Assembly (NCBI GenBank): GCA_052168235.1
Contig: JBQLZK010000036.1
Span: forward strand, 1-64,000
Reading direction: 5' to 3'
Length of the DNA: 64,000 nucleotides
Origin: Thainema sp.
GTDB taxonomy: Bacteria > Cyanobacteriota > Cyanobacteriia > Phormidesmidales > Phormidesmidaceae
Made by a program: the position numbers and the translations under genes. Below the pieces are notes generated by a model. The model did no database searches. It was not told where the DNA came from and worked only from the letters and a program-made list of their open reading frames with translations. This document shows positions 1 to 64,000 of this stretch, piece after piece. The first letter of the stretch is position 1, and every line of letters starts with the position of its first letter.

Positions 1-145
1 CTTCTTTGTTAAACAGGGCGCTGCAGCCGTTTCCAAACCCCTACAGGATTAGCCTGCGGGAGAAGGGGCTGGGGGATGAGGGCATCATAATGTCTACGCT
101 AAACACATACCTGCCGCACAACGATTCATTTACTAGGCCAATTCA

Positions 146-808
146 TTACCGCTTTCGGGCCAGCGTCACGCCATCGCCAATGGGGACTAGACTGAGCGAC
201 ACCCGCTGATCTTGGTGTAGTTTGGCGTTGAATGCCTGAATTGTACGGGTGCTGGGTGCGTCTGTCTGTGGATTGGCGACTCGGCCTGACCACAGCACGT
301 TGTCTACCGCGATCAGCCCACCGGGGCGAACTAGCTCTAGTGCCCGCTCGTAATAGGCTTCATAATTAATTTTGTCGGCATCGATAAAGGCAAAATCAAA
401 GGTGTTGGCCTTGCCCGCCGCCAGCAAATCTGCCAGCGTATCCAGGGCAGGCGCAATCCGCAGATCAATTTTGTCCGCCACGCCTGCCTGCTGCCAGTAG
501 CGCTGTGCGATCGCAGTATATTCTTCGCTCACGTCACAGGCGACCAGTTTGCCATCCGGCGGCAGCGCCAAAGCCACACTCAAGGCGCTGTAGCCCGTGA
601 ATACGCCAATTTCTAACGCCTGTTTGACACCCAGTAGCTCCACCAGCAGTCGCATAAACTGCCCTTGTTCCGGCGCAATTTGCATCTGCGCTCGCGGGTG
701 CTGGGCGGTTTCTTCGCGCAGTTGCCGCAGGAGTTCCGGTTCCCGCAGCGATACCGAAAGGAGATAGTCGTAGAGTTCAGGAGTGAGATTGAGGGTTTGG
801 TTGGTCAT
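146..808 (-). CDS. Class I SAM-dependent O-methyltransferase (caffeoyl-CoA OMT family)
   Basis: 220 aa; MQIAPEQGQF, LEIGVFTGYS SAM motif, FDFAFIDADK, VDNVLWSG. Confidence 0.92.
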   Translation of the reverse strand: MTNQTLNLTPELYDYLLSVSLREPELLRQLREETAQHPRAQMQIAPEQGQFMRLLVELLGVKQALEIGVFTGYSALSVALALPPDGKLVACDVSEEYTAIAQRYWQQAGVADKIDLRIAPALDTLADLLAAGKANTFDFAFIDADKINYEAYYERALELVRPGGLIAVDNVLWSGRVANPQTDAPSTRTIQAFNAKLHQDQRVSLSLVPIGDGVTLARKR

Positions 809-867
809 GGGTGATCGGGTGGATGGGTGATCGGGTGGATGAGTAGATGGGTGATCGGGTGGATGAG
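809..867. repeat. Short tandem 8-mer repeat tract (GGGTGATC/GGGTGGAT)
   Basis: Units read directly, immediately upstream of the OMT start codon. Confidence 0.8.
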
Positions 868-971
868 AGTCACGGAAAAGAGGAGTTGGAAAAGCTCAAA
901 GTTTTGAGAATTGAGACCTAGTCACGGGAAAGAGGAGTTAGAAAAGCTCAAAGTTTTGAGAATTGAGACCT
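868..971. repeat. 52-bp tandem duplication spanning the hydrolase stop codon
   Basis: 868-919 and 920-971 are identical except for 2 substitutions. Confidence 0.9.
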
Positions 972-2063
972 AGATTGGTTAGATACCTGGAGATGAGGAA
1001 GGACATCTAGCAAATCTGGAGACACTCGATCAGCCAGGTTGAGGGATTCGATAATCTCGGTGATTTCATCGGCTTGGGTTTGAGATTCTGCCACAGGTAA
1101 ATCATCTTCTGCATTGAGTTCGGGTTCGGGTTGAGGTTGGAGAATGCGATCGCAGATCTGCTCCTGAATCGCTTCAATCTCGGCCCAGGTTAAATCACTT
1201 TCCACAAAAGCCCGCACCAGTTGAATCAGCTGAATTGTGTCGTCTGGGGCAAGGCCACCGATCATCAATTGGCGTGGCAAGTCGAGCATTGTCGAAACGC
1301 GGTGATACCAAGTTTTGGGCTGGCGCTTCACGACCTGTTGAAAGAGATCGGTCGTATCGGTCAGGTCTAAAGCCCGCTCGCTTTCGCTAGCCAGAATCAG
1401 CATCGGGGCAGCGGCCTGCTGCTGGCTGCGCTCTAGCACCCGCTGCCCCAGTTCTTGAATCACCTGAAGCGTAGGCAGCGTAAATCCGGGATAGAACGGC
1501 GTTTCAGCTTGTATCTTGTCGGACATGACTGAGGACATAGAGGCATCAATCCATGTGCAATAGTCGTCCTGCTGCTGCACAAAGAGATTAAGTACAGCCT
1601 GACTATTCGCCAAATAGGGCGCGAATAAAATTGTGCGGTGAATCGCCTTCGGCTGGTGCGTCGCCAGCCATGCCGCCAAGGTGCCGCCGCTGCCTACTCC
1701 GCCCACAATCACCTGCTGGCCCATTATTTGCGCTTGTCGCAGCCATGCGATCGCAAATCGCTGATAGGTTTCGGACTTGAGCGTGAGCGGTGGGGGTTGG
1801 TCTGCGTACCAACTCCCGGCGCGTCCATGTCCCGGCATTAGCGGCACCAGCACGTTATAGCCTGCCTGATACAGCGCTTGGCCGATGGTTTTGAATTCGT
1901 AAGGAGCTGCTGTCCAGCCGTGAAACAGCAGGCAAACTTTGGCAGTGGGACGGCTATGGAGAAAGAATTGCGAACGACTGTGCTCACTGCTAACGGGTAG
2001 CGCATCTTCGCGCGCCTTAATATTGCGTTTAAGAGCGGCTACAGTGGCGGCATAACTTGCCAT
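948..2063 (-). CDS. Alpha/beta hydrolase-fold protein (esterase-like, catalytic motifs look degenerate)
   Basis: LLFHGWTAAP, GYNVLVPLMPGHG, ILFAPYL motifs; start ATG 2063 or 2093; ORF extension to 2366 runs through a repeat. Confidence 0.8.
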   Translation of the reverse strand: MASYAATVAALKRNIKAREDALPVSSEHSRSQFFLHSRPTAKVCLLFHGWTAAPYEFKTIGQALYQAGYNVLVPLMPGHGRAGSWYADQPPPLTLKSETYQRFAIAWLRQAQIMGQQVIVGGVGSGGTLAAWLATHQPKAIHRTILFAPYLANSQAVLNLFVQQQDDYCTWIDASMSSVMSDKIQAETPFYPGFTLPTLQVIQELGQRVLERSQQQAAAPMLILASESERALDLTDTTDLFQQVVKRQPKTWYHRVSTMLDLPRQLMIGGLAPDDTIQLIQLVRAFVESDLTWAEIEAIQEQICDRILQPQPEPELNAEDDLPVAESQTQADEITEIIESLNLADRVSPDLLDVLPHLQVSNQSRSQFSKL

Positions 2064-2254
2064 AGGACGGTTCTCCTGACCCGGATCTCCCATGTTATAG
2101 CGCCAGCCATCAGGATGGCCGAGTATTAACACTCCTTCAGGGAATCTCCCCGTCTGTCCCCCCATCTCACTACAATTAAAACGAAAACTAAATTCAAAAG
2201 TTGTGATGTTAGGTGGTAGGAGCGCAGCTCCGTATGTGTTTAGCGCAGCAATAC

Positions 2255-2343
2255 GATCCCCCGCTGTCGCCGCCCCCTTGAAAAGGGGGCTATTCCAACT
2301 CTGGTCAAAGTTCCCCCTTTTTAAGGGGGATTTAGGGGGATCT
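2255..2343. repeat. Cyanobacterial short dispersed palindromic repeat (CCCCCTTTTTAAGGGGGATTTAGGGGGATC type)
   Basis: Two CCCCCTT-AAGGGGG hairpins within GATCCCCC...GGGGGATC ends. Confidence 0.75.
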
Positions 2344-2412
2344 ATGCAGAGTGTCGCGCTAAACAAGTACGCTGCTCCTCCTACCTAACATCAAGTCCGT
2401 GTGTAAGAACCC

Positions 2413-2465
2413 TGTTTATTTTTTGTGAAATGCTTGCATAGCAAGCATTTCACAAAAAATAAACA
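2413..2465. repeat. Long palindrome family P, copy 1
   Basis: Perfect 25-bp stem with 3-nt loop; related to 47639, 58880 and the half copy at 39559. Confidence 0.85.
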
Positions 2466-2547
2466 ATGGGTTTTTGGCCGGATTTCATATAACATCACAA
2501 CTTGAAGATAACGATTGATTTTTAAGGCTCCTCCGGAGGAACTCAGT

Positions 2548-3426
2548 TTGACTTTTTCAGCAGAAGATTTTGCCAAAGCGCTCGAAGAACAGAGCTTTGA
2601 TTTTCAGAAGGGAAGCACCGTGCGCGGTGTAGTCTATAGCCACGAATCAGAAGGCGCGTACGTTGACATCGGGGGCAAATCCGCTGCGTTTTTGCCCTTG
2701 CGAGAAGCGGCTGTCGAACAAATTACCGCTGCCGAAATGAAAGAGCGGCTTCCCCTGGGCGAGAAGCAGGAATTTATGGTGATTCGCGACCAAAACGATG
2801 AGGGTCAGGTCGTCGTCTCCATTCGGCGCATGGAAATCGAGCGCGTTTGGAAAACCCTCAAGGACATGGCCGACAACGACGAGTCGATCACCGTCAAAGT
2901 CACGGGTACGAACAAAGGCGGCGTTACGGTAGACGTAAAGGGACTGCGGGGCTTCATTCCGCGATCGCACTTGGTGGATTCGTCCGACATGGAATCGCTG
3001 ATCAAGGCAAAAATTACCGCCAGCTTTTTGGAAGTCGATCGAGATCGCAACCGGGTTGTGTTGTCTCAACGGGAAGCCGCCAAGACGGAAACCATGCGAG
3101 CCTTGGAAATTGGTCAGCTGGTCGAAGGCACGGTGGTCAACATCAAGCCCTACGGCGCATTTGTGGAATTTGGCGGTACGACAGGTTTACTGCACGTCAA
3201 CCAAATCAGCCGCAAGCGCGTCGAATCTGTCGCCAATCTGCTCACGATCGGGCAGGAAATTAGCGTCGTTGTGGTCGATGTCGATGAGCTAAAGGGTCGT
3301 ATTTCCCTCTCCACGCGAGTCCTGGAAAAACATCCCGGCGAAATCCTGGAAAATATGCAAACCGTGATGGACGAAGCCCCAGAGCGCGTCAAACAAATGG
3401 ACAGCGTTTTGGCCGATCGCGACTAA
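2548..3426 (+). CDS. S1 RNA-binding domain protein (cyanobacterial ribosomal protein S1 paralog, Rps1b-like)
   Basis: Three S1 domains (GAYVDIGGKS, GLRGFIPRSH, YGAFVEFGGTTGLLHV); GGAGGA RBS before TTG 2548. Confidence 0.9.
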   Translation: MTFSAEDFAKALEEQSFDFQKGSTVRGVVYSHESEGAYVDIGGKSAAFLPLREAAVEQITAAEMKERLPLGEKQEFMVIRDQNDEGQVVVSIRRMEIERVWKTLKDMADNDESITVKVTGTNKGGVTVDVKGLRGFIPRSHLVDSSDMESLIKAKITASFLEVDRDRNRVVLSQREAAKTETMRALEIGQLVEGTVVNIKPYGAFVEFGGTTGLLHVNQISRKRVESVANLLTIGQEISVVVVDVDELKGRISLSTRVLEKHPGEILENMQTVMDEAPERVKQMDSVLADRD

Positions 3427-3437
3427 CAGTACAAGAC

Positions 3438-3492
3438 CCAAAGAGCGGTTGAGCCAAACGTGCGCTGCGTGCCTGGCTCAACCGCTCTTTGG
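3438..3492. terminator. Inverted repeat between convergent genes, probable terminator
   Basis: 19-bp stem CCAAAGAGCGGTTGAGCCA/TGGCTCAACCGCTCTTTGG. Confidence 0.65.
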
Positions 3493-3511
3493 ACTAAGCC
3501 CCAGCAATTTC

Positions 3512-6500
3512 TTATTCTTGCTGTTTGACTAAACTCGCCACTGCCTCAACTAATGTGTTGGGGTCTACGGGCTTTGGCACATGCTTCTGGAAACCGGCTG
3601 CAACCACCCGCTCATAGTCTATTTCTGAGGCATAGGCGGTGAGGGCAATAGCCGGAATCTGGCCGCCCTGCTCAGGCGCTAAGGTGCGGATCTGCCGCAT
3701 CAGCATGTAGCCATCAATATCGGGCATACCAATATCGCTGACCAATACTTGGGGTTGGGTCTGTTGTAAAACCGTCAGTGCCTCGTTGGCAGACGAAACG
3801 GAGACAACACGGGCTCCAGCTTGTCTGAGGATAAACCTGGTAATATCGCGGGTGTCCGGCTCATCATCCACGACCAGAATACGGACATCCTGTAAATCCA
3901 GTAATGGCTTCTGCGAGCGACTTGCATGTCTAGCTGTTTGTTGCGCTGTCAGGGTCGGCAGGGTGACGACAAAGGTTGCGCCCATGTCCTTGCCAAGACT
4001 ATTCGCCTGGATCGTCCCACCATGCAGTTCCACCAAATGGCGCACAATCGCCAATCCTAAACCAAGGCCACCGAACTGACGCGTCGTGGCGCTATCAGCC
4101 TGACGAAAGTAATCAAAAATATAGGGCAGGAAGTCGGGTGTAATGCCTGTGCCCGTATCGCTGACGATAAGTTGAGCGTAGGCGGGCGGATGGGTCGGTG
4201 GGTTCTCTGCCACTCTGCCACTCTGCCATTGTCCGACATTCCCACGCTCTTCTCGACTAACCTGTTCCAACTTCACATCTACCTGACCACCATTCGGCGT
4301 GAACTTGACGGCATTAGAAAGGAGATTCCAAACAATTTGCTGTAGGCGCGTCGCATCACCCGATACTAGCCCCACGTCCCGATTGAGATTCAGGTTAATT
4401 TGAATCGATTTGGCTTCTGCCGCCAGGCGGACAGTTTCAGTGGCGGCTTGAATGGTGGCGGCTAGGTTAACTGGGCGGACGGTAATATCCAGCTTGCCCC
4501 GCAGCATGCGGGAAATGTCGAGCAGATCGTCGATTAGCTCGGTTTGCAGTTTGGCGTTGCGCTCAATTACGGCCAGCGCCTTTTGAGTCTTGGCCTCATC
4601 CAAAACGCCGTTTTTGAGTAAGGTTGACCAGCCCAGAATCGGGTTGAGGGGCGATCGCAACTCGTGGGAAACCACGGCTAAAAATTCATCTTTGGTGCGA
4701 TTGGCCGCTTCAGCCGCTTCTCGTGCCGCTTGTTCGCGCTCTAACAGTTGGCTGCGCTGCTGTTCCAGTTGCTTTTGCTCTTCGATGTCAGTGGCCGTGC
4801 CGAACCATTTGATGACTCGGCCCTGTTTATTCTTGAGCGGAACGGCCTGATGGAGGTGCCAGCGATAGCCACCACCCATCTGGCGCATGCGGCCCTCAGC
4901 TTGATAATCGGTGCCCGCTTGCTGCGCCATTGTCCATTTCTGGTTGAGAGTCGGAATATCCTCCGGATGCACCACGGCTTGCCAGCCGCCAATTTGCGCC
5001 TGTTCAAGCGACAGGCCCGTGAACTCCGTCCAGCGCTGGTTGACATCCAAGAGCCTGCCGCCTGCGTCAGCTGTCCACACCAGTTGCGGAATCGATTCAG
5101 CTAGATAGCGATAGCGTTCTTCGCTTTGGCGCAGAGCGGCTTCCGCCTGCTTGATCGCGCTAATGTCATTGACCAAGGCGACAAATCCTTCAACGGTTCC
5201 CTGGCTATCAAAGCGCGGCACGTAGGTGGCGTTGACGTGGCGAACGACACCGTCCTTGTACAGAGCCTGTCGTTCAAACGTCACTTGCTCTCCGGCCAAA
5301 ACCTGTTCCACATAGGGCCGAATTTCAGCATAGGTCGCTTCACCTACCACTTCCCGAATATGCTTTCCGTAGATGTCCCCTACTGTTGGCTGAGCAAACC
5401 ATTCTTCGTATCCCTGGTTGGTGAAGCGGTAGCGCTGGTCGGCATCAATAAATGAGATTAGAGCGGGCACCGAGTTGGTCACTAGGCGCAGTTCAGTTTC
5501 GCGCTGCCGCAGGGTTTCTTCGGCCCGTTTGCGATCGCTAATATCCATCACCGAGCCGATGTAGCCCCTAAATTGGCCATCCACACCAAACCAGGGGCTA
5601 GCGGCATCAATCGCCCAGCGATATTCTCCATCCTTGCGCCGCAGCCGATACTCAAACTGGAAGGCTTCCTGCCGCTGATTGGCCGCCATAAAGATGGTGC
5701 GAGTGATGTCTTGATCCTCTGGATGAACCGCATCTAACCAGCCGAATCCCAGCCCGGTTTCCTCGGTTTGACCAGAAAAGTCATACCAGGTTTGGCTGAG
5801 GTAGGTGCAATAGCCAGTCGGGTCAGACACCCAGACCATAACGGGGGCATTGTCAGCCATACAGCGGAACCGCTCCTCGCTCTCCCGGAGAGCTGCGTTT
5901 GCTTGCTTCTGCTCGGTCATATCGCGGGAAACCACAACCAGTTTGACCACCTGCTCGGTAGCATCGCGCAGGGGCGTAACGACCACATCCCACCATTTCG
6001 GTTCGCCGCTCAGCGTGGGGCAGTAGCCCTGCATTCGACCAACGTGACCCGCTTTGGCATCTGCGATCGCAACAATCGCCTGCTCTCGTTCGTCGTCCTG
6101 CCAAAAATCAATCCAGTTACGGTCGAGAACTGCAGCGGGATCATTCGCTTTAATCGTTAGCAGCCCACCCCGGTTCATGTAGAGAATTTGGCCCTCCAGC
6201 GTCAGCACTTTGATGCAGTCGTTACTGCTGTCGAGAATCCGCTGCGTCAATTCTTCGCTCTCTCGTAAGGCCGCCTCTGTGGATCGACGATCGGTGATAT
6301 CCAGCGCGGTACCCCAAAGCTCGACCGCTTGCCGCTGGTTGCCCCCTCCCGTAAAGATAGTCTGTCCGTTAGCAGCGATCCAGCGCTCAGTACCGTCATC
6401 CCAGATAATCCGGTAGTCAATTTCATAGGTGCCGGATGAGGTTGGATCAAGAGCGGCGCTGATCCTACTCGCCACCCAGTCCCGATCCTCTGGGTGAATC

Positions 6501-9133
6501 CGCTCGATGGCCTGAGTAAGCGGCAACTGTACTGCATCCGCTGACTCACCCCAAATACCACGCATGCGCACATCGAACTCCACTAGAGCCGTTGCAGGGT
6601 CATAACGCCAGGTTCCCAACTGGGCAATTTGCAGAGCCAGTTGCGATCGCTCTTCGCTGCGGTGCAGAGTAGCGTCAGCCTCTTGCCGCAACTGCACTAG
6701 CTTCAGTACCGCCTCAACCCGAGCCAGCAGCTCACGGGCAGAGAAAGGCTTCACAAGATAATCATCGGCTCCTGCTGCCAAGCCTTCAATTCGAGACTCT
6801 TCACCAGCCCGTGCCGACAGCAGGATCACAGGTAAGCCTTGGGTCTGCGGATCGGTACGCAACTGCTGCAGCAACTCAAAACCATCCAGTTCCGGCATCA
6901 TGACGTCACTCAGCACCAGATCGGGCCGTTCTTGACGAATTGCCGCTACTGCTGCTCGACCATCCCTGACCGCCTCTACCTCATACTGGGGGCTCAACAA
7001 CCGCTTTACGTAGTCGAGCATATCGGTATTGTCGTCAGCCAGCAGGATTTTAGGTCGATGGGTGGATGGGTCGATGGGTGAATGGGTGGATGGGTCGATG
7101 GGTGAATGGATAGATGGATGGGTGGGTTGGTGAGTCGGTGAGTTCTCTGCCTCTCTGCCACTCTGCCACTCTCCTCCTCCCTCACCCGCTCCTGGTAACC
7201 AGCGCAAGGCTTCTTCCACATAGGGTATTGCTCCCGTTGCGGTTGAGGTCAGCGTCCGATCGGCATTAATGCGATCGCAGGGCAAATGGGCCGACCCCAT
7301 CGGAATCGCAGCGGTGAACCTCGTTCCCTGGTCGATGACACTACTCACCTCAATCGTGCCACCATGCAGACGAACCAGCTCCTGCACCAAGGCCAGACCA
7401 ATGCCTGACCCCTCATAACTGCGGCCTCTTGCCCCCTTCACCCGATGAAATCGCTCAAAGATATGAGGCAGTTCTTCAACGGGAATTCCGGTGCCGTTGT
7501 CTTGGACGGTGAGGATGAAACGGGAATGGGGAGAGGGGGAGAGGGGGGGATGGGGAGATGAGTGATCGGACACGCCCCCTGGCTCCCTTACTCCCTTACT
7601 CCCCTGCTCCCACTCCCCCACTCCCAAACTCACCCGAATCTCTCCCTCAAACGTGAACTTAAACGCATTCGAGAGCAGATTGAGGACAATCTTTTCCCAC
7701 ATTTCCCGGTCTACGTAGGCGGGTTCATCTGAAGGCTGGCAATCAACCTGCAGGTTTAGGCCTGCCCGTTCAACTGCTGAGCGAAATACGCCAGCCAAAT
7801 CGGTCGTCAGGGCGGCCAGATTAGTTGGCTGATAGACAGCTTCGATACGTCCAGCTTCAATCCGCGAGAAGTCCAGCAGTGTGTTAACTAGCTTCAACAG
7901 GCGCAGGGCGTTGCGGTGGGCGAGGTGGAGTTGGTGTTGCAGGGCCGGCGGGTAGTTGAGTAGATGAGTGGACGGGTTCTCTCCCACTCCGTCACTCTCT
8001 AACACTCCTAAATCCGCGATCGCATCTTCCAACGGCCCCAACAACAGCGTCAGAGGCGTACGGAACTCATGGCTGACATTGCTGAAAAAGGTGGTCTTAG
8101 CTCGATCAAGTTCAGCGAGGGCCTCGGCCCGCTGCCGTTCTTCTTCATAGGCTTGCGCATTGGCAATACTGGCGGCAATTTGGTTGACCGTCAGTTCAAT
8201 GAAGCCGCGATAGTTATCGTCAAACAGTCGGAACGGGTTTAAACCGGCCACCAAGATGCCTGCTTTACCAGTGGGGCCAGCCGGGGCAATGGGTACCGCT
8301 ACGGCTTGATGGGGCGATCGCGGCCAAGCTCCCAGTGGCAGTTGCTGAAGCTGCGATTCCAAGTTAGGGATGATCCGAATTTGCTGGAATTGAAAGACTG
8401 TGGCAATAGGCCACACCGATTCGTCATCAAACGAAATGGTCGCGGGAGCTAGGGCATGACCTCGCTCAAGACCACTAATTCCGGCTAAAACAGCGCGCTG
8501 CTGGTCAGGATCAACCAGGTAAATCATCGCAAACGGGAAATCGTAGGGGTTAGTGCCCAGACAGGTGGCGCTGAGGGTACAGGCATCATCAAACGTACGA
8601 GCATCTGCGGTTTTGGCCGCCAGAACTCGCAGCAGCGTCAACTGGCGCTCATCAATAATGTACTGAGTATCGTCTGTGTTAGCGCAGAGAATACCGCTTG
8701 TCTGGCCCCGATCGTCAGGGACTGGGCTGTAGGAGAAAGTGTAGTAGGTCTCTTCCGGGTAGCCGTTGCGCTCCATCACGAGCAGCAGCGCTTCGTCGTA
8801 GGTGCCTTCATTCTTGAGCAGGGCTGATTCGGCACGGGGGCCAATTTGATCCCAAATTTCATGCCATACAACGGCAGCAGGTTGTCCAAGAGCCTGCGGG
8901 TGTTTGCCGCCCAGAATGTCACGATAAGCGTCGTTGTAGAGATTGATCAGTTCTGGCCCCCACCAAACAAACATGGGCTGGCGGGAGGTCAGCATAATTC
9001 GAACAGCGGTTTTGAGGCTTTGAGACCACTGCTCAACCTTCCCTAAGGACGTTTGCGACCAGTCCTGCGATCGCATTAATTCTCCCATCTTGCCGCCGCC
9101 AACAAAGATGTCTCGGGCATCTGTTGCCTTCAT
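3512..9133 (-). CDS. Double hybrid sensor histidine kinase (PAS-GAF-HisKA-HATPase-REC-multiple PAS-HisKA-HATPase-REC)
   Basis: Two H-boxes (SHEFRTPL, SHELRSPL), two N/G box sets, two receivers (LSDVMMP, VSDIGMP), about 5 central PAS/PAC repeats. Confidence 0.93.
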   Translation of the reverse strand: MKATDARDIFVGGGKMGELMRSQDWSQTSLGKVEQWSQSLKTAVRIMLTSRQPMFVWWGPELINLYNDAYRDILGGKHPQALGQPAAVVWHEIWDQIGPRAESALLKNEGTYDEALLLVMERNGYPEETYYTFSYSPVPDDRGQTSGILCANTDDTQYIIDERQLTLLRVLAAKTADARTFDDACTLSATCLGTNPYDFPFAMIYLVDPDQQRAVLAGISGLERGHALAPATISFDDESVWPIATVFQFQQIRIIPNLESQLQQLPLGAWPRSPHQAVAVPIAPAGPTGKAGILVAGLNPFRLFDDNYRGFIELTVNQIAASIANAQAYEEERQRAEALAELDRAKTTFFSNVSHEFRTPLTLLLGPLEDAIADLGVLESDGVGENPSTHLLNYPPALQHQLHLAHRNALRLLKLVNTLLDFSRIEAGRIEAVYQPTNLAALTTDLAGVFRSAVERAGLNLQVDCQPSDEPAYVDREMWEKIVLNLLSNAFKFTFEGEIRVSLGVGEWEQGSKGVREPGGVSDHSSPHPPLSPSPHSRFILTVQDNGTGIPVEELPHIFERFHRVKGARGRSYEGSGIGLALVQELVRLHGGTIEVSSVIDQGTRFTAAIPMGSAHLPCDRINADRTLTSTATGAIPYVEEALRWLPGAGEGGGEWQSGREAENSPTHQPTHPSIHSPIDPSTHSPIDPSTHRPKILLADDNTDMLDYVKRLLSPQYEVEAVRDGRAAVAAIRQERPDLVLSDVMMPELDGFELLQQLRTDPQTQGLPVILLSARAGEESRIEGLAAGADDYLVKPFSARELLARVEAVLKLVQLRQEADATLHRSEERSQLALQIAQLGTWRYDPATALVEFDVRMRGIWGESADAVQLPLTQAIERIHPEDRDWVASRISAALDPTSSGTYEIDYRIIWDDGTERWIAANGQTIFTGGGNQRQAVELWGTALDITDRRSTEAALRESEELTQRILDSSNDCIKVLTLEGQILYMNRGGLLTIKANDPAAVLDRNWIDFWQDDEREQAIVAIADAKAGHVGRMQGYCPTLSGEPKWWDVVVTPLRDATEQVVKLVVVSRDMTEQKQANAALRESEERFRCMADNAPVMVWVSDPTGYCTYLSQTWYDFSGQTEETGLGFGWLDAVHPEDQDITRTIFMAANQRQEAFQFEYRLRRKDGEYRWAIDAASPWFGVDGQFRGYIGSVMDISDRKRAEETLRQRETELRLVTNSVPALISFIDADQRYRFTNQGYEEWFAQPTVGDIYGKHIREVVGEATYAEIRPYVEQVLAGEQVTFERQALYKDGVVRHVNATYVPRFDSQGTVEGFVALVNDISAIKQAEAALRQSEERYRYLAESIPQLVWTADAGGRLLDVNQRWTEFTGLSLEQAQIGGWQAVVHPEDIPTLNQKWTMAQQAGTDYQAEGRMRQMGGGYRWHLHQAVPLKNKQGRVIKWFGTATDIEEQKQLEQQRSQLLEREQAAREAAEAANRTKDEFLAVVSHELRSPLNPILGWSTLLKNGVLDEAKTQKALAVIERNAKLQTELIDDLLDISRMLRGKLDITVRPVNLAATIQAATETVRLAAEAKSIQINLNLNRDVGLVSGDATRLQQIVWNLLSNAVKFTPNGGQVDVKLEQVSREERGNVGQWQSGRVAENPPTHPPAYAQLIVSDTGTGITPDFLPYIFDYFRQADSATTRQFGGLGLGLAIVRHLVELHGGTIQANSLGKDMGATFVVTLPTLTAQQTARHASRSQKPLLDLQDVRILVVDDEPDTRDITRFILRQAGARVVSVSSANEALTVLQQTQPQVLVSDIGMPDIDGYMLMRQIRTLAPEQGGQIPAIALTAYASEIDYERVVAAGFQKHVPKPVDPNTLVEAVASLVKQQE

Positions 9134-9250
9134 GTCCTAAATTACGGTCTCCATCTTGCAATCTGCGGGTAATACATTGTGGTTGTCTGGACAAACGCCC
9201 ACACAACCACAACGGATCGTCTTAAATACCGCCAAGACCCGGCCTTGAGA

Positions 9251-9496
9251 CTACTTTTGAAAGTATTGAGCGAGCAGAGCTTGACCTTGTTGGCGTACGG
9301 TCGCTTTCGATGAGTGGCTCATCTGATGCAGCAATGTTTCAATCTGCTTTAATGCCAAAGCGGATGGTACGGTGTGACCGTTTTCCCAGCGGTTGACAGT
9401 ACGGAATGAAACGCCCAGTTTAGCAGCGAACTTTTCCTGGGATAAACCAAGTTGTTGCCGAAGTTGGCGGATTGAATGAGCAATTTCCAACGGCAT
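9251..9496 (-). CDS. XRE-family helix-turn-helix regulator
   Basis: IRQLRQQLGLSQEKFAAKLGVSFRTVNRWENG. Confidence 0.9.
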   Translation of the reverse strand: MPLEIAHSIRQLRQQLGLSQEKFAAKLGVSFRTVNRWENGHTVPSALALKQIETLLHQMSHSSKATVRQQGQALLAQYFQK

Positions 9497-9847
9497 AATC
9501 GATGACCCTGCTAAAAACTTTTTTTAATCCTTTTCTTTGTAAGTTGATGACGACTAAATCCACTCGTAAAGATCAACTTCAGTCTTAGGTCAGAAGTACG
9601 CACAGCGAACTTTCCACCCAGATCATGTTGATACTTGACAGCCAGATTCAGTATGGGGCTGCATGGTTGTAGCGATAACTCAACACGGCATTAAGTCCGA
9701 TTAGAATAAGACAGGTGCCCTATGGTTCGTCTCCATCTTGAGAGCGAAATTTGTCGAAATTCACTATCTTTAAAACTTGGCATGAAGGGGCTGCGAGTTA
9801 GTTCTGAAACCAACTTCTTTGGAACGAGCAGCGACAGGAAAACAAGC

Positions 9848-11362
9848 TCAATCTGTTGATTTTTTTGATGCTTCGGCGTTATGGGCAGGTGTGGCCCCTG
9901 TACTGCGTACCCGCACGGCTTTACTGAGCAAATCGAACCAGAAAGACGACCCCATCGACAGAGCAATGCCCGTCACTAACCAGCCCAGAAACCGACGCGG
10001 CAACCAGAAGGGCCATAGTGCCTCATCCTGACGCTGCTGATCTAAAACAACGGGGCTACGCCCCAGCGGAATCGGTAGATTACTGGTCAATTCGTTCACT
10101 CGCTGGCGAATCGTGGCTGGATCAGGTTCCGCTTCTGGATTGGCCTGCTGCACCAGTTCAAGGCTGGCTTCTGAAATGAGCGATCGCACTGCCGGATCGC
10201 GAGCCAGCCGACTGGCCATATAGAACGTATCGGCATTGACAGTAACTGCGATCGCAAGGCCCAGTAAAAAAGCCACGCCCCGCGCATTGCGGCGGTAAAC
10301 GCCGCTGGCTCTGGCCATTGAGCGATCAAACCAAGTGGCAACTTCTGCCTGAAACTGTTCTAAGCGATTTTCCAAATCGTCCGCCTTCATCTCGGCCCGT
10401 TCCGCCAGTCGCAGCAGACTGTCCCGCAAGCGCACGGGGAGCTGATTCGGGTCAAGCTGTTCCAGCGCCGCCTGCAAATCCCGCAGTGTTTCTGGCGCAC
10501 CTTGCCCCTGGCGCAAAATCTGCACGCATTCCCGATAAAAGCTGCTCTTGCGGTCGAGCACGGTGATCAGCTCCGTCAGGCTTGGCTCAAGCTGCTTGAT
10601 CAACGCGATGCGATCGCTGTCTGTTCCATCCAGCACCCGCTTCAGTCGCTGGAGCCGATTGATCACGGTTTCCGTTAAGTATTCCTGTCCCGGCAGTTGC
10701 TGACCAGCATCGGCAATAAACAGCTCGATTTGCCGCAGCAGTCGCTCCAGCGTAGCGCTGAGATTAACCCGACCTTTTTCCAAATCGGCAATAATCTGGT
10801 CGAAATTCTCTTCTAGCGATCGCAGTTCGTCCTCCAGCAAAAACTCGTCTGCCAAACTCGCTCGCAAATCGGCCACGATGTGCCGAATCGGATCGCGCAG
10901 ATGGGCATTCACAAACTGCTGAAATCGCGCATTGGCCACCAGTCGCCCCAGATGATTAAACCCCAGCGTTCCGAGCAGCGTACTGGCAAAGGTTTCAGAC
11001 GGAATGTAGGACGGGCCGCTTTTCTGATCGCCAAACGTATTCCGCACGCGAAAAATCCCGCGATAAATGGCCCCAATTACCTGCGTAATCTGGCGAAAGA
11101 GATGGGCAATCGGGCCACGTCCTTCTTGATTCAGTCCTCGAATCAGCGGATTGCTGTAAAGCTGATTAGCTAATGCTTCCGCCTGTTGAAGTTGACTGTC
11201 GTTTTGGCCCGCCAGCAATAGCTCCACCGACCGCTTGAGATGCTCAGCCCGCCACTGGAGCAAGGTGCCAATGATTTCTTGAATCTCGGAGGCTAATAAA
11301 CTCAAGATCAAGTAAATAAAAATTAAGCCAACAGCAACTTCTAAAACGACAGGAATACTCAT
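9848..11362 (-). CDS. Conserved hypothetical membrane protein
   Basis: N-terminal TM helix, helical middle region, C-terminal TM segments (GWLVTGIALSMGSSFWFDLL). Confidence 0.8.
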   Translation of the reverse strand: MSIPVVLEVAVGLIFIYLILSLLASEIQEIIGTLLQWRAEHLKRSVELLLAGQNDSQLQQAEALANQLYSNPLIRGLNQEGRGPIAHLFRQITQVIGAIYRGIFRVRNTFGDQKSGPSYIPSETFASTLLGTLGFNHLGRLVANARFQQFVNAHLRDPIRHIVADLRASLADEFLLEDELRSLEENFDQIIADLEKGRVNLSATLERLLRQIELFIADAGQQLPGQEYLTETVINRLQRLKRVLDGTDSDRIALIKQLEPSLTELITVLDRKSSFYRECVQILRQGQGAPETLRDLQAALEQLDPNQLPVRLRDSLLRLAERAEMKADDLENRLEQFQAEVATWFDRSMARASGVYRRNARGVAFLLGLAIAVTVNADTFYMASRLARDPAVRSLISEASLELVQQANPEAEPDPATIRQRVNELTSNLPIPLGRSPVVLDQQRQDEALWPFWLPRRFLGWLVTGIALSMGSSFWFDLLSKAVRVRSTGATPAHNAEASKKSTD

Positions 11363-11549
11363 ATTCAGTTTCAATCGCAGTGGTGAAGCACCGAAAGTAT
11401 AGCGTTACCCGCTCAAATTGCAGCAACATCCGTAAAAGTCCCAGGGCATTACTGTAGGGTGCATTCGCGTAGCAATGCACCACATTCAAAAAGTGGTAGC
11501 AATGCACCACAACCAAAGAGTTACTACAGCATCTTAGTTTTCGGAAAGT

Positions 11550-12401
11550 TCATTGAATCAGCGATTTGAATTCGGGGTGCTGCTGGAGATTGTTGAAGCT
11601 GGCATCCGTGCGAGCCATCATGCGATAGAGGCCAGGGCTGAGGTCGATGGCTCGTCGGAGGTTGCAGATGGCCAGGTTAACTTGATTGCAGAGTGCGTAG
11701 GTGCTGGCCTTGCCGTACCAGGCATTGGGATTGTGGTGCTTGTATTTGAGGGAACAGTCGAAGCTTTTCAGCGCTTCTTCATAAGAACCAAGGCGATTCA
11801 AGACGACACCGCGATAGTTCCAGGCGTAGTAGCAGTCCTGCTTGATCATCACTGCTGTGTCGAGACTGTGCAGCGCTTCCCGATAGCGGCGCAGGGCTGC
11901 CAGAGCGATGCCTCGGTTATACCAGGCCCGGTAATTTTGGGGCTTGAGCGCCACTGTTTTGTCAAAACTTTCCGCTGCTTCCCGATACTGATAAATCCGA
12001 ATCAGCGCGTTGCCCCGGTTGTACCAAGCCTTTGGGTCATCCGGACGATATTTGAGCGCCTGATCAAAGCATTCAATGGCAATTTTGTACTGACCCAACT
12101 TGGCCAGGGAAATTCCTTTACCGTGCCAGGCCAGAGCATAGGTGGGCGAAATTTCTAGGCAGCGATCAAAACTTGCGATCGCAGCGTCGTAGGATTCCAT
12201 CTCGTAGAGGGCATATCCTCGATTGTTCCAAACCTCGTAGTTAGCGGGTTCAACCTCTAAAACCTTGTCAAAGCGGGAGATCGCTCCTTCGTAGCGTCCC
12301 AGTTCGTACAGCGCATTACCATGACTGCACCAGGCTTGAGAGTCTGTGGCTGTTTGGTCTGATTGGGTTGAGGTCGAAGAATCAAACACAGGAGATCCCA
12401 A
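11550..12401 (-). CDS. Tetratricopeptide repeat protein
   Basis: About 7 TPR units (AWxNRGxAL); non-ATG start, exact start uncertain. Confidence 0.9.
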   Translation of the reverse strand: MGSPVFDSSTSTQSDQTATDSQAWCSHGNALYELGRYEGAISRFDKVLEVEPANYEVWNNRGYALYEMESYDAAIASFDRCLEISPTYALAWHGKGISLAKLGQYKIAIECFDQALKYRPDDPKAWYNRGNALIRIYQYREAAESFDKTVALKPQNYRAWYNRGIALAALRRYREALHSLDTAVMIKQDCYYAWNYRGVVLNRLGSYEEALKSFDCSLKYKHHNPNAWYGKASTYALCNQVNLAICNLRRAIDLSPGLYRMMARTDASFNNLQQHPEFKSLIQ

Positions 12402-12900
12402 ATAGTAATGTAACGCCCTTTCTGAGTCCAGTGTTCCCAGTTTTTATCAATGCTTATAAAGTATCGCTGTAGAAAAAGATAAGCAAGGGTAAAGCTCAAT
12501 ACCTGGACTAAATTTTATCCAGTTGAACCCAAATCGAGCTGGAAATGCGGTTAAATACACGACTCAAAGCCCATTTACCAACTGGATTCTGCTGCTATAC
12601 ACTGTCTCAATTAGCCCCAACGACGCTATTTAAATCTAATTAACAAAGAACGTTGACTTACTAACGAAAAAATACGCTGTAAATCTAGCAAAGTTACGGA
12701 TTTTTCCTCCCTAGAAGAGGATGCTTTAGGTATTTCTGCTATTTGATATCAGTACTTTTAGCTAAAGCTTTAACCCGAAAGCTTTTATTTATTTATTATT
12801 TAAGTGTCCCACACCGTATATCTTTCAGGCAATAGCTCGTTTGCTACTCAAGCAAACATTCAATCTGCTTAATTTTACGTAGAGACCTCACGTTAATTGC

Positions 12901-12916
12901 TGTAACTGTGGCTACA
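12901..12916. promoter_or_regulatory. Putative NtcA-binding site
   Basis: TGTA-ACTGTGGC-TACA; TAAAAT lies 24 nt downstream on the minus strand (slightly long spacing). Confidence 0.4.
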
Positions 12917-12935
12917 AATCAAGGTGTTGCTGAAT

Positions 12936-15257
12936 CTACGAATTGATCACTCTTGACCGTGATTTGATGTGAGGTTTAGCGTGTGACATCACCGATGATA
13001 GCGGGCGCAGTGAACGACTCTGTTTCAGGTGATTCAGGGTGCGCTGGATGCGGGCGGCATTAACTTCATCCTGCTGGGCTACTAGGCATGCAACGGCCTG
13101 TTCCAAATCCGCGATCGCATCCCCAAGCCGCTCCATCTGGTGATAAATGGCGCTGCGGTAGCAATATAAAAAAGCCTTGTCGGGAGCCTGCTCAATGGCG
13201 CGGCTAATATCTGCGATCGCGGCTGAGAAATGGCCCTGCTGCTGATAAATTCGGCCCCGGTAGAACCACGCGATCGGCGAATTGGGATTGATTTCGATGG
13301 CGGCCTCAAAGCTCGTCAATGCGGCAGCCCAGTTGCCCTGCTCCATTTGGATCTTGCCTTGGTTACAGTAGGGCACGATTTGATAAGGCTGACACTGAAT
13401 GGCTTGGCTGAGGTCGGCTAAGGCTGCAGCGAGATGGCCCGAGTCGTAATAGGCTAGTCCTCGATTGTTGTAGGCCACGGCATCCCGTGGATAAAGGTGG
13501 ATTACCTGAGTGAAATCGGCAATGGCTCGGGACTGATCGCCTAAGTCGTAGTGGGTAACGCCGCGATTAAAAAAAGCGGCAGCATCCTGATCATCAATTC
13601 GAGAATGATGGAATCGCTGGATAAGCCGTCGCACAACGGTTGGATCGGTGGTTTGCAGCTTCAAGCCGACATTGGGAATGACGGCAGATTGGGTCAAAAT
13701 GCTGTGCAAACCGAGGACTGCAAAAGTGCGATCGCAGACCAAAAAATTCTCATCAGTGCCCAACACTTTGAAACGGAATCGATCGGCATAGCGCTGCTTC
13801 AAGGGCAGGAGCTGATTGAGCATCGATTGGAGATGCTGACGATGGCGCGGATAAGTATGCCACTGCTGCTGGATGGGAGCTAGCCAGCGGCCCTCTCTGC
13901 GATCGCCACGATGGCACCAGCCAATTTCAACCCGCACCCGTCGTTCGAGCAGCTGCTCTAGTTGGTGAATCACCCCAGCATCCAGTCCGTCTTGGTCTAA
14001 CCACGGCCAAACCAGCAAAACCTGATTCTGAGCCTGGGCCAAAATCGATTGCAGCATCTCATGGCTTGCATCGCTAGACGACTGCGCTGACTGATCCGCT
14101 TTCCCCCGGTTGATCACGCTGGCAAAATCAAACAGTAGTTGATGACGGTGGGTCTGCGCGAATTGCTGTTTCGTATTGAGCAATTCTGTTTCCGTATCGT
14201 CTACCCGTGACGAGAGAACCTGCACCTGCTGCTGAAGAGCAGCCATATCGAGTGCCGTCGGCAAATGATGAGCGATTTGCTGCATGATCGTCTGGACAGT
14301 GGCTTGCTCTGTCCCCAACTGCGCTTGCTGCATCAGCCCATCTAGTTGGGTTTGGAACTGCACAATTTCGGCCTGTAGACGATCAAACTGGATGGATTGA
14401 GCCCCCACCACATCAACCATACGCAGCTTTTCATTTAGCATGACCATTGCCTGCTGCAAATCATGCTGCTGCAGTTGTAGATTTTCGAGCTGATGGTTAA
14501 GGGTCATGAAGTCTCGCTTTGGCACCAGCTCGGTCAGCGACTTGATAATTTCAGTCACTTCCTGCTGCACCATGGTTAAGTCATTGGTGCGAATGAGCCA
14601 CTGAAGTTTCAGCCCCAGATCATCAATTTGATCTTGGAGGGGATGAATTGTGTTGCGAGCTTCGTGACTGACGCTTTCTAGCCCAACCCGGATTTGCACC
14701 GCTTCCATTTGCAGCTGGGTCAGAACCGCTTCTAAATGCTCTAGCCGTGACGGGGCTGGAATTTGGTGCAGTCGTGAGTAAACTTGTTTAATGCTCCATT
14801 CCATCTGGCTGTAGCGGTCTTGCAGATGCTCGGTTTCTTTGTGAATATGGCTGAGGTCAAAATGCTCCAGTTCCCATAAACAGCGATTCACCTGCTGCTG
14901 CAAATCGTCAACCCGATGCATGGCATCCTCCAGGATATGCTGATTGCGGTGGATGATGGCCTGCTGAAACTGATGAAAGGCTTCTGAAGAGGGCGAATCT
15001 TCCACCTGAGTTTCAACTTGTATCAGTCGCTGAAGCAGGTTAGCTTCGGTGTTGGCCAAACGGCCTCTGGTCTGAAATAGTGCCTGCTGCTGAAAGCGCT
15101 GGCGATTGGCGATGTTGCACCCAGCCAGCAGCGCTAGGGGTGCGATCGCAAACACCACGTTATGCAACACAACGGCAAGGGTGGTTCCTATTCCTGTCAG
15201 CAGGAGCAAGATGTATTCAGTCCAGTCTAGCCAGTGGCGCTTGCGGAGGATCAGCAT
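12936..15257 (-). CDS. Membrane-anchored coiled-coil / PLD-like / TPR protein
   Basis: Two N-terminal TM helices, Q/L-rich coiled coil, PLD-like core (VLLVWPWL...VEIGW...GTDENFLVCD), C-terminal TPRs. Confidence 0.8.
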   Translation of the reverse strand: MLILRKRHWLDWTEYILLLLTGIGTTLAVVLHNVVFAIAPLALLAGCNIANRQRFQQQALFQTRGRLANTEANLLQRLIQVETQVEDSPSSEAFHQFQQAIIHRNQHILEDAMHRVDDLQQQVNRCLWELEHFDLSHIHKETEHLQDRYSQMEWSIKQVYSRLHQIPAPSRLEHLEAVLTQLQMEAVQIRVGLESVSHEARNTIHPLQDQIDDLGLKLQWLIRTNDLTMVQQEVTEIIKSLTELVPKRDFMTLNHQLENLQLQQHDLQQAMVMLNEKLRMVDVVGAQSIQFDRLQAEIVQFQTQLDGLMQQAQLGTEQATVQTIMQQIAHHLPTALDMAALQQQVQVLSSRVDDTETELLNTKQQFAQTHRHQLLFDFASVINRGKADQSAQSSSDASHEMLQSILAQAQNQVLLVWPWLDQDGLDAGVIHQLEQLLERRVRVEIGWCHRGDRREGRWLAPIQQQWHTYPRHRQHLQSMLNQLLPLKQRYADRFRFKVLGTDENFLVCDRTFAVLGLHSILTQSAVIPNVGLKLQTTDPTVVRRLIQRFHHSRIDDQDAAAFFNRGVTHYDLGDQSRAIADFTQVIHLYPRDAVAYNNRGLAYYDSGHLAAALADLSQAIQCQPYQIVPYCNQGKIQMEQGNWAAALTSFEAAIEINPNSPIAWFYRGRIYQQQGHFSAAIADISRAIEQAPDKAFLYCYRSAIYHQMERLGDAIADLEQAVACLVAQQDEVNAARIQRTLNHLKQSRSLRPLSSVMSHAKPHIKSRSRVINS

Positions 15258-15499
15258 GGGAGTGGGTGAGGGGTAGATATGATGGCTCTTTTCCCTCTTT
15301 CCATCCCGCCACCGCACATCAGGATAAGCGACTTAATTTACCGAAAAACACGGAGAAAACTCAGCAACAAAGCGCAATAAAACTTGCTAAGCATCTCAAG
15401 TCTGCGTATGAGAATCCAGGAAATAGTCCCACCTTTATTAGCGCAAAACGCAGGGTGGTTTCGTTTAGACAGAGAATAATTTAGAACGATAAACGTTGC

Positions 15500-15527
15500 G
15501 TAGGGGCGAATGGCCATTCGCCCCTAC
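15500..15527. repeat. GTAG-family REP-like palindrome (others at 25193-25220, 30960-31026, 39490-39518, 43240-43311, 49765-49791, 63254-63282, 63451-63516)
   Basis: GTAGGGGCGAATGGCCATTCGCCCCTAC and related GTAG...CTAC hairpins. Confidence 0.85.
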
Positions 15528-15608
15528 CAGATCCGTGAAATGGCGACTTTAGAATTTATTTTGCAAAATGAAACCACCCTGCTTATTAGCGCAAGAAGCG
15601 CTATGGGA

Positions 15609-16064
15609 TCAGATCAGCAAATTAAACTCTTTGAGCGCAGGTAAAAAGTTTTTGTTTTCATGGCTGGGGCGACTGAGTTTAATCAGCGCAAATCGCTGCA
15701 GCGGTGTGAGCGACTGCCACTGTGATAGGTTAATCTGGGCATCAAACTCTTCAGCTTTCGCCTGAGTTTGCGGGGGAACGGTGGTGGCATCTAGCCAGTC
15801 TGGATTCGGATCAATATCCAGTGTTTTGGCCGGACTGCCGTTGTACTGTTCCACTAACGATTGAGTGCGATCGCAATAATCCTTCACTTCCCCTGGCGTT
15901 TCACAGGGCAAATTCACCAGCATTTCCCGTTCAGCCTGACTGAACTGGTGCCAGTGTTCCAGCTTCAGCTTCACACCACAGGTATCGAGCTTGTAGCGCA
16001 CCTGCATCGGAATGCAGCGGAGAGATTCAACAAAATCAGATTCAAACTTAAAAAATTCAGCCAT
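15609..16064 (-). CDS. narM: Nitrate reductase-associated maturation protein NarM
   Basis: FESDFVESLRCIPMQVRYKLDTCGVKLKL...LQRFALIKLSRPSHENKNF; downstream of narB. Confidence 0.88.
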   Translation of the reverse strand: MAEFFKFESDFVESLRCIPMQVRYKLDTCGVKLKLEHWHQFSQAEREMLVNLPCETPGEVKDYCDRTQSLVEQYNGSPAKTLDIDPNPDWLDATTVPPQTQAKAEEFDAQINLSQWQSLTPLQRFALIKLSRPSHENKNFLPALKEFNLLI

Positions 16065-16075
16065 CGGTTTCAGTC

Positions 16076-16543
16076 TTACTTCATCGAACGTCGCGGACTT
16101 GTGGCTCGAATGATCCAGTAGCTGATTGATAGAGCAAAAATCGCGACCGCAAGGCCAATGATTTTGGTTCCAGGCGTATTGTCAAAGTCCAGCACAATAA
16201 TTTTTCGCGCCACGGCAATCAGTGAAGTTGCCACTACTAACTCCACATGAATGGAATGATCACGCAGATAGGCCGTGACATTTTCGAGAATTTCCAGCGC
16301 AATCAGGATATTGAGAAACAGCCCAAAAATAGTGATCAAATCAACCGAAAATTGTCCATAGGGTACAACTAACAGCTCTTTCCCTAGAAAAACTATTAAG
16401 TTGATTACCGCCCCGATCAACACCAATACCATCGCAATCGAGAGGATCTTGGAAACAATTACCTCTACAGTTTGCACCAGGCTTAAAAACGTCTGATTGC
16501 GGGTTGCTCGACGGAAATATCGATAGGGAAGTCGCCATTTCAT
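16076..16543 (-). CDS. PsiE-family membrane protein
   Basis: 4 TM; LIALEILENV...VELVVATSLIAVARKII; between narB and narM. Confidence 0.85.
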   Translation of the reverse strand: MKWRLPYRYFRRATRNQTFLSLVQTVEVIVSKILSIAMVLVLIGAVINLIVFLGKELLVVPYGQFSVDLITIFGLFLNILIALEILENVTAYLRDHSIHVELVVATSLIAVARKIIVLDFDNTPGTKIIGLAVAIFALSISYWIIRATSPRRSMK

Positions 16544-16692
16544 GGTGGATTCAAAGCGGAATAGTACGGCAAAGGCTGCAACTATCCAACTTTACATGGA
16601 ATTTGCCGACTCTTATATACGAAACGATTAACCTAGTCATTAGCCACAGCATCAATGGAAGTCTCTGGCTATTGAGACCTCCACTCCATCAG

Positions 16693-18930
16693 TCACCTGA
16701 GCGGGGTCACCAGATTGGAACGCGAAATTGCCGCTTCCTCCTCTTTCTCTTGGTAATCGTCTCGATGGGTACTCAGCGGCACAAGCTGCACTGCGCAAGC
16801 TTTCAGCTCTGGCTGCAGGGAATCAGGACAGGCAGCAGAATGGGTCATGGCATTCGCTTCGGCATAATCGGCCCAGAGTGCGCCCCAGTGCATCGGCACA
16901 AATACCGTTCCAGGCGTAATCGCTTTGGTAACTTTCACCTCAAAGCGGCCAAATCCGCGCCGCGATCGCACTTCAACCCAATCTTGATCGTCAACTGCTA
17001 ATCGATCCGCATCTTTAGGATGAATCTCAATAAACGGCTTCGGATGCATTTTGGTGATCTTCTCGATCCGTCCGGTGCGGCTTTGGGTGTGCCAGTGGCC
17101 GTAGAGCCGTCCCACAGTGAGCACAAAAGGATAATCCGGATCGGGCGGTTCTGCCAAACCTTTGGCGTGATAGGCACCAAATTTAGCTCGACCATCGGGC
17201 GTCAGAAACTGCAAGTTCGTGTAGAGCCGCTTCGCACCTCGTGCGGCTGGCGTTTCATCCTGAGTCGAACTATCGGGACAGGGCCACTGAATCGGGCCTT
17301 CTCGCCGTAGTCGTTCGTGGTTGAGTCCGGTCATATCACAAATGCGATCGCGGGTCAGCTGCACAAACTCAGCATAGACTTCGGCGCTGGAGTTAAACCA
17401 AAATTCTTTTTCAAAGCCCAGACGGCGACCGATTTCAGCAAAAATCTTCCAGTCAGCCTTGGCATCACCAACCGGATCACGAAACGCCGGACAGAGCGTC
17501 ACCATTCGTTCTGAATTGGTCATCACGCCCGTTTTCTCGCCCCACTGCGCCGCTGGTAAGAGCACATGGGCATAATCAGCGGTTTCGGTGGGATAGTAGG
17601 CATCCTGATAGATCGTGAACGGCGACTGGCGCAGGGCAGCCTGTGTCCGTTTTATATCGGGCATACTGACAGCGGGATTTGTGGCCGCAATCCACAGTGC
17701 GCCAACGGTGCCGTCTTCCAGCCCCGTGATCATATCCCAAGCAGTGAGGCCGGGAGTGGCCGGAATGCGGCCTTCCGGTAAACCCCAAAGCTGCTCCACC
17801 TGGCGACGATGCTCTGGATTTTTCACGACCCGGTATCCCGGCAGGATGTGCGACAATCCACCCGCTTCCCGTCCGCCCATTGCGTTCGGTTGCCCCGTCA
17901 GCGAGAATGGCCCCGCGCCTGGCTTGCCAATATTGGAGGTCATCAGGTGCAGATTAATCAGCGTCCGAACCTTGGCAGTACCCTCACTCGACTGATTAAT
18001 GCCCATCGACCAAAGCGACAGCACTCGCTCCGACTCAGCCCAGTAGCGAGCCGCTTTTTCTAAATCACTCATGGAAATGCCGCACTGTTGCGCCACCAAC
18101 TCCGGCGGATAGTGACGAATCACCTCAGCATAGTCTGAGAAACCCTTCGTACATTCATCAATAAAGATTGTATCCAGCGTTCCCCACCGCATCAGCAGGT
18201 GGGCGATACCGTTAAGTAATTGAATATCCGTACCGGGTTTAATCGCCAGATGTAGGTCGGCGGCCTCAGCGGTTTCGGTACGGCGCGGATCAACCACAAT
18301 CATCTTGACGCTGCGACTTTTCTTGTGGTGCCGCCGCAGCCGATTAAACACAATTGGGTGACATTCAGCCGTATTGGTGCCAATTAGAAAGGCAAAGTCC
18401 GTCTCTTCCAAATCGTCATAGGTACAGGGTGGGCCATCGGTACCGAAGCTCTGAATATATCCGGCCACAGCAGATGACATGCAGAGCCGCGAATTAGCGT
18501 CAAAGTTATTGGTGCCGAGACAGCCTTTCAGTAGCTTCTGTGCGGTGTAATAGTCCTCGGTTTGAAACTGGCCAGAACCATACATACAGATGGCATCTGC
18601 ACCCTGAGTATCGAGCACCTGACGCAGCCGAGTGGCGATGTGATCATAGGCTTCTGCCCAGGAAACGCGCTGAAATGGCTCATCCAGCGAATAGCGCAGC
18701 ATCGGGTACTTGAGCCGATCTTTGTCGATCGCTTCAGCAATGGTGGCCCCCTTTACACAAACGAGTCCCTTGCTCGATGGATGGTTGCGATCGCCCCGCA
18801 CTTGCCAGGTCGGATTACCTTGTTTATCGCGATTGACGGCTTTTCCCGGTAGTGCTGGGGGCAAAACTTCCAAACCACAACCAACGCCACAGTATGGACA
18901 GAGAGTTTTGGTCGGGGTGGGTGCTGTCAT
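16693..18930 (-). CDS. narB: Ferredoxin-dependent nitrate reductase
   Basis: CPYCGVGCG...LCVKG 4Fe-4S motif, [23 protein letters not shown]. Confidence 0.97.
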
Positions 18931-19079
18931 AGTTCCTCCGCAATGGCCGATGCAGCTTTCTTATGAGACTAAGAGACTGGAGCCTAGACTATGCCAAGCC
19001 CCAGTCCGATGGAGTTCAACGCGAACGAATTGCACGAGGCATCAAGTAGAACGTTGATAGAACGGTTCGTAAACGCTCA

Positions 19080-20624
19080 CTAAATGACGCGAGACTCGCC
19101 ATCTGCAAAGGCAGGTACGCCCTCAGTATGATATTCTTCCTCGCCTTCATGAAACTCTGCAAAGGAACCTTTCGGCTCGTTCAGGACGAAGGCACAGAGG
19201 AAGCCAACGATGAGCGAGGCAATCCCTAGTGTCTGGAAGAAGATAGCGTTACCAACCGCACCTTCAGGCAGGAAGCTGTAGAGCGTCAGGTAGCAAACCG
19301 CACCCACGTTACCGTATGCACCGACGTTACCCGCAATCTGGCCCGTGACGCGGCGCTTAATCAGCGGCACGATGGCAAAGGTGGAGCCTTCACCCGCCTG
19401 GACGAAGAAGGAGCAAGCCATCGTCAAGATAACCGCAGCGGGCAGCCACCAGCCGGAACCCACGCTACCCATCATCAGGTAGCCGATACCCATACCTAAA
19501 GTGAGAACCGCCATTGTCCACTTGCGGCTACCCAGCTTATCCGAAATTAAGCCGCCACCCGGACGAGACATCAGGTTCATGAACGCGTAGCTAGCCGCAA
19601 TCATCCCGGCAGCCGCTTTGCTCAAGCCAAAGGTCAACTCAAAGAAGGCGGGCAGCATCGAAACAACCGCTAGCTCAGAACCAAAGTTAACAACGTAGGT
19701 GAGTTCGAGAATAGCAACCTGTTTGAACTGATAGCGATCTTCTGCTGGATAAACCTTGCGACCCGTCATCAGGTCACTGTTTACGCTCCATGCCTTGTAT
19801 GCCTGGAATGCGTAGAGAGCCGCTAAACCAGCCCAGATGACGTACAGCGTTCCTTGACCATAGAGTCCAACTTTGGTTAAGCGCCAAGCCAGGAGAGCCA
19901 ACACGCCGATTAAAGGTACATTCATGGCTAACAGGAACCAGAAGTCGCGCTTGGAGGTGACTTCCATGCCGCCGTGACGACTGGGGCGCTGATAGGTGCG
20001 GCCTTCAGGGGTGTCACTAACGCTGAAGAAGTAGAATACACCGTAGAGAGCAGCGATGATACCTGTACCTGCGATCGCAGCTCGCCAGTTGAGCAGAGCT
20101 TCACCACCAGCAGCCGGAGCGCCGAACGCCAGCCAAGCCGCAATGGTCGGGAGGGTGAATGCCGCAGCCGCTGAACCGAAGTTACCCCAGCCGCCATAGA
20201 TGCCTTCCGCAGTTCCAATTTCCTTGGGTGGGAACCACTCTGCAACCATACGGATGCCGATTACAAAGCCTGCGCCGACGATACCCAACAGCAGACGGCC
20301 AATCACCAAGCCTGTGAAGTCCTGAGCCGCTGCGAAGATGAAACAGGGAATCGCCGCATAAACCAGCAGGACTGAATAGGTAATCCGAGGGCCAAACTTG
20401 TCCAGCAGCATGCCGATGATAATCCGGGCTGGGACTGTCAAAGCTACGTTACAGATAGCTAGAGTCCGAATTTGGGTAACTTCGAGGCCCATATCTTCAG
20501 CAACCGCAGTTGCCAATGGCGCAAAGTTAAACCAAACAACGAACGATAAGAAAAAAGCAAACCAAGTTAAATGTAAGACGCGGTAGCGACCGTGCGTCGC
20601 TCTCGTTACTAGCTCCGTGAGCAT
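19080..20624 (-). CDS. nrtP: MFS nitrate/nitrite permease
   Basis: NarK/NRT2 signature (GIYGGWGNFG; AGNVGAYGNVG); between nirA and narB. Confidence 0.93.
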   Translation of the reverse strand: MLTELVTRATHGRYRVLHLTWFAFFLSFVVWFNFAPLATAVAEDMGLEVTQIRTLAICNVALTVPARIIIGMLLDKFGPRITYSVLLVYAAIPCFIFAAAQDFTGLVIGRLLLGIVGAGFVIGIRMVAEWFPPKEIGTAEGIYGGWGNFGSAAAAFTLPTIAAWLAFGAPAAGGEALLNWRAAIAGTGIIAALYGVFYFFSVSDTPEGRTYQRPSRHGGMEVTSKRDFWFLLAMNVPLIGVLALLAWRLTKVGLYGQGTLYVIWAGLAALYAFQAYKAWSVNSDLMTGRKVYPAEDRYQFKQVAILELTYVVNFGSELAVVSMLPAFFELTFGLSKAAAGMIAASYAFMNLMSRPGGGLISDKLGSRKWTMAVLTLGMGIGYLMMGSVGSGWWLPAAVILTMACSFFVQAGEGSTFAIVPLIKRRVTGQIAGNVGAYGNVGAVCYLTLYSFLPEGAVGNAIFFQTLGIASLIVGFLCAFVLNEPKGSFAEFHEGEEEYHTEGVPAFADGESRVI

Positions 20625-20725
20625 GTCACACCTTCCTAAATCATCAGCGAGCAAAACAGTGAGTACTAGGGGCAAATCCTGCTCGAAAACTTACCCCGTG
20701 CGATTGTGCTGTCCTATTGGAGAAG

Positions 20726-22279
20726 TTAGGCTTCCACCATTTCCTGCTTAGGATGAGCATCAAACTTTTCGATCAGTAAATCTCGGAGCAGAGGCTTCAA
20801 GTCCTCACAGGGAATCCCTTTCATCACACAGGTGCCAAGCTGAGCATCCTTGCCCACTTTGCCGCCCATGTAGATATCCACCGCTTCCACCGTCTTGCCG
20901 TCTTTGCGAGTCTTGGTTCCCATGAGGCCAATGTCAGCAACTTGAGGCTGACCGCAAGAGTTAGGGCAACCTGTCCAGTGAATGCGGACAGACTTGGGTA
21001 CATCCAGCTCCAGATCCAGCTCATGCACCAGCGCCAGCGCCCGATTTTTGGTTTCAATCAGGGCAAAGTTGCAGAACTGATTCCCTGTACAGGACACCAA
21101 AGCCCGTTCTAGAGCAGGTGGATCGATGGTGAAAACCTTGAGCAGTGGCTCTTTGAGCAAGTCCTCTAGTCGAGAATCTGGCACGTTAGGAACGATCAGA
21201 TTTTGCTCAACCGTGAGCCGAATCTCGCCATCGCCATAGACTTCTGCAATCCGCGCCAGCTCGAACATATCTTTGGCATAGAGCCGACCGATAGGCACGT
21301 GCAGCCCCACGTAGTTCAAGCCATCCTGCTTTTGCGGATAAACGCCGATATGATCCCGCTTTTCCCAAACGATTTCGTCTTTTTCAGCTTCCGGCTGGAG
21401 ATCTTGACCTAACTGCTGCTCAACCTCGGCCCGGAATTTATCCATGCCCCATTCGTCAATCAGCCACATCAGCCGCGCTTTTTGCCGATTCGAGCGCAAA
21501 CCGTTGTCGCGGTAAACTTCCAGAATGGCGCGGCTAAGGTCAACTACCTGATCCGGTGTTACCCAGGCATTGAGTGGCACCGCCGCTTCACACCGCTTAG
21601 CGGAGAAGAAGCCCCCCACTAAAACGTTGAAGCCAAAGGTGCCATCCTTGAAGGCCGGAACATAGGCGATGTCGTTGATTTCAGCGTGAACCGAATTATC
21701 CCGACAACCTGCGATCGCAATATTGAACTTACGCGGCAGGTTGGTAAACGCTGGGTTGCCTTCACCGCCGTTTGTGATCATGTCCTGCACTTGCTTGACC
21801 AGATCACGGGTATCCATCAGCTCATCGGCGTCAATGCCCGCCACAGGCGAACCTGTGATGTTGCGGACATTGTCCATGCCAGATTGAATGCTGGTTAGGC
21901 CAACCTGCTCAAAGCGGCGGAAAATATCCGGCACGTCCTCAATCCGAATGCCGCGCAGTTGGAGATTCTGCCGCGTGGTGATATCGGCATTACCGTCATC
22001 ACCGTAGCGTTGCACAATTTCCGCCAGCACCCGCATTTGAGCGCTGTTGATGATGCCACTGGGCATCCGCAGTCGCAGCATGAATTTGCCCGGAGTCACC
22101 GGACGGAAGAAAACGCCCAGCCATTTCAGCCGATGATCGCGATCGTCGGTATCAATCGCTTCCCAGCCGATCTGAGCAAAATGGTCAAGCTCTTGCTTAA
22201 CAGCCAGTCCATCCTTCTCAGCCTTAAACTTCTCGAATTTATTAAGCCCGGTTGTCGGTTTTGTGCCTACGTTGGTCAC
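20726..22279 (-). CDS. nirA: Ferredoxin-nitrite reductase
   Basis: TTRQNLQ, NLPRKFN, CTGNQFC and WTGCPNSCG siroheme/4Fe-4S ligands; GAGG RBS before GTG 22279. Confidence 0.97.
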   Translation of the reverse strand: MTNVGTKPTTGLNKFEKFKAEKDGLAVKQELDHFAQIGWEAIDTDDRDHRLKWLGVFFRPVTPGKFMLRLRMPSGIINSAQMRVLAEIVQRYGDDGNADITTRQNLQLRGIRIEDVPDIFRRFEQVGLTSIQSGMDNVRNITGSPVAGIDADELMDTRDLVKQVQDMITNGGEGNPAFTNLPRKFNIAIAGCRDNSVHAEINDIAYVPAFKDGTFGFNVLVGGFFSAKRCEAAVPLNAWVTPDQVVDLSRAILEVYRDNGLRSNRQKARLMWLIDEWGMDKFRAEVEQQLGQDLQPEAEKDEIVWEKRDHIGVYPQKQDGLNYVGLHVPIGRLYAKDMFELARIAEVYGDGEIRLTVEQNLIVPNVPDSRLEDLLKEPLLKVFTIDPPALERALVSCTGNQFCNFALIETKNRALALVHELDLELDVPKSVRIHWTGCPNSCGQPQVADIGLMGTKTRKDGKTVEAVDIYMGGKVGKDAQLGTCVMKGIPCEDLKPLLRDLLIEKFDAHPKQEMVEA

Positions 22280-22688
22280 GATACTAACCTCTATCCCTAC
22301 TGTTGGGCTTTGCTTCAAATACAAAACCTAGATTTCAAAAACCTAGTACGGTTAATTTTGGAGCTATTTTAAGCAATCAATTTTCTCATCAATGTTCAAT
22401 TTGAACGTCTAAATTCCACATTGCAACTGCCCCAGCACTTTGATTGAGAAATTCAAGAACTCAAGCCATTGCAACGTCAAACGATTACTCAAATGCTGCT
22501 CAACAAGCTTCCACATCTCAAAAAACAACTACGCAAAAAGTTGGGCTGGCTTTATTTAAATTCTTCCAAAGGAATGATTCTATTTTTAGTCACCAGCCTC
22601 AACACTTAGCTGTTGAAATCTACAAACGCAGGATAAAAATTTGAATAAATTGATCTCCTGAAGTTCTGTAGTAATGATGTCTGGAATC

Positions 22689-22782
22689 AAGTTATTCAAA
22701 AAGAAAGTTGCTTTTTGTAACTTCCACTACCGTTTTCGTTTTCTGTCGCTTTTTCCGCATAGGGCTTATGCGCAAACCGCAT
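22689..22782 (-). promoter_or_regulatory. NtcA/NtcB-dependent nirA operon promoter
   Basis: GTA-N8-TAC (22717-22730), 22 nt spacer, TAACTT -10 box (22694-22689); ATGCG-N5-CGCAT (AT-N11-AT) at 22768-22782. Confidence 0.85.
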
Positions 22783-23224
22783 TATGCGAGCAAATTCGGC
22801 GATACAAAGCAGGCTTAAATAGCCTGATTGTGGGCTTTTTAGCGATTTCCGATGCTGCTTAGGCAGCAGATGCGATCGCAAACTTATCGCTTCATCTAGC
22901 GTTCTGAGACAGTTTGAACCACATCAAGGGCAAATTCAGCACTTTTGTCCAATAAACAGCAATAATCCACTAAAACAACAAATTATGGACTTTTGAGGTT
23001 GACGTTTGAGATTCAGCTGAAATATACCTAGAGATCTGGAGAGCAACAGTTGATTGATTTAGGCTCAGCCCAACATCTGAAATCATGACATCGGATTAGT
23101 TTTCTTAATTCAACTGTTCAAGCTGACTTAATTCAAAGAAGCAGAAGATTTTAAAGTCGATGGCAAATTTTGTAACTCCACAAAATAATTAAATTGGCCC
23201 AAATGTATAGACAAGATGCAAAAG

Positions 23225-23243
23225 CTGAATGACTAGCATTCTC
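23225..23243. promoter_or_regulatory. Fur-box-like palindrome upstream of the ccsB-like gene
   Basis: Minus strand GAGAATGCTAGTCATTCAG, 13/19 match to the classical Fur box, inside a TGCAAAA...TTTTGCA inverted repeat. Confidence 0.35.
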
Positions 23244-23350
23244 TTTTTGCATTTCAGCCCGCAATTTTGCAACTTTAGTCACAGAAGAAAACAGAAACCG
23301 TATTCAACCTAAAGAAGAGAGTTGTAATTTGCACCACGCGATTTTTGCTT

Positions 23351-25186
23351 ATGGTTGCCTCGCTTCTTCGTTTCATGGGTTCAATCCGATTAGCCGTACC
23401 GCTGCTAGTTGCGATCGCAAGTATCCTAGTTTGGGCGACATTTTATGAAACCCAAGTCGGCTCAGCCACGGTGCAGCAGCAGATCTACAAAAGCCCGTGG
23501 TTTGGCGGACTGATGTTTCTGCTGGCCGTGAACCTAGGTATTTCGGCGCTGAGCCGCTATCCCTGGCGCGGTGCCCGCAAGGTCGGCTTTGCCCTGACCC
23601 ACATGGGATTGATTGTGCTGATTGCGGGATCGGCAGCGGTGATTCACCTGAGCGTAGAAGGGATGCTGCTGGTGCGCACCGACAGCCTAGCGAACAATCG
23701 AGTGCGGGTGGAAGGTGAACTGCTGGAAGTCGCATCACCAGGGCAACCGACCCAGCAAGCAACCATTTACATCAAGCCGGATCATTCGGTATCGCCCAAC
23801 CAGTTTGCGGGCTTCAAGCTGCTGAACTATCAGGAAAACACAATCAAATCGGTCAGCTTTACCAATGATGGCGAGGTGGAAAATCCAGCAGTGCGGTTGA
23901 GGTTGAACAGCGATCGCATGGGCCAAACCCTAGAGCGCTGGCTGGCGTTAGCGCCCAGTGGCTATCGACAAATGGAGATTGGCCCAGCCCAGTTGGAGAT
24001 GGTGCGAGTTGAGAATGAGGCGGAACTTCAGCAGTTACTCACAGCTCCGAAAGAGTCAGCGACTGGACAGTTTGGCGTTTTGAGCGTGAACAGTCCAACT
24101 GCGGCTCAAACGACCCAAACCATTGACGTGCAGCCATCACTCCAGCAATCTGTTCGCGTCGGCGATTTGCACATTAAGCTACTGGGCTTCTGGCCCGATT
24201 TTCGTCTCAATGGTCAAAACCAGCCTGCAACCGCATCTCAACAGTTGCAGAATCCGGCAGTTCAGCTTGAGATCAGCCAGGGTGAGACTCTAGAACGCTG
24301 GTATGTGTTTGCCAAACCTGACTTTGACCCCATTCGGACGCTGGTTTCCGGTGAATCCCTCGACGTGCAAATCAGTTACACGGTTGAACCGCAAGATCCA
24401 GCGGATTACTTTCGGGTGATTGTCGCACCAGATGAAACGCTGTATTATGCCGCGCGTTCCTCCAAAGGTTTCAAATCTGGTCAGCTCACTGTTGATCAAT
24501 CCGTCACGCCGGGCTGGGCCGATTTTCAGATTTCACTAGCGGACTCTTTAGACCACGCACAGGTAAATCGCCAAATTGTGCCCGTTCCGCCTGAATTTGC
24601 GGCAGGCAGTCCCGCCTTGCTCGTCGAATCACCCAGCGGCCAACAGCAGTGGCTACCCTGGGGCGAACCCACTGCGATCGCAACTCCTGATCAGGCTCAC
24701 GAATATTACGCGGCTTTCAGTCCCCGCATGTTGGAACTGCCGTTTGCGGTCAAGCTGGACGATTTCATTGTTGAACGCAACGAGGGCAGCGAATCCGTCG
24801 CCATGTGGACGAGCCAAATTCGCATCGACGATCCGCACAACGGTCGCGTTGAGCACCGCAATGTCTGGATGAATCATCCCTCGTGGTATCAGGGCTGGAA
24901 GATTGCTCAAGCGTCTTGGAATCCCGGTGACTTAGAACAATCTACCCTCCAGGTGAAACGGGAACCGCTTTGGGTGACGGTACTGACCTGGAGCGGTTCG
25001 GCCCTAGTGATTGGCGGGATTGCGGTGATGTTCTATGGGCCAGGGCTGATGAAGTCACGTAAATCTCGTAAGGAAGCGGTTAAGGGTGAGGATGTTGATG
25101 GTGCGATCGCAACTTCTGAACCGTCTCCTGAACAGACGCCCAACCCAACACCAGACAAATCCCCGGTTCTGGCAGGTCGAAATTAA
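23351..25186 (+). CDS. ResB/CcsB-like cytochrome c biogenesis protein (system II)
   Basis: 3 N-terminal TM (IYKSPWF; THMG His), large extracytoplasmic domain, MNHP, VKREP plus C-terminal TM. Confidence 0.85.
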   Translation: MVASLLRFMGSIRLAVPLLVAIASILVWATFYETQVGSATVQQQIYKSPWFGGLMFLLAVNLGISALSRYPWRGARKVGFALTHMGLIVLIAGSAAVIHLSVEGMLLVRTDSLANNRVRVEGELLEVASPGQPTQQATIYIKPDHSVSPNQFAGFKLLNYQENTIKSVSFTNDGEVENPAVRLRLNSDRMGQTLERWLALAPSGYRQMEIGPAQLEMVRVENEAELQQLLTAPKESATGQFGVLSVNSPTAAQTTQTIDVQPSLQQSVRVGDLHIKLLGFWPDFRLNGQNQPATASQQLQNPAVQLEISQGETLERWYVFAKPDFDPIRTLVSGESLDVQISYTVEPQDPADYFRVIVAPDETLYYAARSSKGFKSGQLTVDQSVTPGWADFQISLADSLDHAQVNRQIVPVPPEFAAGSPALLVESPSGQQQWLPWGEPTAIATPDQAHEYYAAFSPRMLELPFAVKLDDFIVERNEGSESVAMWTSQIRIDDPHNGRVEHRNVWMNHPSWYQGWKIAQASWNPGDLEQSTLQVKREPLWVTVLTWSGSALVIGGIAVMFYGPGLMKSRKSRKEAVKGEDVDGAIATSEPSPEQTPNPTPDKSPVLAGRN

Positions 25187-25271
25187 CGTTACGTAGGGGC
25201 AAATGGCCATTTGCCCCTACAGGTATCCACTCATTTCACATCAAACGCCATCAAGAGATCAACCCAAAATC

Positions 25272-27008
25272 ATGATGAAAGCGCTGAAATACTTCATTGG
25301 TCTTTGCCTGGGCATTTTGCTGATTGTGCTGCCGCTCAGCCAGTTTCAGCCCTCGCCGACAGACTCACTGCAAACGCTAGCCGTTCAGCTCGATGGCCGC
25401 AAAAAGCCGCTGGATACCGTCGCTCGTGAAACCGTCGCCAAGATTCACGGTTCCACCCACTACACCTTGAGTAGTGGGGAAAAGCTGGACTATCAGCAAG
25501 CGTACCTTTCCATGTGGTTCAACAACCGCGACTGGAACGACGAACCATTTGTCCTATTCAGCTATCGTCCATTGAAGGAAGCGCTGGGCTTGGATGTAGA
25601 ACGCAAATATTTCAGCTTCAAGGAACTGGCCTATTCCGGACTGGGTGAGGTCATCTTAACCGCCCGTCGCAAGCAGCTTGAGGACGAAGACCTAACCCGC
25701 GATCAGCGCGAGGCTCAGACGATTGAAGAGCGTTTAGACCTGATGCTGCGGACGGTCGGTACAGGCAACTTACCGCTGGTGCCCCATCCCAATGACATCA
25801 AGGGTAAATGGGTCAGCCTAGCCGAGGCCACCGAGTACTACTCACCGGAACAAGCGGCGGCCCTGCAAACCCAGTTTGATCAGCTCAAGCAGGTCTACAA
25901 CCTCAGCGATCGCAACACGGAAACCATTAACGAGATCGCATCGGCACTGCATCAAAATCTGGTAAATCTCAGCCCAGACGTTTACCCTGCACCGAGTATT
26001 CTCAAGCGAGAAGTGTTCTTCAGCGGCTTTCATCCCTTTGCTAAAGCTTGGATGCTCTATGCGATCGCATTTCTCGTCATGTTACTCGCGCTCTGGCTAA
26101 AGCCGCTGGATTTGTACTGGAGCGCCATTGGTATTTTCACTGCCGGGATCTTGGTGCAGAGCTACGGCTTTATTCTGCGGATGCAGGTGGCAGGTCGGCC
26201 CCCCGTGACCAATATGTATGAGTCGGTGATTTGGGTCGGCTTTGGCATTGCGGCGTTTGCCTTAATTTTTGAGTTCATCTATCGCGCTCGTTATTACCTA
26301 TTAGCCGCTGCGCCGCTGTCGGTGCTGTGTTTGATTTTGGCCGATAGCTTGCCCGCTGTGCTGGATCCGAGTATTGAACCGCTGGTGCCCGTGCTGCGCG
26401 ATAACTTCTGGCTGAGTGTCCACGTGCCGACGATTACGCTCAGCTACGCCAGTTTTGCGCTGGCAATGGGTTTGGGACATGTCACTCTGGGCAACTATTT
26501 ATTCACGCCCCAGGCCAAAGATCGAATTCGCAATTTGTCCCAGTTGAACTATCGCGTTTTGCAGGCTGGGGTACTCTTGCTGACAACCGGAATTATTCTG
26601 GGCGGCATTTGGGCGCACTTCTCCTGGGGGCGCTTCTGGGGCTGGGATCCAAAGGAAACCTGGGCGCTGATTGCGCTGCTCTGCTACCTGGCCCCGCTGC
26701 ACGGTCGGCTGGTGGGCTGGATCAGCAACTTTGGCATCACGGTAGCCAGCGTGGTTTCCTTCAATGCCGTATTGATGGCCTGGTATGGCGTCAATTTCGT
26801 CCTGGGCACCGGACTGCACAGCTACGGCTTCAGCACGGGCGGCTCAGAACTGATGATTGCCGGGATTGTCGGTCTCGACTTACTGTTCGTATTGGTTAGC
26901 GCGATTCGCTACAAGGGCTGGTTCAAAGCTGCCCCCGCTGCTGATCCTGAGTCACAACCAACAGTCAACATGAGTTCCTTAGCCTCAGATATTGCCGCTA
27001 AACATTAA
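25272..27008 (+). CDS. ccsA: CcsA/ResC-like cytochrome c synthase with extra N-terminal soluble domain
   Basis: WWD motif WGRFWGWDPKETW, PVTNMYES, His motifs SVHV, LHGR, GLHSYG. Confidence 0.9.
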   Translation: MMKALKYFIGLCLGILLIVLPLSQFQPSPTDSLQTLAVQLDGRKKPLDTVARETVAKIHGSTHYTLSSGEKLDYQQAYLSMWFNNRDWNDEPFVLFSYRPLKEALGLDVERKYFSFKELAYSGLGEVILTARRKQLEDEDLTRDQREAQTIEERLDLMLRTVGTGNLPLVPHPNDIKGKWVSLAEATEYYSPEQAAALQTQFDQLKQVYNLSDRNTETINEIASALHQNLVNLSPDVYPAPSILKREVFFSGFHPFAKAWMLYAIAFLVMLLALWLKPLDLYWSAIGIFTAGILVQSYGFILRMQVAGRPPVTNMYESVIWVGFGIAAFALIFEFIYRARYYLLAAAPLSVLCLILADSLPAVLDPSIEPLVPVLRDNFWLSVHVPTITLSYASFALAMGLGHVTLGNYLFTPQAKDRIRNLSQLNYRVLQAGVLLLTTGIILGGIWAHFSWGRFWGWDPKETWALIALLCYLAPLHGRLVGWISNFGITVASVVSFNAVLMAWYGVNFVLGTGLHSYGFSTGGSELMIAGIVGLDLLFVLVSAIRYKGWFKAAPAADPESQPTVNMSSLASDIAAKH

Positions 27009-27038
27009 GTTTCCACTTGAGTGAGGAGATAGCCATCA

Positions 27039-27509
27039 ATGGATCGACGCACATTTCTATCCTGGGTGGGTCTAGGCGCGATCGCAACTAGCTTACCGAT
27101 TGCGATCGCAGCTTGCACCCCACAAGCAGAAGAGGAAACCACCGCAGAAGCAGAAGCAGAAGCAGAACCCCAACTCGATTCAGCTCCCAGAGCAGACGGC
27201 TTCATAGCCATCGGCACCGTAGCGGAACTCGACGAAAAGGGATTTGTACGAGATATGGAGTCGGCCATGAGTCCCGCCATTGCGATCGCAGATCCGAGCG
27301 GATCGGGAATAATTGCCATGAACTCCATGTGTACCCATCAGGGCTGTTCCGTTGAATGGAGCGCTGAAGACCAGTTACTCAAATGTCCTTGCCACGGTTC
27401 CCAGTTCAACCCTGATGGCACAGTTGCTCAAGGCCCCGCCGCCGCACCGTTGGAGCGATACGAGGCCAAAGTCGAGGATGATCTGGTCTTGGTCAAATCG
27501 AGCACATAA
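27039..27509 (+). CDS. Small Rieske 2Fe-2S protein (PetC3-like) with Tat/lipoprotein signal
   Basis: MDRRTFL Tat motif, IAAC lipobox, CTHQGC and CPCHGSQF. Confidence 0.9.
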   Translation: MDRRTFLSWVGLGAIATSLPIAIAACTPQAEEETTAEAEAEAEPQLDSAPRADGFIAIGTVAELDEKGFVRDMESAMSPAIAIADPSGSGIIAMNSMCTHQGCSVEWSAEDQLLKCPCHGSQFNPDGTVAQGPAAAPLERYEAKVEDDLVLVKSST

Positions 27510-27580
27510 CGTCCTGATTTGTCATGTTTCTATCAAACGAATGGTATCGAGCCAGAGTTCATTTTTTATGATTTGCTCAG

Positions 27581-27671
27581 TACTCTGTAAATTTAAGTTT
27601 TGATGATTGATGTGCCGCGCGGAGCGCGGCACATCAATCATCAAAACCCATAAAACTTAGTTGACAGACTA
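27581..27671. mobile_element. 91-bp MITE (family M) flanked by CTCAG direct repeats
   Basis: Imperfect TIRs TACTCTGTAAA/TTGACAGACTA, long internal hairpin; inverted copy at 48468-48558. Confidence 0.8.
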
Positions 27672-27705
27672 CTCAGTTGGGATTGAATAATTTAGCGGTT
27701 CAGCT

Positions 27706-28632
27706 ATGGCTGTTTTTACGGTAGACCAAGTTTTAGATCAAATCCAGCAGGGGCTATCTCTGCAAAGAGCCGAGTTAAGCCATATCGACCTACGGGGCCA
27801 AACGCTCGACAATGCCCAGTTTCAGCGGGCATATATGCGGGCAGCCAATTTGTCCTACGCATCCTGTCGGCAGACCAATTTTCAAGCTGCCATTCTGAAT
27901 CGAGCGCAATTTACAAAAGCGATTTTAGACGGAGCGCAGTTTGACCAAGCCCAGCTCACTGCCGCCCAGCTCGATCAGGCGATGCTGCGCTACATCAAAG
28001 CGACAGGAGCCAAATTCCACAGTGCCATTCTGACCGGAGCCGATGCCACTGCGGCGCTGTTGAGCGAAGCCGATCTGGCTGAGATTGATGCGGTAGGACT
28101 CAATTTACAGGAAGCCATTTTATTTAAAGCCAATCTCAGTGCGGCCAACCTGCAAGAAGCCAACTTCGCTAAAGCTAAGGCCAGCGACGCGGTTTGGATT
28201 GATGCCGACCTGACCAAAGCCCAGTTTCCAGCGGCGATGCTGCAGCGATCGCGGTTTACCTATGCGTGCTTATACAAAGCCAACTTAGCGGAAGCCGATT
28301 TAATTGGAGCTGATTTGTGTCAGGCCAACCTGCGCCAGGGACTGCTCTGTGCAGCTATGTTCGACCATGCCAATCTGAGTCAAGCTACGCTGGCCGAGGC
28401 TAATCTGAGCCATGCCTCGCTGTTTAGTGCTGATTTGGAGGGCGCTGACCTATCGGATGCCGATCTTTCTGAAGTGAATCTACGCGATGCCAATCTAGAG
28501 GGTGCAATTCTCAAAAACGTCGATTTTTCGCGTAGCACAGTTCATGGAGCTATCTTTACCGAAGCTCAGGGCATTGCCGACGAACAGCGCGCGTTTCTGC
28601 GCCGCAATGGGGCACTAAATGTGCCCAAATAA
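27706..28632 (+). CDS. Pentapeptide repeat protein
   Basis: A(D/N)Lxx repeats throughout. Confidence 0.93.
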   Translation: MAVFTVDQVLDQIQQGLSLQRAELSHIDLRGQTLDNAQFQRAYMRAANLSYASCRQTNFQAAILNRAQFTKAILDGAQFDQAQLTAAQLDQAMLRYIKATGAKFHSAILTGADATAALLSEADLAEIDAVGLNLQEAILFKANLSAANLQEANFAKAKASDAVWIDADLTKAQFPAAMLQRSRFTYACLYKANLAEADLIGADLCQANLRQGLLCAAMFDHANLSQATLAEANLSHASLFSADLEGADLSDADLSEVNLRDANLEGAILKNVDFSRSTVHGAIFTEAQGIADEQRAFLRRNGALNVPK

Positions 28633-28652
28633 CTACTATCGAATAGTTGGCG

Positions 28653-28743
28653 GTAGCTTTTCCAGGCTAGTACTGCGTAAAATAACTGCTCAGGGCTTTT
28701 TCTCTTCAGCAGGGATATACCGCACCAGCTTGGAAAACACTAC
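28653..28743. repeat. Imperfect inverted-repeat element (MITE-like) at the 3' end of the AbiV-like gene
   Basis: TTTTCCAGGCTAGTAC...GCACCAGCTTGGAAAA bounded by GTAG/CTAC. Confidence 0.5.
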
Positions 28744-28746
28744 ATA

Positions 28747-29355
28747 TTACTTGAATAGTGCAGCAGAGCCGATTCGACCATTCATTACTTCTGCCGACTC
28801 AACAGCATGTATGACTTCCCAAACGGAGGCAATCATTGCTTCAGCTTCTTCAGCAGAAACCTGCTTTGAAGGTTGAAGAACTTGACCTTCTGAGAAACCG
28901 ACATAAAGCCCAGCTTTTCGCTTGTCAAACATGCCTTTTACAGCATTTTCATCATAATTGAGGGTCGGACTTGGATCTTCTGAGAAGTCAACCGGAAGTC
29001 CTGCCATTCGCTTATCGAATATTGATCTTGTAGCATCTGCATAGTCATCGCCGAAAGTAGCGACCCTATGATTGTAGGCAACCTTAAGATCATGGTTGCG
29101 AAATGCCTTGTTAAATTCTGCTAGAGACACTCGCTCATCAATGTAATCAGCTACAATTTGGGATTTACCCATTTCTTCGTAAGCGGTATAAGCCAAGCAG
29201 TATGCTCTAGCAAAAGCTCCATGATTGAGTAAGATTTCTGCTTCCTTCACCAACTGGTGAGCATTATCTTTGCACGCAAAATACAACTCAAAGCAGCTCT
29301 CTACAGAGAGTTTTAAGTTTTCGGTACTTTCGGACATTTTTTTCGTAGTTTTCAT
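28747..29355 (-). CDS. AbiV-family abortive infection protein (HEPN-like)
   Basis: NAxxLxxEAxxL...AxEExGK...FRNHDLK pattern; AT-rich, no HIP1. Confidence 0.8.
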   Translation of the reverse strand: MKTTKKMSESTENLKLSVESCFELYFACKDNAHQLVKEAEILLNHGAFARAYCLAYTAYEEMGKSQIVADYIDERVSLAEFNKAFRNHDLKVAYNHRVATFGDDYADATRSIFDKRMAGLPVDFSEDPSPTLNYDENAVKGMFDKRKAGLYVGFSEGQVLQPSKQVSAEEAEAMIASVWEVIHAVESAEVMNGRIGSAALFK

Positions 29356-29595
29356 AAAAATACGTTCTAAAAATTCGTATAAGCTCTATGTATCTAGAAT
29401 AACAACTATCTTGGGCCACCAAGAGGGCGGATATTACGCCATCGTGTAGATATTTGACAAATGAAATCTGAATTTCGGAAAATACAAGCGATTTCGGTTC
29501 TCACTACGCCTCAAGCTATTCAATTAAAAAACTGCTCATTCTACTAGACGTCATCAGAACAAGCAGTTTTAGGAAAGCCCAAAGTCGCAGAATTG

Positions 29596-30873
29596 CTAAT
29601 CCAAGTCGCCCAGCTTGCGACGAAACTTGAGCTGGCTGCGGTGATTGGCCACCGATTCCACCAGCCCTAAGGCAATAAAGTTCGTCAGCAGCGCCGATCG
29701 TCCGTAGCTCATCCAGGGCAGCGGAATTCCGGTTACAGGAGCCAAACCAATCGTCATGCTGATGTTGACGATCACCTGAAACATCAGCATCGATAAGACG
29801 CCGATTGCTAATAGTGAACCGAAATTATCCTTAGCGTTCTGAGCAATAATCACCAATCGGAGACAAATTAGCCAGAATATACAGATCAGTGCGATCGCAC
29901 CTATAAAACCCAGCTCTTCGCCCACTGCCGAGAAGATAAAGTCCGTATGCTGCTCTGGGATGAAGTTGAGCTGCGTTTGCGTTCCGTGATTGAGGCCTCG
30001 GCCCCAAAGCTGCCCTGCCCCAATGGCAATGCGAGACTGAATCAGGTGATAGCCCCCACCGAGGGGATCTTTAGCGGGATCAAGGAACAGAATCAGACGG
30101 TCTTTCTGGTAGTCATGCAAAATGCCCCAGAATACCTTACCCAAGCCACCGGACACCAGGTTTAAAACCGCCGCGCCGAGTGCGCCTAATAGTGGCCAAG
30201 GCAGGGTGCGCCAGCCAATCAGCATCATCAACGCTGTCCAGATAAACCAACCGGGCAGCAAGAGGCTAAATAAGAGGGCTGCGACAACGGGTGAAACCAT
30301 CAGCACAATCCAGCCCAGTTTAGCGTTGGCCCAGTAGAGCATCCCGAGCGTAATTGCCCCATACACCAGCGATGTCCCCAAATCGGGCTGCAAAAAAATT
30401 AAAATCCAAGGTACTGCGGTAACCAGCAGCGCATTGACAACTGCCGGAATGGTCGAAGCGGTACGCCGATGCAGCAGTGCGGCCAGCGTAATGATCAAGC
30501 CTAATTTGGCAAACTCTGACGGCTGGATTGTTAACCCACCAATCGAAATCCAGCGCTGTGCCCCTAAACCTACCGTTCCGATAATCATGACGGCGACCAG
30601 AGAGGCATTCACCGCGCCGTAGATTATCCAATACCACTGCAGTAAACCTTCGTAGCGACTGCGGGCGATCCACATCGCCAGAGCAAAGCCGATACCTCCT
30701 ATAAACCAGTGGCTATACCAATCCACCAGCCCATCTTGGAGTTCCGTACTGCGGATCATCAAGCCGCCGCCAACCGTTAGAACAATTGTCAACAGCATGA
30801 GCAGCCAGTCCATCTGTCGCCACGGACGGATGATGGCACGCCAGCTAAATCGCCGAATGGAATTTTGCAGCAT
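29596..30873 (-). CDS. rodA: Rod shape-determining protein RodA (SEDS family)
   Basis: GAQRWI, QPSEFAK, LQPDLGT, FIPEQHTDFIFS, TGIPLPWMSYG. Confidence 0.95.
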   Translation of the reverse strand: MLQNSIRRFSWRAIIRPWRQMDWLLMLLTIVLTVGGGLMIRSTELQDGLVDWYSHWFIGGIGFALAMWIARSRYEGLLQWYWIIYGAVNASLVAVMIIGTVGLGAQRWISIGGLTIQPSEFAKLGLIITLAALLHRRTASTIPAVVNALLVTAVPWILIFLQPDLGTSLVYGAITLGMLYWANAKLGWIVLMVSPVVAALLFSLLLPGWFIWTALMMLIGWRTLPWPLLGALGAAVLNLVSGGLGKVFWGILHDYQKDRLILFLDPAKDPLGGGYHLIQSRIAIGAGQLWGRGLNHGTQTQLNFIPEQHTDFIFSAVGEELGFIGAIALICIFWLICLRLVIIAQNAKDNFGSLLAIGVLSMLMFQVIVNISMTIGLAPVTGIPLPWMSYGRSALLTNFIALGLVESVANHRSQLKFRRKLGDLD

Positions 30874-31053
30874 ATACGTTCTTGGATGTGTTTCTAGAAG
30901 GTTTCCAGTGGGTGCGATCGCAACTATTCAATAAACGTTTGATTCATGATTAGCGTTCCGTAGGGGCGGTTTTGGCCGTCCAGTGATGGGATTCCATCAA
31001 AATTGGTCTATTAAACCCGCCCCTACACACAATACCTATTGTGTAGATCCCGC

Positions 31054-32127
31054 TTAAGTCAAAGCAGCCACAGATACCCGTGCCGCAATCTGCTGGGCAA
31101 TGCTCATCAGCGCTTTGGCCGAAGCTGAATCAGGGCTGTGCACCACAATGGGAATACCGAGATCGCCCCCTTCGCGCAGCGGCAGTTCTAGCGGCACACA
31201 GCCGAGCAGAGGAATGCCCAATTCTTGGGACGTTTTTTCGCCGCCGCCGGAACCAAAGATGTCGTATTGCTTATCCGGCATGTCGGGCGGAATAAAGTAG
31301 CTCATATTTTCCACAATGCCCAAAACTGGCACCTGCATCTGCTGGAACATCCGCAGTCCACGCCGCGCATCGGACAGAGCCACGTTTTGCGGCGTAGTCA
31401 CAATTACCGCTCCGGCCATGGGTACGGCCTGAGCCAGCGTCAACTGGGCATCTCCGGTGCCTGGTGGCATGTCCACAATCAGATAGTCTAAATCGCCCCA
31501 CTCAGCTTGATAGAGAAACTGGCGGATCACGCCATTCAGCATCGGGCCACGCCAGATCACGGGCTGATCCGGGTCAATCAAAAAGCCCATTGAAACTAAT
31601 TTGACGCCGTGATTGAACGCGGGTTCCAGAATTTCTTTGCCGTCTACCTGGCGCACCATCACTTGGGCATCTGCGAGACCCAGCATGGTTGGCGTATTTG
31701 GCCCATAGATATCCGCGTCAATCATGCCGACTTTGGCTCCGGTTTTAGCCAGCGCCACGGCCACGTTCACGGCCACGGTGCTTTTGCCGACACCACCTTT
31801 GCCGCTCGAAATGGCGAGAATATTTTTAACACCGTCGATTCCTTGCCGATCCGGCAGTGATGCCTTTTGCTGGGGCGTTTCTGCTGTGACTTCGACATCG
31901 ATCTGTTCCACTCCCGGTAGCGATCGCACCGCTCGCTTGCAGTCATCGACAATGAATTCCCGCAGCGGACAGGCTGGAGTCGTCAACACCACGGTGAAGC
32001 GCACTTGCCCATCCTCAACCTGGACATTACGAATCATGTTGAGTTCGACCAGGCTTTTTTGCAGTTCTGGATCTTGGACAGGACGTAGAACTTCTAAAAC
32101 GGAATTAGCATCAAGCGTTGTTGACAT
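31054..32127 (-). CDS. mrp: Mrp/NBP35 (ApbC) Fe-S cluster carrier ATPase
   Basis: N-terminal DUF59 (TTPACP), SGKGGVGKST, DMPPGTGD, ENMS. Confidence 0.95.
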   Translation of the reverse strand: MSTTLDANSVLEVLRPVQDPELQKSLVELNMIRNVQVEDGQVRFTVVLTTPACPLREFIVDDCKRAVRSLPGVEQIDVEVTAETPQQKASLPDRQGIDGVKNILAISSGKGGVGKSTVAVNVAVALAKTGAKVGMIDADIYGPNTPTMLGLADAQVMVRQVDGKEILEPAFNHGVKLVSMGFLIDPDQPVIWRGPMLNGVIRQFLYQAEWGDLDYLIVDMPPGTGDAQLTLAQAVPMAGAVIVTTPQNVALSDARRGLRMFQQMQVPVLGIVENMSYFIPPDMPDKQYDIFGSGGGEKTSQELGIPLLGCVPLELPLREGGDLGIPIVVHSPDSASAKALMSIAQQIAARVSVAALT

Positions 32128-32314
32128 TCTTTTCTCCCCCCACCTTTGATGCTGGGGCTCGCAACAGGGTTTATCTGGATCGGTTAGTTTGTGAGTTGCG
32201 ATCGCACTGCGATTCCAGTTGCGATCGCTCTCTAGAAATCTTACAAAACTTTTCGTAACGAAACGGAAATAAAGCGCAGGAAAGTTTTGTAAGCACACCA
32301 AAACATCCCTTTAC

Positions 32315-32415
32315 CTCATATCTTGCACCTTGCACTTTGAGAACCCGAAGAGGTTGTTTTGCCGCCGCATCGCGGCGGCAAAACAACCCTTCTGGGTTTT
32401 GGTGCAAGATGTGAG
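32315..32415. mobile_element. 101-bp MITE (family E)
   Basis: 15-bp TIRs CTCATATCTTGCACC/GGTGCAAGATGTGAG with internal GC hairpin; relatives at 35534 and 48396. Confidence 0.8.
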
Positions 32416-32499
32416 TTTACGAAAACTTACAATGTTAGGCTGACCCAGTCTGATGGCAGCTCTCAAATCACGGTTCAACTTTCAAGGAAAATCTGTCTT

Positions 32500-33081
32500 G
32501 TGCTCAAACGAAATGTTCTGATTGCCCTATGCTGTCTTTTGTCCAGCGTGTCTGCCGCTTGTGCTGTCTCATCGACTAAATCGACGGAGAGATCAGCCCC
32601 GACTGATCCAGTTAATCAGTCACTGGCAGAACGACCGGGTGTCACTCCCATTGCAGTGGAACAGCTACCGGATTTAGTGATGGGACAGGTGGTTTATGTT
32701 CCGATCTACTCAGAGATTTACGATTCTGACCCCAATCAGACATTTCAACTTGCTGCAACTCTTAGCCTGCGTAATACCGATTTGGACAGCCCAATCATAA
32801 TTGAGACTCTAGACTACTACGACTCTGGAGGAGCAAAGATCAGCACGTATCTAAGAACTCCCATTCAGCTAGCGCCCTTAGCCTCTTTTGAAATTGTGGT
32901 TGCGAGAAAAGACAGCTCTGGCGGATCTGGGGCGAACTTTATTGTGGAATGGCGAGCAAATGAAACTGTTAGTGAACCGATAGTTGAAGCAATCATGATT
33001 AGCAGCGCGTCTCAGCAAGGCATGTCGTTTGTGAGTCCAGGGCGAATTATTCAGGAACGACAGCCAGACGATTCACTCTAA
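32500..33081 (+). CDS. DUF3124-type putative lipoprotein
   Basis: GQVVYVPIYSEIY, ATLSLRNTD, GGSGANFIVEW; signal peptide ending in AAC; start uncertain. Confidence 0.8.
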   Translation: MLKRNVLIALCCLLSSVSAACAVSSTKSTERSAPTDPVNQSLAERPGVTPIAVEQLPDLVMGQVVYVPIYSEIYDSDPNQTFQLAATLSLRNTDLDSPIIIETLDYYDSGGAKISTYLRTPIQLAPLASFEIVVARKDSSGGSGANFIVEWRANETVSEPIVEAIMISSASQQGMSFVSPGRIIQERQPDDSL

Positions 33082-33157
33082 AAGATTCGCTCTAGAAGAT
33101 TCGCTCTAAATGTAAGCATGTAAGCCTAAAAACTATTTGGGATCAAAACTCGTCTCA

Positions 33158-34816
33158 ATGCCATTGAATATCGCGTCCTGTTGTCAACTGTCTAGAGCAC
33201 ATAATTGGTTGGCCAATACACCGAGCGCCTCTCCCCTAGAGCCGTCCCTGCCGCTACCGACAGAAGGGTTCACTGGGCTGGTGAGTGCCCTGATTGTGCT
33301 GCTGCTGGTTGCGACGGCTGTTGCGCTTGTGACGCGGCGGCTGCGCATTCCCTACGTTGTCGGCTTAGTCCTGGCCGGATTAGCCATCACCAAACAGGCT
33401 CTGCCCGAATCTGTCGGTCTGAATCCCGATGTGATTCTGAATTTATTTCTACCGATTTTGATCTTTGAAGCGGCGATTAATACTGATATCAGCCGTCTGC
33501 GGAGTACGATTAAACCGATTGCGCTTCTGGCTGGGCCAGGGGTGATGCTTTCAGCCGTGATTACAGCGGTGCTCCTTCAGACTTGGCTGGCTCTCGCCTG
33601 GATCACGGCAGCAGCAGTGGGCGTCATTCTCACGATTACAGATACCGTTTCGGTGATTGTGGCTTTTAGAAGCGTTCCAGTTCCGGCGCGACTCACGACG
33701 ATTGTGGAGGGCGAGAGCTTATTTAATGACGGTATTGCGCTGGTGCTGCTCAGTCTGATTACGACCATTCATCTGCAAGGCTCGTTCAGCTTGAGTGATG
33801 GGATTCAGCAGATGGTGATTGCCTTTGTTGGCGGTGGGGCCTTGGGGGTTGGGTTAGGGTATCTCTGTGTCGGGCTATTTCGTCAATTGGACGATGCTTT
33901 GAGTAACATCCTGCTGACTGTTGCGGTGTCGTTGGGCACGTTTCAAATCGGGCAGGCGTTGAGCGTATCCAGTGCGATCGCAGTTGTGGTTGCAGGGTTA
34001 GTGATTGGTAATTTGGGCTTTCGCAGCACTTCGGCTTCAACTCGTGTAACCCTGTTGAACTTCTGGGAGTATGCCGGATTTGGCGTTAATACCTTTATCT
34101 TCTTGCTGGTTGGAATTGAGGTGGAACCCCAAATCCTGCTGCAAACGGTTCCGGCAGCTCTGCTAGCCATCCTGGCCTATCAGATTGGTCGCATTTGCTC
34201 GATTTATCCCCTGCTCTTTCTACTGCGTTCCGTTGATCGACCACTGCCGTTACGGTGGCAGCATGTGCTGATTGCCGGAAACGTCAAAGGCTCCTTATCA
34301 ATGGCGCTGGCGCTCAGCTTGCCGTTTACGCTGCCGGGTCGCTCCGATGTGATCACGCTCGTGTTTAGCACCGTCTTAGTGTCCCTTGTCGGTCAGGGGT
34401 TGAGTCTACCCTGGCTGGTCAAACGTCTACGTCTGTCTACTCCCTCTGAGATCCGGCAGCGGATGGAAACGCTACAGCTCAACATGATTACGGCTAAAGC
34501 GGCTCAAGCGGAACTGCACCATCTCCTCAAGTTTGGCAGCTTGCCTAAGCCTCTCTATGAAGAACTGTTTGCCGCCTATCAAGCTCGCATTGCCTCATCC
34601 GAACGAGAGCTGCGTGATCTCTATAACCAACGCATCGCCGATGGCATGAATACACTAGAGGATCAAGGCTATCTGGACGGCACCCTGCGCCGTCTCTATC
34701 TGGCCGAAAAAGGGGCAATTAATGATGCGGTTCGTCAAGGCTTACTGTCCGATGAAACCTCTCAGTCATATCTGCGATCGCTGGATGAAAAGCTGCTATC
34801 GCTGAAGGATGATTAA
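33158..34816 (+). CDS. CPA1 (NhaP-type) cation/H+ antiporter
   Basis: FLPILIFEAA, TDTVSV, EGESLFNDG. Confidence 0.92.
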   Translation: MPLNIASCCQLSRAHNWLANTPSASPLEPSLPLPTEGFTGLVSALIVLLLVATAVALVTRRLRIPYVVGLVLAGLAITKQALPESVGLNPDVILNLFLPILIFEAAINTDISRLRSTIKPIALLAGPGVMLSAVITAVLLQTWLALAWITAAAVGVILTITDTVSVIVAFRSVPVPARLTTIVEGESLFNDGIALVLLSLITTIHLQGSFSLSDGIQQMVIAFVGGGALGVGLGYLCVGLFRQLDDALSNILLTVAVSLGTFQIGQALSVSSAIAVVVAGLVIGNLGFRSTSASTRVTLLNFWEYAGFGVNTFIFLLVGIEVEPQILLQTVPAALLAILAYQIGRICSIYPLLFLLRSVDRPLPLRWQHVLIAGNVKGSLSMALALSLPFTLPGRSDVITLVFSTVLVSLVGQGLSLPWLVKRLRLSTPSEIRQRMETLQLNMITAKAAQAELHHLLKFGSLPKPLYEELFAAYQARIASSERELRDLYNQRIADGMNTLEDQGYLDGTLRRLYLAEKGAINDAVRQGLLSDETSQSYLRSLDEKLLSLKDD

Positions 34817-34824
34817 AAGGAGAA

Positions 34825-35505
34825 TTAGGGCGAGCACAGTCCCATAAAGTCCAGCATTTTTCGAACGAGTTCCGGTTTTGTGACGGCTAGAATCGTGGAA
34901 CCACTTTCCAGCAGCGTACGGCCATTAGGGATAACGAGATCTTCGTGGGGATGGGCCTGATAACCGATGATCAGCGTACCAGCGGGAAATCGAGGATCTT
35001 GGGCAATTTCGGCCAGGCTGCGGCCCACGATGTAGCACTCTTGCGGGATCGTCAGCTTCAAGACTTCGATTTGTCCCTGTTCAAAGTGCATCATGGCATC
35101 GACTTGGGGATATTCAATCGCATTGACAACGCGGTTAATCGCCAGTTCTGTCGTGCTGATGATGTGGGTAGCTCCGGCCAGCAGATACGGTTCAGCAAAA
35201 TCGCGATCGCGCATTCGCACTACAATCTGTGGCACTTGATAGTGCTTTGAGAGCGTCACCAACGCCAAATTGAGCGCATCTTCCCGCAAGGCGGCAATCA
35301 CCGCTCCAGCTTTACGAATTCCCGCTTCCAACAGCGTTGTTGTGTTGACAGCACTGCCCTCAAACGCCATCACGCCAATTTTTTCACGGGCATACTGACA
35401 GGCCAAGATGTCTGTATCCACCACTGCAACGGTGTGTCCCATGTGCAGCAGCGTCTTCGCTAGCTCTAAACCCATCATGCCAGCCCCACCAATCACAACG
35501 TACAA
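34825..35505 (-). CDS. TrkA/KtrA-type RCK protein
   Basis: VIGGAGMMG nucleotide-binding N domain plus TrkA_C domain. Confidence 0.9.
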   Translation of the reverse strand: MYVVIGGAGMMGLELAKTLLHMGHTVAVVDTDILACQYAREKIGVMAFEGSAVNTTTLLEAGIRKAGAVIAALREDALNLALVTLSKHYQVPQIVVRMRDRDFAEPYLLAGATHIISTTELAINRVVNAIEYPQVDAMMHFEQGQIEVLKLTIPQECYIVGRSLAEIAQDPRFPAGTLIIGYQAHPHEDLVIPNGRTLLESGSTILAVTKPELVRKMLDFMGLCSP

Positions 35506-35533
35506 GTTTCTGCCTCGTTAACTGCGTTGTACC

Positions 35534-35591
35534 CTTACATCTCGCACCTTGCACTTTGAGAACCCTTCTGGGTTTTGGTGCAAGATGTGAG
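35534..35591. mobile_element. Family E MITE, internally deleted copy
   Basis: Same ends as 32315-32415 but lacks the 43-bp hairpin. Confidence 0.75.
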
Positions 35592-35667
35592 CTTCCGAAC
35601 TAATATAAAGCACCCTGAAACTGCGATCGCAGGTTTCACAGCAGTTCCGACAGAATAGCCAGATTGG

Positions 35668-36108
35668 TTAAGCACAGCAGCCTTGCTTCTGCGCTGGAGG
35701 ATTGTCCAGAGAAAAATTAATGTCAGGACTGGTATCAGCAACTTTGAGCACAAAAATTTCCCAGCGATTTTGATCCGGATCAGTTATCCAAACCTTGTCC
35801 TGGAGGGCATAGCAACAGTCGGTATCTTTCTCTTCAAAGGTCACCAGTCCGGCAGCTTGGAAACGTGCGATCGCAGTTTGCACCGCCTCTACACTATCCA
35901 CCTGAATGCCCAAGTGAGAGAGCGATCCGGGACTGGTGTTGTCATTGCTGACATTAAGCGTCAGGTTTAATCCTGGATTATCCAGATCAAACTTGGCGTA
36001 GTCAGCCTTGTGCTTAATTGGCTTGGTATTGAATAAAGTTTGATAAAACGCGATCGAGCGATTCAGATCGGCAACCTTTAAGGCGATGTGGGTTTTGAAG
36101 GGGGACAT
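35668..36108 (-). CDS. ArsI/CadI-family VOC metalloenzyme (putative C-As lyase)
   Basis: KTHIAL, SHLGIQV, TDCCYALQDKVW, WEIF. Confidence 0.88.
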   Translation of the reverse strand: MSPFKTHIALKVADLNRSIAFYQTLFNTKPIKHKADYAKFDLDNPGLNLTLNVSNDNTSPGSLSHLGIQVDSVEAVQTAIARFQAAGLVTFEEKDTDCCYALQDKVWITDPDQNRWEIFVLKVADTSPDINFSLDNPPAQKQGCCA

Positions 36109-36123
36109 GATTTTCTCCTTTGG

Positions 36124-36145
36124 TATTTAGAAAAATATCGAAATA
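36124..36145. promoter_or_regulatory. Putative ArsR operator, copy 2
   Basis: TATTTAGA-N6-TCGAAATA, same motif as 36563-36584. Confidence 0.6.
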
Positions 36146-36173
36146 AAGACGAAATTTTTTTGTTTAGTCTCAT

Positions 36174-36563
36174 TTATGTCTCGTCACAGCAGCCCGTTGA
36201 TGAGTCGTCTACCGCACTGTCAGTAACCTCTAGCTCTCCAACTTCAATCACCCGATTGCGGGTGCAGCACTCTTCAAATAGAAAATCAATGAGGGATTTG
36301 AGGGCTTCTGACCGCACGCTGTACCAAATCCACTGCCGATCTTTTTCAGCGGTGACGATGCCCACCTGGCGCAGTTTGTCGAGGTGATGCGAAAGAGTTG
36401 GGGCAGAGATATCCAGTTCTTTCTGAATTTCTCCAGCCGGCAACCCTTTGGGGTAGGCCGATAGCAGCAGCCGCACAACCCGTAATCGGGACGGTTGACC
36501 TAATGCAGCAAATGCGGCGGCGATGTCATCAATGGCAGACTGAGAGGAGTTTCCTATTTCCAT
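36174..36563 (-). CDS. arsR: ArsR/SmtB-family repressor with C-terminal Cys pairs
   Basis: FAALGQPSRL, TLSHHLDKLRQVGIV, EECC and GCC. Confidence 0.9.
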   Translation of the reverse strand: MEIGNSSQSAIDDIAAAFAALGQPSRLRVVRLLLSAYPKGLPAGEIQKELDISAPTLSHHLDKLRQVGIVTAEKDRQWIWYSVRSEALKSLIDFLFEECCTRNRVIEVGELEVTDSAVDDSSTGCCDET

Positions 36564-36598
36564 ATTTCGACAATATTCAAAATAAGTTTATCCGTCAA
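36563..36598 (-). promoter_or_regulatory. Sigma70-type promoter and operator of arsR (leaderless)
   Basis: TTGACG-17-TATTGT-6 nt-ATG; palindrome TATTTCGA-N6-TCAAAATA overlaps the -10 box and start codon. Confidence 0.7.
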
Positions 36599-36709
36599 GT
36601 GCAAAGCAAGTACAAAGTTAATAGCGCTAAATCGGTTGCACTCCGGAGGGCAGCGTTCTCCTATATATAATCCAGAGGAGATACCTGCTTGTGCAACTGT
36701 TTAAATTCA

Positions 36710-37018
36710 ATGGCTGACCGTGATTTGTACTCCGGGCTGATTCGTCTTCATATTCTTCACCATGCTGTTCACGAGCCAATTTTTGGCCTGGGCATCATTG
36801 AAGAATTAGAGCGTCACGGCTATAAGCTGAGTCCGGGTACTCTATATCCCATCCTGCATGGGTTAGAGCGTAAAGGTTATTTAACTTCCTACAACGAACG
36901 GTCGGGGCGACAGTCCCGAAAATTCTATCAGGCGACGGCTGAAGGTAAGGCCGCGCTGGACGAAGCGAAGGAGAAGGTTCGCGAACTATTTGGTGAGCTG
37001 TTTGAGGATGAAGCTTGA
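36710..37018 (+). CDS. PadR-family regulator upstream of chrA
   Basis: LSPGTLYPILHGLERKGYL, RKFYQATAEGK. Confidence 0.9.
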   Translation: MADRDLYSGLIRLHILHHAVHEPIFGLGIIEELERHGYKLSPGTLYPILHGLERKGYLTSYNERSGRQSRKFYQATAEGKAALDEAKEKVRELFGELFEDEA

Positions 37019-37152
37019 CGCGTGCGCTGTTTGGAAAGCGGTACCTTACAGCATTATCTGTGGTGTATTCTGCACTATAGTTCTTCGTTATCGAGATGCG
37101 ATATTGTGTTTCTAATCAATTCTGTTCTATATCGCTATTACTCGGTTAAGCT

Positions 37153-38379
37153 ATGGCTGCTCCAGAATCTCAGGAATCGAGAAGTCAACCCGACGACAAG
37201 AATTCTGCACCTTTTTTAGCGCTGAGTCCGACACAGCAGCAGCAACGATTGAAGGAACTAGCGGCAGTATTCTTTCGACTGGGTTGCATCGCTTTTGGTG
37301 GCCCAGCCGCCCATATCGCCATGATGGATGATGAGGTGGTCAAGCAGCGACAGTGGATGAGCCGTGAGCAACTCTTGGATTTAATTGGTGTCACCAATCT
37401 GCTGCCAGGGCCAAACTCGACTGAGCTAGCCATTCATATTGGCTACGAGCGAGCGGGCTGGAAAGGGTTGTTTGTGGCGGGGAGCTGTTTCATTCTGCCC
37501 GCCATGACGATTGTTTGGATTCTCGCGGCACTCTATGCCCGCTATCAAACTGTTCCCCAGGTAGAGTGGCTGCTGTATGGGATCAAACCTGTCATTATTG
37601 CGATCATCTTGCAGGCTCTCTTTAAGTTGGGCAAAAAAGCAATTAAGGATAGACCCACGACTATTGCGGCGATCGGCGTGATCGTGGCGTACTTTCTGAA
37701 CGTGAACGAGATTCTGCTGCTGCTGCTGGCAGGGCTGGCGGTAATGTTGATCAAGAACGTGCGACGGGGAGGTATTACAGCCTTATTGCTGCCGCTCTCG
37801 GGAACACTGGCCCAAACAGATGCCACGACAGCAACCACAGCAGTTGCCACACCGAGCTGGATTCAGGTGTTTCTTTTCTTTCTCAAAATTGGGTCAGTAC
37901 TCTACGGGAGTGGCTACGTGCTGCTGGCCTTTCTACAGCGGGATCTGGTGGAGCGATTAGGCTGGCTGACCTCTCAGGAACTGCTGGATGCGATCGCAAT
38001 CGGCCAGTTCACTCCTGGGCCTGTGTTTACCACAGCAACTTTTGTAGGGTATCTATTAGCTGGCAATGCGGGCGCGATCGCGGGCACTGTCGGTATCTTT
38101 CTGCCTGCATTTTTACTCGTAGGAATTGTCAATCCCTGGGTGCCTGCGTTGCGCCGCTCTCGCTGGTTTGGCGCTTTTCTGGATGGAGTCAATGCGGCCT
38201 CACTAGGCTTGATGGCAGGCGTCGTGTTTACCTTGGGACGCACCGCTCTGGTGGACTGGGTGACGATTGTGTTGGCGATTTTAGCTGCGATCGCGGTTTT
38301 TCGATTTAAGGTCAACTCCGCCTGGATTGTATTAGCTGGCGGCATCGTAGGGTTCATTGCTCAGCAACTGATAGGTTAA
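37153..38379 (+). CDS. chrA: Chromate efflux transporter (long-chain CHR)
   Basis: AFGGPAAH, LPGPNS, YGSGY, TPGPVF duplicated CHR motifs. Confidence 0.93.
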   Translation: MAAPESQESRSQPDDKNSAPFLALSPTQQQQRLKELAAVFFRLGCIAFGGPAAHIAMMDDEVVKQRQWMSREQLLDLIGVTNLLPGPNSTELAIHIGYERAGWKGLFVAGSCFILPAMTIVWILAALYARYQTVPQVEWLLYGIKPVIIAIILQALFKLGKKAIKDRPTTIAAIGVIVAYFLNVNEILLLLLAGLAVMLIKNVRRGGITALLLPLSGTLAQTDATTATTAVATPSWIQVFLFFLKIGSVLYGSGYVLLAFLQRDLVERLGWLTSQELLDAIAIGQFTPGPVFTTATFVGYLLAGNAGAIAGTVGIFLPAFLLVGIVNPWVPALRRSRWFGAFLDGVNAASLGLMAGVVFTLGRTALVDWVTIVLAILAAIAVFRFKVNSAWIVLAGGIVGFIAQQLIG

Positions 38380-38390
38380 ACGAAGTTTTA

Positions 38391-39359
38391 ATGACGCGAC
38401 AAACTCTAGAGCAATACCAGATTTGGTTGTACCTAGTAGCGTTGTCACTTGGCAGTGCACTCGGTTGGCGATCTGCTGCTTTCTCAGAGGGTTTAGAGTA
38501 TGGCATCTGGCTTACGCTTGGCATCCTGCTGTATGCCACCTTTTGCCAGGTACCACTCATGCATCTAGGGCAGTGCTTTCGCCATCGTCGCTTTATGGCA
38601 GCATTGCTAACGGGCAATTTTATACTCGTACCCTGCGTGGTGTGGGCATTAGTCAATTTATGTCTCAGCGATCCAAAGCTCCAGTTTGGAGTTTTTTTGG
38701 TGCTGCTGGTGCCCTGTACCGACTGGTTTTTAACCTTTACCTATTTAGGACGGGGCAATTTGCCGTTAGCCGTTGCTTCTACTCCTGTATTGCTCTTAGC
38801 ACAAAGCCTCGTACTGCCCTTGTATCTATGGTTGTTTACAGATAGACAACTGAGGGGGCAGATCGACCCAACTGTGTTTGTGGATGCTTTAGTGAGTTTA
38901 ATTTTGCTACCCCTGGGTTTGGCATTGCTGACCGAGCAATGGGGTAAGATTCATGCCCTAGGCCAACGCTGGTTAACATTCACCAGTTGGTTACCAATTC
39001 CGCTACTCGCATTAACATTGCTGTTAATTTCTGCCTCCCAAATACAGGCGATTGTGATGGAATCACTCTATGGAATGGGACGTGTGATACTCATTTTTGT
39101 GGCCTTTTTGCTAATTAACGGTTACTTATCACGCTGGATAGGACGGCTCTTTCATCTGGAAACAGCAGTGAATCGCACGTTAGCCTTTAGTTTGGGCACC
39201 CGAAATTCGTTTGTGGTGCTGCCTTTTGCTCTCGCGCTACCTGATACTTGGTCGGTAGTGGTAACAATAGTAGTACTACAACCATTGGTAGAACTAACAG
39301 GCATGATTGGCTATCTATGGTGGGTGCCCCAGAAATTGCTAAAAGATACCAGTTCTTGA
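38391..39359 (+). CDS. Acr3/BASS-superfamily transporter (arsenic resistance protein-like)
   Basis: LLVPCTDWF, TRNSFVVLP, QPLVEL; about 10 TM. Confidence 0.8.
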   Translation: MTRQTLEQYQIWLYLVALSLGSALGWRSAAFSEGLEYGIWLTLGILLYATFCQVPLMHLGQCFRHRRFMAALLTGNFILVPCVVWALVNLCLSDPKLQFGVFLVLLVPCTDWFLTFTYLGRGNLPLAVASTPVLLLAQSLVLPLYLWLFTDRQLRGQIDPTVFVDALVSLILLPLGLALLTEQWGKIHALGQRWLTFTSWLPIPLLALTLLLISASQIQAIVMESLYGMGRVILIFVAFLLINGYLSRWIGRLFHLETAVNRTLAFSLGTRNSFVVLPFALALPDTWSVVVTIVVLQPLVELTGMIGYLWWVPQKLLKDTSS

Positions 39360-39633
39360 CAAGAGCTTCACCAGGATTTGAGTCGTATATTTTGAGATAC
39401 AAAACGCCCTTCAACTGACACAACTTAATCGCTCGTCAAGCTGGTCAGCGCTACTGTACCCCAGGATGGATTCAGGTGAAATCTTTGGGGTAGGGACACG
39501 GCAATGCCGTGTCCCTACGAATGGAATGATTGACAGGCTATTTAATTCACGCTCCTAAGCAAGCATTTCATAAAAAGTAAATGATGGGGTTTCAACCGAA
39601 TCTCATATAACTCGTTTCATGATTCTCTCCCGG

Positions 39634-40788
39634 TTAGGTGTCGTATTTTAGGCAACGAGGATCGGGCAACGTTGCCTTCTCTGGCTGACGGGGAAACCAA
39701 AAAGCAGTCCGTTTGCAAACTTCGACCAGCATGAGCATGACCGGGACTTCGATCAGCACACCGACCACGGTGGCAAGTGCTGCACCGGAGTTGAGGCCAA
39801 ACAGTGTGACGGCAGTTGCGATCGCAACTTCAAAGTGATTACTCGCTCCAATCAGTGCGGCAGGTGCGGCATCTTCATAGACCAGCTTCAGCTTTTGGGC
39901 AGCAACGTAGGTAATCAGGAAAATAAAGTTGGTCTGAATGAACAGGGGAACGGCAATCAGCAGGATATGCAGCGGATTGTTGACGATCAGTTCGCCTTTG
40001 AAGGCAAAGAGCAAGATGAGGGTAATCAAAAGGGCTGCGATCGCAACTGGACTCAGGTACTTGAGAAAGACCTGATCAAACCAGGCTTTGCCCTTGTGGC
40101 GCAGAATCCAGGTGCGCGAGATCGCTCCTGCGAGTAAGGGAAGGCCCACGTAGACCAGCACCGACAGCACAATCGTTTCCCACGGCACCGTGAGATTATT
40201 GGCCGAGAGCAACCAGCCGCCCAGCGGCGCATAGAGAAACAGCATCGCCAGCGAGTTAATCGCCACCATCACCAGCGTATGTCCTTGATTGCTGTAGGAC
40301 AGATAGCCCCACATCAGCACCATTGCCGTACAGGGGGCGATGCCCAGCAGGATCGCGCCAGCAATATAGGAATTGGCTAGCGAGACTTCAACGCCGCGAA
40401 TGATTTCGGTACTCTCCAAGAGTGGACGAAACAGCCAACCCAGAAAGAACTGGGCAAAGGCCACCATCGTAAACGGCTTGATCAGCCAATTCACCACCAG
40501 CGTCAACATCACGGGTCTGGGCGTTTGGGCCGCTTGCTTGGCCTGAGAAAAATCAATCTTGACCATGATGGGATACATCATGAAAAAGAGGCAAACGGCA
40601 ATCGGCACAGACACCTGATAGATGCTCATGGCATCCAGAGCTTCTGCGAGATTGGGAAACGCACGGCCCAGCGCAATCCCGATTAGAATGCACAGGATGA
40701 CCCAAACAGTTAGATATCGTTCAAAAAGACTCAGCGTTCCTCCGGCTTGCACGGCTTTGGATTGCACATTCCGATACTCTTGTGTCAT
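39634..40788 (-). CDS. acr3: ACR3 arsenite efflux permease
   Basis: [40 protein letters not shown]. Confidence 0.95.
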
Positions 40789-40862
40789 ACGTCTACCGAT
40801 TCTCTAAACTGCGACAACAAATTAGCTTCCTTGCTCCCCTGCACCGATGCTCACAACCAGGA

Positions 40863-42128
40863 TCAGTCGCCTCCTCCCGCTTTCCAAGCCACATCTCGAC
40901 TGGTCTTCGGGTTGGGTAGCTTCAACGTAATCAGTTCCGCCAGCAACACAAACAGCGCCGATGTCCACAGACAGCCCACCAGACCAAAGAACTGAAAGAT
41001 CAGACCTGACAACACAGTTCCGGCTAATCGTCCGCCCGAATTTGCCATGTAGTAGAAGCCCACATTCAGCGCTACCTTATCGTCTTCGGTAAAGGCCAGC
41101 ACCAGATAAGAATGCACCGCTGAGTTGAACGCAAACACAATGCCAAACGCCATCAGGCCAATCACAATGGTTTGTCCAGGCGGACGGCCTGTTTGCAGAG
41201 CAAGTGCGATCGCAACAGGCATCGCCGTTAAGAATCCCGTCCAGAAGCGAATGGTCTTGGCAGTTGGCGGTTGGCCAGAACCCCAGCGTTTGAGAATTGT
41301 CGGGGCTAGGGACTGTACGATACCGTAACCAATCACCCAGATGGCCAGAAAGCCACCCACCTGCTCAAACGTCCAGTTCAGCTCGCTGTAGAGAAACACG
41401 GGCAGACCGACGACAAACCAAACATCTCTGGCTCCAAACAGAAAGAACCGCGCGGCAGAGAGAATATTGATCTCTCGACTTTTAGAAAAAAGCTGGCGAA
41501 ACTTCACTTTAGCTTTGATCTTGCCCATGCCGGACGGCAGCCATCGACTCGACAGCAGCACCAGAAAAAGCCCACCCGCCATGATCAGCAGCGCATTCAC
41601 GTAGCCGAATGCCGCCAGCAAAACGCTGCCAATAAAAAAGCCGACCCCCTTCAGGGCATTCTTCGATCCAGTCAGGATAGCCACCCACTTAAACAGCGAT
41701 GACTGAGCATCCTGCGGAATCACTAGCCGGATGGCACTTTTAGAACTCATCTTAGTCAGGTCTTTGGCAATCCCCGATAGCGCCTGCGCTGCCATCACAT
41801 AGGGAATTGCCAGCGTCAGCGCCCAGGATTCATTCACGGGTGTCATGAGCAGCAATGCGCCAATTTGCAGCGCAATGCCGCCGTACAGGGTGAGTTTTAC
41901 ACCAAACTGCGAGCCAATCCAGCCGCCGAACAGGTTCGTGACAATGCCAAAAATCTCGTAAAACAGAAACAGCATCGCCACTTCAAAGGGCGAGTAGCCA
42001 ATCGTATAGAAGTAGAGCAGCACCAGCATCCGCAGCGCCCCGTCAGTGAGGGTAAACCCCCAGTAAGCGGCTGTCACAAGAGCGTAGTTGCGAACCCCAG
42101 CTTTATCAAATGTGGTAGAAGATTCCAT
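40863..42128 (-). CDS. arsJ: Organoarsenical efflux MFS transporter ArsJ
   Basis: YWGFTLTDGALRMLVL, KDLTKMSSKS, LTGSKNALKG; adjacent to gapdh. Confidence 0.93.
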   Translation of the reverse strand: MESSTTFDKAGVRNYALVTAAYWGFTLTDGALRMLVLLYFYTIGYSPFEVAMLFLFYEIFGIVTNLFGGWIGSQFGVKLTLYGGIALQIGALLLMTPVNESWALTLAIPYVMAAQALSGIAKDLTKMSSKSAIRLVIPQDAQSSLFKWVAILTGSKNALKGVGFFIGSVLLAAFGYVNALLIMAGGLFLVLLSSRWLPSGMGKIKAKVKFRQLFSKSREINILSAARFFLFGARDVWFVVGLPVFLYSELNWTFEQVGGFLAIWVIGYGIVQSLAPTILKRWGSGQPPTAKTIRFWTGFLTAMPVAIALALQTGRPPGQTIVIGLMAFGIVFAFNSAVHSYLVLAFTEDDKVALNVGFYYMANSGGRLAGTVLSGLIFQFFGLVGCLWTSALFVLLAELITLKLPNPKTSRDVAWKAGGGD

Positions 42129-42171
42129 AGGTTGATCGGATGATGTGAACGATTACACGCCGGATCAATGA

Positions 42172-43182
42172 TTACGCCAACGAAACCGCGACCTTGCGCG
42201 CCAATTCCGCCATCCGATTGGCATAGCCCCACTCGTTGTCATACCAGGCCAGAATTTTCACCTGAGTGCCGTCCACCACCATCGTGGAAAGGGCATCAAT
42301 AATGGACGAACGAGGATCATCTTTATAGTCAATCGAGACGAGGGGACGCTCTTCATAGCCGAGAATGCCCTTCAGCTCTCCCTCAGAAGCAGTTTGCAGG
42401 AGCTGATTCACCTCTTCAACAGTGGTAGAGCGCTCAACTTCAAATACGCAGTCGGTCAGTGAGGCATTGAGTAGCGGCACCCGCACCGCCAACCCGTTCA
42501 GCTTGCCGTTCAACTCTGGATAAATCAGGCCAATCGCGGTTGCCGATCCGGTCGTCGTCGGAATTAAGGACAAACTGGTTGCCCGTGCCCGCCGCAAATC
42601 CTTATGCGGTGCATCCACAATCGTTTGAGTGTTGGTGTTGTCGTGGATGGTTGTAATCACGCCATGCTTAATCCCCAGTCCTTCATGAATTACCTTCACT
42701 ACTGGAGCGAGACAGTTCGTGGTGCAGGATGCAGCGGTTAACAGGTGATGTTCTGAAGGATTGTAGAGGTGATCATTAATGCCATAGACGATGTTGAGCG
42801 CCCCTTGCTTCACCGGAGCGGCCACAATCACCTTTTTAACGCCGCGTTTGAAGTAGGGATCAAGTAGCTCCGTCGTGCGGAACTTGCCGGAAGATTCCAA
42901 TACGATATCGACTCCTAGCTCATCCCAAGGTACATCACCGGGAGCTGAGTGTTCACTAAAGCTGATCGGTTGCCCATTGATGAGAATGCGATCGCAATCC
43001 GCCGCTTCTACCTCCGGTGCCCAGCGGCCATGTATAGAATCAAACTTGAGCAGGTGAGCCGCCGCCGCCGTTCCTCCTTTGACCTCGTTGATGTGGACAA
43101 AATCCAGCTCTGGCCAGTCCCAGGCCGCCCGCATCAGCAAGCGACCAATGCGGCCAAATCCGTTAATCGCAACTCGTGTCAT
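42172..43182 (-). CDS. ArsJ-associated glyceraldehyde-3-phosphate dehydrogenase
   Basis: [27 protein letters not shown]; in operon with arsJ-acr3. Confidence 0.95.
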
Positions 43183-43346
43183 ATAACCTCTAATCCCAGG
43201 TGAATACGGAAATCGCTGCCATAAACGCCATCAACGGTTGTAGGAGCGAAGCATTCTGCCACAATCTTTTGCATTCATTACAGACGTATTGCCAGAATGC
43301 TTCGCCCCTACGGGTCGGCATAGGGCAGGTGTGAGCCACGCCTACC

Positions 43347-43372
43347 ATCAAATCAAATATATTTGATTTGAT
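43347..43372. promoter_or_regulatory. ArsR-type operator upstream of gapdh-arsJ-acr3
   Basis: Perfect 26-bp palindrome ATCAAATCAAATATATTTGATTTGAT containing ATCAA-N6-TTGAT. Confidence 0.7.
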
Positions 43373-43542
43373 CAAGCAATGCAGAATGCGTTGTCAAACT
43401 GCTTCATTAAACTTAACTATTGAATTCATCGTCTTGAGATGAAACGAAGGGTTTAACTGCTAAATCTTGATGGCAGTAGTCATATTGGCCAGGACGTTGG
43501 GAGACAATAAAAACGTTCTAGCGTTTTAACGTCTGAACGTTA

Positions 43543-44505
43543 TAGCCGTAGCCATTCTCATTAGGACGCCGCTTGCTTGAGAACCGCTTCCATTGCCTGG
43601 CGTAAACTGGTTGAGGAGGGGAGACGCTTTCGAATGCGGCTTTTTAACCAAGCCCAACACTTCTCAATGCGATTGAGGTCAGGAGAATAAGGGGGAAGAT
43701 AAACCAGGTGAGAGTTGGCGGCCTCAATCAGTTCGGCGATCCGTCCGCCTTTGTGAAAGGTGGCATTATCCACAATCACCCAGTCCCCTGGCTGCAAGGT
43801 CGGAATTAAGCAAGTTTCAAGCCAGGTCTCAAAGACCACTCGATTACAAGTTCCTTCAATGGTAAACGGAGCAATCAGCTCAGTGCCTCGATAGCCCGCG
43901 ATCATATTGACTCGCCCGTGGCGTTGGCCAGATTTGAGGTCGTAAACTCGTTCACCGATAGGGGCATATCCATAGCCGTAGTCGTCGCGCTCATCCATGC
44001 CCGATTCATCGACATAGACTCAATGAGTCGCCTTTGGATCGCCGAGTTGAGCTTGAAACTCAGCCCGTTTCCCCTCGTCTCGTTGGCAGTAGCCATAGGT
44101 CTTTTTTTTCGCGTAAAGCCAATCTTTTGCAATGCCCGAGACATCGTTCGTTGGCTGATGGGGTCGGGCCACAAGGCGGCCATCTCCGCTTGCGTTTTGT
44201 CTTGATGCTGCTTGACAAAGCTGCGAAAGGCATCCCAGTCTTTGATTTTGGCTCTTGGATTGGCAGTTGTCCTGACGTTGGCTTTGAGATGCCCTAGTTC
44301 AGCCTTTTGCCGATACCAGCGGTTTATTGTATTGCGGCTGATGCCAAATCCTTCACTCACCTCACTTTTCTTGAGGCCGTTTAACTCAATCGCGTCGATC
44401 ACTTTTTGCCGAAAATCTTCGCTGTAGGGTTGAGCCATCCAATTCCAAGCGCAAAATACTACCTCTTAACCCTAGCTTATGTCCTAACCTAAGTGGCTAC
44501 AGCTA
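43543..44505 (-). mobile_element. IS630-family insertion sequence
   Basis: TIRs TAGCCGTAGCCA.../...TGGCTACAGCTA, flanking TA dinucleotides, two-ORF transposase. Confidence 0.93.
43561..44438 (-). pseudogene. IS630 transposase (frameshift-joined HTH + DDE) with premature stop
   Basis: A8G slippery site at 44101-44109; the -1 frame reads KTYGY...ATH*VYVDESG (TGA at 44022-44020), then DNATFH and YSPDLNRIE. Confidence 0.85.
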
Positions 44506-44636
44506 TAGATTGCGTCATTGTCTCAAGCAAGTAGCGACGACTATAGCGATCGCACAGGTCTGAGGCACACAGCTCCTGCTTTCTTGACAGTCCAACGATC
44601 TGAAGCCGGAGAAAATCGAATAACGTTCAAGCCGCT

Positions 44637-44690
44637 ATTCAACGAAACTTGATGTATCGACGAGAGACTTACCATCAAGTTTCGTTGAAT
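44637..44690. terminator. Stem-loop downstream of the histidine kinase gene
   Basis: ATTCAACGAAACTTGATG...CATCAAGTTTCGTTGAAT, 18-bp stem. Confidence 0.55.
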
Positions 44691-44721
44691 TGACATTCCT
44701 GCTACTAAAAACTGATGACTT

Positions 44722-46749
44722 CTAAAATTTTTGGATCTCTTTCCTGAACAGCGGCAAGCGAACCGTAAACGTTGCGCCTTGGTTCTCGCCTGGGCTGTCC
44801 ACCTGAACGGTGCCACCATGCAGCTCCACTAAATGGCGCACAATCGCCAACCCCAACCCCAGGCCGCCAAACTTGCGCGTTGTTGTCCCGTCTTCTTGTC
44901 GGAAATATTCAAACACATAGGGCAGAAAATCAGGGTGAATACCTTTGCCAGTGTCTGTGACGATAATTTGAGCATAAGCGGGTGGAGAGGTAGGTGGGAA
45001 GGTGAGTTGGCGAGTAGATGGGTTATCTCCCACTCTCCCACTCTCCCACTCTCCTACTCCCTCGCGCTCCCATGCTCCCACGCTCCTACTCTTTCCCTCA
45101 ATCTGCCCTAACTTCACCTCAACTCGTCCACCCTCATCCGTGAACTTCACGGCATTGCTGAGCAAATTCCAGACTACTTGCTGTAGGCGAATCGTGTCTC
45201 CCAAAACTGGCCCCACCGTTTGATCAAAGATAGTTTCAATTTCGAGGGACTTCGCTTCTGCCGCTAATTGCACTGTTTCAATTGCGGATTCAATGATCGG
45301 CACCAAGTTAACCGGAGCCATATTGAGGCTCAGTTTACCTCGCATGATGCGAGTAATATCTAAGAGATCCTCGATCAGCTGAGTTTGCAGCTTGGCATTT
45401 CGCTCAATTGCTTCTAAGGCAAACGTTGTTCTGGCCGCATCTAATTTTCCACCCTGAAGCAATCTAGACCAGCCGAGGATGGGATTAAGTGGCGTCCGCA
45501 ACTCATGCGAGAGCACCGCTAAAAATTCATCTTTTACGCGATTAGCCGATTCAGCTTCCTCTCTGGCCGCTTCCGCCTGCATTAAGTTTTCAGTTCGTTC
45601 TTGTTCTCGCTGTGATAGCAGATTAGCGGCAAATTCCAGCGACTGTCCTAATACAACGATTTCTCGAATCGAGGAGTTACTGACCTGCGGATGTTCACCT
45701 CTAGCCAATGCTTCCGCCGCTAGAGCTGCTGAGGTGATGCTGCGAGAAATCTGGCGGGAGAGAATCAAAGCTCCAATGCCGCTGACCAGAAGGAGGGCCA
45801 AACCAGATCCAATCACTAGGCCCATTGCCTTTTGAGTGGGTTGCTGAATCACATCAACGGGTACGGTGACGGCAACTGTCCAAGGTAGATCGCGCACTCG
45901 GCAGAAGGCGACATACACTTTTACCCCATCTAGTGTCTTATTTCGAAAGATTCCCTCGGTTGTTTTGCCAATATTTTCGAGAAACGATGGTGTGCCACGC
46001 TGACCGACAAAGCGTTCCGGATCGCGAGTGCGAGCAACAACGATGCCTTGACCATCGACAATTGTGCGCGTCCATTCGCCATCGACTGGGTTCTGCTCAT
46101 CCACGACATCAGCGAGAGCTTGAGGTGCGATCGCAGCTGTCAGAACATACTGCAACTCGCCTTCATGTACCACGGGTACTCGTACTGGGAAAGCCAGATT
46201 TTGTCCTATTTGCCCAAGCGCCAGATCGCCAACTGTGGGTTGTCTCGTCTCAATCAGTCGCTGCAGGCTGGCTGGCTCATTCACGGAAGGTAAAGGCTTA
46301 CCCAGAGGTTGTCTGCTGTTCATGAGCTGTTGCCCATCGGGTGATATCAGAATCACGGTCAACCAAGTTGGTTCTGTCTGGGTGACTCGCCTCACCTCGT
46401 CATAGAATCCTTTTAGATTGCCTTGGTAAAGCTGTTCAGAGGCTGCGAGTGCCTGAAGGGTATGAGTGGTGCTTGAAAGTTCGCGCTCAACCGTCGAGGA
46501 CAGGGTACGGGCAGATCGCAGCATTCGTCGTTCTGAGGCGGCCTGTTCCTGATTGGCTAGTTGATAGACGACAATAACGGCAAATAATACGACGGGCAGT
46601 AACGTTCCTGCTACGAGCAGAATAAGATACCACCTAAGCGAGAGCATTCGCCCACCCAACAGTGTGGGATAGGGATGCTGATGAGGAGACGGAACCCACT
46701 TAAGAAGTGCGCTTAAGAATCGAGTCCGCGTAGGCTTTTCTTCCGCCAT
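44722..46749 (-). CDS. Membrane sensor histidine kinase (Cache-type periplasmic domain, HisKA, HATPase; no receiver)
   Basis: 2 TM, SHELRTPL, NLLSNAVKFT, GGLGLGL. Confidence 0.9.
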   Translation of the reverse strand: MAEEKPTRTRFLSALLKWVPSPHQHPYPTLLGGRMLSLRWYLILLVAGTLLPVVLFAVIVVYQLANQEQAASERRMLRSARTLSSTVERELSSTTHTLQALAASEQLYQGNLKGFYDEVRRVTQTEPTWLTVILISPDGQQLMNSRQPLGKPLPSVNEPASLQRLIETRQPTVGDLALGQIGQNLAFPVRVPVVHEGELQYVLTAAIAPQALADVVDEQNPVDGEWTRTIVDGQGIVVARTRDPERFVGQRGTPSFLENIGKTTEGIFRNKTLDGVKVYVAFCRVRDLPWTVAVTVPVDVIQQPTQKAMGLVIGSGLALLLVSGIGALILSRQISRSITSAALAAEALARGEHPQVSNSSIREIVVLGQSLEFAANLLSQREQERTENLMQAEAAREEAESANRVKDEFLAVLSHELRTPLNPILGWSRLLQGGKLDAARTTFALEAIERNAKLQTQLIEDLLDITRIMRGKLSLNMAPVNLVPIIESAIETVQLAAEAKSLEIETIFDQTVGPVLGDTIRLQQVVWNLLSNAVKFTDEGGRVEVKLGQIEGKSRSVGAWEREGVGEWESGRVGDNPSTRQLTFPPTSPPAYAQIIVTDTGKGIHPDFLPYVFEYFRQEDGTTTRKFGGLGLGLAIVRHLVELHGGTVQVDSPGENQGATFTVRLPLFRKEIQKF

Positions 46750-47000
46750 CTAGTTCTCACAAGGCGCACTGTAGAGCAAATTTGAAAAAGCTGCGATCGC
46801 ACTACCCAAAAGAATGCTCATCGTCACTCTCCAACCGTTATTGGTGCAATCACTATATTAATGTATGTCTCTGGGACGGTCTCGAATTCGATCAGGCTGC
46901 TCATCACTCAATCTGCCAATCTGCGATCGCACTTTGAAACCCAAAAGGGATAGGTTGCTGCCGCGATGCGGCAGCAACCTATCCCTCTTAAAGAAAGTTG

Positions 47001-47408
47001 TTACTTACCTTCTTCGATCTGAGGTGGTTCGACATCAATGGTTTGGACATCTACCGTTTCAACCTCTACGTCAATTGTGCCCGGTGGCGTGAGGCGGTGA
47101 ACTTCGCCCGATTCGGCTTTGAGGGGTTCGCCGCAGCTTGGGCAGCGAAATTGAGCATTATTAATCGTTGTGAGGCTGTAGTCACAAACGGGGCAGTTGT
47201 CTTCCACTAAATTGCGGCGCAGCCACCACTGCAAGCCCAGGAACGCGAAAACAGGAGCCAGAATAATGAAGGCCAGTAGCACAAAAAACGACTTGACCAG
47301 CCAACCTAGCCCCACGGAACCCAGCAGCCAGATGATCGCAAACAGAGCGATCCAACAGCCAAGGCCAGAAAAATTGAACTGCACATTGCGAAAGTTATTG
47401 GGGTTCAC
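47001..47408 (-). CDS. Conserved hypothetical membrane protein with Zn-ribbon
   Basis: 2 TM followed by CPVC...CPSC. Confidence 0.8.
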   Translation of the reverse strand: MNPNNFRNVQFNFSGLGCWIALFAIIWLLGSVGLGWLVKSFFVLLAFIILAPVFAFLGLQWWLRRNLVEDNCPVCDYSLTTINNAQFRCPSCGEPLKAESGEVHRLTPPGTIDVEVETVDVQTIDVEPPQIEEGK

Positions 47409-47587
47409 GGTGGGGCAGACTCCTTACGATCCAATCGAGTACGCGATTTGAAGTTGAAAGATGCGATCGCGCATTGCGTACGGAATCCGGATGCCGGATG
47501 CCATACTCCTTTTCTTAGCATAGGAGACGCGTGCTGAATTGAAAGGTACGGCATTCCTAACTTGTATGTATGTTCACATCCTGCTTA

Positions 47588-47685
47588 AAAAAGCTAATAT
47601 TGCCGCCGCGATGCGACGGCAATATTAGCTTTTCGAGTTTATTTTTCGTGAAATGTTTGCTAAGCAAACATTTCACGAAAAATAA
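47588..47685. repeat. GCCGCGATGCG-core hairpin followed by palindrome family P copy
   Basis: AAAAGCTAATATTGCCG..CGGCAATATTAGCTTTT and a 22-bp stem at 47639-47685; similar core hairpin at 46948-46990. Confidence 0.75.
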
Positions 47686-47712
47686 CCAGTGGGTTCTCAA
47701 GCGGATTTCCTA

Positions 47713-48369
47713 TTAGACGCTGGCAAAGAGTTCTGGAATGTCGTGCTGGGGTGCGGTGGGGCTGGCGACGATCTCGACAATTTTGTTGTTAGCGGTTTCA
47801 TGGAGCAACGCCTGAACGGCAACTTGAGCCACTTTGGCACGGGGAATACTGCCCTCAAACAGCGTGTCTGCCGAAGACATCAGAATCGGATCGGCGTTAT
47901 CTTCCTCTTTCAAGCCACCGGGACGCACAATCGTGTAGGTTAAACCACTCCGCCCCAAATATTCCTCGGCCTGCTTTTTCCAAACCAGAATCAAGCCAAA
48001 CAGATTCAGCGGATGGAAGAACTTGGAGACGCACAGCGACGACACAAGGATAAACGGCTGGATATTTTTCGCTTTTGCCGCATCAACTAAATGCTTAGTG
48101 CCAACAAAATCGACTTTGTAGGGGCCAGTGAGATCAAAACTAGGCGCTGCACCCGTCGCACAGATGATGGCCGTGCAATCTGCGATCGCAGCCTCTAATG
48201 TTTCCGGTTTTAGAACATCACCAACGACCAGTTCCGCCGCCGCTGGTAAGAGCCGCTGACCTTTTTCTAAATTACGCACCAGTGCCCGCACGGGGATATT
48301 GTGCTCGACCAGCAGTTCTACAACACGTCGGCCTGTTTGACCTGTTGCCCCTGCGACTAGTACTTTCAT
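47713..48369 (-). CDS. Atypical SDR / NAD(P)H-binding oxidoreductase
   Basis: VLVAGATGQTG, ILVSSL, YTIVRPGGL. Confidence 0.92.
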   Translation of the reverse strand: MKVLVAGATGQTGRRVVELLVEHNIPVRALVRNLEKGQRLLPAAAELVVGDVLKPETLEAAIADCTAIICATGAAPSFDLTGPYKVDFVGTKHLVDAAKAKNIQPFILVSSLCVSKFFHPLNLFGLILVWKKQAEEYLGRSGLTYTIVRPGGLKEEDNADPILMSSADTLFEGSIPRAKVAQVAVQALLHETANNKIVEIVASPTAPQHDIPELFASV

Positions 48370-48395
48370 CTCGATTACTCCCACAACTTTTTCTA

Positions 48396-48604
48396 CTCAC
48401 ATCTTGCACCAAAACCCAAAAGGGTGACTTGACCACTGCATTGCAGCGGCCAAGTCACCCTTCTGAGTAGTCTGTCAACTTGTTTTTAATGGGTTTTGAT
48501 GGTTGATGTGCTGCGCTGAGCGCAGCACATCAACCATCAAAACTTACTTTACAGAGTACTGAGTCTTATTCGCACGTTTTATAAGCTGAGGTGCAAGATA
48601 GCGA
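48396..48604. mobile_element. Family E MITE carrying a nested family M MITE (48468-48558)
   Basis: Outer TIRs CTCACATCTTGCACC/GGTGCAAGATAG; inner 91-bp element between CTGAG direct repeats. Confidence 0.78.
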
Positions 48605-48989
48605 ACTGTAGCCAGTGATGCACCTGCTGTAGGCATGGTTTGTTATCAAGAAGAAACGATTTGCCCAGTCTTCAGCATAATGTTACAAATCTACAAGAAT
48701 CCTGGAATATACGGGATGAAACTGAATGAATTAGCAGTCACGCAATTAGATTTGAGGTGGTCTTTCCGTGAATTAGCTGTAGATGCCTTCTATAGACTCA
48801 GGATATGCTGATTATCAGAGTGACACCCTAGCTGTGCAGCTACACAGCCGTTCCTGCTAACCTAGCAACTTCGACTTCAACAGCTTAGCTGCTCGTCGAT
48901 TTTTATCTCACTCTGATTTTCCTGTTCTCTGTACGCTATCGTTTTCCACCAATCAGACCACAATCAGAACTCCCGTTATCAAAAGTTCT

Positions 48990-49676
48990 ATGCAATCGTC
49001 CTTCAATCCCCGCTCAGTAAATACTGCCGACGCTGTATTTTTTCCCGATGCAGGTGTTATCGATGCAGGTCAGGTCAATCAGCAAGAGGTCTCGACTCAG
49101 GTTGCATCCGATCCGATTCAGTTCCACGGCAGCTACATTGGCAGCATGGAAATGAACGCCGATCCTGACACCGTCGCCAAATATCTCGACGTTCATCAGG
49201 AATGGTTCCACCGCTGCGCTCATCCGATGACCGTAGATGCGATCGCAACCAACGGTTACGCAATCACCATTGGTCGCTACGGCTCATTTGGCTACGAGGT
49301 CGAACCCAAAGTTGGTCTACACTTACTCCCTCAAGACGAAGGAGTGTATCGGATTCAAACTATTCCCGTTCCCGGTTATGAACCACCTGGATACGACGTT
49401 GACTTCCAGGCTGCGCTACAGCTCAAGGAGGGCACACCAGAACCCGGTACGGGCATTGAGATTACCACCCATGTCGAATGGGATTTAGATCTCAAGGTCT
49501 ACATCAAATTCCCCCGCTTTATCCGGGCACTGCCGATGTCGCTGATTCAGTCTACGGGCGACAAGCTCCTGAATCAGGTTGTCCGCCAGGTTTCCCGCCG
49601 TCTGACCTACAAAGTCCAGGAAGATTTTCACTCCACTCGGGGTCTTCCCCTACCGAAGTCAGCTAAGAAACGCTAG
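48990..49676 (+). CDS. DUF1997-type conserved cyanobacterial protein
   Basis: YLDVHQEWFHRCAHPM, YEVEPKVGL, RRLTYKVQEDFH. Confidence 0.8.
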   Translation: MQSSFNPRSVNTADAVFFPDAGVIDAGQVNQQEVSTQVASDPIQFHGSYIGSMEMNADPDTVAKYLDVHQEWFHRCAHPMTVDAIATNGYAITIGRYGSFGYEVEPKVGLHLLPQDEGVYRIQTIPVPGYEPPGYDVDFQAALQLKEGTPEPGTGIEITTHVEWDLDLKVYIKFPRFIRALPMSLIQSTGDKLLNQVVRQVSRRLTYKVQEDFHSTRGLPLPKSAKKR

Positions 49677-49691
49677 CAGCACTCAATTTTA

Positions 49692-49732
49692 CAAAACGAA
49701 AGCGGACAGCAGTGCTGTCCGTTTTCGTTTTG
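49692..49732. terminator. Probable bidirectional terminator
   Basis: CAAAACGAAAGCGGACAGCA..TGCTGTCCGTTTTCGTTTTG between convergent genes. Confidence 0.65.
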
Positions 49733-49799
49733 GGTAGTTTTGATTGGGCCAGGATAAACGTTATGTAGGGGCAAATGGCCATTTGCCCCTAACCCAGCA

Positions 49800-50963
49800 T
49801 TAAATTCGCTGATCCAGCACTCTATCAATCAGGCGCGTGACCTCCGTTGCCATGCGGGCATCGGCACGGCGGGCTTCTTCATCGGGATCGCTAAGGGCTT
49901 GGGCCACCAGCAGCGTGAAGCTGAAGCTGTGCGCCGTACCGGAGACGGGCAAGCCAAATTGAACAAAGGTCGTGTAGCTGAGTTCAGTGCGATCGCGGAT
50001 TTGGCTGCGGCCAAAGCCCAGCTTAGACAGGATAACTGGACGGACAGGTTCAACGCCCAACTGTTTGAAGGCCAGATCCACATAGCGAGCCGGATCTCGG
50101 CCTAGCGGCGTGACCAGGCTGGAGAGACTATGCCACTGCGCTCCCGGTAGACGACTGGTGGCGGCCAAATGCCAGTGCCAGCCCAGCATCGTCATTAGCC
50201 GCGTCAGGTCGTAGGCAGAAATTGCGTTGTTACCGCGATGCTCCACATTCGGTGTTGTCAACACAACTCGATTGGTCACGGGATTGACCAGTTCCGGCTG
50301 CTGAAAAAACGGCGGTTCCCCATAGCGGCCCTGAAACATGAGCTGGTGATTACCCGTCAGCTCCCGCAGCCACTGCTGGAGACTCAGCGGCGTGTTGAAA
50401 CGCTTCAGGCCCGCAGAGATGGCGTTGGAACTGCCGATAGTGGCGGCATAGGTGACAACGTCATCGGCCAGTTGAGAAAACTGATAGCTGCTTGCGTTGC
50501 CGCGATCGCGAATCCAGAGTTGATCGATGGGCGTAGTCGGTAACAGGCGATTGGCGCGCGTAATCAGATTCAGCAGCGGCACAATTTTGGTCGTACTCCA
50601 AAACTCCACGTTGCTCAGCGCTTGCCGCCCAAACCACTGGGTGCGGATGGGTTCCGCTTCTGATACCGCCATCCCCAGGCATAAACAAGCCTGCTTGACA
50701 TCGGGATGGAGGAAATCTAAGCCCTCCGGCTCAATCACAGGCCGCACATTGATCTGCGGATAGGGTTGCGATCGCACATCTTGACGAGTCGGAATCTGCG
50801 ATCGCGACCGAAGCCGATTGCTGTAAGCATCAACGGCAGTGCGGTAGGGTGATTGTTCAATGCCTCGATCCAAAAAGGCCAGCTTTGCAGCATTAAATTC
50901 CGCTTCCTGGGCCAAAAAGTACTGATACAGTTCGTCATCGGAAAGGGGCTGGCGAAATGACAT
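49800..50963 (-). CDS. Conserved hypothetical protein (possible beta-lactamase-like fold)
   Basis: 387-aa ORF with SxxK (WSTTK), SSN and SKLG motifs. Confidence 0.7.
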   Translation of the reverse strand: MSFRQPLSDDELYQYFLAQEAEFNAAKLAFLDRGIEQSPYRTAVDAYSNRLRSRSQIPTRQDVRSQPYPQINVRPVIEPEGLDFLHPDVKQACLCLGMAVSEAEPIRTQWFGRQALSNVEFWSTTKIVPLLNLITRANRLLPTTPIDQLWIRDRGNASSYQFSQLADDVVTYAATIGSSNAISAGLKRFNTPLSLQQWLRELTGNHQLMFQGRYGEPPFFQQPELVNPVTNRVVLTTPNVEHRGNNAISAYDLTRLMTMLGWHWHLAATSRLPGAQWHSLSSLVTPLGRDPARYVDLAFKQLGVEPVRPVILSKLGFGRSQIRDRTELSYTTFVQFGLPVSGTAHSFSFTLLVAQALSDPDEEARRADARMATEVTRLIDRVLDQRI

Positions 50964-50982
50964 AGACGTACCGAATTTATCG

Positions 50983-53163
50983 CTAAAAATTGGGCTTCAG
51001 CGGCAATAATACCGTTACCTGCGTCCCGCCAAGCGCATCTGATGACTGAATCGTCAGCATGCCGTTGTGAGCCTCAATGATTCGTTTAGTAATGGCCAAG
51101 CCCAAGCCGTTGCCGGAGGATTTGGTAGTAAAAAATGGCTTGGTCAACTGGGCCAGCGTCTCGGCTGGAATGGGTTCGCCCGCGTTGAACACATCGACAT
51201 GAATCTGCTGCTTAGCGGTGTTGAGGCTGACGGTACAAGTGACGCAGGTTTGAGGCGAAACGGCTTCGCAGGCGTTGCTAATAATGTTAATAAACACCTG
51301 ATGCAGCTTATCGCGATCGCACTCCACCCAGGCGGGCTGATCGGACGGCGTGAGCTGAATGAGTCGTTCAACCGCAGCAGGCATTTCCCGCAGCGGCACC
51401 AGAATTTCTTCCAGAAACTGATTTAGTTCCAGTCGCTGATACTCCAACTGCTGCTGTTTGGCATAGAGCAAAATTTCGTTCAGCAACCGCTGGAGCCGCT
51501 CCGATTCCTCTAGCGCCAGTTCCAGACGCGCTTGAAATCGCGGCGACAAGTCCAACGACTTAAACGAGTTCAGCCCCATCCACACGGTGGTCAGCGGATT
51601 GCGAACTTCATGCACGATCATGGCCGCCAGTTCGCCAATTTCGGCCAGCCGCTCCAGTGCCTGCTCGGTCTGCTTGCGCTCGGTGATGTCCCTAGCCAGC
51701 GCTAAGATAAACGACTCGCCACAGGCGGCAAATCGACCTGCCCGCACTTCCACCGGAAAAACGGAACCATCGCGACGCCGATGGGTACCCGTCAGCGTAA
51801 TCGGAATACCTGGCTGAAGCTGCTGCCAGAGCTGCTCAAACTCGGCCATTGTGATCTCCTGCTGCACATCGGTGACGAGCATTTGCAGCAGTTCCTCGCG
51901 GGAGTACCCCAGATTTTGGCAGGCTTGCTGATTCACATCGGCAATTTTTCCCGCCTGCGTCACCACGAAAAAGGCATCGGCAGCCTGTTCAACCAGGGCA
52001 CGGAACCGCATTTCGCTACCGCGCAGCGCTTCCTCCATTTGCTTGCGCTCGGTGATGTCATTCACGACCGAGAGAATGCAGTCCTGCTGATTAATTGTGA
52101 TCCGCTCTGCCGAAAATAAAACAGTGTGGAGCTGATGGTTGCGATCGCAAAACTGATATTCCTGATTAAACACCATGCCCTCGGCCTGAACCTGCCGCAC
52201 CATCTCAATTCGATCTTGATGATTCACCCACAAATTAAGCGCCCAGGACATTTGACCAATCACGTCTTCGCGTTCTGCCCCATATAGGGCCAGAAAACTC
52301 TGATTCACTTCGATGATTTTCCCGGCTTCTAAGGTGCTGATGATGATCGGGTTGGGACTGGAGCGAAAGGCTTTAGAAAACTTCTCTTCCGATGCCCGCA
52401 GACTGGCTTCAGCCCGATCCCGTTCTGCGATCGCATCTGTCACCTGCTGATACATCTGCTCAAAGGCGGCAATCATGTCGCCCAGCTCATCCTGACGCCG
52501 AAACCGCAGTGAGCTGAACTCCGGCGTAGGGTGATTCTGTCTCGCCGCCTGCCCTGCCCGCAGCAAATCCTGGCGCAGCAGCAGAATCGGCGTAATCAGC
52601 ATCGGCTCTAGCACAATCAGCGTCGCCATCGTCACAAACAGCGAGATGATCAGCACCAGTCCCGCAATCCGGGCAATAAACAGATAGACTTCCCGCCGCA
52701 CACCGGAGGCATCGTGGCGAACGACCAGAATGTATCGTCCGTCCAGCGGCGACATTTCCCACACTGCATCGTAGCGGCGATCGGCCCGATTCAGATAATC
52801 TGTGCGGCCATTCTGCACAATATCCTGAATAGAAAGCTGGGGCGGTTCGCGAAAGCTGCCGACTAAATCGCCATCGGCTTCATACAGTGCGCCCCCTTTG
52901 ACGTTGGGCATCTGCTCAAGTTGCTGGAGTCGTTCTAGCAGTTCGACCCCGGATAGCGCCGGTTCACTTTGGCTAAGAATGCCGGAGGCTTCGGCAGTTG
53001 AAAGTTTTTCTAGGTAGTCCAGTAATTCCCGCTCTCGCCGATAAACGGAGGGGATGAGAATGATGGCTTCAATCACGACAATGCTGGCAAATACCCACAG
53101 CACAATCCGCCGCGATAGACGCGCTTGGAATAAGTGGAGTAAGGCTTGGGCACGGGTTCTCAC
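50983..53163 (-). CDS. PAS-domain sensor histidine kinase (TM-HAMP-2xPAS-HisKA-HATPase)
   Basis: RQDELG HAMP, two PAS, VHEVRNPL, GNGLGL. Confidence 0.92.
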   Translation of the reverse strand: MRTRAQALLHLFQARLSRRIVLWVFASIVVIEAIILIPSVYRRERELLDYLEKLSTAEASGILSQSEPALSGVELLERLQQLEQMPNVKGGALYEADGDLVGSFREPPQLSIQDIVQNGRTDYLNRADRRYDAVWEMSPLDGRYILVVRHDASGVRREVYLFIARIAGLVLIISLFVTMATLIVLEPMLITPILLLRQDLLRAGQAARQNHPTPEFSSLRFRRQDELGDMIAAFEQMYQQVTDAIAERDRAEASLRASEEKFSKAFRSSPNPIIISTLEAGKIIEVNQSFLALYGAEREDVIGQMSWALNLWVNHQDRIEMVRQVQAEGMVFNQEYQFCDRNHQLHTVLFSAERITINQQDCILSVVNDITERKQMEEALRGSEMRFRALVEQAADAFFVVTQAGKIADVNQQACQNLGYSREELLQMLVTDVQQEITMAEFEQLWQQLQPGIPITLTGTHRRRDGSVFPVEVRAGRFAACGESFILALARDITERKQTEQALERLAEIGELAAMIVHEVRNPLTTVWMGLNSFKSLDLSPRFQARLELALEESERLQRLLNEILLYAKQQQLEYQRLELNQFLEEILVPLREMPAAVERLIQLTPSDQPAWVECDRDKLHQVFINIISNACEAVSPQTCVTCTVSLNTAKQQIHVDVFNAGEPIPAETLAQLTKPFFTTKSSGNGLGLAITKRIIEAHNGMLTIQSSDALGGTQVTVLLPLKPNF

Positions 53164-53274
53164 AGCCAGCCACAGATGATTACTGCATCACTTATTATGT
53201 CTCAATCCGTCTCTTTGCTCTCGTCAAAGTTATACAGCGATGTGGATGCAAGTGCGATCGCACTTGCTCATGAG

Positions 53275-53471
53275 ACTGCGATCTCACTTGCGGTGCTATA
53301 ACTGGCATGGTTCGCAATGGGAATGTATCTGTGCATTGAATTGCGATCGCATTTCACCATTGAGTCATCAGGAGCGATCGCACTTGGCTGGTGAAACTGC
53401 GATCTCACTTGCGGTGCTATAACTGGCATGGTTCGCAATGGGAATGTATCTGTGCATTGAATTGCGATCGC
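53275..53471. repeat. 76-bp identical direct repeat bounded by HIP1 sites
   Basis: 53275-53350 = 53396-53471; HIP1 at 53254, 53343, 53374, 53464. Confidence 0.9.
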
Positions 53472-53482
53472 GCTGCTGCACC

Positions 53483-53552
53483 GCAGAACGCTTGGCTTTG
53501 CGGCGTACCGGAGCGCAGCGTAGGTGCGTCCGCCAACAGCCAAGCGTTCTGT
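53483..53552 (-). mobile_element. attC-like recombination site of the GFA cassette
   Basis: ACAGAAC-5 nt-GCTGTTG GCGGACGCACC...GGTACGCCG CAAAGC-5 nt-GTTCTGC; imperfect palindrome with bulged bases, 9 nt after the stop codon. Confidence 0.7.
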
Positions 53553-53561
53553 GATGGTAGC

Positions 53562-53966
53562 TCACTCTGGCAGACCCTCGAACTTTGGCACTTCCCCTAA
53601 CTCTCCATCCCAGGCAGCTTTGCTAGATGTGAAAATGTGCGCTGTTGGTAACATAGAGATCTTAGTGTCCAAACACCCTGCGGGAACGACGAGCAAACCT
53701 GCGATCTGAGTGCTTGGCAATGCTGAACCACACAACTTACAAAAACTTTTATTGTGACGAGTGCCCGGAAGCGTAAAGGAAGTCACAGCATCGGGACCCG
53801 ACTGCCAGATCAATTTAGCTGACTGTGAAAATAGATTTGCCGCATGAGCAGAACCTGTGTCCTTTTGGCAATGCTGGCAATGACACAGGTAAAAGCTATC
53901 GAAGTCGCCTTTTACCTCAAACCTCACAGTGCCACACAGGCAAGAACCGAAATAATCAGTCATCAA
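53562..53966 (-). CDS. GFA/CENP-V family Zn-binding protein (gene cassette 2)
   Basis: GSCLCG, CHCQHCQK, FCKLCGS, PTAHIF. Confidence 0.92.
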   Translation of the reverse strand: MMTDYFGSCLCGTVRFEVKGDFDSFYLCHCQHCQKDTGSAHAANLFSQSAKLIWQSGPDAVTSFTLPGTRHNKSFCKLCGSALPSTQIAGLLVVPAGCLDTKISMLPTAHIFTSSKAAWDGELGEVPKFEGLPE

Positions 53967-53996
53967 AACCCCTTCTACAGCCTGTGGGCAAATTAC

Positions 53997-54085
53997 ACAT
54001 AACGCTCCGCTTCACCCGCCGCAGACACCCTTTCGGACTCAACTAGCGGTCTCTACACGGTCGGTGTGCAAGCGGATTATTAGGC
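53997..54085 (-). mobile_element. attC-like recombination site of the HEPN-like cassette
   Basis: GCCTAAT-5 nt-GCTTGCAC ACCGACCG...CGGCGG GTGAAGC-5 nt-GTTATGT; 7 nt after the stop codon. Confidence 0.75.
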
Positions 54086-54092
54086 ATCGCTA

Positions 54093-54986
54093 CTATAGCG
54101 TACATCTCCGAAGCTCTATGAATTCTTCATCAGTTAAAGAACCTGTTTTTCCAAGTCTTTCGTTAATTCTTCTTGCTGTGGGATCGATATCATGAACCGC
54201 ATGCGCATAGTAACAGTGTGGTCGTATGAACTCAATAACAAACGGCTGGTTTTCTACTGCTGATCGCACCCATACTTCTCCTGGCACATCAAATACCAAA
54301 TAAATATCTTTACGATTTTCCACTCCAAAAATCTCTGTAACTGCTGCAATAAGCTTATTAATTGCAACAGGAGCTATGGATTCAAAATCGTAGTCTTCAT
54401 TGTAGTGAATGCTTTCGTGCCGAATTGGCATTAATTCGCGGAATAAATTTACAGCATTTTCGGGAACTAATTGCCAGTCAGCAATCAGGTCTAGCATTTT
54501 TCCCCAGTCATCAAAACTAGATTTCCGGTAAATCTTCTTATACTCAGGATGTGACTTGAAATAGCCTCGTGTCTTTAGCACAAGTCGATTTAGGATTCTT
54601 TCTGCTAAACAACAGGTTGATGTTACTGCTGGGTAAAAGTATCCCAGACAGTAAGTGTTAATAATTTGTTGAATTTTGTATGCATATTCATCAATAAGAG
54701 CAATTGGAGGATAGTCAATTTTCTTCCATCGCTCAAATTTCTCCATGAAATCAGTCGATCCAAGTTCAACTTTTAGTTGCTTCTCAATTTCTACAGTCAA
54801 TTCTTCTAACTCTGAAGAGCTAAAAATCCTGCGTCGTGTATCAACGTGAAATTGAACAAGCCGGTATCGACGATCAAGAGAAGGACAAAGAAAGTTTATT
54901 GCTTCCTCGCCCCGGTTTTGTTTCTCAGAAACAGAAATCGTATGGTTTTGTCCACACACTAGACAAGCTATATCAACATTAATCAT
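54093..54986 (-). CDS. Hypothetical protein with HEPN-like (Rx4H) domain (gene cassette 1)
   Basis: AT-rich 297 aa; YxxGxFYPAV...LAERIL helix and RHESIH motif; N-terminal CxxC. Confidence 0.65.
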   Translation of the reverse strand: MINVDIACLVCGQNHTISVSEKQNRGEEAINFLCPSLDRRYRLVQFHVDTRRRIFSSSELEELTVEIEKQLKVELGSTDFMEKFERWKKIDYPPIALIDEYAYKIQQIINTYCLGYFYPAVTSTCCLAERILNRLVLKTRGYFKSHPEYKKIYRKSSFDDWGKMLDLIADWQLVPENAVNLFRELMPIRHESIHYNEDYDFESIAPVAINKLIAAVTEIFGVENRKDIYLVFDVPGEVWVRSAVENQPFVIEFIRPHCYYAHAVHDIDPTARRINERLGKTGSLTDEEFIELRRCTL

Positions 54987-55023
54987 CCAAAAATCTTCTT
55001 ACATTAAATTCAACGATTTGTAT

Positions 55024-55100
55024 GCCTAACAATTATTAGACTGAATCTTTCTGTATAAGATCCCTCATTGGGCGATTAAGCTGAAAAATTCAGTATAACC
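55024..55100 (-). mobile_element. attI-like site heading the cassette array
   Basis: GTTAGGC core preceded by inverted TCTAAT and two TTATAC-N7-TTCAG-NNTAAT direct repeats. Confidence 0.5.
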
Positions 55101-55307
55101 ACCCCACAATTCCAAACTCACGCTGTTTAGAGTTTATTTATCATCCCTCAATATATATTCACTCCATGCTGTCGTCTCAGTACGATCGCAAATTTTGCAG
55201 AGTGCATTGATGGAATGTAACGCCTTTTCTGTTTAAATCTGAGGTGAGGCTGATATTTGGAAAAAGTGCGATCGCACTGACCTAGTATTTCTGTCAGTGA
55301 ACCTAGA

Positions 55308-55571
55308 TTGACTCCGCAGACCAAATCTCGTACTGTGAAACGTTAAGTTGCCATGCAAACATCACCTGCACTCGGCAACTGGATACCAAAAATCTAGTCA
55401 ACGCGACCCAGAATTGCTGACACCAACTCTGAGCCGCTAACCCCAACGTTGGTCTAGCAACGCAGGGCTCAGGAGATTATAACCCTCCTGTAGCCCCCCT
55501 GCTTTGCGCTTCAAATCGCGGGGGGGCTAGATTTTTGGCTTTCCTCCGAAAGTCAAAAACAGGAGAACACA
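55308..55571 (+). promoter_or_regulatory. Sigma70-like promoter and structured about 230-nt leader
   Basis: TTGACT-17-TACTGT, several hairpins, 12-bp long-range helix, AGGAGA RBS. Confidence 0.55.
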
Positions 55572-55853
55572 ATGACATATTTCATCCTCGGTGCTGCCAC
55601 CAACGCAGCGCCACAGCCTGCTGCGACCCATACCAGCGTTCCACAGCGCGACAGTCGCCATCCCCTGCGGATTATCCTGCTCGGCACTCGCCCCGACATC
55701 ATCATCACTGTCAAAAACCTGCATCGACGCGGCTTTGCCGAAGCCAACGAATGGAGCCAGCCGATTCCCTGCCCCAGTGCAGGCGACGTGGCGCGGCTCC
55801 TGCCCCGTCACCCCGATGATCAGCTCAGCATCCTGACTCGCTATCTGAGCTGA
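55572..55853 (+). CDS. Small hypothetical protein (LRIILLG...LHRRGFAE..EWS...SILTRY type)
   Basis: 93 aa, strong RBS; motif recalled from a small cyanobacterial family of unknown function. Confidence 0.7.
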   Translation: MTYFILGAATNAAPQPAATHTSVPQRDSRHPLRIILLGTRPDIIITVKNLHRRGFAEANEWSQPIPCPSAGDVARLLPRHPDDQLSILTRYLS

Positions 55854-55869
55854 TTGCCCTCACCTCTTC

Positions 55870-56751
55870 TCATGATGCCTGCCGAAACATCCCATGTCCG
55901 CGCAGCAAGTCCAGGAACATGAAGACAGCGGGCGAGAGCAGTGTATCAGACAGTGTGACAGCACCGATGACGCGTTCGAGTGGTACAGGTAGCGATCGCA
56001 CTTGCACCCCGTCGGGAATCGGTAATGCAGCCAAGCGAGGCAAGATGGCAGCTCCCAGTCCCTGAGCGACCATGCTGACAATGGTGGAATCTTCCTTAAT
56101 CGTGTAGGCCACGGTCAGCGGTTGATTCCACCTAGCCCAGTGTTCGCGCACGGCAGAGGTGCATTCGGCATAGTTGAGCAAGATAAACGAGTGCATCGCC
56201 AAAGCCTGCCAGGTCAGCACGTCGGGGACGGGGCCAGCGGCTTCTGACAGCAGCGCCACATATTCATCGCGTACGATTTCCCAGCTATCAAATTCGTCCG
56301 ATCGCGGCAGGGGAACGAGGCCAATATCGACCTGGCCTTCCCGCAGCGCTTGCTCAATCCCTGCCGGATCGTTTTCCACGATTTCCACTTCTACGGTGGG
56401 AAACCGATGACAAAACTGAGCAATTTTCTGCGGCAGGATATGGGTGGCAACGCTGCGAATCGAGGCAATCCGCACCCGCCCACCGTGCAGACCCTTCTCA
56501 CGATTCACCTCATGCTCCATGCTGTCCCGCAGTTGCACAATCTGCTCCGCATGGGCAATCACCCGCTCACCAATCGGTGTAGGACGTGCGCCGAATCGTC
56601 CCCGTGACAGCAGCGCCACACCTAACTCGTCTTCCAAAGCTGCGATCGCACGACTGACGGCTGACTGGGACAGATCCAGCGTCTGAGCCGCCAGGGAAAA
56701 GCTGCCGCAATTGACAACCGCCAAAAGAATCCGCAGGTGAAAAATGTTCAT
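55870..56751 (-). CDS. LysR-family transcriptional regulator
   Basis: GSFSLAAQTLDLSQSAVSRAIAALEDELG plus substrate-binding domain. Confidence 0.95.
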   Translation of the reverse strand: MNIFHLRILLAVVNCGSFSLAAQTLDLSQSAVSRAIAALEDELGVALLSRGRFGARPTPIGERVIAHAEQIVQLRDSMEHEVNREKGLHGGRVRIASIRSVATHILPQKIAQFCHRFPTVEVEIVENDPAGIEQALREGQVDIGLVPLPRSDEFDSWEIVRDEYVALLSEAAGPVPDVLTWQALAMHSFILLNYAECTSAVREHWARWNQPLTVAYTIKEDSTIVSMVAQGLGAAILPRLAALPIPDGVQVRSLPVPLERVIGAVTLSDTLLSPAVFMFLDLLRGHGMFRQAS

Positions 56752-56887
56752 CTAGGCTATCTATTCGCTTTCTGCATAGATGTGAACCGCCAAGAGTTTT
56801 GATCTTCGAGAAACCGCCAGGTTAGCGTGTAGCTACCCGTGAAATTCTTGACTTTTATTTACATTTAACAAGGCGGCCAATCCAATC

Positions 56888-57382
56888 ATGTACGAGTTAA
56901 TACCCTTTGAAAAATTCCGCGATACGCCCAACGTTCGCTTTTTTGATATCACGATTTCCAGCTCCAACGCCCGCGATCTAGTTTTTCACGACGGCCCAGC
57001 CACCAGCCCCAACAACTCGGAAATAGGCCATTGGCAGTTTTACCTGCATCCCAATCAGGAAGACAATCTGCTTGCCCTCAGCGGTGGTCGCACCTTCTGC
57101 CTAGTCAATTTGGCCTGGGAGCAGCCCGTGCATATTGTGCGACTGGATGCCAATCAGGATATTTTAAGAATTCCACCAGGAACGTTCCATCGCTCCGTGT
57201 CTGATCCCAATGGCTCCCTGGTGCTGAATCAGGCCGTCCGCACCCAACGCGCCACCGTCGCCAGCGAGTTCCGCGTCTACAACAGTGGCGACATTCCTCG
57301 CCTACAAGATGTACTCAACGCTTATCAACCCTGGAATCACGTTTATTTTCATCAGTGCGATCGCACTTACCGAGCCGCATAA
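56888..57382 (+). CDS. Cupin-fold (RmlC-like) protein, divergent from lysR
   Basis: FYLHPNQEDNL and LRIPPGTFHRS cupin motifs. Confidence 0.8.
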   Translation: MYELIPFEKFRDTPNVRFFDITISSSNARDLVFHDGPATSPNNSEIGHWQFYLHPNQEDNLLALSGGRTFCLVNLAWEQPVHIVRLDANQDILRIPPGTFHRSVSDPNGSLVLNQAVRTQRATVASEFRVYNSGDIPRLQDVLNAYQPWNHVYFHQCDRTYRAA

Positions 57383-57398
57383 ACTTACGCATTGCCGC

Positions 57399-57456
57399 TC
57401 AAAATCTAAAATCCAAAACCCAAAATCCAAAATCGGTATCTCCAAATCCAAAATCT
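57399..57456. repeat. Heptamer tandem repeat (AAAATCY); also at 61572-61651
   Basis: AAAATCT AAAATCC units read directly. Confidence 0.8.
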
Positions 57457-57576
57457 CGGCACAATTGTGCCAACAAACGGTGGACTCAAAAATAGCTGTA
57501 AAGTTTCTGCCCTGATAGCGGGAGTTTTTCGCTAGGATCTAAACCGCTCCACTGTGCCGCATGTAGGTATTCAACG

Positions 57577-58809
57577 TTGGCTGTTCCGAACCTTTGGTTA
57601 TTGGTAGGTCCCCCTGTGATTGGTGGTGTAATTGGCTATTTCACCAATGACATCGCCCTCAAGATGCTGTTTCGACCCTATCGCCCGATTTACATTGCGG
57701 GTAGACGATTACCCTTCACCCCTGGCTTAATTCCCAGCAACCAAGAACGCTTAGCGCAGCGGGTTGCCGACACGATTATGGGTTCGCTGCTCACGCCAGA
57801 GGAGCTACAGCGACTGGCGCGGCGGCTGCTGCAAACCGAGCGGATGCAGGCCGCCATTTACTGGCTGCTGCAACTGGTGCGCGAGCAGATCCAAACCAGT
57901 TCCAAAGATCGCACGGTGCAGGTGATTGCCAATATTCTGCGCGATTTCTTTGGCGAATCTCTGCCGCGTCTGCTGAAGGTGCTGGCCCGTCGCAGCGATT
58001 TTCTTGAAGATCAGCTCAATCAGCTGTTCGATCAGGTTTTGCTGGAATTTCAGCTCAGCGATCGTCAAGCCGATCAGCTCTCCATCTGGATTTTGCAGGT
58101 GGTGCTGCCACCGGACACGATTCGGCAGGCTATTGTTGATTTCCTGACCGATCGCAATATTCAAACCATTGACGAAGGGTTCCGTGAACGCACCAGCGGC
58201 ACCTACTGGGTTGTTGCCAATCTATTCGGCCTGCGAAATGCCCTGACCCGTCTACGCACGTTCTGTTTAGACGACCGGGAAGAGAGCAACGCCCGGATTG
58301 CTGAATTAATTCAATCCCTGGGCGTCAAAGATCGGCTGAAGGAATGGCTGCAAAACTTCACCCTGCAATCGCTGCCGGTTTCTACCGTGCGCCAGCTCCG
58401 GAAAACGGTGAGAGAAACGGTCAGGGCCTATATCCGCGATCGCGGATCGGATGTGCTGCAAAGCCTTGGTGAATCAATTGATTGGGAAAATATGGCTGCC
58501 CTAGTGGTCAACAGTCTCCAGCAGTCTGAAGTGGTGAACAGCTCCCTCGATCCGGTTAGTCAAGAACTAGCGCTGGTACTGGAGCGATATCTAGAACGAG
58601 ATCTGGAAAATATCGTCGCCAAAGCCATTCCCATTTTGAATATCGACCAGGTGATCATTGACCGAGTGAAATCAACCTCACCTAAAGATTTAGAAGTGGC
58701 TGTTCAGACAATCGTGAAAAACGAACTACAGGCCATTGTGAACCTGGGGGGTGTACTCGGTTTTATCATCGGTGGATTTCAAGCAGTTTGGCTGATCCTT
58801 CAGTCCTAG
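57577..58809 (+). CDS. DUF445-family membrane protein
   Basis: [39 protein letters not shown]. Confidence 0.9.
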
Positions 58810-58823
58810 GTGATCTCCAACTA

Positions 58824-58849
58824 AAAAGGGGCGCGATGCGCCCCTTTTT
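58824..58849. terminator. Bidirectional intrinsic terminator
   Basis: AAAAAGGGGCGC-GAT-GCGCCCCTTTTT. Confidence 0.75.
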
Positions 58850-58879
58850 GATCGGTTGTATCAAGTCTTTGCATAAGAG

Positions 58880-58938
58880 CCCAATTTATTGTTTGTGAAC
58901 CGTTTGCGAAGCAAACGGTTCACAAACAATAAATTGGG
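58880..58938. repeat. Long palindrome family P copy
   Basis: Perfect 28-bp stem with GAA loop. Confidence 0.85.
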
Positions 58939-58958
58939 TTTTCAACTAGGCTTGGATA

Positions 58959-61262
58959 TTATTCGGAGTCTTCCGCTGCTGCTAACGCCGCTTGTGTTTT
59001 CTCTCGATCGAGCTTGAAGACCACCACACCCAGCGGAGGTAGACAAACATCTAACGAGTGATAGTGTCCGTGTGCGCTCCAATCATCAGCCCACTTGCCG
59101 CCGTAGTTGCCCATACCGCTGCCGCCGTACTCTTTGGCATCGCTGTTAAACAGCTCTTTGTAATAGCCCGGTAGCGGTACGCCCACTTTGTAATGGCTGT
59201 GGGGCTGCGGCGTAAAATTGCAGACTGTGACCGTGAAGTCTTCTTCGTAGCCGTTGACCTTGCGCATGAAGGAAATCACGCTGTGGCTGTTGTCATTACA
59301 ATCAACCCACTCAAAACCATCGTAGGAGAAGTCATCCATGTAGAGGGATGGCTCACTGCGATAGAAGTGGTTGAGGTCGGTCATGAACTTCTTGAGCTTT
59401 CGGTGCGGCTCATACTGGAGCATATCCCACTCCAAATCACCCCACACATTCCACTCGCTCCACTGGCCATACTCCATGCTCATGAACAGCGTTTTCTTGC
59501 CAGGGTGGGTAAACATAAAAGTGTAGAGCGCTCGCATATTGGCAAACTTCTGCCAGCGATCGCCCGGCATCTTGCCCAGCATGTTGCTCTTGCCGTGTAC
59601 CACCTCATCATGGGAGAGCGCCAGCATAAAGTTTTCGCTGAAGGCGTACATGATGCTGAACGTCAGGTTGTTCTGATGGAACTGGCGGAACCAGGGATCC
59701 ATCGCGAAGTAGTCCAGCATATCGTGCATCCAGCCCATGTTCCACTTCAGGTTGAAACCCAGACCACCCACATAGGTTGGCCAAGACACCATCGGCCAGG
59801 ATGTTGATTCCTCTGCGATCGACAACGAGCCAGGATAGTAGCTGAAAATAACGTGGTTGACCTGTCGGAGGAAATCTGCCGCTTCAATATTCTCGCGACC
59901 GCCATACTCATTGGGAAGCCACTCGTCCCGCAGGTAGTCAAGATAGAGCATGGATGCCACTGCGTCGACTCGAATACCGTCGATGTGATACTTGTCGAAC
60001 CAGAACAGAGCGTTAGCAACTAAAAAGTTACGCACTTCATTGCGGGCGTAGTTAAAGACCAGCGTACCCCATTCTTTATGCTCACCTTTGCGCGGATCGC
60101 CGTGTTCATAAAGGTGCGTTCCATCAAATAGCGCTAGACCATGCCCATCTTTCGGGAAGTGACCCGGTACCCAGTCCACCAGCACACCAATACCGTTTAG
60201 GTGACACTGATCAATGAAGTACATCAGGTCTTCCGGCGAACCATAGCGGGAGGTGGCGGCGTAGTAGCCTGTCACTTGATAGCCCCAGGAGCCATCAAAC
60301 GGGTGTTCGGCAATGGGCAAGACTTCAATATGAGTGAAGCCCAGTTCTTTCACATAAGGAATTAACCGATCGGCAAGTTCCCGATAAGTTAAGAATCGCG
60401 CACCCGGCTTCAAATCTGCCGCTGCGACGGGCGGAATAATGTTGCCGTGGGCATCACGACCGGGATTATCCCAGTCGCCGTGCATCCAGGAGCCAAGGTG
60501 AACTTCATAGACCGATATCGGCTGCTTGAGCGCATCGCGATCGCGCCGTTGCTCTAGCCACTCTTGGTCATGCCATTCAAAAGAATCTAAGTCCGCCACA
60601 ATGGAGGCCGTCTTGGGCCGAACCTCCTGCTGGAAGCCATAGGGATCGGATTTTTCGTAGATGTGTCCGGCGTAGTTTTTGATTTCGTACTTGTAGTGAG
60701 TGCCATAATCCAGGTCAGGAATGAAGAGTTCCCACACGCCGTTGCCGAGCTTGCGCATCTGATGTTTACGACCATCCCAGTAATTGAAGTCACCCAAAAC
60801 CGATACATTGCGAGCATTGGGTGCCCAAACCGCAAAGTAAACACCTTTGACATCATCAATGGTTAGAACGTGAGCACCGAGCTTCTCGTAGATCCTATGG
60901 TGATTACCTTCGGCAAATAAATGAAAATCCATTTCCTGGAACTGGCAGTCCCGGAATGCATAGGGGTCGTGGATGGTGCGTTCGTGTTCTCCCTCTTTGA
61001 CGCGAAGCTGATAGTTTTTCAGATCGAAGTCTTCGATAACGCATTCAAAGAAGTGGGGATGATGAACAGACTGCATCGGGAATTCTTGCCGCTCTTCTGG
61101 GCAAACAACCGTTACGGCGCTGGCTTCGGGCTGATAGGCTCGCACAACCCAAACCGAATGGCCATTTTCCTGAATACGATGCGGACCCAGTACCTCAAAC
61201 GGATCATGATGATGGTTCCAAACAATGCGATCGATTTGGTCTGGAGCAACGGACATCACCAT
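58959..61262 (-). CDS. glgB: 1,4-alpha-glucan branching enzyme
   Basis: [46 protein letters not shown]; start 61262 or 61256. Confidence 0.97.
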
Positions 61263-61666
61263 AGAATCTACCTTCCTAGCCTGATTAAGCTGATTTGAGA
61301 AAATGGTTGCTGGCTTAAAAATACAGCGTCGCTGGCAACATTTGTTAAAAGAACTGCAATAAACCGTATCAAATTCACGGGGAACACTCAAATAATCTAT
61401 TGCGTTGGGAGTCGGAGAGGAAGAATCGGAGGGTGGATTTGTGGAGGGTGGGAGAGCGTGGGGGAGTGGGGGAGTGGGAGCGCTATAAAGAAAGTGAGGC
61501 GAGAGGAATGAGGCGTAAAAAGGGCTGTAAGGCTCAGAGCTACTTGTCCTTAACACTCAGCATTCAGCACTCTAAATCCAAAATCCAAAATCCCCAGTAC
61601 TTAGCACTCAAGCCTTAGTTCTCTAAATCCAAAATCTAAAATCTAAAATCCCCAGCGCTTTGCGCT

Positions 61667-62008
61667 TTATTTCAGCAGAAACGGAAAGAAGGTGCGGATG
61701 GCGCGGCGGAGGCGGAGGAGGACAATGATTTCTTGAATTTGGGCGGCGACGACAGGATCGGTGGGGTCTTCTTGTAAGAGGGCTTGGAGTTCGGCGTATT
61801 CGGCAGCGGTGAGCAGTTCGCCGTCAATGGGCGATCGCGCTTCGGTGATGATTTCGGTGCGGAGAATTTCTTCGGGGGTATCTTCGGGTGGAGGGAGACA
61901 GCGACCAAGGGATGTGAAGCTGGTGGATAGGATAGTGCTCAGAGCTGAGATCGCAACTCTTCTGCTCCATGTTCTGCGCTGTTTGTGCTTGATCTGCCGT
62001 TGTTGCAT
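61667..62008 (-). CDS. Small conserved hypothetical protein
   Basis: LPPPEDTPEEILRTEIITEARSPIDG..LTAAEYAEL. Confidence 0.75.
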   Translation of the reverse strand: MQQRQIKHKQRRTWSRRVAISALSTILSTSFTSLGRCLPPPEDTPEEILRTEIITEARSPIDGELLTAAEYAELQALLQEDPTDPVVAAQIQEIIVLLRLRRAIRTFFPFLLK

Positions 62009-62053
62009 AGGGACGGATACGGTACACGGTGTTTAAATTTCTGACCAATCAGA

Positions 62054-63178
62054 TTAATACAACTCATACTTCATCAGTTGGCAGGGAAGTGAGCCGTTGT
62101 AGACCGGAAAGCGCTGGGCGGATTTGAGGCCAATCGTTTTCGACAGCTCTTTGTTGCCGCTGAGGACGAAGGCTGTCCAGCCTTTGAATCGCTGTTTGAG
62201 TACGTCTCCCAGAAGCTTATAGAATGCACCCAGATCCTTGGCCGATCCGAGTCGCTCACCGTAGGGCGGATTGCACATCAGGATGCCACTATCGGCGGGT
62301 GCTTCCACGTCGGCCAGTTCAGCAATGCTGAACTGCACCCGGTCGGAAACGCCGCAGTTTTTGGCATTGGTGCGAGCCTGCTGGATGACATCGGAGTTGA
62401 GATCGCAACCACCGATCCAGCTTGCCAGTTGCTCAGAGCGAGCAACCTGCGCGGCGGCCACCAACTGGTCAAACAGCTCAGCGTCGTAATCGGGCCAGGT
62501 TTGAAAGCCAAAGCGATCGCGAAATAGACCGGGTGCAATATTCAGGGATTTTAGACTGGCTTCCAGCGGTAGTGTTCCTGAACCACAGAGCGGATCGAAA
62601 AAAGGCTGATCCACTTGCCACTTGGAGAGTTGAATCAACGCTGCAGCCAGAGATTCCTTCAGCGGTGCTGCGCCGACGGCTGGCCGATAGCCGCGCCGAT
62701 GCAGACTGCTGCCGGAACTGTCTAAGCTGACCGTGGCGCGATCGCGATGCAGATGCAGGTTAATCTGCACGTCGGCGGCTTCGGTATCGACATTGGAGCG
62801 CTCATCAAACTGCTGCTGCTGCTGGTCAACGATGGCGGTTTTGGTCTGGAGCGCGGTGAAGTGGGTATGGTTTAACTGCTGGGTTTTGCCTGTGGCTCGC
62901 ACTGACAGGGTTTGCGCTGGGGTAAGATAGAGCGCCCAGTCGATTTGCTGGATACCGCTGTAAAGCTCGTCGGTATCGCGACAGGGGAATTCCGCGATTT
63001 GCAGCAGAATCCGAAACGGCAGCCGCGCCCAGAGATTGACCCGATATAGCAAAGTGCGATCGCCTGTGAACGATACGCCGCAAAAGCCCGGTTCTACGGC
63101 ATCTGCGCCCAACTGCCGCAGTTCCTCAGCCGCTAACTCTTCCAGTCCCCGCGCTACCGTAGCAAAATAGTGTGTCAT
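62054..63178 (-). CDS. THUMP-domain RNA methyltransferase (RlmL-like)
   Basis: SLHRRGYR, APLKESLAAA, DPLCGSGT, NPPYGER. Confidence 0.93.
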   Translation of the reverse strand: MTHYFATVARGLEELAAEELRQLGADAVEPGFCGVSFTGDRTLLYRVNLWARLPFRILLQIAEFPCRDTDELYSGIQQIDWALYLTPAQTLSVRATGKTQQLNHTHFTALQTKTAIVDQQQQQFDERSNVDTEAADVQINLHLHRDRATVSLDSSGSSLHRRGYRPAVGAAPLKESLAAALIQLSKWQVDQPFFDPLCGSGTLPLEASLKSLNIAPGLFRDRFGFQTWPDYDAELFDQLVAAAQVARSEQLASWIGGCDLNSDVIQQARTNAKNCGVSDRVQFSIAELADVEAPADSGILMCNPPYGERLGSAKDLGAFYKLLGDVLKQRFKGWTAFVLSGNKELSKTIGLKSAQRFPVYNGSLPCQLMKYELY

Positions 63179-63536
63179 ACAAGATTGTGAGAAGTGCGAT
63201 CGCAATACCAATCCAACGGAGGAAGGCAGATTGAATAAGCTGAAATTTCTGGGGTAGGGGCGCGGCATTGCCGTGCCTCTACGAGTTGGATAATCTACAG
63301 ATTATTGAATCCACCACCTTAAGAAGGACGCAGGCTTCTACGTCCCGTGTAAATCCTAAACAAAAACAGCGAACCGCATCTAGCAGTCCGCTGTTACCGA
63401 TTTACATCATACGGTTCAAAATCCAGTTGCCAACCACGTTTTACATTTTTGTAGGGGCGGGTTTCGTTGACCAATTTGATTAGAACCCGCAATTGATCGG
63501 CTAAACCCGCCCCTACGGTAAACGTGCATCAACAAC

Positions 63537-64000
63537 TTAAATTGTGCAGCTCAAATCGCCTGACTTCTGGGTAAACAGCAGATTTTCGCGATAGTCCACT
63601 GGGCAATCAATCACCACTGGCACATCCTGCTGAAGTGCTTCTTGCAGCGTCGGGATAAAGTCCTCCGTCTTCTCAATCCGGTAGCCCTTCAGTCCCATGC
63701 TTTCCGCGAAGCGCACAAAGTCTGGATTGGTGAAGTGAATAAACGCAGACTCGCCATACTGGTTAAGCTGCTTCCATTCAATCAGACCGTAGCCACCGTC
63801 ATTGAAGATGATGGTAACAAAGGCTGTCCCCACTCGCAGCGCCGTTTCCAACTCCTGACAGTTCATCATAAAACCGCCATCGCCCGTCACCGCGACGACA
63901 TTGCGGCTAGGGTGAACCAGTTTAGCTGCGATCGCACCTGGAATCGCGATACCCATCGCCGCAAATCCGTTAGAGATAATGCAGGTATTAGGCGATGCGC
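63537..64000 (-). CDS. ThDP-dependent acetolactate-synthase-like enzyme, probably cyanobacterial 2-oxoglutarate decarboxylase (3' part only)
   Basis: ISNGFAAMGIAIPGA, GDGGFMMNCQELET, FNDGGYG; runs off the window end. Confidence 0.85.
   Translation of the reverse strand, partial: ASPNTCIISNGFAAMGIAIPGAIAAKLVHPSRNVVAVTGDGGFMMNCQELETALRVGTAFVTIIFNDGGYGLIEWKQLNQYGESAFIHFTNPDFVRFAESMGLKGYRIEKTEDFIPTLQEALQQDVPVVIDCPVDYRENLLFTQKSGDLSCTI

Follow-up and report, generated by a model that had tools for sequence, protein, structure and literature searches.

The minus-strand segment 55180-53483 of the DNA analysed here, a stretch of 64,000 nt from a Thainema sp. contig that we refer to as the window, is in our view a decayed chromosomal integron that has kept its attI site and two captured cassettes, a reading to which we assign a probability of about 90%. 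The attI docking site and both gene cassettes are intact, and the recombinase gene, intI, is down to five codons. The locus is a genuine, if rather ordinary, case of an element type already known in cyanobacteria.

The intI remnant lies on the plus strand (55166-55180) and comprises the start codon and the next four codons (ATG CTG TCG TCT CAG), at which the homology to intI stops. The remaining elements follow on the minus strand, starting with the spacer between intI and attI (55068-55165), which we call the platform. Between the platform and attI there is one degenerate copy of a hairpin module of about 40 nt (CTTAATCGCCC...GGGATCTTATAC, 55053-55080), and this is followed by the attI core GTCTAATAATTG|TTAGGC (55024-55041), where the crossover falls between 55030 and 55029 (GTTAGGC, 55030-55024). 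Cassette 1 (54003-55029, 1027 nt), with a G+C content of 39.6% versus 55-57% in the flanking genes, includes an ORF for a 297-aa protein with predicted Zn-ribbon and HEPN-like domains (54986-54093) and attC1 (53997-54085), an 89-nt imperfect palindrome GCCTAAT...GTTATGT whose R'' (GCCTAAT) and R' (GTTATGT) occupy 54085-54079 and 54003-53997, respectively. Cassette 2 (53489-54002, 514 nt) includes an ORF for a 134-aa protein of the GFA family (53966-53562) and attC2 (53483-53552), a 70-nt palindrome ACAGAAC...GTTCTGC, with R'' ACAGAAC and R' GTTCTGC. The GTTAGGC motif, the 297-aa ORF, the two palindromes and the GFA ORF were all recovered on the minus strand at the positions given in the first-pass annotation, and its proposal of an attI-like site followed by two attC cassettes is supported by model matches, by similar sites across the genome and by G|TT boundaries in relatives.

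By the rule for attC sites, R''(RYYYAAC)-spacer-L''...L'-spacer-R'(GTTRRRY) forms a hairpin in which the AAC arm of the top strand carries the extrahelical bases, with 6 bp from the first to the last of them (PMC5027507). All of these features are present in attC1, except that AAT takes the place of AAC, and attC2 keeps the conserved triplets and three bulges, but has a fully paired spacer and only a low model score (18.5 bits, see below). Both sites have the bulges and the 5-nt spacers that had been described, with all bulges on the AAC arm (G, A and A in attC1; G, G and A in attC2) and 6 bp separating the first from the last in each case, spaced 3+3 bp in attC2. The complementarity between the cores that bound each cassette is also confirmed, as TTAGGC and GCCTAA match at 6 of 6 positions, followed by T for C, and TTATGT and ACAGAA match with one mismatch. 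Folded as single-stranded DNA, the minus strand does better than shuffled sequences at both sites, with z = -2.6 for attC1 (equalled by 1 shuffle in 200) and z = -3.6 for attC2 (equalled by 0 of 200).

Both sites were also recovered by an independently trained covariance model, R1, which was built from only six attC sites located on other contigs (C41, C80, and C1) and is specific to the attC sites of this genome. With the filters off, R1 scores attC1 at 39.5 bits (E 2.9e-8 in the whole window) and attC2, more weakly, at 18.5 bits (E 0.021 in the whole window, 8e-4 in 2.5 kb). These are the two best R1 matches in the window, although attC2 is missed under the default filters. Similar sites are present genome-wide, with 17 at E <= 1e-3, ten of which are outside the training set.

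A different view would be that there is no integron at all, and that both palindromes, being ordinary terminators or dispersed repeats, look like attC sites by chance. The near-perfect hairpin of attC2, with its weak R1 score, could be read in this way, and the bare motif is easily found: a crude AAC...GTT scan with folding yielded 22,872 candidate pairs over the whole genome, and loose filtering still left 3633 of them (the reversed genome gave 39,880 pairs before any folding), so the motif by itself is not specific. Two other search strategies were abandoned, namely a stricter L-box heuristic, which overlooked most true sites, and a simple CCTAAY...GTTAGG pattern, whose 81 matches were mostly irrelevant; the 27-nt hairpins detected by this pattern across the genome are confined to the platform loci. 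Against chance resemblance, both palindromes are single-copy in the genome and lack a T-run after them, both are matched by the independent model, the platform is homologous to sequence adjacent to intI genes, and the cassettes have homologues elsewhere that are bounded at G|TT. We therefore consider the terminator or dispersed-repeat reading refuted, with next to no probability left to it. A terminator scan gave two terminator-like matches, both inside an ORF, and Rfam, which has no attC family, gave only chance-level microRNA and sRNA matches in positions 50000-60000.

Taken as attC sites of an integron, the two palindromes show further peculiarities. The AAC-to-AAT change pointed out in attC1 is real and derived, with contigs from three metagenome runs (X3, X5, and X9) reading C where the window has T (54079), and it may lock the cassette in place. 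In attC2, the spacer GCTTG pairs fully with CAAGC, leaving no unpaired central spacer, and the conserved, homologous attC of the GFA cassette in metagenomes has CACATAAC as R'' and CAGTG as spacer; relative to these sites, attC2 has lost the unpaired central spacer. The attC sites of this genome as a rule have a G bulge on the top strand, and depart in this respect from the usual G on the bottom strand (PMC5027507). The suggestion that this bulge marks a distinct class of recombination site is unproven and not supported, since in another organism a single cassette has an attC with the canonical bulge on one side and a G-bulge attC on the other, and a cyanobacteria-specific attC covariance model is already described by Ghaly et al. 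(2021, PMC8352920).

Both cassettes behave as mobile units. In the case of cassette 1, a homologue of the 297-aa protein with 61% identity (locus L024) is likewise encoded in a cassette, which lies between two attC sites (29.8 and 28.8 bits), starts at G|TTAGGA with a homologous leader, G|TTAGGAATAC, and has TCCTAAC as its own R''. In addition, contigs from runs X3 and X5 carry positions 54000-55064 in a different context, and in a contig from run X9 (described below) exactly this cassette is skipped.

For cassette 2, the match of its ORF to PF04828 (91.7 bits, against a gathering cut-off of 24.3; E 4.3e-26) predicts a GFA-family Zn-binding protein, relatives of which, with 80-92% amino acid identity, are present in 80 metagenome loci. 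In 28 of these 80 loci, the motifs of the cassette start and of the attC are kept at equal spacing, and all 23 R1 matches in the 80 loci are on the gene strand. Among 17 non-redundant copies, the mean pairwise identity rises from 0.31 upstream of the G|TT at the start to 0.61 just inside, and is 0.78 in the 3' arm of the attC and 0.25 past the end G|TT, so that the homology begins and stops at G|TT. We found no conserved block of the two cassettes, as tblastn with the 297-aa protein gave 0 matches in the 80 loci. At another locus, L083, arms similar to those of attC1 follow a CPBP-like ORF, and not a homologue of the 297-aa protein.

The 297-aa protein has no match in Pfam (also at E <= 10), NCBIfam or PADLOC, and Foldseek gave no PDB match at E <= 0.001 (best E 0.24). 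The HEPN superfamily is characterised by a four-helix fold with an R-x4-6-H motif, and R189 and H194 of the protein are invariant in 22 aligned homologues. A structure model was obtained with a pLDDT of 87.5, and among its 12 best structural matches, 11 are to HEPN domains or Csm6 proteins (2hsb: Z 9.2, rmsd 3.2, 115 aligned), although Z values below about 13 are not decisive for helical bundles. The Zn-ribbon/HEPN-like protein is a possible RNase toxin or defence protein. A separate Atlas search with the protein gave just a lead to DUF4145-like clusters.

The platform of the locus is 87-88% identical to four other loci of the genome, so that at least five copies are present, none with a functional intI. 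At C41 and C71 the platform abuts N-terminal fragments of intI, one of which matches positions 1-62 of TIGR02249 (E 1.2e-18), and the five codons of the present locus align with the first codons of both fragments. An identical truncated junction is found at C80, and the junction gcgatcgta|CTGAGACG is common to this locus and to another genome of the same genus, G001. In a relative, G019 (locus L013), a homologous platform (83% identity over 165 nt) abuts an intact intI of 325 aa, and is followed by three hairpin modules and the attI core TCTAAACAATTG|TTAGCC. Behind the platforms at C41, C80, and C1 there are ORF cassettes, each with an attC at its end, including toxin-antitoxin-like pairs. The attI core of the locus aligns with TCTAAT-N4-5-G|TTAG beside intact intI genes in relatives, G019 among them, and both in G001 and in the X9 contig the cassette content diverges exactly at this core. 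Thus, the locus has the attI of a complete integron, beside the intI start and with cassette insertion at G|TT, but not the adjacent gene for an IntI-type tyrosine recombinase (TIGR02249). The description of the array as integrase-less is correct in that there is no functional intI, but it has to be qualified, since five intI codons and the conserved spacer between intI and attI persist at 55180-55068.

The attI region can be compared with attI1 of class 1 integrons, in which a simple site is accompanied by DR1 and DR2, accessory repeats that bind IntI1. The two have in common a pair of inverted binding sites around G|TT, and repeats located upstream of the core, on the side of the promoter region and between the two. 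In contrast to attI1, the upstream elements are here one to three modules arranged in tandem, each about 40 nt long and an inverted repeat in itself (GCCTAATCACCC...GGGTGTTAGGC). At the other platforms, two to three such modules are intact (GCCTAATCACCC-loop-GGGTGTTAGGC). The arms of the modules vary between lineages, and the hairpin potential is kept. We found no description of this tandem-module attI architecture in a full-text literature search, and it is not known from proteobacterial integrons. The platform also contains a conserved GGTTATACTGAA box (TATACT at 55097-55092), which by its sequence is a candidate cassette promoter; a consensus scan gave no sigma-70-like promoter in the platform or on the array strand. 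No sequencing run contained half or more of the words of the window, and there was no RNA run among those listed.

Searches of this genome (G000) with TIGR02249, with PF00589 and by tblastn with the G019 IntI gave no intact intI. Beyond this locus, only the N-terminal fragments at C41 and C71 remain of the gene in the assembly, and the PF00589 matches elsewhere in the genome are not IntI-like. The assembly, rated 99.99% complete, consists of 205 contigs, with three platforms at or near contig ends, so an intact intI may still lie in unassembled sequence. An intI scoring above the TIGR02249 cut-off was found in 23 of 41 related genomes (this one being counted among the 41), with more than one in several of them. 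The same-genus G001 has a fragment only.

The comparison with close relatives indicates that the cassettes have changed on a platform that was already truncated. In G001, the histidine-kinase flank (91% identity), the truncated-intI junction and the attI are all as in our genome, but the array consists instead of a single GNAT cassette, with an attC of 67.9 bits, and the homology resumes at the G|TT of this last attC. The X9 evidence is one metagenome contig of 718 nt with a depth of 3.6, whose match to the window is about 90% over the platform and 97% over the GFA region; it joins 53999 to 55027, so that exactly cassette 1 (1027 nt) is absent, with a 4-nt ambiguity that includes G|TT, and continues through the truncated junction to 55300. 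Likewise, the C41 platform and its G001 orthologue have a truncated intI in common and are 92.7% identical, and diverge at the G|TT of attI. Both the homologous cassettes and the syntenic locus therefore break exactly at G|TT, which answers the boundary question raised by the first-pass annotation in favour of cassettes. The same truncated platform with different cassettes points to turnover after the loss of intI, most simply by an IntI acting in trans.

Alternatively, the differences between relatives could result from homologous recombination, in which whole arrays were replaced allelically, either from strain to strain or from one paralogous platform to another, with no IntI acting in trans after the loss of intI. 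The platform copies, which are 87-93% identical, could provide one homology arm and the conserved chromosomal flank the other. We regard this as unlikely, because the differences start and stop exactly at G|TT, as predicted for site-specific recombination, and the new cassette is in first position at attI. Furthermore, swapped arrays would still need to have been built on a platform with the identical truncated junction.

In our reading, an ancestral intI, transcribed divergently on the plus strand, has been deleted down to five codons, and at attI there are two promoterless cassettes in the canonical orientation, each ending in a folded attC. As established for integrons, IntI recombines the folded bottom strand of the attC of a circular cassette with the double-stranded attI at G|TT, and a promoter in the platform serves to read the cassettes. 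Insertion at attI places the newest cassette first, and the GFA cassette would thus have been captured earlier, followed by entry of the 297-aa cassette into attI. Both captures probably postdate the truncation of intI, in which case the recombinase would have come from another integron in the cell.

At present, the array is probably stranded, given that there is no intact intI, that attC1 has AAT and that attC2 has no unpaired spacer. It is also conceivable, but in our opinion improbable, and somewhat more so than allelic replacement, that the array is active today, its cassettes still being excised and reshuffled by an intact IntI supplied in trans from unassembled sequence or incoming DNA. 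Service in trans does seem to have happened, judging by the different cassette content at the truncated platform in G000, G001, and the X9 contig, and likewise at the C41 platform; moreover, the assembly is fragmented, with platforms breaking contigs at C71 and C80, and, as mentioned, intI genes above the TIGR02249 cut-off are frequent in related genomes. The high completeness of a genome without an intact intI, the occurrence of only a fragment in G001, the derived AAT in the conserved triplet of attC1 and the loss of the unpaired central spacer in attC2 all argue against present activity. More tentatively, and with the odds rather against it, the truncated-intI platforms of this cyanobacterial lineage may represent several live orphan docking sites per genome (at least five here), turning over cassettes through IntI in trans, with the lineage-conserved tandem hairpin modules as putative accessory IntI-binding or regulatory sites.

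Clusters of attC sites lacking an integron-integrase have been named CALIN (Cury et al. 2016, PMC4889954). Like a CALIN or a pseudo-integron with an inactivated intI (PMC4889954, PMC2426708, PMC3108266), the locus has two attC sites (by R1) on one strand, 445 nt apart and thus within the limit of 4 kb, and no functional intI nearby. Among the origins that have been proposed for CALINs is the loss of intI from a once-complete integron, and inactivation is reported as common, affecting 43-46% of the intI genes examined by Cambray et al. (2011, PMC3108266). Unlike a typical CALIN, the locus has kept its attI and an intI remnant, which at 15 nt is below the reach of the profile-based pseudogene search as outlined in PMC4889954, and which would go unrecognised if the platform did not recur in the genome and lie beside an intact intI in a relative. 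Sedentary chromosomal integrons are recorded in surveys that cover cyanobacterial genomes (PMC4889954; Nemergut et al. 2008, PMC2426708), and the locus resembles those of cyanobacteria in site architecture, orientation and kind of cargo (unknowns, toxin-antitoxin pairs, small enzymes), differing in the loss of intI and in the number of platform copies, at least five, all without a functional intI. Cyanobacterial integrons, CALINs, and inactivated intI genes are thus already documented, and the locus is one more decayed integron.

Its value is that of a clean and well-bounded example, which brings to attention a widely spread and uncharacterised Zn-ribbon/HEPN-like cassette gene. It also provides substrates for tests of cyanobacterial IntI, in the form of a natural AAC-to-AAT attC, an attC without an unpaired spacer, and attI sites with one versus three modules. 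The truncated platform is found in three states, with two cassettes here, one in the metagenome contig and another in the same-genus genome, and the pattern is repeated at a second platform, suggesting that cassette arrays can still turn over after their own integrase has been lost.

On the minus strand of the window, the core, two ORFs and two palindromes listed in the first-pass annotation were all found, namely GTTAGGC (55030-55024), the right half of an attI core GTCTAATAATTG/TTAGGC (the slash marks the crossover point), a 297-aa ORF (54986-54093) and an 89-nt palindrome, GCCTAAT...GTTATGT (attC1, 54085-53997), forming cassette 1, and a GFA-family ORF (53966-53562; PF04828, E 4.3e-26) and a 70-nt palindrome, ACAGAAC...GTTCTGC (attC2, 53552-53483), forming cassette 2. 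The G+C content of cassette 1 is 39.6%, against 55-57% for the genes on either side; the genome (7.54 Mb in 205 contigs) has 50% G+C and 8963 copies of GCGATCGC, as would suit a cyanobacterium. The array is a genuine remnant of an integron; the first reading stands, with some corrections.

Folding as single-stranded DNA gave z-scores of -2.6 (attC1) and -3.6 (attC2) against dinucleotide shuffles. Each site has three bulges, every one on the AAC-bearing arm and 3+3 bp apart from first to last, in agreement with the 6-bp rule for attC extrahelical bases described in PMC5027507. Integron platforms (intI-attI spacer regions) on three other contigs of this genome, C41, C80 and C1, lead into ORFs that each terminate in a site yCTAAC-5 nt-GTTG(G)AGCsG(A)C...GTTAGnn, and a covariance model was trained on six of these sites, the window sites being excluded. 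Over the whole window this model found attC1 (39.5 bits, E 2.9e-8) and, with default filters, did not find attC2, which with filters off scored 18.5 bits in 2.5 kb (E 8e-4) and ranked second in the whole window (E 0.021). Rfam holds no attC family. Similar sites occur elsewhere in the genome: at least 17 at E <= 1e-3, ten of them outside the training set, a lower bound, with 150 of 719 first-look candidates scored. Both palindromes are attC sites, matched by this window-independent model, weakly for attC2.

The first bulge is a top-strand G in nearly all attC sites of this genome, and PMC5027507 describes the bottom-strand base as "usually a G". The suggestion that this G might mark a distinct class of recombination site was set aside as unproven. 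One cassette (locus L024) has a canonical site on one side and a top-strand G site on the other; the difference looks like variation within attC rather than a new class.

For the 297-aa protein, 115 of 872 candidates are homologues at E <= 0.001, and their named sources are patchy across phyla. The only genome locus recovered for a homologue, L024, is labelled as an Actinomycetota MAG (61% protein identity); there the gene is flanked by two matches to the model (29.8 and 28.8 bits), its leader begins G/TTAGGAATAC, with TCCTAAC as its own R''. Relatives of the GFA protein (80-92% identity) were found in 80 metagenome loci, 17 of which contain 23 model matches, all on the gene strand (23/23). 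The start motif GTTATGTG (<=1 mismatch) and the L-arm motif (<=2 mismatches) are both kept, 461-481 nt apart, in 28 of the 80 loci (463 nt in the window). For the 20 sequences, window included, that in addition have a recognisable R' motif, reduced to 17 by removing redundant flanks, mean pairwise identity is 0.31 in the 60 nt before the start G/TT, 0.61 just inside cassette 2, 0.78 in the attC 3' arm and 0.25 beyond the end G/TT. The boundaries of homologous genes thus coincide with G/TT, at both ends of cassette 2 and at the L024 leader start, and both cassettes are mobile units that occur elsewhere. In metagenomes from marine, freshwater, mat and other sources, the GFA gene is found together with its attC after a wide variety of upstream cassettes (80-92% protein identity), which makes this cassette a very widely disseminated one.

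Upstream of the array, 55175-55068 shares 87-88% identity with four further loci of the genome (C41, C71, C80 and C1); divergent N-terminal integron integrase fragments adjoin the C41 and C71 platforms, one covering TIGR02249 positions 1-62 (E 1.2e-18). In G019, a relative, the homologous platform adjoins an intact 325-aa intI; it shares the GGTTATACTGAA box and contains three ~40-nt hairpin modules in tandem and a core TCTAAACAATTG/TTAGCC, and further relatives with intact intI have the same arrangement with different hairpin sequences. One degenerate module is left in the window and in its orthologue in G001, a genome of the same genus. The region upstream of the array is an integron platform whose intI was deleted. 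The description of the array as having no adjacent integrase holds in that no functional intI is present, but five intI codons (ATG plus four; 55166-55180, plus strand), after which homology ends, are left beside the conserved platform.

Several observations concern the platforms themselves. Those of C36 (the window contig; 55180) and C80 (24451) have the same truncation point after intI codon 5 (CTGAGACG...), with unrelated sequence beyond, and that of C1 is truncated ~8 nt from this breakpoint; about 70 intI codons are kept at C41 and 37 at C71. The interval between the conserved TATACT box and attI holds two to three modules repeated in tandem every 40 nt (C41:2367-2480, C80, C1:271808-271916, C71:30793-30901; 2550-2670 in the G019 locus, L013), each module being a hairpin GCCTAA(T)CACCC-loop-GGGTGTTAGGC. 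Tandem modules with different arm sequences also lie beside intact intI in relatives. The modules may be accessory IntI-binding sites. Between the platform and a LysR gene, which is on a different contig in G001, lies a dispersed repeat of ~580 nt (55262-55864) with a 93-aa ORF (55572-55853, plus strand) lacking a Pfam match; it has 15 more matches in the genome (E <= 1e-10, 78-91% identity), 11 of them covering >540 nt, and many copies in G001, and may have participated in the rearrangement that deleted intI.

The window and G001 (contig C15, locus L021) have in common the flank with the histidine kinase, which is 91% identical, as well as the truncated-intI junction gcgatcgta/CTGAGACG and attI cagtctaataattG/TT. 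The G001 array consists of one GNAT cassette (attC 67.9 bits), and homology restarts at the last attC, G/TT(A/C)TGCggtgcagcag. Contigs of four sequencing runs were aligned to the window. Those of X3 and X5 carry cassette 1 (54000-55064, ~95% identity) in a different context, and a single 718-nt contig of X9 joins 53999 to 55027, lacking 1027 nt, the exact length of cassette 1, with G/TT within the 4-nt ambiguity of the join, and runs on across the truncated junction to 55300. Similarly, the C41 platform has its truncated intI fragment in common with its G001 orthologue (92.7% identity), and the two part at the attI G/TT. Because the truncated junction is common while cassette content differs at G/TT, we infer that cassette gain and loss went on once intI was truncated, most simply via IntI in trans. 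The alternative, in which homologous recombination replaced one allele by another, is rated lower because the breakpoints are site-specific.

Directly after the attC2 R', at 53254-53480, a 76-98-nt unit with GCGATCGC-like (HIP1) sequence at its edges is present twice at a distance of ~120 nt. The unit occurs nowhere else in the genome and is absent from the same spot in G001, whose one copy comes after the R' of another attC, upstream of the platform. Immediately upstream of the G001 truncated-intI platform (L021 6024-6900) lies an extra cassette-like unit in the array's orientation, with a 248-aa ORF and a short attC (E 5e-4, 19.2 bits). This places an attC site on either side of the platform, and diverged direct repeats (TTATGCGGyGCAG...) come after the two sites.

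No intact intI was found in the 205-contig assembly, and G001 has an intI fragment only; by contrast, intI scores above the curated cut-off in 23 of 41 genomes (G000, the window's genome, included), several with more than one copy. At 54079 the X3, X5 and X9 contigs have the canonical C where the window has T, and the AAT of attC1 is derived. In attC2, R'' is ACAGAAC (ACATAAC in relatives) and the flank TTCTGC (TTATGC in G001), changes that together restore pairing, and the spacer GCTTG (CAGTG in relatives) pairs perfectly with CAAGC, so that the unpaired central spacer is gone. In this genome the array has probably been left stranded, the fragmented assembly leaving room for some doubt.

Regarding the cargo, the 297-aa protein has no match in Pfam, NCBIfam or PADLOC. 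It has conserved Cys pairs at the N-terminus, and R189 and H194 are invariant in all 22 homologues compared. In its confidently predicted structure (pLDDT 87.5), residues 98-222 match mostly HEPN domains and Csm6 proteins, the best match being 2hsb (Z 9.2, rmsd 3.2, 115 aligned residues); in the case of a helical bundle such a Z-score is no more than suggestive, and the best Foldseek E-value is 0.24. We lean, with some reserve, towards a Zn-ribbon plus HEPN-like protein. The arrays at C1:271972-275000 and C80:20900-24000 carry typical chromosomal-integron cargo, including, by eye from ORF translations, a PIN-like toxin preceded by a small partner and a MazF/PemK-like toxin paired with an RHH-like protein.

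Integrons are on record in cyanobacteria (PMC4889954, PMC2426708), for which a specific attC model exists (PMC8352920); CALIN elements have been described, with intI loss as one origin (PMC4889954), and intI inactivation is reported as pervasive (PMC3108266). The present case adds a member to a known kind of element, and its modest interest lies in the three states seen at one truncated platform, the presence of several orphan platforms within a single genome and an attI with hairpin modules.
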